From Saccostrea echinata (lineage: Eukaryota): DNA of 64,000 nucleotides. The stretch spans positions 12,772,001 through 12,836,000 of the forward strand of contig NW_026889774.1 of the NCBI RefSeq assembly GCF_033153115.1. The letters run 5' to 3'. Positions within the stretch are counted from its first letter, which is position 1. Every line of letters starts with the position of its first letter. Shown here in pieces: positions 1 to 64,000 of the stretch. The position numbers were made by a program, and so were the translations under genes. Under the pieces are notes generated by a model, which was given only the letters and a program-made list of their open reading frames with translations, was not told where the DNA came from and made no database searches.

Positions 1-313
1 CAATAGAGAATAATGTCTAAACATTAATGTAGGTTTCTCCAAATTAAATTACATACGATAATTAACACAAATATACGTGGTCGATATAAAAAAAAAATGT
101 AGACGAAAAAATAAAATGTAAAACTGTTGAAAGTGTTAATTAATTTCGTCGGAAGCAATTAATTGTTAATTAATTGCTTTGGAACGAAACCACTCGGGTC
201 GAACATGGATTCGTGTCGAAACCACGCGGGTCGAACAAGTAGTCGGAACGTAACCACCCGCATTCAGTTCTACAGGTACAATGTGGTTGTGATTGTTATT
301 TGTTCCAACGTAC

Positions 314-448
314 CTTGTTTTTATTGTGAGTTGAACAAAATCTGCATGTTGGGGTGTCATAAAACGAAGTTCGACCGAAAAGAGGTTTGTACAATTTTAC
401 TGAAAACTCTCGGTAAAATTTTCTCATGTAACACCAGGACGCTGACAT
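314..448 (-). CDS. Probable first coding exon of a gene divergent from GTF2H4; mitochondrial-presequence-like N-terminus; gene continues off the left edge
   Basis: aaaATG at 448 opens 45 codons (MSASWCYMRKFYREFSVKLYKPLFGRTSFYDTPTCRFCSTHNKNK) ending at a phase-0 donor AAG|GTACGT (314/313). The peptide is rich in R/K/S/F with only two acidic residues. Too short for the ORF track; identity not recognised. Confidence 0.55.
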
Positions 449-802
449 TTTGACTAACTTTTTCTCCTCCTAATGAAAAGAGTTATCGAATCGCCTGTGC
501 GTTTTAATTTGTTCCGGAACAAATGCTACAATAAAACTGCTATTTCAAAAAAATATGCATATTGATAGAATTGAAACGTTTCTTGTGAAATTGGAAGATC
601 TAATGTAATCAAAATTTATACGTTGCCCCATTCATGAATCTATGTTTACCAGTTAATATAATCACCGTTCCTTGGTTTTGACATTTAGAATTTAAGCGCG
701 CAATTTACATTGATGCTTCTCTCGGCATGGCAGGAAAGTGGCTAGGATAATTTCTTGTGTTACTTGTTAAGTTATTTTATGCCAGTGCCTGGGGTATTCG
801 GC
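449..802. promoter_or_regulatory. Putative bidirectional promoter / 5' UTR region between the divergent exon and GTF2H4
   Basis: Lies between oppositely oriented ATGs at 448 (-) and 803 (+). Relatively CpG-containing, with an ETS-like TTCCGGAA near 512-519. Confidence 0.45.
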
Positions 803-3800
803 ATGGCAAGTGTTACAGCTGCCAAAAAGTTAGATTGCAAAGACTTACATGGATACTTAAAAACACTCTCTCACAGTATCCTTGATAAACTGTACAATCA
901 CCCGGCTACCTGTCTGGCGGTATTTCGGTAAATAACAGTTTAACACGAGATGCAGCAAATTATGTACAGTTGTAATAATGATAATGACAATTTATTTAAT
1001 TAATTATTTTTTTTGCAGACAACTTCCTCAGCTATCTAAACATTATGTGATGCGAATGCTTTTCATTGAACAACCAGTATCACAGTCTGCTGTTGGTTTA
1101 TGGGTTACCAATGAACACAATGAGTAAGTATGTATACATGTATAAGAGGACCTAGGCATTTCAATCTGCACATATTGACCTTGTAGCTATAGCAACTACA
1201 CTGTAAGTGAACAGTCAATCAAGTTCTCCAGATTAATTGGGAAAACATCCTCATCATATCCAGGGCTATGTCCAGAGATGTCAATCCAGTTTGCTTTCCA
1301 TTTTTTCCCCCTTTCAGTTATATTTGTTTCTGGCAAGAACTAAGAGACTTAAAAACCTACCAAGGTCGGAAACTAGGTTGTGTTATAAGAGCAAAGGTCA
1401 TGAGCATGGGGGAATGAAACTATATACATGGGACCCAGTAGTTCATTTGAGAGACTATCCGCATTGTAAGCACTTGGTCCTTAGTTTAAGTTCCAGTCAG
1501 ATTCCAACTTTTCTGTTCTTTTCCGTTTCAGTCAGTACAGTTTCTTGGAATAACAGCAAACTTGTTGCAAGATACATATCAGGGAGAAATTTTTTTTGAG
1601 CAAGACAACTGATAAACAAAACAAACTATACAAACTTTTGATCTGAAACTTGATTGAGCCAAAAAAAAAAATCCAAGATATCCAGGGATATTGAGGTTAA
1701 AGTGCTTAGATAAAAAGTGGTTGAGACTTGGACTTCCAACTCAGTGCTACAAATCAATGGTACTCAATATTTCAATGTTCAAGATACTGAAGTTCAACTG
1801 TAAATGAGTTAAGTACAAGTTTTGAGGAGTTTAGACATACAGTAACTGTGTATTCTCATGATATTGTTTCTTTTTATTCAGGATCGATTATATTAGTTTC
1901 TGAATTTATTTCTTGGACCTATCTCTGTTACAAAAATGTCAAATTGATTGGTGTTCATCATCTAGAAGTTGCCTGGTGTTGTTCATATTCATAGCAGTAT
2001 AATATAGCCAGAAGCACCCAACAAAAGAAACTGTTTTCTAGTGCATAATTTATAAAGTACATACCATGTTAATGATGAAAATGAATAAGATTCTGACACT
2101 AAATGTTTATTGTTCAGGGAACACAAATATGCTTCCAAAGTACTTTCTGATCTGAGAGTGTGGCATGAACAACAAATGCAAGGGGGTCTGCTGGGTTGGA
2201 TTCTGAATGAAACATTTCGCTCTAATATGAAAGTTGCTCTGCTTGGAGGGTAAGGTTCACAGCTGATGAATATAGATTGATGTTTAAAAAGATAATAATG
2301 AATTATTAGTTTAGTAATTTATCTTCCAATTTATTACTTAAAGGAGGATTTGTCTCTAAACTCTTTTATGGGTTGTTGCCAAAGCAAACTCAACCCTTAT
2401 TACATGTATTTTGCAGAGGACTGGATTCCAAGATTTCTGGAGGGCCTCTACCTCCAGACAAACATGCCAAGGACATTCCATTTTTAGATAAATATGCTCT
2501 TGAAAGATGGGAGGTATTCAATTGTACAATATCATCTTTCCTGAACATCAAGATTATAACCTTAAATTGCATTCTGAAAGTCAAAATGAGACAAAATTTA
2601 GACTGTTAAAATGTAATAATTTTATTTTTTATTTTTGGTACTTTCAACCAGAGGAATGTGTACATTTCCTTTAACATCTGTGTTTGTTTTGTAGTGTGTT
2701 CTCCATTTTATGGTGGGGTCCACTGAGGGGACAGAGGGAGTCAGTCGAGATATCATTGATGTTCTCCTTCATGCTGGACTCATGACCACGTAAATTTCTT
2801 TTTATAATACTTGACTCATGACCATGTAAATTTCTTTTTATTATACTGGAGTGGACTCATGACAATGTAAATTTCTATTTATTATGCTGGACTCATGACC
2901 ACGTAAATTTTTTTTTATTATGCTGGACTCATGACCCCGTAAATTTCTCTTTATTATACTGAACCCATGACCACGTAAATTTCTTTTTATTATACTGGAC
3001 TCATGACCACGTAAATTTCTATTCATTATGCTGGACTCATGCTCGTGTAAATTTCTTTTTATTATGCTGGACTCATGCTCGTGTAAATTTCTTTTTATTA
3101 TACTGGGCTCATGACCACGTAAATTTCTTTTTATCATACTGGACTCGTGACCATGTTAATTTCTGTTTATTATTGATTGTCAGTTCAAGTCATTACATAA
3201 TGTCTCTTCTTATCCCCACAAGAAGACAAATGTCATAAACTAGGACATTTAAACATTTCTCAGTCAATAATATATGAAGAATTAGTTATAAAACTATTGA
3301 TGATAGGGATGGTGTGGACCCTCTGCCGTCCATTACTCCTGCAGGTTTTCAGTTTCTGTTGATGGATACGGGGTCACAAGTTTGGTATTTCATGCTGCAG
3401 TACTTGGACACAGTTGAGGTAACATTTCTTATCAATAACTCACTACTATTTCATGCATTAAGTGTTATTTTGATTCTAAAAAAAGTAAAGATGGAGTTTG
3501 CATATGACAGTAGTATTTATTATTTTCAAGATTGGCTTTTGTAGATAAGACAAGAATTCTCTATTTTTAAGTTTTAGTAGATAAGTTTAGTAATTCATGT
3601 TTTACTCTCCTAATATAATTTTTTGACAGAGTCGTGGTATGGACCTTATAGACTGCTTATCATTCCTATTTCAACTTAGTTTTTCAACACTAGGAAAAGT
3701 AAGCATTGTAATATTGCATGAATCTAATTTTGATCTTTCATCTAAAGATAGTCATTCAGTGATTTCTCCATATAAATCTTAAAACACTTTTTCCAGGATT

Positions 3801-6800
3801 ATTCAACAGAGTTTATGAATGATGGACAACAAAGGTTTTTACAACATTTGAGGGAGTTTGGTCTTGTTTATCAAAGAAAGGTAATTAGGGGAGTTATAAT
3901 ACATGGGTTTTAGTAATGTTACTATTTATTGTATAAGTTCAGTGATAAAATTGTTTGCAGTCAAATCAAGGGTAACTTCTTCTGTCAAACATATTATTAT
4001 AAAGATTTTTTGGAGCAGGTCGATTCTTTAATAACTATGTCAAAGCCTAACTGAAATTTTGTAGTTATTTTATGGGACTTTGATTTACTTAAAGGAGTCA
4101 TAGTTGAATAAAGCTATGGTATATTTTTTGTAATATTGACTTTCTGTCATCACATCTATTATCAATTATATTTTGCCATTTTATCATTTGTATTATATTT
4201 CTGAGTAAAAGATTGTTTTTAAGGTAGAAGTCATTTTTCAAGACTGACATTAAGCATGATTAAATAGTGTTCATAAATACACATTATTTTTGCATATTAG
4301 AAAATCCTTTGCAAAGAAAAATCCCTGATCATGTTATGAGTATTAGTGCTTTGTTACAGAGGAAAATTCAGAGGTACTACCCCACCAGACTTGCCATCAA
4401 TCTTTCCTCTGGATTGTCAGACTTCACACTGGGAAAGAATACTGGTTATCTAATGGTGGAAACCAACTACAGAGTGTATGCCTACACAGGTATGTATAGA
4501 CTGCTGGCTATAGTAATGGTCAGAATAGATCTCTACTGTTAAACAGATGGCTGTACTTTTGAAAATAAAATTCTTATCTCCAATGGAGATAAGAATTCTC
4601 CATTCATTTAATGCCACCAAAAGATCAATGTAAAACATGTACGTGTATCTGCATAATGAGATATCCATACATGTTTTACATTGACCTTTTGGTAGCATTG
4701 AGTGAAGGAAGAATTTTGTACTAAATATTTCATATGGTTAAATCTGAATAGATACATAAATTACTACATCACTAGTATAAATAAGAGAGATGATAAAAGA
4801 GATAAAAACACATAAAAGAGATGATCTCTCAGTCTGGTGGTCTTTTGCCAGGTGTATCTCTTGTAAGAATCTCTGGAATAAACTTTTACATGTTTAGAAA
4901 TATATCGGGAAAAAAACATGAAAATCTTCTTCTTTAGAACATCAATTCTACAAAGTTTCACATGCAATATTGTCATTTGTTATAGATTTAAATGCTCTCG
5001 TAACTTGTCCCTGGATTGATGTACTAAAATTTTACACAATTCTCTGTACAAGGTAGATGATATGTGTGGATGTAGTGTCCCATGATTTGTTTTGGTTTTT
5101 CTGAGTACTGTTTTCTTCCTTATAGATTCTCCACTACTTGTGGCTCTGGTAGCATTGTTTTGTGAGATGTTATACAGGTAAGATATCTAAATAATACGCT
5201 AATGCTTTAATGATATCATGCATACACAACCCAATTTTGTAGATTAATATATATGTAACTTTTCATAGGTTTCCAACATTTTGTGTGGGAAATTTGACAC
5301 GTGGCAGTGTGAGAGATGCTTTAACCCGCGGAATCACAGCTGACCAGGTAGGTTAGAGATGCTTTAACCCAGGGAATCACAGCTGACCAGGTAGGTTAGA
5401 GATGCTTTAACCCGCGGAATCACAGCTGACCAGGTAGGTTAGAGATGCTTTAACCTGCAGAATCACAGTTGACCAGGTAGGTTAGAGATGCTTTAACCCA
5501 GGGAATCACAGCCGACCAGGTAGGTTAGAGATGCTTTAACCCGCGGAATCACAGCTGACCAGGTAGGTTATGGGAAGTCACCAAATAAAGTATTAAGGAT
5601 ATATCACAGCCAAATGTTAAAAGCAAATATTACTCAAAAATATCATGAAAAATCTTATTTTTATAGCAACTAACAAATAAATTTAAAAGTTACCCAAGTT
5701 ATAATGCTATAATTTAGAATGGGGCAGTTTACACTTCATGAATTAGGAAGTGGTTTATAGAAAAGTATAGATTGTTCCAACCTAGGGAAATGATTTTAAC
5801 TTGGATAACTATCAAATTCATTCCTTACAATTAAATTTTCTACTATAAAGAGTTGAAAATAAGATGATTTGTCCTCTAAAATGACATGAAAATGTACAAA
5901 ATTTTATTAAGCTGATTGATACGTTTTTTTGACGAAAGTCATATTTCACTTAGGCAACACAGGTTATATATGCTTTTGTTTTTGTCCAATCAAATAGTGA
6001 GAATTTGTTATGCAATGTACTCCTACTAAAATTTTGGTTCCAATGAAAGGTGTTATCAAGGTTATTAAAAATAGAAAAATGTGTAAAGAAAATTTAAACA
6101 AGCTCTTCTCCTAGTATTGGTCTGATCTCTGTAAAACATGATACACTGGTAGAGTATTTTACACCATGATGCACAACTCTGCATGCAAAACTATTTTTAA
6201 TTTTGATGAAAAATGTCACCAGGGTCATATATAGAAGTGGTATAATCTGAAAATCTTTATAAATGCTACTCCACAAACAGTTTTGGTTTGATTTCAATAT
6301 AATGTGTTGCAAACATCAAGATACATAGTTTTGTAAAACTTAAAGACAGTGTTTGAAATAAAAGTTTTTCTTTGTAGATAATATCCTTTTTAAAAACCCA
6401 TGCTCATCCTAAGATGCTGAGGAATGTAAGTATGATTGAAGGTGAAATAAAGCTAATCTAATGAAATACTGAGATTTTTTACAACATTTATTTATTTAAA
6501 TTTTATTATGCAGTATTATGTATAGTGCTAGTAGTATTATAATGTAGTACTAATTATGTAGTCACTTTCTAGCATCTAATGGAAATACAGTTCTCAACTT
6601 CACAATGTATCTGAAACTTGTGAAAATTAGGTCATTTTAAGTTTTTTCTATGTTTAGCATGTGTATGCACCTTGGTTTTAGACACCCCAGGTCAGAAAAA
6701 ACCAACAAAATCGGAAGTTCTGAAAACAACTCATTTGATCGAAACCTTTGAATTCTGATGATTTTTTCTATATTTGTCTAAAATCTGTCATATTAATACC

Positions 6801-7627
6801 TTGATTTTGCTAAGGAATAGATCTCTCTGTGAGAAAAATAGATTAATGAAATCAAATCTTTTGATTGACATCATTTTTCCGACTATAAAGACTGTGTTTT
6901 AATTTTTGGCTTGTGTGTTTTTTGTGAATAAGTAGGTAGCTATTTGAAAGATGGGTGAACACTGAACAGAGAAAAAACTCGGAATGGTCCTATTAGAAAT
7001 TATCATTAAAATTGATCAGGAGGTGACATTTTAAAATAGTTTATCAAAGACATCTATCAGATAATTTGATTTCAGTCTCCAGTGATTCCTTCAACCATTA
7101 CGGACCAAATAAGACTGTGGGAATTAGAGCGTGACAGATTTAAATTCTCTGAAGGTGTTCTATATGACCAGTTCCTGTCACAAAGTGATTTTGAGCTGCT
7201 GAGAGACTATGCCAAAGTAATTTGTTACATAACATAAATTTTTCATGTTGATAAAAAAAAGGTTGAAGATTTTCTTACAATATGAATATCTTTCAAAATG
7301 CTATTATATGTTATACCCAATATTTATAGACATTAGGCATACAGCATTTAATAGTAGAAATAAGAACTTTTATTTTAAACTTCAACATAGTGTAAACCTT
7401 TCTTGATGTGGACTTAAAATCCATGGGTGGATAGATATACAGCATCATTTTGGGACTGGGAGATAGGGGTCAGAAGTGAAATTGCATCACATGTAGAGTT
7501 GTCTCTTTTACAGGATTTAGGAGTTCTGCTTTGGGACAATGCAATAAAGAGAGTGATGGTTGTGACGAAGAATGGCCATGATGATGTCAAGCGATACTGG
7601 AAGCGACAGAAACAGTCCAATTCCTGA
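803..7627 (+). CDS. GTF2H4: General transcription factor IIH subunit 4 (TFIIH p52 / Tfb2), 14 exons, 460 aa
   Basis: Exons 803-927, 1019-1123, 2118-2249, 2417-2513, 2695-2789, 3307-3418, 3630-3698, 3797-3880, 4360-4489, 5126-5177, 5269-5347, 6378-6425, 7076-7216, 7514-7627. All GT-AG, total 1383 nt in frame. Recognisable p52 motifs: [72 protein letters not shown]. Confidence 0.97.
1629..1800. mobile_element. Degraded Tc1/mariner-type MITE (family also at 15587 and 32443)
   Basis: Right end ...gatactgaagttcaactg|TA matches the family TIR. The left end is decayed. Confidence 0.55.
2771..3171 (+). repeat. 36-bp tandem array (11 copies) duplicating the end of GTF2H4 exon 5 and its splice donor
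   Basis: Unit atgctggactcatgaccac|gtaaatttctttttatt starts at 2771, 2807, 2843 (+5 bp), 2884, 2920, 2956, 2992, 3028, 3064, 3100, 3136. Confidence 0.95.
5312..5569 (+). repeat. 43-bp tandem array (6 copies) duplicating the end of GTF2H4 exon 11 and its splice donor
   Basis: Unit agagatgctttaacccgcggaatcacagctgaccag|gtaggtt at 5312, 5355, 5398, 5441, 5484, 5527. Confidence 0.95.
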
Positions 7628-7671
7628 AAGGGTCAGTCAGTCAAGTCACTATAATTATTCACCCTCTGTGG

Positions 7672-7677
7672 AATAAA
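7672..7677 (+). terminator. Candidate polyadenylation signal for GTF2H4
   Basis: AATAAA about 45 nt after the stop codon; a second one lies near 7805. Confidence 0.45.
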
Positions 7678-8703
7678 AACAATTAATATAGTTTGTATAG
7701 GCTTATCTTCCAAAAACATTATCAACTGGGGAAAAAAATTGTCTCAGTCTAAAGGCTGTATTAATTAACAAAATATGTACACTGGAAACAGGTTCAAACT
7801 CTAAAATAAATCACATGGAATGCATTTATGTATACTGAGGGCAGGATATTGAAATCAGAAATATAGCTGAATGACACATTGTCTGACTTATCTTTGGGTA
7901 GGTCAGGTACTTGCTGAATCAAGTTGGTGACTTAAAAGTCGAGAAAAGTCTGTCAGAAAACTACTGTGGATTGCTGCGGCATTAGACAGAGTGGTATTGG
8001 ACCCTGCCCAGAGAAGTAGAAAGGACAGACAGTTTGGTGGCCCTGGTGACTCTTTAAGAGAATGGTGTATTGTTATAAAGACAGGAGTTGTGCAATACTT
8101 CTTTAATGTAATTGTTATAATAAGATTGTCTCTAATGATCTGTTTACACGTTTTGAGAAAGAAAGCACATTAAAAATGTTTATCCATTTTTTTTTCTTTC
8201 TCTTTATTCCTTCAAGGCTGGTTCATTTTTTCCTTGTGTTCAAGCTTTCATTGTGTCCATTCCTAAACCATCATATAAGCTTTCAGTACAAAGCTTAGAG
8301 TATTAAGAAGTACATTCATAGTCATGCAGAAGAGTGGAGGATATAGACACAGTCATACAGATGGCAATGCCATTTCAAAGGAGGAAATGTCTGTTTTGTT
8401 AAGCAGCAATAATGTAGCCCTCTGATTTTTTTTTTATCTGTTTTCCGTTTCTCAAAAAAAAAAAAATGGAAATGGCTACATTAATTAATTACACCTAATT
8501 TTGTTCAGTTTTCACTTTTAATGTATATAGATTTATGATTTCAGAGACATTGGGTAAAAGGCTTTTTAAACAATTCAATCATCCACTATCCAGGTTTGAT
8601 AACCTTAGTTTCACAGAAATATAAAATTGCCCACTTCTCCATATAATAATTGTGGTCACTATTCTGATGGTGTCACTAGAGTGTTCACGAGAAAAATGGT
8701 ATT

Positions 8704-9561
8704 CTAGCGATGTGTATGAACCAGTGACGACACTCTTGGTATATGTGGCAGAACAAGTCTATTGGCCTGAGGATCTGGTTCATGTTCACTGACTGCTCGT
8801 CTGCTGCGTGTACGCACGACTTTATCCACGTGATAACATCGCTTACAGTTCCAATGTTTGTCTTCCCCTGGGATCGCGTACATGAGCTTTTCTGCTGTCG
8901 TGTGTCCCGTCGGATCCGAGCGACTGGTGAAATCGCCATCCCTGGCGTCAAAGTCATCACTCTTACGAAAATTGTTTCTTTGCGGAAAGAAAGACGGCTT
9001 GAATAGGGCCGATAATGAAATTTCTGGTTCATCTTGCTTCTGTTCTTCCCGTTTTTTGGCACCAAACACAGGCTCCTTTTTTTCAGGACCCTGCTGTGTT
9101 GGGTACTGTACACCCCACTTTTCAACAAAATAATCCCGCACCTTTTCCGACATTTTATCCGTACCAAGAATCAAGCCTTTCTCCTTGCTATGCTTCATGA
9201 CACTGTCTAGGTGCTTTTTCTTGCGTATTTTAGGATGTCTCTCGGCGAGAAAAGAATCCATGTCTTTGTTGAGGGATTGGATGGACTTCCCTCCGTAATG
9301 CCCATATAGATTTCTATCCTTAGACGCCGCCGTATCTTCCCGCTTCAGCTCCAGACATTTTTGGAGGATCTTTTTCTGCGTCACCGCCTTCCTGACGGCG
9401 ACACTGGAGCGTTCCTGTCGGGAAATGTTGTACTGGAGCTCTTTCTTGATGTAGGCGTTGTAGAAGTCGTGTTGGTTTCTTGCCACATCGTTCATCACGC
9501 AAAGAAACTTTCGATGATTATCCTCCTGTTTCCTAACGTTTATTAACCGTCCCATAAACAT
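8704..9561 (-). CDS. Intronless uncharacterised basic protein, 285 aa from the first ATG
   Basis: 858-nt open frame, visibly richer in GC and CpG than its flanks, with non-repetitive protein-like composition. AATAAA on the minus strand at 8203-8208. No family recognised. Confidence 0.7.
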   Translation of the reverse strand: MFMGRLINVRKQEDNHRKFLCVMNDVARNQHDFYNAYIKKELQYNISRQERSSVAVRKAVTQKKILQKCLELKREDTAASKDRNLYGHYGGKSIQSLNKDMDSFLAERHPKIRKKKHLDSVMKHSKEKGLILGTDKMSEKVRDYFVEKWGVQYPTQQGPEKKEPVFGAKKREEQKQDEPEISLSALFKPSFFPQRNNFRKSDDFDARDGDFTSRSDPTGHTTAEKLMYAIPGEDKHWNCKRCYHVDKVVRTRSRRAVSEHEPDPQANRLVLPHIPRVSSLVHTHR

Positions 9562-10686
9562 CGTCAACAACTTTTCACTTCGTCAAATCATGTCTTCTTG
9601 ACCAAATCCACAAAATAACATTTGCCTTCAACATATTAACTCCATTCATTTGACCGAGTTACTAGTAAATAATACAAGATGCTTGTAAACATGTAACAGG
9701 GTATTCATAGTCCGTGCGCCTGTGTGATATAGTACACAAGATTATTTACTGTGGTGTATCAATAAAAATGTCTCCATAACTATTGTCTTAATTGTTCTTT
9801 AACGATCAAATGGCATAATCTTATTGTTAATCGGGATTCTGGACCAAATAACCAATTTGATGTAATCATTTCAGTTTATCTGCTTGATAATTCAGCATTT
9901 AGTACAAAAACATTTACGATTCTGGAGCTATCGCGCATTCTCAAACCAAGCGCGCACAATCATTGTTCTTGAAAGGCTCATGTTTCAATTAAAAAATATC
10001 TGCTACAAGATTTTATTGTCTTGCAGTCGATGTAATCATGCAAGAAGTTTGCTCTATGCAAATGATTTGGGATTTAAATCTGTTTTATCATTTATCACAG
10101 CAGTTGAATGGTCTTTTTTGTTTATCTGGTAGCTTCAACACTCCATATATAGCTGTCAGCAAGACATTCATAGAAGAGACCCCATCCGGCTTCAAACAGT
10201 CAATTTTTGTACAAATAAAAACTAACGGGGTTTCATCCAACTAATCACAATATCCCCTCTTTAAATAGAGCATGATATTGAACAATATAGGACACTAGTG
10301 ACTCGGCACATGTATGAAAAGGCATAAAATTATTTGCACGTAGTCTAGGTAGAAACCTCCTGTTTGAATTTTGCACGACATTGGCCAGAAAATTGCACAG
10401 CATTTAAGATAAATCTTGATTGAGAATTCCACGTAATACCGTATGTTTGATACTCATAATTTCTGTCAATTTTGCAAGTTAATTTATAGGTGATATTCAG
10501 TGTTTTTAAATGGATCAATAACAAGCGATTGTGAGATTGAAAATTAAAAACATGGATTAAACAACAATCTGAAAAAACTTTGACAGTTTTAGTCTCTGTC
10601 AGGATGATTTATTTACCTTAGCTATCGTATAACAGGCTAGGGGCTAGGAAGTAAGTCATTCTCTGTTTTCTTAATCATTTTGAGTC

Positions 10687-10863
10687 CAGGCCCGTAGAAC
10701 CGGGGGGGGGGGGGTTTAATACCTAAATTTTCTACCCAAATGTTAGAGAAAGGTCTAACATCCCCGAAATAGGTTTTGAGTTTGGGCAATTTACATTTTT
10801 CTCCCCTTGTTTGTCATTTTTTAAGCCCCCCCCCTTTTAAAAATGTAGCTTGCTACAGGCCTG
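10687..10863. mobile_element. Short CAGG-terminal MITE (hAT-like)
   Basis: TIR caggcccgtag ... ctacaggcctg. The flanking 8-mers tttgagtc / actgagac match only partly. A similar end (gctacgggcctg) occurs at about 41703. Confidence 0.55.
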
Positions 10864-10988
10864 ACTGAGACAAATTGCCATTCATTGGCTTGTAAGGCAT
10901 TGCAAAGTCAAGAGAGTGAAGGGGGGGGGGGGTTCTTGTTAAGCATTTTAAGAGGAATCCAGTTATTTTTACCTTTTAAGAAACAAAA

Positions 10989-11953
10989 TTTAACAGGAGA
11001 GGAGAACAGGAGACCCATGGGTCACAACGCTCACCTGAGTAACGTTGACCCTGCTATTCTTCACCAGATTTCCCCCTTGTAATACGTATTGTGGCCCCAC
11101 CCTACCCCTGAGGGCCAGGATTTGAACAATTTAGAATCTTCACTATCCTAGGTGGCTTCCATGTAAGTTTCAGCGTTTCTGGCCCAGTGGTTCTTGAGAT
11201 TTTAAAAGATTTTTCCTATATATTTCAATGTAAAACTTTGATTCCCCGTTGTGACCCCACCCCACATGATTGGTCATGATTTGAACAATTTAGAATCTAC
11301 ACTACCCCAGGATGCTTCCATGTAAGTGTCAGCTTTTCTGGCCCAGTGGTTCTTGAGAAGATTTTTTTAACGACCCCACCCTATTTATGTCTTTTCTTGA
11401 TTATCTCCCCTTGTAAGGGGGCTTTGCCCTTCATTTTAACAATTTAAACTCCCCTTTACCCAAGGATGCTTTTTACTAACTTTGGTCAAAATTTACCCAG
11501 TGGTTTTTGAGAAGTTTAAAATGTGAAAAGTTAACAGATGGATAGACAGATGGACGGACAGACGACGGACAACAGGTGATCAGAAAAGCTCACTTTAGCT
11601 CAGGTGAGCTAAAAATGCAACGGACCAGACCGGGATTCGAACATGGACCCCCTGAATCTCCAGTCAGGTGCTTTACGAACTATCTGGCCACCGGCGATCA
11701 AACCGGTTTGAAAGCCACATTCCTCCCTTCTTAAAGGTATTTGCCACCCACCCCTACCCCCCCAACCCCGAAAACACCGACCCAGGTTCTTTCCTGGCAG
11801 GTTTTTCACCTGTCACTTCTAGGGCATGGCGCGGCACCAAATGTAACAGGAGAGGAGAAATATGCAACGGACCAGACCGGGATTCGAACCTGGGCCCCCT
11901 GAATCTCCAGTCAGGTGCTCCATCACATCTGATCGAACCGTCTTACCGCCACA
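10989..11953 (-). mobile_element. Miniature non-autonomous LTR retrotransposon (TRIM) with tRNA-derived LTRs, interrupted by a Helentron-type insertion
   Basis: Minus strand: 5' LTR TGTGGC...TGTTACA (11953-11842), 2-nt spacer, PBS TGGTGCCG (11839-11832), short internal region, PPT AAGAAGGGAGGAA (11732-11720), 3' LTR TGTGGC... (11719 to about 11614, resuming at about 11005-10989). AAAA on both flanks. Both LTRs contain the B box GTTCGAATCC. Confidence 0.8.
11006..11613 (-). mobile_element. Non-autonomous Helentron-type (pearl/CvA-like) element
   Basis: Subterminal inverted repeat gctcacctgag (11029) / ctcaggtgagc (11599), core repeats of about 160 bp, a GACA/GACG microsatellite at 11535-11570, and insertion into an A-run of the TRIM LTR. 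Confidence 0.8.
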
Positions 11954-39549: not shown

Positions 39550-39784
39550 CTTATTTACAATAGCCTTATGTTCTATTCCAGACGTGGAAAGTTTACCGGA
39601 AGTTCACATAGAAAACAGGAAGTTGGCGTACACAGTTTCTTAATCTCCAGAACGTTTTTGTTAAAGAAAATGGAGACACAATATACAGTCTGAAAAGTTA
39701 CACGGAATTATCCCCACGTCACCGAAACAGACGTCTCAAACTAACAAATTTCATACCACGGTACTGGAGGAATTAGATTGAAAT
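39550..39784. promoter_or_regulatory. Putative bidirectional promoter and 5' UTRs shared by SEC16 and SEC22B
   Basis: A minus-strand donor AAG|GTATTT at 39550/39549 fits a non-coding SEC16 exon 1, since the ATG exon begins ttgacag|tATG at 36983. Motifs: GACGTGG 39581-39587, CCGGAAGT 39596-39603, CAGGAAGT 39616-39623, CCACGTCA 39714-39721, AGACGTCT 39729-39736. Confidence 0.7.
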
Positions 39785-42700
39785 ATGGTGCTCATGACAT
39801 TGATTGCGAGGGTGGCGGACGCCCTTCCATTGGCAGCGTCAATGCAGGAGGATGAACAGGTAAACAACTGATCTCTTATCCGCAGTTTCTTTTATACCAG
39901 ATAAAAATAAAATAAAAATTTTTAAAGTTAGCAGTAAGAGATACGTATTTATTGAAGAAGAAGACTTTCAAAATTAAGAGGAACCTGTATACAATACATG
40001 GTATATATTCATCACTGCTGCTGCTATTAAGCACTCTCATGATACTGTAGTGATTTCTGGAGTTTGTTGTGGACAGACAGTTCTTAAAAAGTGTCTCCTG
40101 TGATTGCTTCCCCATTCAATGCCTATCCTATTATCTTTTGTGTTGTGTCCATTGTCAAGAACTGGCTAATAAACTGTTAGGAAAGTGCTTAGTTGGAGGA
40201 GTTAAGTGGTAAGGGTGAAATTATAATCTCGGACATGCAGTTGAATCAAGAATCATTTCAGGGTCCACGATAGTCGAAAATATCTGAGGTTTTCCAGTTG
40301 TTCTTCATGATTTTGATAATTGACGTGCCAGGGAAACATCAGAACTGGCCCCATTATAAAAAGGTGAAATTTCGCTGCCACCAACTGAACTTGAAATTTA
40401 AAAACTTACAGATCGAATTAAATGACAGCTCACAACTTATCAATAGAACAATGCCTCTACTTCTCACAAATATCACTGAAAAGAAAATGTCACTCCACAT
40501 TTCGATACAGGTGTATGAGATTTTAAAATGCAGGAAATCAAAACAAAACCTCTAAAGTTTGATAAAATGTTTTCAATAGACAGTCAAACACTTTATAAAA
40601 CAAAGAACAAGCGATAGTGGTAAGTACTAGAAGTATTGCACTGTTGATAAGATGTGAGTTAGATGTTTAATTCGGTTCACGTGCACCAAAAGTCAGTTGG
40701 AGGCAGCAAATTTCCACTTATTTTCTTAATGACACTTACCGGTTCTGACTTTTTTCCTGGCTCCTCAAATATCAAAATTGTGAAAAACATATAATGGAAA
40801 ACGTCAGATATTTCAGACTATGTCCATGATTCAGTGTTCAATTCATTCCATGCCAACTGGCATTTAGCACATGCTTTCTTATTTGTGGTCCAATCAACAA
40901 GTATGTGACTAATTTGTAAATGTTAACAAAATAGATTCATTGATAAAAACTGTCCACTCACCTAACATATTTTCTTGTTTGAAAACATTTTCATTTTAAT
41001 AAATCAGGTCAGAAATAAAACTCCAATAATGTGAAAAACATGCCACTGGAAATACCTAGTTAAATCTTGTAACTTATCTGAATGTGTTACTGCACTCTGC
41101 ATTGCATTGATTGTATTTGAAAACTGAGTAAAAAAAATAATTAAGTACCTGTATCTTGTTTCTTTGATCTTACATGCAAACATGACAAAGAAACTCAAAT
41201 TATTGCATCTTCATCATTGTTACAGTCTGAGACCTTTTCTTTAATCTTGACTTCACTTTTCTCAAATTTGTGTTTAACTTTTCCTTTCACCTTCACTTCA
41301 AATTTGTGTTTAGCTTACTTTCAAAAAAAATATTCAAGATATTTGTTATCAAACTTCATTTGCTGATGCATATTGATTAGAGCTATTCAATGGCTTTAAC
41401 ATTTTTGACCTTGATCTTTCCTTTGATCTTGATTTAATTCTTTGTTGTTAGCTAACTCACTTTTTTCTGAGTATACTATTTTGCCATAGTAAATTTTCCT
41501 TTAGATGCTGGTCCCCCCCCCCCCCCCACTTTTTTGATGTTTTTAAGGTCGAGCACTGGCAAATTTCAGGATTCGGACAGTAAACTTTTTTTTGGTCAGA
41601 TAATTTTGGGAAGTTGCCACCCCCCTTTTGCTCAGTTTGTTTATTTTTTCTTGTCAGATTGGGAAGTTGGCCCCTCCCACTTGAAACCGTTGCTACGGGC
41701 CTGGCAATACTAATGAAATTGTGTGGAGCATTCTTGTGCTATGAGCATATTTCTAGTTTTTTAATTCATTATGCAGATATTTATGTAATATAGCAAAAAT
41801 CTTTTTATCCTAGATGGTTGCTATATTTTTATTAGGATGCTATAGTGCTCTGGATTTTAGATGCAGTTACAATAACCCATAATTCTGAAATATCTACCGT
41901 TATTTATACCATGATTACAGTGAATATAAAAGTAAACAAAGTTCCAGTTAGGAGAAAAAAATAATAATAGTAATGGAGCAATTATTATTAAAACATATTT
42001 CCTCTATCCATGCCTAATCACATCTGAATCTTTTGCACTTTGTCATGTCAAAATACAAGTGTGTTAGTAATTTTTGTATTTCAGTTGGTCACCCTTAAAG
42101 ATAATTAGTCAGGCTAATTGCTTCCCAGAATTATATCCACAGACAAGAAGTGCATTGTTTAGATATAGCACAGGGTGTTTCAATAAACATAACTTTGGAT
42201 GTCTATATTTTTGAAAGCAATAAGATATATCCAAAAGATGTACCCAGATAGAAAGCATTTTTCTAGGAAACAGTTTTTTTATTGGAGCTAAATTAGAGGA
42301 ATTTGAGAAATTGGACCTAAATTAGAGAAATCAGAGACAAAATATGGCTGGTGACTGAAAAACACAGCATCCCTTTAGAACACATTATACCATCATGACA
42401 TTAGATTGAAAAATGTTTCTGATGTTCATGTTTTAAAAAAACTTAAGAATAAACGATATAGTTTTTTACTTCGACTGTTATGCTTTAAAATTGTATAATT
42501 ACATTCTGTAGATTTTTGTAAAAGTTCCATTCATGAAGACAATTATTTCCCAACCTTTTTTTTTTTTTTGAAGTCAGGACAAGTTTGCTGAAACACCCTG
42601 TACTACATTTAGAGTAGATGTTCTGGTGAAATTTTCATAGAAATCAGTGTTTTACAAATAGGAGTTACATAAAGGCATTAGAAATAAAATGTAAAATGAC

Positions 42701-45700
42701 AGTAAAGTGGCATTGTCAGGGGTCTGTGAAATGGTCTCTCACAGATCCTTAGTTCTGGGTTTGTACTCAGTTAATAAATCAAATGTGTAGTACACATTGA
42801 GGTTATGATCAATTCTTGTTCAGAAGATCAGAATATAATTGATGCATGTTTACAAGACCACTAAATGCAGATACATTGTGCATGTATTGGGAATTCACTT
42901 TCTTTAAGGTCTAATCAAAGCAGGAGTATGAAAGTTGTTTATAGAATACATGTCAAACAGCGCAGTTAGGGTATGAAACAGAATAACTTGAACACTCAGA
43001 CTCTACACATGAGTGCCAGAGTTAAGATAAAAGAAAAAATTAAAATTACATGTACATCATTTTCTGAAGAAAATTTTCACCTTGTGCCTAAATTATCCAT
43101 AAAATCTACATATTACAGCAAGGGAGAGACTTGATGGAATATCAAAACCAAGGTAAACAATTGTTTAGGAAGCTGTCCCAAGATCCTCAGCCTCCCGCCA
43201 GATGTAGTCTGGAAACTGGACCATTTATATTTCAGTAAGTACAGCTAATATGATCTATGAATCTTTTACCTGAATATGAAGGGATGATTTCATTAATACT
43301 ACTATTTATTATGTTTAATATAAACACTCTGGTATACTGAAAGCTGTTAATTGTTGATTTTTGATCCCTAAATGATGTTTGGAGGGATGAAAATTCTTTT
43401 ACTTGTATAGTGTATGCAATAAATCAAATTAACAAACAGAGAGAATTCACACAATAAGAATGGAAAAGGCTATACAGTTGGTCAATAAATTGAATACCAT
43501 GTACATGTATTAATTATTTAAAATCCATTAAAGTTATTGTCCATGTTTGATTCATAAATTTGTATAAACATTTTTATATATGACTAGTTATTTAGAACAA
43601 TAAGATAGTACTGTATAGTTTCATTTTTCCTCCATATTGCATTCTGTAAGGTTTTGCATTTGTTCCCATGCCTATTTTTAGCTCTATTGGTCAGAGACCA
43701 GAAGAGTTTATGCAATAGTAAAGTGTCTGTCGTCCCTTCATCTGTCTGTCTAGTTGTCCATCTTCAAATAATTTTTCAAAATGCTACTCCTCCTACAATT
43801 TTGGTCGGTTTTCATTATCACTTGGCACACAAGTAGACTACACTAAGATGCATAATTCTGTATATCCCCAGTTTTTGATTTATAAAAATAGAAATTTCTA
43901 TGAAATACTTTCAAAACGCTACTCCTTCTATAGTTTTGCTCTGATTTTAATATTACTTGGCACACAAGTAGACTACACTAAGATTCAATGAATGGTGTTG
44001 CCATGGTTACTAAAAAAGGAAATTTCTGTGAATTACTTTCAAAACACTTCTCCTCCTTCAGTTTGGTCTGATTTGAATATAACTTGGCATGCAAGTAGAC
44101 TACACTGAGATGCATAATTGTCTTTATCATTTTTTGATTTTAATGAATGATATTGCCATGGTTACTAAAAATTGAAATTTCTGTAAATAATTTTTAAAAG
44201 ACTCCTCTTCCTACAGATTTATTCTGATCTAATTGCAATAAATTTTGCCACAAAAAGAGACTAAACCAAGGATCATTATTCTGTTTATTGCTGTTTCAAG
44301 TACAAGTGCTATTTTTCTTTCCTTTGGTTTAAGTTCAAACCAGTAGAGCTACAGTCTCATCAGAGAGTTCTGGTTTCAGTTATGTAATAGAGAGAGGGGT
44401 GTGTTTTTTGGCCCTGTGTGAGCAGTCATTCTCAAAGAGACTGGCATTTTCCTTCTTAGAAGATTTACAAACTGAATTTACTTCCCAGTATGGACAGAAA
44501 GTGGATTCTGTTTCCAGGCCATATAGTTTTATAGAATTTGGTAAGTTTTATACATTACTGTTTCAGTACAGCTCAAAATGTGTGAACTGTTTTTACAAAA
44601 ATAGTGCAAGGCATTGTAAATTACACGAATGAATATTTATTTGAAAGTTGAAACTTATGGTAAACATATTGCTAAATATTTAAAATACATTGACTGAATA
44701 TAGTAAACATGTTGAAATTTCACTTGTAAACTTGCAGTAATAAAGTACCATTCTGTTAATAAAATGTTTTATTATTGCATTATTATCACAGACTCGTACA
44801 TAAAGAAATCAAGGAAAAGTTACATGGATTCTCGAGCTAGGAAGAACCTGAGCAACATCAATTCAGAGTTACAAGACGTGCACAGGATCATGGTTCAGAA
44901 TATAGAGGATGTCTTGTTAAGGGGAGAGAATTTGTCAGGTAAAAGTCATTTATTCATTGACAGTACCTTTCTGTATTACTGCTAGAAGACATTAACAATG
45001 ACATGTCAAGTCAATGGCTCAAACAGCAACCTTAATAAATTACGATGTATGGGTCATTTCCCAAATAAAAACAGAATATTGTAATGAAACCATAACATTA
45101 CCAATGAAAAAGTGAAGATTATGAACAGTGATTGATCAAAAAAAATCTATAAACAATACAAATCTGGAGATTACATAACCATTACCTAATCAACCACTTT
45201 CCACTGTGACAAACTACCCTCTCAAATAACTGATCACTGCCACCAAAATGTGATACCCACTCAAACCACTAATCACTGTGTCAAACCCACTTAAATAGAT
45301 ACCCACTCAAGCTACTAATCACTGTGTCAATGCCACTAAAATATGATACCCACTCAAACCACTAATTACTGTGTCAAAGCCACTTAAATATAATACCCAC
45401 TAAAACCACTGTGTCAAAGCCACTTTCAAACCACTAATCATTGTGTCAAAGCCACTTTCAAACCACTAATCACTGTGTCAAAGCCACTTAAATATGATAC
45501 CCACTCAAACCACTTAAATACTGACTTAAATAACTAATCACTGTGTCAAAGCCACCAAACTGAGTCCAGCTTTCTCAAATATATTATACATATACATATC
45601 TTATCCTATGAACATGTAAGGGCAGTGATAAATTTGATGCAAAGGATTAAGTACACCCAAAGGGTGATCATAGTTTCTCTGTATCTATTTAATTTTTCTG

Positions 45701-45940
45701 CTTGTTTTAAGTTTACTTACTTTTGTAAGACTTGCATTGTCCTGAGATTGTTCATAATTTGAAGATTTTTTTCCTGTCTTTGTAGATCTTGACAGTAAGG
45801 CCAGTAATTTGTCAGTGATGTCTCAGAAATATAGAAAAGATGCTCGATACCTAAATCTGCGATCAACCTACGCAAAAATCGCAGCCATAGTCATCGTCAT
45901 CATTGTGTTGCTCCTATTCTTGAGATATATGATTTGGTGA
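39785..45940 (+). CDS. SEC22B: Vesicle-trafficking R-SNARE Sec22b, 5 exons, 217 aa
   Basis: Exons 39785-39859, 43119-43234, 44380-44540, 44792-44938, 45786-45940 (654 nt). [19 protein letters not shown] longin start, [31 protein letters not shown] region and a C-terminal transmembrane helix. Confidence 0.97.
40270..40821. mobile_element. MITE with long degenerate TIRs (same family as the 57540 hairpin)
   Basis: atagtcgaaaatatctga...tgccagggaaa...gctgccaccaactga versus tcagttggaggcagc...ttcctggc...tcagatatttcagactat. Confidence 0.7.
42171..42600. mobile_element. Mariner/pogo-type MITE
   Basis: TIR cagggtgtttca / tgaaacaccctg. Right flank TA, left flank CA. Confidence 0.7.
43678..44375 (+). 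mobile_element. Non-autonomous Helentron-type (pearl-like) element ending at the SEC22B exon 3 acceptor
   Basis: 5' ttagctctattggtcagagaccagaagag, a TCTG microsatellite, core repeats, and 3' ccagtagagctacagtctc...tctggtt. Homologous to 62459-63357. Confidence 0.8.
45190..45557. repeat. Degenerate tandem repeat of about 47 bp in SEC22B intron 4
   Basis: Unit aaaccactaatcactgtgtcaaagccacttaaatatgatacccactc, about 7 partial copies. Confidence 0.85.
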
Positions 45941-46904
45941 TGCATAATTACAGGGACATCAGTGCTGTAAAAACAAGCCTTGTCTAGTCTACCCATAATA
46001 TACAACACCTAAGAGCTTCATTGTGTTGGGAAGGGATAATTAAGTTAATGTGCATTATATTAAAGACAAAGAAATGTTATGAGGGTTTAAAATGGTGTTG
46101 TTTGGAACTACAGAAAAAATCAATTTGTGAAAAAGATAACCTGACAGACTGTTTAAATGTCAAGATTTGATTAAAAACTGATGTAAGGGATTAATATACA
46201 TAGTGGTGTGTTTGACATCTTTATTCAACTTTTTACTTTCCAATGTCTTCATGTGTTCAAAGCATGAAATAGTGCTTTAGTGGGTAGATATGTGTAAACA
46301 TGAGGGTGTGTGAACATGCTTGTTTTAATGAATGACAAGTGAAATGGTATACTGTGCCTTTAATTTTGTTTTCATCAGTTAGTCTGATCTGTTGAGGTTG
46401 TGTGTAACACTGGGTTTAATTATCAATTAAATCATGCCCTGTCATTATGTGAGTATACGGTAGTAAACTACAATAAGAGATTGGAGTAATTACTGAATTG
46501 TATGGACCTATGAACTTTTTAGTTAGTGTTATGCATAAGGATGTGTATTTATTAGATGAAAAGAATATACATGTATGTATGAATGCTTGATGTGTGTTTG
46601 TGTGTATGTGTCTTTATACATTTCACTTCATGACTTGTTGAATATACATTGAATGTAATGAATTTGTTATGATTGGATTAAACTAATTCTACAATATTCT
46701 GGAATTAAATTATTTTTTATGGATTCAGATTTATCTGGGTATTGCCATATAGTTACATCTTGTCAAGTTATTTTGCAACCATTTCCTATCTATTAAAATG
46801 CTTTACACCCCCTATCTGCTACCTCCATTCCCCACCAGTGGAAATGCAAGGAATTTCAAAGGTTCTGTAGAATAGGTGTTGGAACATCATATTGTGGTAG
46901 TATG

Positions 46905-47040
46905 TATGTTGGCTTCCGTAACCATAACTCACTGGTTAGAGCACTTGACTAGTGATACAAGGTCCCTGGTTTGATTCCCAGCCCAGCCATAGATTTTCTT
47001 TATGCATTCCTTCCTCCTTACTAAATTTGGTGGCCAGTGG
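46905..47040 (+). mobile_element. Decayed tRNA-like LTR plus PBS (relative of the TRIM at 10989-11953)
   Basis: taactcactggttagagcacttgactagtgat...ggtttgattccc (A/B-box-like), then a pyrimidine tract and aatttggtgg. Confidence 0.45.
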
Positions 47041-48343
47041 GAGGGGGGGTGGGGGTTGTTCAGGTTATTAAATTAAAAAGTCCTGGCGGGGCTCATGAAC
47101 TTGTGTCTTTGAAGTCAATATCCTTATCTCTCCATTCCGTAAAAACAATGGGCCCTGGCCCCTTCAAGGCCACAACTCCATTACTTTTAAGGAATGGATA
47201 GGTATTCAGACATCAACCTATCCTTAATCAGCCCTATCTGAGCTTAAACCTAATAACCCCTTCCAGATCCCATCCTCACAATGTCAAGGTTTTGTAATTT
47301 CGGAACTCCACACAAACCCTTGACATAAGTCACTTTTAAAAGTTGTGGTTACACATGACGTAATGGATAATTATAAACTAACCAATGAGAATGTATTTTT
47401 CAAATCCATCATTGCCAAATGCAGGAGGATAAAACGTACGCTCAACTAGGACCTCGGGTCACCCGCAAATAGTTCGTCATTTTGCGTAGTAATAAAACAT
47501 TATATGAACTCTTCAGGTATTAAAGGCACAAAAGTAAATTCATCTGTATCAATATGGTGACCTCAGGTCACCCTATATTTTGATTGAATTTTATTAAAAA
47601 AAAGTTTTCTCTGTCTTACTCCAATACAATTATATTAATAAAATTATATAGATCTTTCTAATAGATTAACAGAGACGTGAAGGTATGGTTTTAAATACTA
47701 AAACATGACAACAAGTTGATGTCATAATTAAGGCTCGGTGTCGGACGTTCCCCCCCCCCCCCCTTCACAAATGTTTCACTGGTTAACTTTATCAAACAAT
47801 ACATGTATTATTATCAGCAGTTTGAGAACCAATGTCTTTGTTACTGTGTTAAAAATTAACACACAGGGAAATTGAGACTTTTTCTTCATTCGTTCATCAG
47901 TCATAGACCTAAAGTGTTCAATTTAGGTCAATGGTTCAGAATTATCATCAGTCATCTACGATACTTAACTCTGCTTAATCTATAATTTATCCTATCTTAC
48001 ATCTGTTCCTATAGAAAAAGGAAAATCCACAGACTTTAAAAACTTTAAATGAGAAAAAAATTAAGTATAGATTTAGTTTTAATGTCCTGAATTTGTTCTC
48101 AAATTAACTGATTTTCAACTACAAATTCAAATAAAAAGGTTGAGATACCAAACAGAGATTGATCTCAAAAATCCTATTAACAAAGGAATTTGAAAACAGA
48201 GGATAAAACACAGATTCCTAAATTCCTGAGATAGGATCAGATGCATGAGAGGGATCATCCCTGGTCACATCAAATTTATTGTCACAAGCCTGCTTTGAGC
48301 AATATCTTGGATATGGAATGATAAAATAATGTGTCATATCAAT

Positions 48344-50163
48344 TCGAGACCGGAGGTCATCAGGTATTGTATATCAATAAGGAGACAAGAGTGTGCAAAA
48401 CAGTCACCAGATACCACCAATGTGAAGACTAGTGGTAAACTAATGTTTCATATCAAAACGGAGACTAGAGGTCACCTTATATTGTACATCAATAGGGAGA
48501 CCAGAGGTCACCTTCTATTGCACATCAAAACGGAGACCAGAGACCACCTTATATTGTACATCAATAGAGAGACCAGAGGTCACCTTTTATAGTACATCAA
48601 TAGGGAGACCAGTGGTAACCTTATATTATGCATAATTAGGGAGACCAGAGGTAACCTTCTATTGCACATCAAAACGGAGACCAGAGGCCATCATATATTG
48701 TACATCAATACGGAAACAATAAGACACCCTATATTGTACATAATTAGGGAGACCAGAGGTTACCTTATAATGTACATCAATACGGAGATCAAAGGACTCC
48801 TTATATTGTACATCAATAGGGAGACCAGTATTCAACTTATAGTTTACATTATTAGGGAGACCAGAGATCACCATTTATTGTATATCAGTTGGGAGACCAG
48901 GGGTCACCTTATATTGTACATAATTAGGGAGACCAAAGATCACCTTATATTGTATATTTTACATCAATAGGGAGACCAGAGGTCACCTTATATTATACAT
49001 CAATAGGGAGACCAGAGGTAACTTATTATGTACATCAATAGGGAGACCAGAGGACACCTTATATTGTACAGAATTAGGGAGACCAGAGGTCACTTATTTT
49101 GTACATCAATAGGGAAACCAGATGTAACTCATTTTGAACATCAATAGGGAGACCAGTGGTCACTTTATATATTACATAATTAGGGAGACCAAAGATCACC
49201 TTATATTGTATATCAATAGGGAGACCAGAGGTTACCTTATATTGTACATCAATAGGGAGACCAGAGGTTACCTTATATTGTATATCAATAGGGTGACCAG
49301 AGGTCACTTATTTTGTACATCAATAGGGAGACCATAGGACACCGTATATTGTAAATAATAAGGAGACCAAAGGTTACCTAATATTGTTCATCAATTGGAA
49401 GACCAGAGGTCACCATATATTGTACATAATAAGGGAGACCAGAGGTCACCTTATATTGTACATAATAAGAGAGACCAGAGGTCACCTTATATTGTATATC
49501 AATAGGGAGACAAGAGGTCACCTTATATTGTATATTGTACATCAAGAGGGAGACAAGAGGTCACATTATATACATCAATAAGGAGACTAGAGTTTACCTT
49601 ATATTGTACATCAATAGGGAGACAAGAGGTCACTTATTTTGTACATCAATAGGGAGACCAGAGGTCACCTTATATTGTACATAATTAGGGGGACCAGAGG
49701 TCACCTTATATTGTACATTAATAGGGAGACCAGAGGACACTGTATATTGTACATAATTAGGGAGACCAGAGGCCGGCCTGTTCAACAGCGCAAACGTTTG
49801 CGAGTGCTCGCCAACATTTCTGTTGAAAGAATAAGGAATTTAGGTGAGCGCTCGCCGACATTTGCTTTGTTGAACAGGCCTCTGAGGTAACTTATTTTGT
49901 ACATCAATAGGGAGACCAGAGGTCACCTTATAATGTACATAATTAGGGGGACCAGAGGTCACCTTATATTGTACATCAATAGGGAGACCAGAGGACACTG
50001 TATATTGTACATAATTAGGGAGACCAGAGGTCAACTTATATTGTACATCAATAGGGAGACCAGTTGACACCTTATTTTGTACATAATTAGGGAGACCAGA
50101 GATCACCTAATATTGTATATTGTACATGAATAGGGAGACAAGAGATTACTTTATATTGAACAT
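48344..50163 (+). repeat. 36-bp satellite array, left arm (roughly 45-50 monomers)
   Basis: Monomer agggagaccagaggtcaccttatattgtacatcaat. It produces the spurious RETRGHLILYIN ORFs. Confidence 0.95.
49770..49881. mobile_element. Small palindromic MITE inserted in the satellite (PIF/Harbinger-like)
   Basis: TIR ggcctgttcaaca / tgttgaacaggcc, with CAG / CTG (CWG) flanks, splitting one monomer gagaccag|aggtaac. Confidence 0.75.
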
Positions 50164-50216
50164 CTTGTTTCCCTATTAATGTACTTTATAAGTTGATCTC
50201 TGGTCTCCATAATGAT

Positions 50217-50630
50217 ATCTCTCAGTTGATACAATACGGAAGAGCATGTTCTACGTATGAACAATTTTTAAAACAAAGTAAGTTATTGACAAAGAAGTTG
50301 ATGAAGCAAGAATATCAGTAGTCTCGTTTAAAGTTATCATTTCGTAAGTTCTATGGTCGATACAATGACCTTGTTGGCAATTAAGTCAAATGCTGACTGA
50401 CTTTTTTCAAACTGATTGTTAGCCCATTATTCACACACTGAGTTGTCCACGGATTTTTCCGTTTTTTTCCCGAACATGATAAGGAGCACACGGCGGGTGT
50501 GACCGGTCGGCATGGGATGCTCACTCCTCCATGGCACCTGATCCCACCTCTGTTGTTTGCTCCGCTCCTATTTTGTAATGTTTAATGGACTTTTGAGCTC
50601 GAATACTGTTCGTTATCTCCACATATTTCA
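50217..50630 (+). mobile_element. 5'-truncated Penelope-like retroelement fragment (RT thumb plus 3' terminal region)
   Basis: 50217-50384 translates ISQLIQYGRACSTYEQFLKQSKLLTKKLMKQEYQ*SRLKLSFRKFYGRYNDLVGN*, resembling the PLE RT thumb. Decayed reverse copies of the 3' region lie near 48150-48270 and 45100-45170. Confidence 0.7.
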
Positions 50631-50854
50631 TAATCTTTATTTGTGTTATGATATAAAAGAACTTTTTCAATCTTTGTTTATGTAAGATATGAGAAATTAT
50701 GGAGTGAAAGAAGTAATTTTTTCTTCACATGATTATATGTTCAGAAGCTTATTTCCATAATTATTGCCTTTATTTTGTTTTTGAGTTGTCTTTTAGTTAA
50801 ACAGAGTCTAGAATCATAGAAGCCTGATCTCTGCATCCATATAAACTTTTTGTG

Positions 50855-53800
50855 ATACCTGGTCTCCCTATAACACTGTAATGTACAATATATGGAGACC
50901 TCTGGTCTCCGTATTCATTCACAACGTTACGTGACCTCTGCATTGTCTCCCTAATTATGTTTTATATAAGAGGACCTCTGGTCTTGGCATTTGTATAAAC
51001 TCTATGTAACCTCTGGTCTCTCTAATGATCAACATAAGGTAACCTTTGATCTCCACAATGAAGTACAACAAAAGCCTAATGATATACAACATAAGGTGAC
51101 CTCTGGTCTCCGTATCGATGTACAATATTAGGTGACCTTTGATTTCCCTATCAATGTAAAATATAAGGTGACCTCTGGTCTCCCTATTGATGTACAATTT
51201 AAAGTGACCTTTGGAATCCCTTATGATGTACACTATAAGGTGTCCTCTGGTCTCTCTACTAATGTACAATATAAGGTGACCTCTAGTCTCCCTATTGATG
51301 TACAATATAAGGTGACCCCTGGTCTCCCTATTGATGTACAATATTAGGTGACCTTTGATTTCCCTATTAATGTAAAATATAAGGTGACTTCTGGTCTCCC
51401 AAGGATGTACAATATAAGGGGACCTCTGGTCACCCTAATGAAGTACACCATATGGGGACCTCTGGTCTCCATATTCATATTATACACAGCCTTATGTGAT
51501 CAGTGGTCTGCAAATGATGAACAATATAAGATGTTCTCTGGTCTTCATATTCATACACAACTTAATGTGACCTCTGGTCTCTTAATAATGTTCACCATAA
51601 GATGACCTCTGGTCACCGTATTCATTAACACTTTTATATAAAATATGGTCTCCCCAGTGATTAACAAAATAAGGGGACCCCAGGTCTCCGCATTCATGTA
51701 CAATATAATGTGACCTCTGGTCTCCCAACTAATGTACAATATAAGGTGACTTCTGGTCTCCCTATTGATGTAAAATAGAAGATGTCCTCTGGTTTCAATA
51801 TTGATATACAATATAAGGTGTCCTCTGGTCTCCCAACTAATGATGATATAAGGGGACCTTTGGTCTCCCTATTGATGTACAATATAACTGATCTCTGGTT
51901 TCCCTATTGCTTTACAATATAAGGTGTCTTCTGGTCTCCCTACTGATGTAGGATATAAGGGACCTGTGGTCTCCCTACTAATGTACAATATAAGGTGACC
52001 TCTGGTCTCCCTATTGATGTCAAATATAAGGTGTCCTCTGGTTTCCCTACTGATGTACAATATAAGGTGTCCTCTGGTCTCCCTACTGATGTAGGATATA
52101 AGGGGACCTTTGGTCTCCCTATTGATGCACAATATAAGTGATCTCTGGTTTCCCTATTGATGTACAATATAAGGTGTCTTCTGGTCTCCCTACTGATGTA
52201 GGATATATTGGGACCTCTGGTCTCCCTAATGATGTACAATAGAAGGTGTCCTCTGGTCTCCCTAGAGATGTAGGATATAAGGGGATCTCTGGTCTCCCTA
52301 ATGATGTAGGATATAAGGGGACCTTTGGTGTTCCTATTGATGTACAATATAAGGGGACCTCTGCTCTCCCTATTGATGTACAAAATAAGTTACCCCTGGT
52401 CTCCATAATTATGTACAATATACAGTGTCCTCTGGTCTCCCTATTGATGTACAATATAAGGTGACCTCTGGTCCCCCTAATTATGTACAATATAAGGTGT
52501 CCTCTGGTCTCCCTATCGATGTACAAAATAAGTTACCTCTGGTCTCCCTAATTCTTTACAATATAAGGTGTCCTCTTGTCTCCGTATTTATGTACAATAT
52601 AAGGTGGCCTTTAGTCTCCCTATTGATGTACAAAATAAGTGACCTCTTGTCTCCCTATTGATGTACAATATAAGGTGACCTCTGGTCTCCCTATTGATGT
52701 ACAATATAAGGGGACCTCTGGTCACCCTAATGAAGTACACCATATGGGGACCTCTGGTCTCCGTATTCATATTATACACAACCTTATGTGAGCAGTGGTC
52801 TGCAAATGATGAACAATATAGGGTGACCTCTGGTCTTCATATTCATACACAACTTTATGTGACCTCTGGTCTCTTGAATAATGTACAACATAAGATGCGA
52901 TCTGGTCTCCGTATTTATTAACACTTTTATATGAAATATGGTCACCCCAATGATTAATAAAATAAGGGGACCCCAGGTCTCCGTATTCATGTACAATATA
53001 ATGTGACTTCTGGTCTCTCTACTAATGTACAATATAAGGTGACCTCTGGTCTCCCTATTGATGTACAATATAAGAGATCTCTGATCTCCCTTTTGATGTA
53101 CAATATAAGGTGTCTTCTGGTCTCCTTATGGATGTAGGATATAAGGGGACCTCTGGTCTCCCTGTTGATGTAGGATATAGGGGACCTCTGGTCTCCCTAT
53201 TGATGTAATATATAAAGTGTCCTCTGATCTCCCTACTGATGTAGGGTATAAGGGGACCTTTGGTCTCCCTGTTGATGTACAAATGATCACTGGTTTCCCT
53301 ATTGATGTACAATACAAGGTGCCCTCTGGTCTCCCTAAAGATGTAGGATATGAGGGGATCTTTGGTCTCCCTTTTGATGTACAATATAAATTATAAGAGA
53401 TCTCTGGTCTCCCTTTTGATGTACAATATAAGGTGTCTTCTGGTCTCCTTATGGATGTAGGATATAAGGGGACCTCTGGTCTCCCTGTTGATGTAGAATA
53501 TAGGGGACCTCTGGTCTCCCTATTGATGTAATATATAAAGTGTCCTCTGGTCTCCCTACTGATGTAGGGTATAAGGGGACCTTTGGTCTCCCTGTTGATG
53601 TACAAATGATCCCTGGTTTCCCTCTTGATGTACAATACAGGGTGCCCTCTGGTCTCCCTAAAGATGTAGGATATGAGGGGACATCTGGTCTCCCTATTAA
53701 TATTTGATATAAGGTGACCTCTGGTCCCCCTATTTATGTACAATATAAGGTGTCCTCTGGTCTCCCTATAGATGTAGGATATAAGGGGACCACCTCTGGT

Positions 53801-53925
53801 CTCCCTATAGATGTAGGGTATAAGGGGACCTCTTGTCTTTCTTTTGATGTACAATACAATGTGATCTTTGGTCCTCCTAATGATGTACAATATAAGGGGA
53901 CCTATGGTCTCCCTATTCATATAAA
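50855..53925 (-). repeat. 36-bp satellite array, right arm, inverted orientation (roughly 80-85 monomers)
   Basis: Monomer attgatgtacaatataaggtgacctctggtctccct on the plus strand. The orientation switch occurs at about 50164. Confidence 0.95.
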
Positions 53926-55255
53926 CTTTATGTTTCCTCTGCTCCCCACATAAAGAATATGGAAACATGAGTTTGTCTTATACTGTACATCAATAAGGAT
54001 ATCAGAGGTCAGACGAAGTGGTATATGAATCAGTAGACCAGAGGTAATCTTATATTGTTCATTATTAGGAAAACATGGGGTCACTTGAAGTTATAAGAAG
54101 ACAATTTAAAAAATGTTGCATGTGAAGAATTATTTTTCAAATTCACTCAAAACAAAACTTGAGACCCTGATTTTTTTTACAAGCAAACAATTTCACAATT
54201 TCTCCAAATTTATTCTCTAAATTTATGTAATTGGATGGGGGATGACATTAGACAACTTTTCCTTCATATACAGTATATGTATCCCACAAGCAATTGACAA
54301 AGGGTCCATGTTTTTTTAAGTTTGTTATTTTGGAAAATATACTAGTAGTTTTGATTCGTTTATGAATTTGATAAGTGTAAATTCCAGGGAAAGGGAAGGA
54401 GAACATCAGCCTCCATCCTTGCAAGACTGGGCATACATCTACTCTGTAAGATTAATATTAACCAGAGGTTTACTAGAGTGTTAAACTGATAAGGTCGCCT
54501 ATTGAGGTATGACCTCAAAAGGGAGACCAAAGGACACCTAATATAATTTATTACCAAATAATTATTCCATTATCTTTAAGGATCAGTGAAGAGTCCGAGC
54601 GGGGTGGGGGGGGCAAGACCTACAATGTACCTCCTCCCCCTATCTGTTAGATCTGCGAATGCAGAGACAGGAGGTCGCCTACCCTGATATATTAAAATGA
54701 GATCAAAGGTTAGCTACTGTGTTAAATAGATACTGTTGCCTTACATGGAATAATAATATCATTAGGGAGACCACAGGTCACCCTACGTAATCCATTGCTG
54801 TATAACTTATATTTTATAATATATTGCAGTCAATGTTGCTCCCCCCTGTATCTTTCCTCATATCAGATGATTATTCCTTTGACAAAAATAGATTTTCTGT
54901 TTGTTGTTTTACACTGTAAAGGCTTCACAGTAGTGCGATTTATTCTATTTTTACTTTACGGTTGCAATGCACTACATTTTGTCGCGGAGTAAACAGGTTT
55001 GATAGCTGTGAACTGAGCCGGTGACCTAAGGTCCTAGTTGAGCGTACGTTTTATCCTTCTGCTTTTCAAATGGCCCAACTCCAGAGCATATCTTTTGTTA
55101 CTGTTAGGATGACGATCTTCCAAAAATTAATCCCCGATGTTTCATTTAATATAACTAGTCACAAATCCTACTATATCGACTCTTTCCATTTTAAAGACGA
55201 GTCATATTTGCTTACAAAACTCACCTACAATAAAAGCTGTTTTCTGATTGGTTCC

Positions 55256-55448
55256 TACAGATGCCGGTTGGTGCCAGGTAGAAAAAATATTTTATCTGGC
55301 GGCCGCCAAATAATTTTCTGGTGGCCGCCAGATAACTTATCTGGCGGCCGCCAGATAAAATATTTTTCTTATCTGGCGGCCGCCAGAAAATTATTTGGCG
55401 GCCGCCAGATAAAATATTTGTTCTACCTGGCACCTACCGGCTTCCGTA
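55256..55448. mobile_element. Palindromic MITE with internal GCGGCCGC repeats and 6-bp TSD
   Basis: TIR tacagatgccggttggtgccaggtagaa / ttctacctggcacctaccggcttccgta, GGTTCC on both flanks, four NotI sites plus one variant. Confidence 0.85.
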
Positions 55449-55571
55449 GGTTCCAGTCCTAGACCAGGAACAAATGAAATGGTAGCTTTCTAGCCCAACT
55501 TTTAGATAACGACTTATGTCAAGGGTTTGTGTGAAGTTCCAAAATCACAAAACCTTGACATTGTGAGGATG

Positions 55572-56555
55572 TCCAGATCCAAGACCATTGTCCCCTCCAA
55601 AGCCCAGACCTTAGTCACCCCTTCATGAACCCAGTTCGTAGTAGCCCCTTACAGGGCTAGTACCTTAGTCACCCCTTCATGAACCCAGATCTTAGTAGCC
55701 CCTTACAGGGCTAGTACTTTAGTTACCCCTTCATTATCCAAGACCAAATTCAATTCTATCTGAGACCATAGTTATCCCTTCTTTGGCCAAGACCTTTGTC
55801 ATCCCTTCCTGAACCCAGACCTAAGTTATCCCTTCTGGAGCCCAGACATAAAACTCTTTTTCCTGAACCCAAACGTTAGTAAAGTTTCCTAAGCTCAGAC
55901 TTTTAGTCACCCTTTCCTGAACCAAGACTTTAACCAGCCTTTCCTGAATTCAGAAATACAGACTTAATTCATATGTTTTTGATCCCAATTCTAAGTCAGA
56001 CCTTCCTGAGTTGAGACCATAGTCACCCCTTATACAGCCAAGACCTTTGTGGTCCCTTCCTTAGCTCAGACCTTAATCAGCCTTGCCTGAGCTCAGACCT
56101 TAGACATTCCTCCTTTATACTTGACCTCAGCAACCTCTTTCTGAGCCCTGAATTTAGTTGGCACCTTAAGCCCCGACCTAAATCAGCCCTCTCTGAGCCC
56201 AGAACTTATTCACTCCTTCCAGTACCCAGACCTTAATCAGCCGTCTCTGAGCCCAGAACTTATTCACCCCTTCCAGCCCAGTCCTTATTTAGCCCTTCCT
56301 GAGCTTATACCTTAATCAGTCCTTTATGAAACCAGAACTAATTCATCGCTTTCTGAGCTCAGACCTTATTCATTCATTTTTAAGCCCAGACCCTAATCAG
56401 CCTTTCCTGACACCGACTTTATTAATCCCTTTTTGAGCCTAGACCTGAATCAGCTCTCCTGAGCCCAGACCTGTCACCCCTCCCTGAGCTCACACTTTTT
56501 TTTAGCCCTTACTTAGCCCAAATCTTTATCAGCCCTTCTTGAGCACAAACCTTAT
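55572..56555. repeat. Degenerate tandem repeat of about 27 bp (continues at 47215-47270 on the other side of the 8.3-kb insertion)
   Basis: Approximate consensus cccttcctgagcccagaccttaatcag. Confidence 0.8.
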
Positions 56556-56822
56556 CCAAATTAAACATCTATGGGATGAAACGGGAAGACGTACGTGAGC
56601 CGCAGTTAGAAAATGCACACTTTCAAGCGAAGTTGGGTTACTTGAGGAATTCAATGTTTAATTTTCAATCAGGAAGAACTGTCTAGGTGAAAATACCAAA
56701 CAGAGGCCACATCGTTTAATGACATTGTATATTATTATTTATTTATTCGCAGAAATAAATTTAACCCCATATAACCTTCTTTGTGTTCAGGAGAAATTTA
56801 TAACATGACCGTTTAATTTTAA

Positions 56823-57141
56823 GGTCAGACGACACGTTCCTCGAAAATATATAATTTTTCCCAAGAATTTGCCATTTGCCATATCGCTACTTAAACAAGT
56901 TTCCTCACCAAAAATTGAGATACCTTACCAGGCATTTGGGCAAGATACCAGAGGGTGATATTTCTTATATAATCCTTATGGGTAATCTTTTGAATTGTCA
57001 ATGTCACAATTTTTGGTATACTTATTTTAAAAAACACAATGAAAACAATTTAGAAATCACAAGAGAATGACAATTATGAATAATTTTTGATATAATACCA
57101 AGGTATACAAAACATATCTTTGAGGAACGTGTCGTCTGACC
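56823..57141. mobile_element. Kolobok-like MITE (TTAA TSD, GG termini)
   Basis: TTAA|ggtcagacgacacgttcctc ... gaggaacgtgtcgtctgacc|TTAA, a perfect 20-bp TIR. Confidence 0.85.
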
Positions 57142-57302
57142 TTAATATTGATATCCTATTCCCTTAATCTCTAATTATATTCTTTATTTGCTTTTTTTTT
57201 CAAAATGTGTGTGTTCCTAGTAAAAGGACAAACACGATGCTATGAAAGAAAACGGATTTTCAAATGCCCTGCACATACCAATATGTATTTATTTATTTAT
57301 TT

Positions 57303-57341
<39 letters not shown>

Positions 57342-57539
57342 TATAAACCACAAAAACACTAGGATGCATTTAACACTAATTAGGTGAATAAACATTGAGG
57401 TGTTATGAAAGCATGCAACCTCTACAAAGTTACGAATATCCAAATTATTTATTCGTTGATCAATTCTTCGCAAGGACCCAGAGAGAGAGAGAGAGAAAGA
57501 GAGAATTGTGCACACCACAGATATTCTTTATACCCGGCT

Positions 57540-57666
57540 GGTAGTCCGAAATATCTGACGTTTTCCAGGCTTTTTTCACGATTTTGATATTTTACGTGCC
57601 AGGAAAAAACGTATAATATCAAAATCGTGAAAAAAGCCTGGAAAACGTCAGATATTTCGGACTACC
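57540..57666. repeat. Near-perfect 127-bp palindrome, internally deleted derivative of the 40270-40821 MITE family
   Basis: Arms ggtagtccgaaatatctgacgttttccaggcttttttcacgattttgatatt..., loop gccaggaaaaa. Confidence 0.9.
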
Positions 57667-58871
57667 CGGCTGGGTGAGGGGGTAGAATGAATTTTCTAAA
57701 AGTCAAGTTCAATATTTGATAAATAGGAACGGCTATATGCTCGTGATAGATTAGCCAGAGTACTTATAATCAAAGTCACATCCGTTACATTCATTCTCCA
57801 TTGCACAATACAATGGAAAATAAACTGAGAATCCACATCTTAAACTGATTTCATGTCCGGAAACTAAAGTAGTGAAAGTCCACAAATTAAGGCGCGTCTT
57901 GCTTGATGTCTTCCAAATTCCTTACGCTGTCGTCTGTTTAAACCACCTATCGGAATTCCCTTTCGTGTGGCCCCGGATTGTGCTCAGATTAAATTTTCTT
58001 CCGTGTCTAGCTTTGTCAGTTGAAATGCACTTCGTTAGAATTTCTGACATAAGATAAAAATCAGCAGAAGTCTTTGATTTTTCCTATCCCATTTGGAATA
58101 CTACCAGAAGCTGGACACGACAATCGGTATCTACTGAGGTAAGTAAAATTTTTCACGGGGTGGGGGTTAGGAGGTACATTGGCTCCTAAACCCTCATTGG
58201 ACTTTGTGTCCATGTCGGATAGCCTGTGTCCATGTCTCACAGATTGTCAAAATCAACAACCCAGACATGTTTAAAAATGTTTATTCATTCTTATAGTTTG
58301 TCAAATTTGAATCACTTGGTTTCCTATTTGATTGACGTCTCTTTAAAATGTCTTATATGCCTATCTATTAGATATACACATGTGACCTACTTATATATCC
58401 GTTATAGCTATACATCGAGTTGACAGTCAAATGAAAGTGAGGGTTCAGTAAAGGTCAATTCCTGTACATGTCTCTAGACTTTGAAACTTAACACTAATTA
58501 ATACACTTAATTATTTATTTGACAGGTAGTAAATTATGCGGGGAAAAGCAAGGGGAATATATAGAATATGTAAAAGGTTTTGCCTCATAGTACAATTTTC
58601 TACACGATCTGGAGTCGTGGACAGCAGGGGGTCCAGTTTCCAACTGACGATCTTGTATTAAACAATCAAGTTATAATTATCATTCTCTAAAAAAAAGTAT
58701 TAAATGAAGAGTAACTTCGAACATACAAACACAATTAGCATGAAGGGATTTTATACTCAGTTACCGAAAATACCGGTAGTATCCAAATGTCCTGCATTTA
58801 AGGTATCAAATTAAAAAAAAGGAAATTATTTCACTCAAAATTTGCCTATTGCACACAGTGACAATAATCAT

Positions 58872-59568
58872 TTAAATCCCCGATTCACGCCTTCTTGTTT
58901 CCGATTTTTCCGGTGTTACTGGGATCGAGCATTTCCGACAATTTGTGGATTGGGCACTGTTTTTTGGGGCTCCACTGGACGGAGCTTCTTGGTCTTGTTG
59001 AATCATTCGTTCGATCACTTACTTCTCTGTCCTCAATGTTGCCAAGAAGGAAAACACTTTGTTCTACATTTTCTTTTTATAGTGACAATCAGTTGCTGAC
59101 ATCCTAGATTTTTTTTTCAGAAGTTCCCTGATCGTGTCTCTTGGCGTATTTTCCGGCAAAGAAACATTTTCCTCTCAAAAACCATTTGTTAGTAAAACTG
59201 TCCTTCTGCTTGTCGTCTGTACCAGAATTTTTCAATTTTAGCTTTCAAAGTTCAGATTGAATCTCGAAAAAAAAAGTTTGAATCTCGATTACACTGAGCG
59301 ATGAAAATGGCAATGGTTAGTCTCTAGTCCAGCTGTTCCCCTTTGGTATTTACCCAGTGTTCAATAAATGTGATCCGTTTCGATGGCGCACGTTGTTTTT
59401 GAAGAGTTTGCAATTCTGGTGTTCTAAAAATCCACCCAAAGTAACTTTTGAAACTTTGTGTTGCAGTCTTGCAAATGGCCTATCATCGTGAGGTTGTTCG
59501 TAATCCTTTAAGCACAAACCATGACTGAGATCATCAAGGATTTGAAGGTTGTTCAAACAATTGGTCAC
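58872..59568 (-). pseudogene. Possible decayed coding remnant, unidentified
   Basis: Protein-like stretches broken by stops and frameshifts, e.g. KAKIEKFWYRRQAEGQFY* and LPENTPRDTIRELLKKKSR...KKM*NKVFSFLATLRTEK*VIERMIQQDQE. Confidence 0.3.
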
Positions 59569-59787
59569 ACTTAGGTAACACTAAATTGAGCTACCAAGTT
59601 TCAACAACAAACAAGCATTTTATCTATACATAGCGTAGATACTAGTATATAAAAAAAGTATATAAGATAAGATTTATTGAAACCAATTAGGGTACCTTGA
59701 GCATACAAGTAAAGAGTAACACACTTAAGAAGAAAGTCAAATTTGAAAGAGAAATTTTTCTTTATTTATTAAATTATAATAAAAAAA

Positions 59788-60077
59788 AAAGATGTGTTTG
59801 TGAAACACTGATGCCCCCGTATGGCAACTTATAGCAAAGGTTAAACTTTCTCAAATGCAAATCAAATATGTTGGTACCCAAAGTAAAGTCTTGTCTCGAG
59901 GAATATACCTGTGAAATATATAGCTCTAGCAGCAACCACTGAATAGATATGGAAAAGGTTAAAGTTTTTCAAAAGTAAGTCAAACATCAAGATCAAGGTC
60001 AAATGGTAAAATACTGGTGAAATATGAAAGCTGAAGCACCAATCGTTCAAAAGTTATGACCAAGGTTTAGGTTTTCC

Positions 60078-60108
<31 letters not shown>

Positions 60109-60459
60109 ATGGATTACAATTGTTGGTATCCAAAGGAAGGTCTTGTCACAAGGATTACATATCTGAAGTATGACATCCCTAGCACCAACGGTTCACAAGT
60201 TATGGCCAAGGTTAAAGTTCGGTAAAATTTTGTAAAACTAGGTCAAACTCCAAGGTCAAAAGGTCAAATATGGTGACACCCAAAGAAAGGTCTTGTCACA
60301 AGGAATACACATGTGAAATATGAAAGCCATAGCTCCAACCGATCAAAAGTTATGGGCAATGTTAAAGTTTTTGCAGACAAACAGAAAAACGGACAGACAG
60401 ACAGACGGACGGACAGGGCAAAAACTATATACCCCCGAATCTTCGATACGGGGGCATAA
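59788..60459 (-). mobile_element. Non-autonomous Helentron-type element
   Basis: Subterminal inverted repeat atgcccccg / cgggggcat, core repeats containing caaggtcaa, a GACA/GACG microsatellite at about 60375-60417 and a terminal stem-loop. Confidence 0.8.
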
Positions 60460-61346
60460 AAAGATCATGTCTATTTCGTTTATATAAGGGAAATTCAATC
60501 AGTGAATGAATCTCATCTTCCACACAATTCATGTCATACATTCTACTAATTCTTTCAAGGATGGTTTGCTGTCCTTCCGTGTTTATAATTATTCCATATC
60601 TTTCACTTTCAATCCTGAGGTTATGTGTGCTTACTCATTTTTTAAAAATAAAAACTTTTCAATTTCAAAACTTCTTTTTATACGGAAATATGTTGCAAGT
60701 TTATCTGACAGACAACCTCTTTCTCTTTTTCAGAAACCAGTATTGTCGGATATCATCTAATACTTTTTTTTAGTTGTTTCTTAAAAGTTATAAGCTTCAT
60801 TGATTTACACATAGACCATGGTATGCCCATTTTCTCACATAAATATGTTACATCCAAAAAAATTTACAGTATTATAAAATGCATGTACATATTCTGTGTA
60901 TATTTTCTTTGGAACAGGCTAGGGCAAAGATGGGGTCATTACTTTATGATAAAAAAAAAGGATCTTCAAAAATTCCTGAATTAAGGAACACCAAATCTAC
61001 TTTATTATTGAGAAATTGGTTTGCAGTTGTATTGCACCTATATTTCTTTTAACCCCCCCCCCCCCATAACATCTTACTCACATCAAAGCATTTCCATGTA
61101 CAGAGTTAAAACGTGTATAATTAAGAAGGATCTTCTCCCTCTTTAGCAGTATGTAATCAAATCTGGACGTCCCTGAATGCGGACATAATGGAATCAAGTG
61201 TTATATAACACAATATACAGGAAAATATTCTGAAATGTCAAGTGTATTCAGGCTGTAAATGGCTACATTGAAATATGAAGCGTTTATTCATGTTTGTTGA
61301 AAGGAAGTCAAAGTATAAAATTATTATCTATGATAAGTGTATAGTG

Positions 61347-62335
61347 AAAGGATGACTGCACTTAACGCCTGTTTTTGGGTCTTTTTCGGTTGCTTCTGTT
61401 GCTTTTAAATCTAAACCTTATCTCACTTTTGTGTGTTTATGAAAGAATACTGTCAATTTGGAACCACATTTAAATCTTAAAATGATTTTAGACTGTGATA
61501 CAATAAAATGATTCAATGTTTTTTGTCCTTACTGCTTTCCAAATATAGTGAATTTACACTTACCTGCCCTTAATTGAACATTAGATATGCATGAGAGGCG
61601 GAGCTAACATTGTTAGAGTGGGTCTAAAATTAGACTTGATAAATAACAATGACATGTTTGGAAAAAACGAACGTGATCACTCTTTCCAATCCCCCTCTCC
61701 ATTCTGTATGGCACAAATACACTTCTGACAAAGGCTTCAAAACGAAATTAACAATACGAGCACGTCAATGTAATTAAAGCATATTTTATATCAATGCCAG
61801 ATGACTTAACGTGTTCGAACACAATGTCCTAGTTAGCACTTAACATGCTACCTTACAAGTCACGTGACGGAATTTAGTATTCACAAAGTTACCTGAGATA
61901 AGAAATCACGTGGTGAATTATAATATTCAACATGTCACAATCCTTGGTTACAACACAGAGAGCGAATGTAAGAAGAAGCCGTTTTTTCTCTTTTTAACCA
62001 TGAGCTCATGTTTGTCTATTAATCTCCTTTTGACACATTATTATTTATGCAAATATACAACTACTGTTACACGTAGAACAGACAAACATACTCTGACTAT
62101 GTATAAAGTCAGTAAAAAAGTGGGCGTCCTCATTATCGAACGGAGATTCAAGAAATTGTGATGACCCCTGCCTTTGAAAACAGATTCGAACTTCGTAAAT
62201 ACACACTTTTATTAAACCTAATTACATAAAGTTGTAGATTGGATGTTGACCATTCTTGCAATGAAAAGAAAAATCCTTGTTTTGAAAGTTTATTTTGTCG
62301 CAAATTCCGCATGTCCTTAAGTGCAGTCATCCTTT
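61347..62335. mobile_element. Insertion of about 1 kb bounded by perfect 19-bp inverted repeats, unclassified
   Basis: aaaggatgactgcacttaa (61347-61365) and ttaagtgcagtcatccttt (62317-62335). No clear TSD. Confidence 0.65.
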
Positions 62336-62458
62336 GTCCAATATGGTGCCGTTGGCGTCAACATGAAGCACCAGTGGACACCCGACTTTTACAGATATGA
62401 TATTCACTGAGAATGACGAAGTAGCAGCTAGTAGAAAGTCATCCTATGTCAGAAATCT

Positions 62459-63357
62459 AAACCAGAGGTCTCTGTCGAGACTGTAGCTCTACTGGTTTGT
62501 ACTTGTAACAAGGGAAGAAAAAAGTAGCTTGACTTGGACTTGAAACTTTGCAACAACAATAAATAGAATGATTCTTGATTTAGTCTCTTTTTGTGGCGAG
62601 ATTGCAATCAAATTAAAACTGGGGGAGTAGCGTTTTAAAAGAATTTTACAGAAATTTCGATTTTAGTTACCATGGCAACATCATTCACCTTAATCAAAAA
62701 ACAAAAAAGACAGTTATGTACTAGTATCTCATTGTAGTCTACTTGTGTGCCAAGTTATTTTGAAATCAGACCAAAACTGTAGGAGGAGTAGCATTTTGAA
62801 TGTATTTCGAAGAAATTTCCAATTTTAGTAACCATGGAAACACCGTTCATTGAAATCGAAAACAACTACAGAGAAATATGTATCTTTATCTAGTCTACTT
62901 GTGTGCCAAGTAATGCTGAAATCAGACCAAAACTGTGGGAGGATAAGCATTTTGGAACCATTTCAAAGAAATTTCTATTTTTAGTAACCATGGCAACACC
63001 GCTCATCGAAATCAAAAACCGATAAAGAGAATTATGCATCTTAGTGTAGTCTATATATGTGCTTAGTGATATTGAAATCAGACTAAAACTGTTGGAGGAG
63101 TAGCATTTTGAGGGTATTTCACAGAAATTTCTATTTTTAGCAACCACGACAACACCGTTCATCAAAATCAAAAACCGATACACAGAATTATGTACCTTAG
63201 TGTAGTCTACTTGTCTGCCAAGTTATATTGAAACCAGACCAAAATTGTAGGAGGAGTAGCATTTTGAAGAATTGTTTGCAGACGGACAGACAGACGGACG
63301 GACGGAGGACACCTTACCATCGCATAAGCTCTTCTGGTCTCTGACCGGTAGAGCTAA
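62459..63357 (-). mobile_element. Non-autonomous Helentron-type (pearl/CvA-like) element with 156-bp core repeats
   Basis: Core repeat phase at 62735, 62891, 63047, 63203. GACG microsatellite at 63281-63306. Subterminal inverted repeat tagctctac / gtagagcta. Confidence 0.85.
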
Positions 63358-64000
63358 AAATAAAGTTTAAAACCCCTTCTCCTCATTGATAAAAAATCCG
63401 ATACTATAATAAAAGATGGGGATTTTTTTATCAATCAAGAGGAAAGTTAAAAAGGCCAAGTGCCTGTGCACTCGACAAGAGATCCTCACTAATTCAAAAC
63501 GGTGGTGGATCTTAAAGTTAGTTGTTTGGGAGTGATTATGCCTGTTGGCCTCCTTATCGGCCCATCATGGATGGATACTAGCAGATACACCTTTCTACGA
63601 GGTCCGAATGGACATTAAGTATTCTGGATAGTTGTCCATTCACTTTACACTATTCCGGCACAGGTTTCTGAACCTTAATTTCGGGCCTCAAGTTGATTGG
63701 CATTAAATTTATTAAATATCTTTAAGTACTGTGTATTTCGGTTTCATGAGCATTAACAAGTACAAGATAAAATGTATTTAAATCAGAAGTGGTCACTCAG
63801 AATAACAATCCTGGAAAATCTCTGACTCCAATCCTGCAAGCAGGACACATCCAGGGGAATCATCCAGAGTAAATTAAAGCCGCCCTTGTGACATGTTAGT
63901 TTCAGAAAGCAAAGAAGAAAATAGAAAGAAGTCATGGACCGAATACATATATTAATTTCTCTCAAAAATTGTCCCATCCAACAGCTAGTGTTTTTTTTAT

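What the first reader, a model, noticed from the sequence alone, without database searches (positions are those of the whole stretch)
47262..55580. 8.3-kb foldback-like transposon built from two inverted satellite arrays, with a perfect 9-bp TSD
Seen: 61-bp TIRs (CATCCTCACAATGTCAAGG..., 3 mismatches), TCCAGATCC duplicated on both sides, a second 43-bp inverted box, and a 27-bp host repeat split by the insertion. Inside are about 1.8 kb of 36-bp monomers in one direction and about 3 kb in the other, with no transposase. Known: CA...TG ends with a 9-bp TSD fit AcademH-type elements, and 9-bp TSDs with repeat-built arms also describe Mutator/Foldback elements. Inference: this is a mobile satellite cassette that inserted as one unit and can fold into a multi-kb hairpin or yield dsRNA. 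I do not recognise it as a described family.
Basis: partly seen in the sequence, partly recalled or inferred. Interest (0 to 1): 0.85.

Follow-up and report, generated by a model that had tools for sequence, protein, structure and literature searches.

The report
Nested transposons, one carrying satellite arrays
The 8.3-kb "foldback transposon" is really three ordinary mobile elements nested inside one another, and the satellite belongs to the inner 7.6-kb element, one copy of a young family of about 100-190 that carries two inverted 36-bp repeat arrays wherever it jumps.

Summary
These are the 61-bp inverted ends with 3 mismatches, the perfect TCCAGATCC duplication, the second 43-bp inverted box, the two inverted 36-bp arrays (48 and 83 monomers), the lack of any coding frame, and the split 27-bp host repeat.

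The structure is not one transposon. The outer ends and the 9-bp duplication belong to a roughly 458-bp MITE present in hundreds of copies. Two other elements later inserted into that MITE:
- A 7,642-bp non-autonomous TIR element at 47421-55062, which ends GCAG...CTGC and is flanked by its own 9-bp duplication of MITE sequence.
- A 193-bp palindromic MITE at 55256-55448, with the 6-bp duplication GGTTCC.

The "second inverted box" is the TIR of the 7.6-kb element. That element belongs to a family with 147 TIR ends and about 175-195 loci in this genome. Copies are 3-17 kb long and mostly have perfect 9-bp duplications. They share one architecture: TIR, unique segment, forward array, centre, inverted array, unique segment, TIR. 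The arrays align copy to copy at 89-97% identity, so they travel with the element. The MITE/inner-element junction occurs only once in the genome.

Best reading: a foldback-like, probably Mutator-type, non-autonomous transposon nested in a MITE. This is a new member of a known kind. No autonomous partner was found, and no read-level check was possible.

The parts
47214..47261 (.). Left edge of the host 27-bp minisatellite. It continues on the other side of the nest at 55581 to about 56555. This is the insertion target of the outer MITE.
   Evidence: Windows with 19-22 of 27 matches to the 27-bp consensus at 47214-47258, and none in a 4-kb control. TRF arrays at 55603-56555.
47262..47270 (.). 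Target-site duplication of the outer MITE, left copy (TCCAGATCC).
   Evidence: Identical to 55572-55580. The MITE family makes 9-bp duplications: 13 of 22 copies are perfect.
47271..47420 (+). Outer MITE, left part. It corresponds to MITE consensus positions 1-157 and includes the 61-76-nt TIR.
   Evidence: BLAST of the 458-bp consensus built from 16 genomic copies. Alignment shows 8 substitutions plus 7 bases of deletion in two gaps. Hundreds of genomic copies.
47412..47420 (.). Target-site duplication of the inner element, left copy (TTGCCAAAT). It matches the right copy at 7 of 9 positions and differs by one adjacent dinucleotide.
   Evidence: MITE consensus positions 149-157 are present on both sides of the insert.
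47421..55062 (+). Inner 7,642-bp non-autonomous TIR element (GCAG...CTGC). This is the real carrier of the satellite.
   Evidence: Ends defined by where about 40 other genomic copies start to match. 147 TIR ends genome-wide against 0 in the control. 9-bp duplications in other copies.
47421..47463 (+). Left TIR of the inner element (43 nt). Its inner end holds the motif GACCTCGGGTCACC.
47548..47579 (+). Solitary 36-bp-type monomer in the left subterminal region. It contains the palindromic core GGTGACCTCAGGTCACC.
   Evidence: 26 of 32 matches to the monomer consensus, and 0 of 500 shuffles reach that score.
48333..50170 (+). Array 1: 48 monomers of 36 bp in forward orientation. The TRF core is 48452-50117.
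49773..49883 (.). Palindromic insert of about 111 bp inside array 1, private to this copy. It may be a fourth nested small element.
   Evidence: Absent from the orthologous array position of the C17 copy. Forms a hairpin in the fold.
50171..50858 (+). Central non-repeat segment. Positions 50215-50631 derive from the 3' part of a retroelement: the end of an open frame plus its tail.
   Evidence: Shared by all complete copies examined. Resembles the 3' end of an RT-like element nested in copy C3. The Atlas lead is the PF26215 HTH_animal family.
50859..53917 (-). Array 2: 83 monomers of 36 bp in inverted orientation. The TRF core is 51075-53917.
53918..55019 (+). Right unique segment of the inner element. 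It is not homologous to the left unique segment (47464-48332).
   Evidence: Self-BLAST finds only the 50-nt terminal inverted match outside the arrays. 176 candidate loci in the genome, all within family copies.
55020..55062 (-). Right TIR of the inner element (GCAGAAGG... when read inward).
55063..55071 (.). Target-site duplication of the inner element, right copy (TTTTCAAAT). It equals the MITE consensus.
55063..55255 (+). Outer MITE, middle part (consensus positions 149-341).
   Evidence: 95.9% identity to the consensus.
55256..55448 (.). 193-bp palindromic MITE with GGCGGCCGCC-containing repeats. It is flanked by the 6-bp duplication GGTTCC (55250-55255 and 55449-55454).
   Evidence: Interrupts MITE consensus positions 336-341. 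Arms and duplication shown. At least 909 candidate copies in the genome, matching exactly these bounds. Contigs from other MITE copies skip it (joints).
55449..55571 (+). Outer MITE, right part (consensus positions 336-458), including the right TIR.
   Evidence: 95.9% identity to the consensus.
55572..55580 (.). Target-site duplication of the outer MITE, right copy (TCCAGATCC).

Best explanation
The locus is a nest built by successive cut-and-paste insertions, not a single transposon.

Order of events:
1. A roughly 458-bp MITE (ends CATCC...GGATG) inserted into a non-coding 27-bp minisatellite. The site is about 1.3 kb downstream of the last SEC22B coding exon. This insertion duplicated TCCAGATCC.
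2. A 7,642-bp non-autonomous TIR element inserted at MITE position about 149-157 and duplicated 9 bp of MITE sequence.
3. A 193-bp palindromic MITE inserted at MITE position 336-341 and duplicated GGTTCC. Its timing relative to step 2 is unknown.

The 7.6-kb element:
- It belongs to a young family in this genome, about 98.5% identical to its consensus, with roughly 100-190 loci.
- The family is foldback-like. Each copy has 43-nt TIRs and about 1 kb of unique sequence at each end. Two arrays of the same 36-bp monomer face each other across a central segment of about 0.7-1 kb.
- The arrays are old (monomers are about 75% alike) but are inherited copy to copy, so the satellite spreads by riding the element.

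Inferred, not shown:
- A transposase supplied in trans moves the family. A Mutator-superfamily enzyme is most likely, given the 8-10-bp (mostly 9-bp) duplications and the great abundance of Mutator-type transposase genes in this genome.
- That transposase recognises the TIRs. The GACCnnnGGTCACC motif is a candidate binding site. It sits in the inner part of both TIRs, in subterminal solo monomers and in every monomer.
- Array length changes by unequal exchange or slippage, which would explain copy sizes of 3-17 kb.
For: Nesting:
- The MITE consensus aligns to the window in three colinear pieces: 1-158, 149-341 and 336-458. The pieces overlap by 9-10 and 6 bases exactly at the two interruptions.
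- 13 of 22 MITE copies have perfect 9-bp duplications.

Inner element as a family:
- Both ends match about 40 scored loci each at 88-98%, out of 174 and 188 candidates.
- The 33-nt TIR occurs 147 times with 2 or fewer mismatches, against 0 for the control pattern. The G-type end is always on the left and the A-type end on the right.
- Of 13 other copies, 9 have perfect 9-bp duplications with unrelated sequences. One each has 8 bp, 10 bp, and 9 bp with one mismatch. One copy has an altered left end and is unclear.

Shared architecture:
- Four complete copies show the same layout.
- At least 7 more loci hold arrays on both strands.

Arrays travel with the element:
- In-register identity between copies is 89-97%. 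Off-register identity is about 75-88%.
- Listed array hits fall inside known TIR pairs or beside known single family ends, apart from two loci that could not be placed from the partial lists.

Relative age:
- The inner copy is 98.0-98.5% identical to the family consensus.
- The MITE is about 95-96% identical to its consensus.

Junction:
- The MITE/inner junction is unique in the genome. All other hits start at the inner terminus.

Motif:
- 117 hits in the window, all inside the element, against 0.33 expected.
- A solo monomer is present near the left end.

Mutator background:
- 922 first-look candidate loci for PF20700 and 139 for PF10551.
- Foldback elements with 8-10-bp duplications are generally placed in Mutator (PMC4079207).
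Against: - No autonomous copy was found. None of the listed Mutator or MULE domain hits lies inside or next to a listed TIR pair. A 12.9-kb copy owes its extra length to a nested retroelement.
- The inner element's duplication in this particular copy is imperfect, 7 of 9, differing by one adjacent TT/GC dinucleotide.
- AcademH elements also make 9-10-bp duplications (PMC10045372), so the superfamily is not settled.
- No read-level support exists for this locus. The only two public runs found are small sets of contigs that hit other copies, not the flanks.
- No empty allele is present in the assembly.
- The left and right unique segments are not inverted copies of each other. The element is therefore not a classical foldback whose whole arms are repeats.
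- Conservation across the monomer is fairly even, so nothing shows selection on the motif.
Confidence: 0.85

Rival explanations
1. One reading: the whole 8.3 kb is one composite foldback transposon. It was mobilised through the outer CATCC...GGATG ends and inserted here as a unit, creating TCCAGATCC.
For: The outer TIRs are intact, with 3 mismatches in 61 nt, and the outer 9-bp duplication is perfect. In principle the MITE's transposase could move anything lying between its ends.
Against: - The outer ends plus internal segments add up to a complete 458-bp MITE. It is interrupted at two points, and each interruption has its own duplication.
- The MITE/inner junction is found only at this locus. 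About 39 other inner-element left ends begin exactly at 47421 with unrelated flanks.
- The outer MITE is more diverged from its consensus than the inner element is from its own. That fits insertion of the inner element in place.
Confidence: 0.06
2. The nested structure is right, but the inner family is not Mutator-type. It is mobilised by another superfamily that makes 9-10-bp duplications, for example AcademH.
For: AcademH generates 9 or 10-bp duplications (PMC10045372). No Mutator or MULE coding copy was linked to the TIR. The 43-nt TIR is short for a typical MULE (this last point rests on my own knowledge).
Against: Most foldback-type elements with 8-10-bp duplications have been tied to Mutator (PMC4079207). 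This genome is very rich in Mutator-type transposase genes. No AcademH-type gene was sought or seen here.
Confidence: 0.25
3. The inverted arrays are an assembly artefact, such as a chimeric or foldback read, or a collapsed and mis-joined repeat.
For: The long inverted repeats are built of 36-bp units, and no spanning reads could be examined.
Against: The same two-array architecture recurs at more than 10 independent loci, flanked by different target-site duplications. Array segments are orthologous between loci at 89-97%. There are no Ns in the window. Monomers are only about 75% alike, which makes the arrays easy to assemble.
Confidence: 0.02
4. A Helitron/Helentron-type carrier of satellite-like repeats, as described in oysters.
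For: Dispersed short satellite arrays carried by non-autonomous elements are typical of Helentrons in bivalves (PMC7492417, title and abstract).
Against: Helitrons have neither terminal inverted repeats nor 8-10-bp target-site duplications (my own knowledge). Both are present at essentially every copy here.
Confidence: 0.01

Closest known systems
Foldback (FB) transposons of Drosophila and Tetris of D. virilis (PMC4079207)
   Same: - Non-coding copies.
- Inverted arms containing arrays of short tandem repeats.
- Target-site duplications of 8-10 bp.
- Tandem repeats that resemble a piece of the terminal or subterminal sequence.
- An autonomous copy that is hard or impossible to find.
- Arrays of variable length.
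   Different: - In this family the repeats do not build the TIRs. About 1 kb of unique sequence, unrelated on the two sides, separates each 43-nt TIR from its array.
- The arrays face each other across a centre that contains a retroelement fragment.
- No sequence similarity was tested or is expected.
- The monomers here are old (about 75% alike), not freshly homogenised.
Non-autonomous Mutator-like elements (MULEs)
   Same: Duplications are mostly 9 bp, with a range of 8-10 bp. The ends are G...C. The elements carry non-coding cargo. The host genome holds many Mutator-type transposase genes.
   Different: No coding partner has been linked to the family. The TIR is only 43 nt. The internal inverted satellite arrays are not a usual MULE feature.
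MITEs and other DNA transposons with internal tandem repeats that seed satellites (Xenopus miDNA4 and Xstir, bivalve MITE-like elements; review PMC12628747)
   Same: A TIR element carries a tandem repeat whose copy number varies between copies, and the repeat is spread by transposition.
   Different: Those elements usually hold one array in one orientation and are small. This family holds two opposed arrays totalling up to several kb.
Galileo (P superfamily foldback-like element of Drosophila)
   Same: It has long inverted arms with internal tandem repeats that hold extra transposase-binding sites (as cited in PMC4079207). This is the model for the motif idea proposed here.
   Different: Galileo makes 7-bp duplications (my own knowledge) and belongs to the P superfamily. 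This family makes 9-bp duplications.

Membership tests
MITE (outer element, 47271-55571 minus its inserts) | Short (under about 800 bp), non-coding, with terminal inverted repeats | tested here: met
   The consensus is 458 bp and the TIR is 61-76 nt. That the consensus holds no open frame is my reading of it, not a tool result.
MITE (outer element, 47271-55571 minus its inserts) | High copy number, with target-site duplications of fixed length | tested here: met
   At least 645 first-look candidates. 13 of 22 copies have perfect 9-bp duplications, and most of the rest are one mismatch or one base off.
Foldback-type transposon (inner element) | Inverted arms containing tandem repeat arrays | tested here: met
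   48 forward and 83 inverted monomers share one consensus. The same layout is seen in 4 complete copies and in at least 7 further loci.
Foldback-type transposon (inner element) | The whole arms, from the termini inward, are inverted repeats built of those tandem repeats | tested here: not met
   Only 43-50 nt at the termini are inverted. The unique segments of 0.87 kb on the left and 1.1 kb on the right are unrelated.
Foldback-type transposon (inner element) | Target-site duplication of about 9 bp | tested here: met
   9 of 13 other copies have perfect 9-bp duplications. One each has 8 bp, 10 bp, and 9 bp with one mismatch.
Mutator superfamily (inner element) | Duplications of 8-11 bp, typically 9 bp | tested here: met
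   The range for the MuDR/IS256 group is given in PMC10045372.
Mutator superfamily (inner element) | An autonomous relative with the same termini encodes a Mutator-type DDE transposase | tested here: inconclusive
   No listed PF10551 or PF20700 hit lies within or beside a listed TIR pair. A TIR-variant pattern gave 4 hits against 8 in the control.
AcademH | Duplications of 9-10 bp | tested here: met
   Both the outer MITE and the inner family make mostly 9-bp duplications. The AcademH range comes from PMC10045372.
AcademH | The autonomous element encodes a transposase plus a helicase, with family-typical termini | not tested
   The primary paper (Kojima 2020) is not in the held library. No autonomous copy was identified.
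Helitron/Helentron satellite carriers | No TIRs and no target-site duplication | tested here: not met
   TIRs and duplications are present in essentially all copies.

The most novel reading that the evidence does not exclude
The two opposed arrays may not be passive cargo. One possibility is that, through the GACCnnnGGTCACC core, they act as a dense field of about 130 extra transposase-binding sites per element and help the family transpose. The other is that read-through transcripts fold into kilobase-long hairpins that feed small-RNA silencing of the family. About half of array 1 lies within perfect complements of 21 nt or more to array 2. Either would explain why a young burst of copies keeps arrays whose monomers diverged long ago.
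Probability: 0.15. Interest if true: 0.5.

Novelty: new member of a known kind. Interest (0 to 1): 0.3.

Why it matters
The finding corrects a tempting misreading. A perfect duplication plus inverted ends around a satellite looked like a giant new foldback transposon, but it is a nest of three common element types.

What remains is a clean, well-populated example of how a tandem repeat is spread through a genome by a cut-and-paste element:
- There are dozens of dated copies.
- The arrays are orthologous between copies yet vary in length.
- The repeated unit contains a motif that is also present in the element's own ends.

This is useful material for studying how satellites arise from and travel with transposons, and for annotating this repeat-rich genome. 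It does not define a new kind of element.

Tried and rejected
- Autonomous partner: four routes, none successful. A 12.9-kb copy (C3) proved to owe its extra length to a nested RT-like retroelement. A diverged end on C19 proved to be a truncated copy with no ORF of 120 aa or more in 10 kb. Coordinates of PF10551 and PF20700 hits did not overlap the TIR ends. They match other copies of the repeats and give no coverage of the unique flank. A search with the left flank found no second allele or haplotig in the assembly.\n- Rfam scan of 46.5-56.5 kb: only sub-threshold miRNA-like hairpin matches over the palindromic MITE, and no ribozyme.\n- Pfam on the longest frames: nothing. One sub-threshold DDE_Tnp_1_5 hit (19.7 bits against a cut-off of 28.1) lies in a translated repeat and was dismissed as chance. 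Pfam on the RT-like frames of the C3 copy also gave nothing.\n- A coding role for the 36-bp (12-codon) monomer: rejected. Three of six frames are open in the consensus by composition alone, and real frames break after about 100-280 aa.\n- The apparently greater divergence of the left MITE arm (90.5% by BLAST): explained by a 7-base indel. Substitution divergence is about 5%, similar to the right part.\n- The AcademH primary paper could not be read.


Full report
**Observation.**
- The outer ends 47271-47331 and 55511-55571 are inverted copies, 61 nt with 3 mismatches. BLAST extends this to 76 nt at 91%.
- TCCAGATCC stands at 47262-47270 and again at 55572-55580.
- A second inverted pair lies at 47421-47463 and 55020-55062, 43 nt with 3 mismatches.
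- TRF finds a 36-bp array at 48452-50117 (46 copies) and its reverse complement at 51075-53917 (79 copies).
- Counting degenerate edge units, there are 48 and 83 monomers. The consensus is identical in both arms. Mean pairwise identity is 78% and 72% within the arms and 75% between them, with no clear higher-order period.
- No frame of 80 aa or more has a Pfam match above the cut-off.
- The host 27-bp repeat starts at about 47214 and continues after the insertion to about 56555. It is non-coding.

**The outer ends belong to a small MITE.**
- The first 200 nt of the structure match the genome's own assembly (G000, 923 Mb; the window is C25:12772001-12836000). There are at least 645 candidate places, but only over the first roughly 151 nt. 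A second inverted TIR typically follows 437-465 bp away.
- In 22 extracted copies the element is 402-465 bp (one is 250 bp) and ends CATCC...GGATG. Thirteen copies have perfect 9-bp duplications, and most of the others are one mismatch or one base off.
- A 458-bp consensus aligns to the window in three colinear pieces: positions 1-158 at 47271-47421, 149-341 at 55063-55255, and 336-458 at 55449-55571.
- So the "8.3-kb element" is a complete MITE interrupted twice. At each interruption a few MITE bases are present on both sides, which is the signature of later insertions.

**The large insert is a separate transposon.**
- Its ends read GCAGGAGGATAAAACG... on the left and, read inward, GCAGAAGGATAAAACG... 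on the right.
- Each end, 300 nt long, matches about 40 scored loci at 88-98%, out of 174 and 188 candidates.
- The 33-nt TIR occurs 147 times with 2 or fewer mismatches. The reversed control pattern occurs 0 times.
- Left ends always carry the G variant and right ends the A variant. This points to descent from one master.
- Pairing ends on the same contig gives elements of about 3.1 to 16.8 kb.
- Every copy has G before CAG and C after CTG, so the termini are GCAG...CTGC.
- With those termini, 9 of 13 other copies have perfect 9-bp duplications of unrelated sequence. One has 8 bp, one has 10 bp, one has 9 bp with a mismatch, and one has a damaged end.
- In the window copy the duplication is TTGCCAAAT on the left and TTTTCAAAT on the right. 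The right copy equals the MITE consensus, and the left differs by one adjacent TT-to-GC change.
- A 120-nt probe across the MITE/inner junction matches in full only at this locus. All 39 other hits begin at the inner terminus. The composite has therefore left no other copy. The simplest history is insertion of the 7,642-bp element (47421-55062) into a resident MITE.
- Ages agree with this. The inner copy is 98.0-98.5% identical to its family consensus over about 2 kb of unique sequence, and the family median is about 98.5%. The MITE is about 95-96% identical to its consensus once a 7-base indel is set aside.

**The small insert is a third element.** 55256-55448 is a 193-bp near-perfect palindrome with GGCGGCCGCC-containing repeats. 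It is flanked by GGTTCC on both sides. At least 909 candidate copies in the genome match exactly these bounds. Contigs from other MITE copies in two public runs skip just this stretch (joints). A further palindromic insert of about 111 bp sits inside array 1 at 49773-49883. It is absent from the orthologous place in the C17 copy.

**Anatomy of the satellite-bearing family.**
- I read four complete copies: the window copy, C7 (4.5 kb), C17 (7.6 kb) and C3 (12.9 kb).
- All have the same order: TIR, about 1 kb of left unique sequence, forward array (5-67 units), centre, inverted array (33-85 units), about 1.15 kb of right unique sequence, TIR.
- At least seven more loci show array hits on both strands within one TIR pair.
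- The left and right unique segments are unrelated. This is therefore not a classical foldback whose arms are repeats from the tips inward.
- The centre (50171-50858) contains, at 50215-50631, the end of an open frame and the tail of a retroelement. The same kind of element is nested in full in the C3 copy. The Atlas lead for that frame is the HTH_animal family PF26215. Pfam itself gave nothing.
- From memory only, the nested element looks like a Penelope-like element with an N-terminal GIY-YIG domain. I did not test this.

**The arrays ride with the element.**
- Monomers within an array are only about 75% alike. The same array segment in different copies is much closer. The window against C17 gives 89-91% over 1.7-1.8 kb in register, against 76-83% out of register.
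- A 431-nt piece of array 2 finds its counterpart at 93-97% in eight other copies. Out-of-register matches run from about 75% to 88%.
- The listed array hits fall inside known TIR pairs or beside known single family ends. The number of candidate loci, 195, equals that of the unique ends. Two loci (C28:4114291 and C1:23709685) could not be placed from my partial lists.
- So the "satellite" is essentially a transposon-internal repeat. It expanded long before the recent burst of transposition and is now spread by it. Copy sizes differ mainly through array length and nested insertions.

**A shared motif.**
- GACCNNNGGTCACC with 1 or fewer mismatches occurs 117 times in the 64-kb window against 0.33 expected. 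Every occurrence lies between 47450 and 55033.
- It sits in the inner part of both TIRs, in subterminal positions, and in most monomers. Orientation is forward on the left half and reverse on the right.
- A solitary monomer (26 of 32 matches; 0 of 500 shuffles reach it) lies 128 nt inside the left end. A weaker one lies inside the right end.
By analogy with Tetris and Galileo (PMC4079207), the arrays may have grown from a subterminal transposase-binding repeat. That is inference. Conservation along the monomer is even, so there is no sign of selection on the core.

**Superfamily.**
- Duplications of 8-10 bp, mostly 9 bp, together with foldback-like form point to Mutator. The same argument was used for Tetris.
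- The genome holds very many Mutator-type genes: 922 first-look candidates for PF20700 and 139 for PF10551, with many open frames of 500-1,138 aa.
- None of the listed hits lies in or beside a listed TIR pair.
- A pattern designed to catch diverged TIRs gave 4 hits against 8 in the control.
- AcademH also makes 9-10-bp duplications (PMC10045372) and cannot be excluded. Its primary description was not available.
- I put Mutator at about 0.6, another superfamily at about 0.25, and leave the rest open.

**Structure-forming potential.** 893 of the 1,840 bases of array 1 lie within a perfect complement of 21 nt or more to some place in array 2. The longest such match is 84 nt. The inner 1.5 kb folds as a long imperfect hairpin around the centre. 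Whether the element is transcribed, or makes small RNAs, could not be tested. No RNA run holds it, and the two runs found are small contig sets that match other copies only.

**Context.** The last coding exon of a SEC22B-like gene on the + strand ends at about 45,940. The nest therefore lies about 1.3 kb downstream, in its 3' UTR or just beyond it, inside a non-coding minisatellite.

**Limits.**
- There is no read-level confirmation and no empty allele.
- The autonomous partner is unknown.
Only four full copies were read, and no Mutator gene region could be inspected.
- The organism is coded and was not identified.
- Other first-stage notes report further Mutator/foldback-like elements with 9-bp duplications elsewhere in this genome. 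I did not check them.

**Verdict.** The locus is a nest of three, possibly four, ordinary TIR elements. The satellite belongs to a young, abundant, non-autonomous, foldback-like family that is probably Mutator-mobilised. It is a new member of a known kind and of moderate interest.

Noticed in passing
G000 outside the window: C79:3-52670, C122:161-48376, C29:10665784-10690905, C12:25104823-25117943, C29:18941021-18957543, C52:37-15507: Mutator-type transposase frames (PF20700) stand in head-to-tail arrays. Periods are 4.0 kb (open 588-aa frames, up to about 14 units), 3.85 kb (685 aa) and 3.64 kb (665 aa). In effect this is a satellite whose unit is an apparently intact transposase gene.
   Followed up: no
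window 55256-55448: A 193-bp almost perfectly palindromic MITE built around repeated TCTGGCGGCCGCCAGA units, with the 6-bp duplication GGTTCC. It has at least 909 candidate copies in the genome and gives sub-threshold miRNA-like Rfam matches.
   Followed up: partly
window 49773-49883: A palindromic insert of about 111 bp (ends GGCCTGTTCAACAG.../...CTTTGTTGAACAGGCC) inside array 1. It is absent from the orthologous position of the C17 copy and is probably another very small MITE.
   Followed up: partly
window 50215-50631; L084 (C3 copy) 2672-5129, minus strand: The centre of every family copy contains the 3' end of a retroelement: a frame ending ...ISQLIQYGRACSTYEQF..., plus its tail. A near full-length relative with RT-like frames is nested in the C3 copy. 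The Atlas lead is PF26215 HTH_animal. Pfam gave no hit, and no hammerhead ribozyme was found by Rfam.
   Followed up: partly
window 46924-47118: A repeat of about 200 bp, 71-84% identical to dozens of loci, some in short tandem runs spaced about 265 bp apart (for example C1:43573052-43573772). It lies just left of the insertion site.
   Followed up: no
window 47214-47261 and 55581-56555: A non-coding 27-bp minisatellite with 54-bp and 133-bp higher periods and a strong C-over-G skew. It was the landing site of the outer MITE.
   Followed up: partly
window 44399-45940, + strand: Exons of a SEC22B-like gene: longin part, SNARE motif, then a last exon with the membrane anchor ending at about 45,940. 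The transposon nest lies about 1.3 kb downstream.
   Followed up: partly
G000 C29:1753817, C29:1873115, C29:1949035 (minus strand): Three identical 24-mers share the first 17 nt of the inner element's TIR (GCAGGAGGATAAAACGT) and then diverge. They may be ends of a related, possibly autonomous, element within a local triplication, or they may be chance.
   Followed up: no
L056/L057 (C64:7347442-7356402 and C14:6538666-6547605); L075/L076 (C27:1484966 and C30:1911043): Pairs of family copies on different contigs share the same flanking bases. These are segmental duplications or uncollapsed haplotigs, not independent insertions.
   Followed up: no
flanks of family copies on C17, C7, C1 and C52 (L033, L034, L068, L050): Four insertions have TCCGG next to or overlapping the duplication. 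Two of them (C7 and C1) have nearly the same flank in opposite orientation. This suggests repeated insertion into another dispersed repeat.
   Followed up: no
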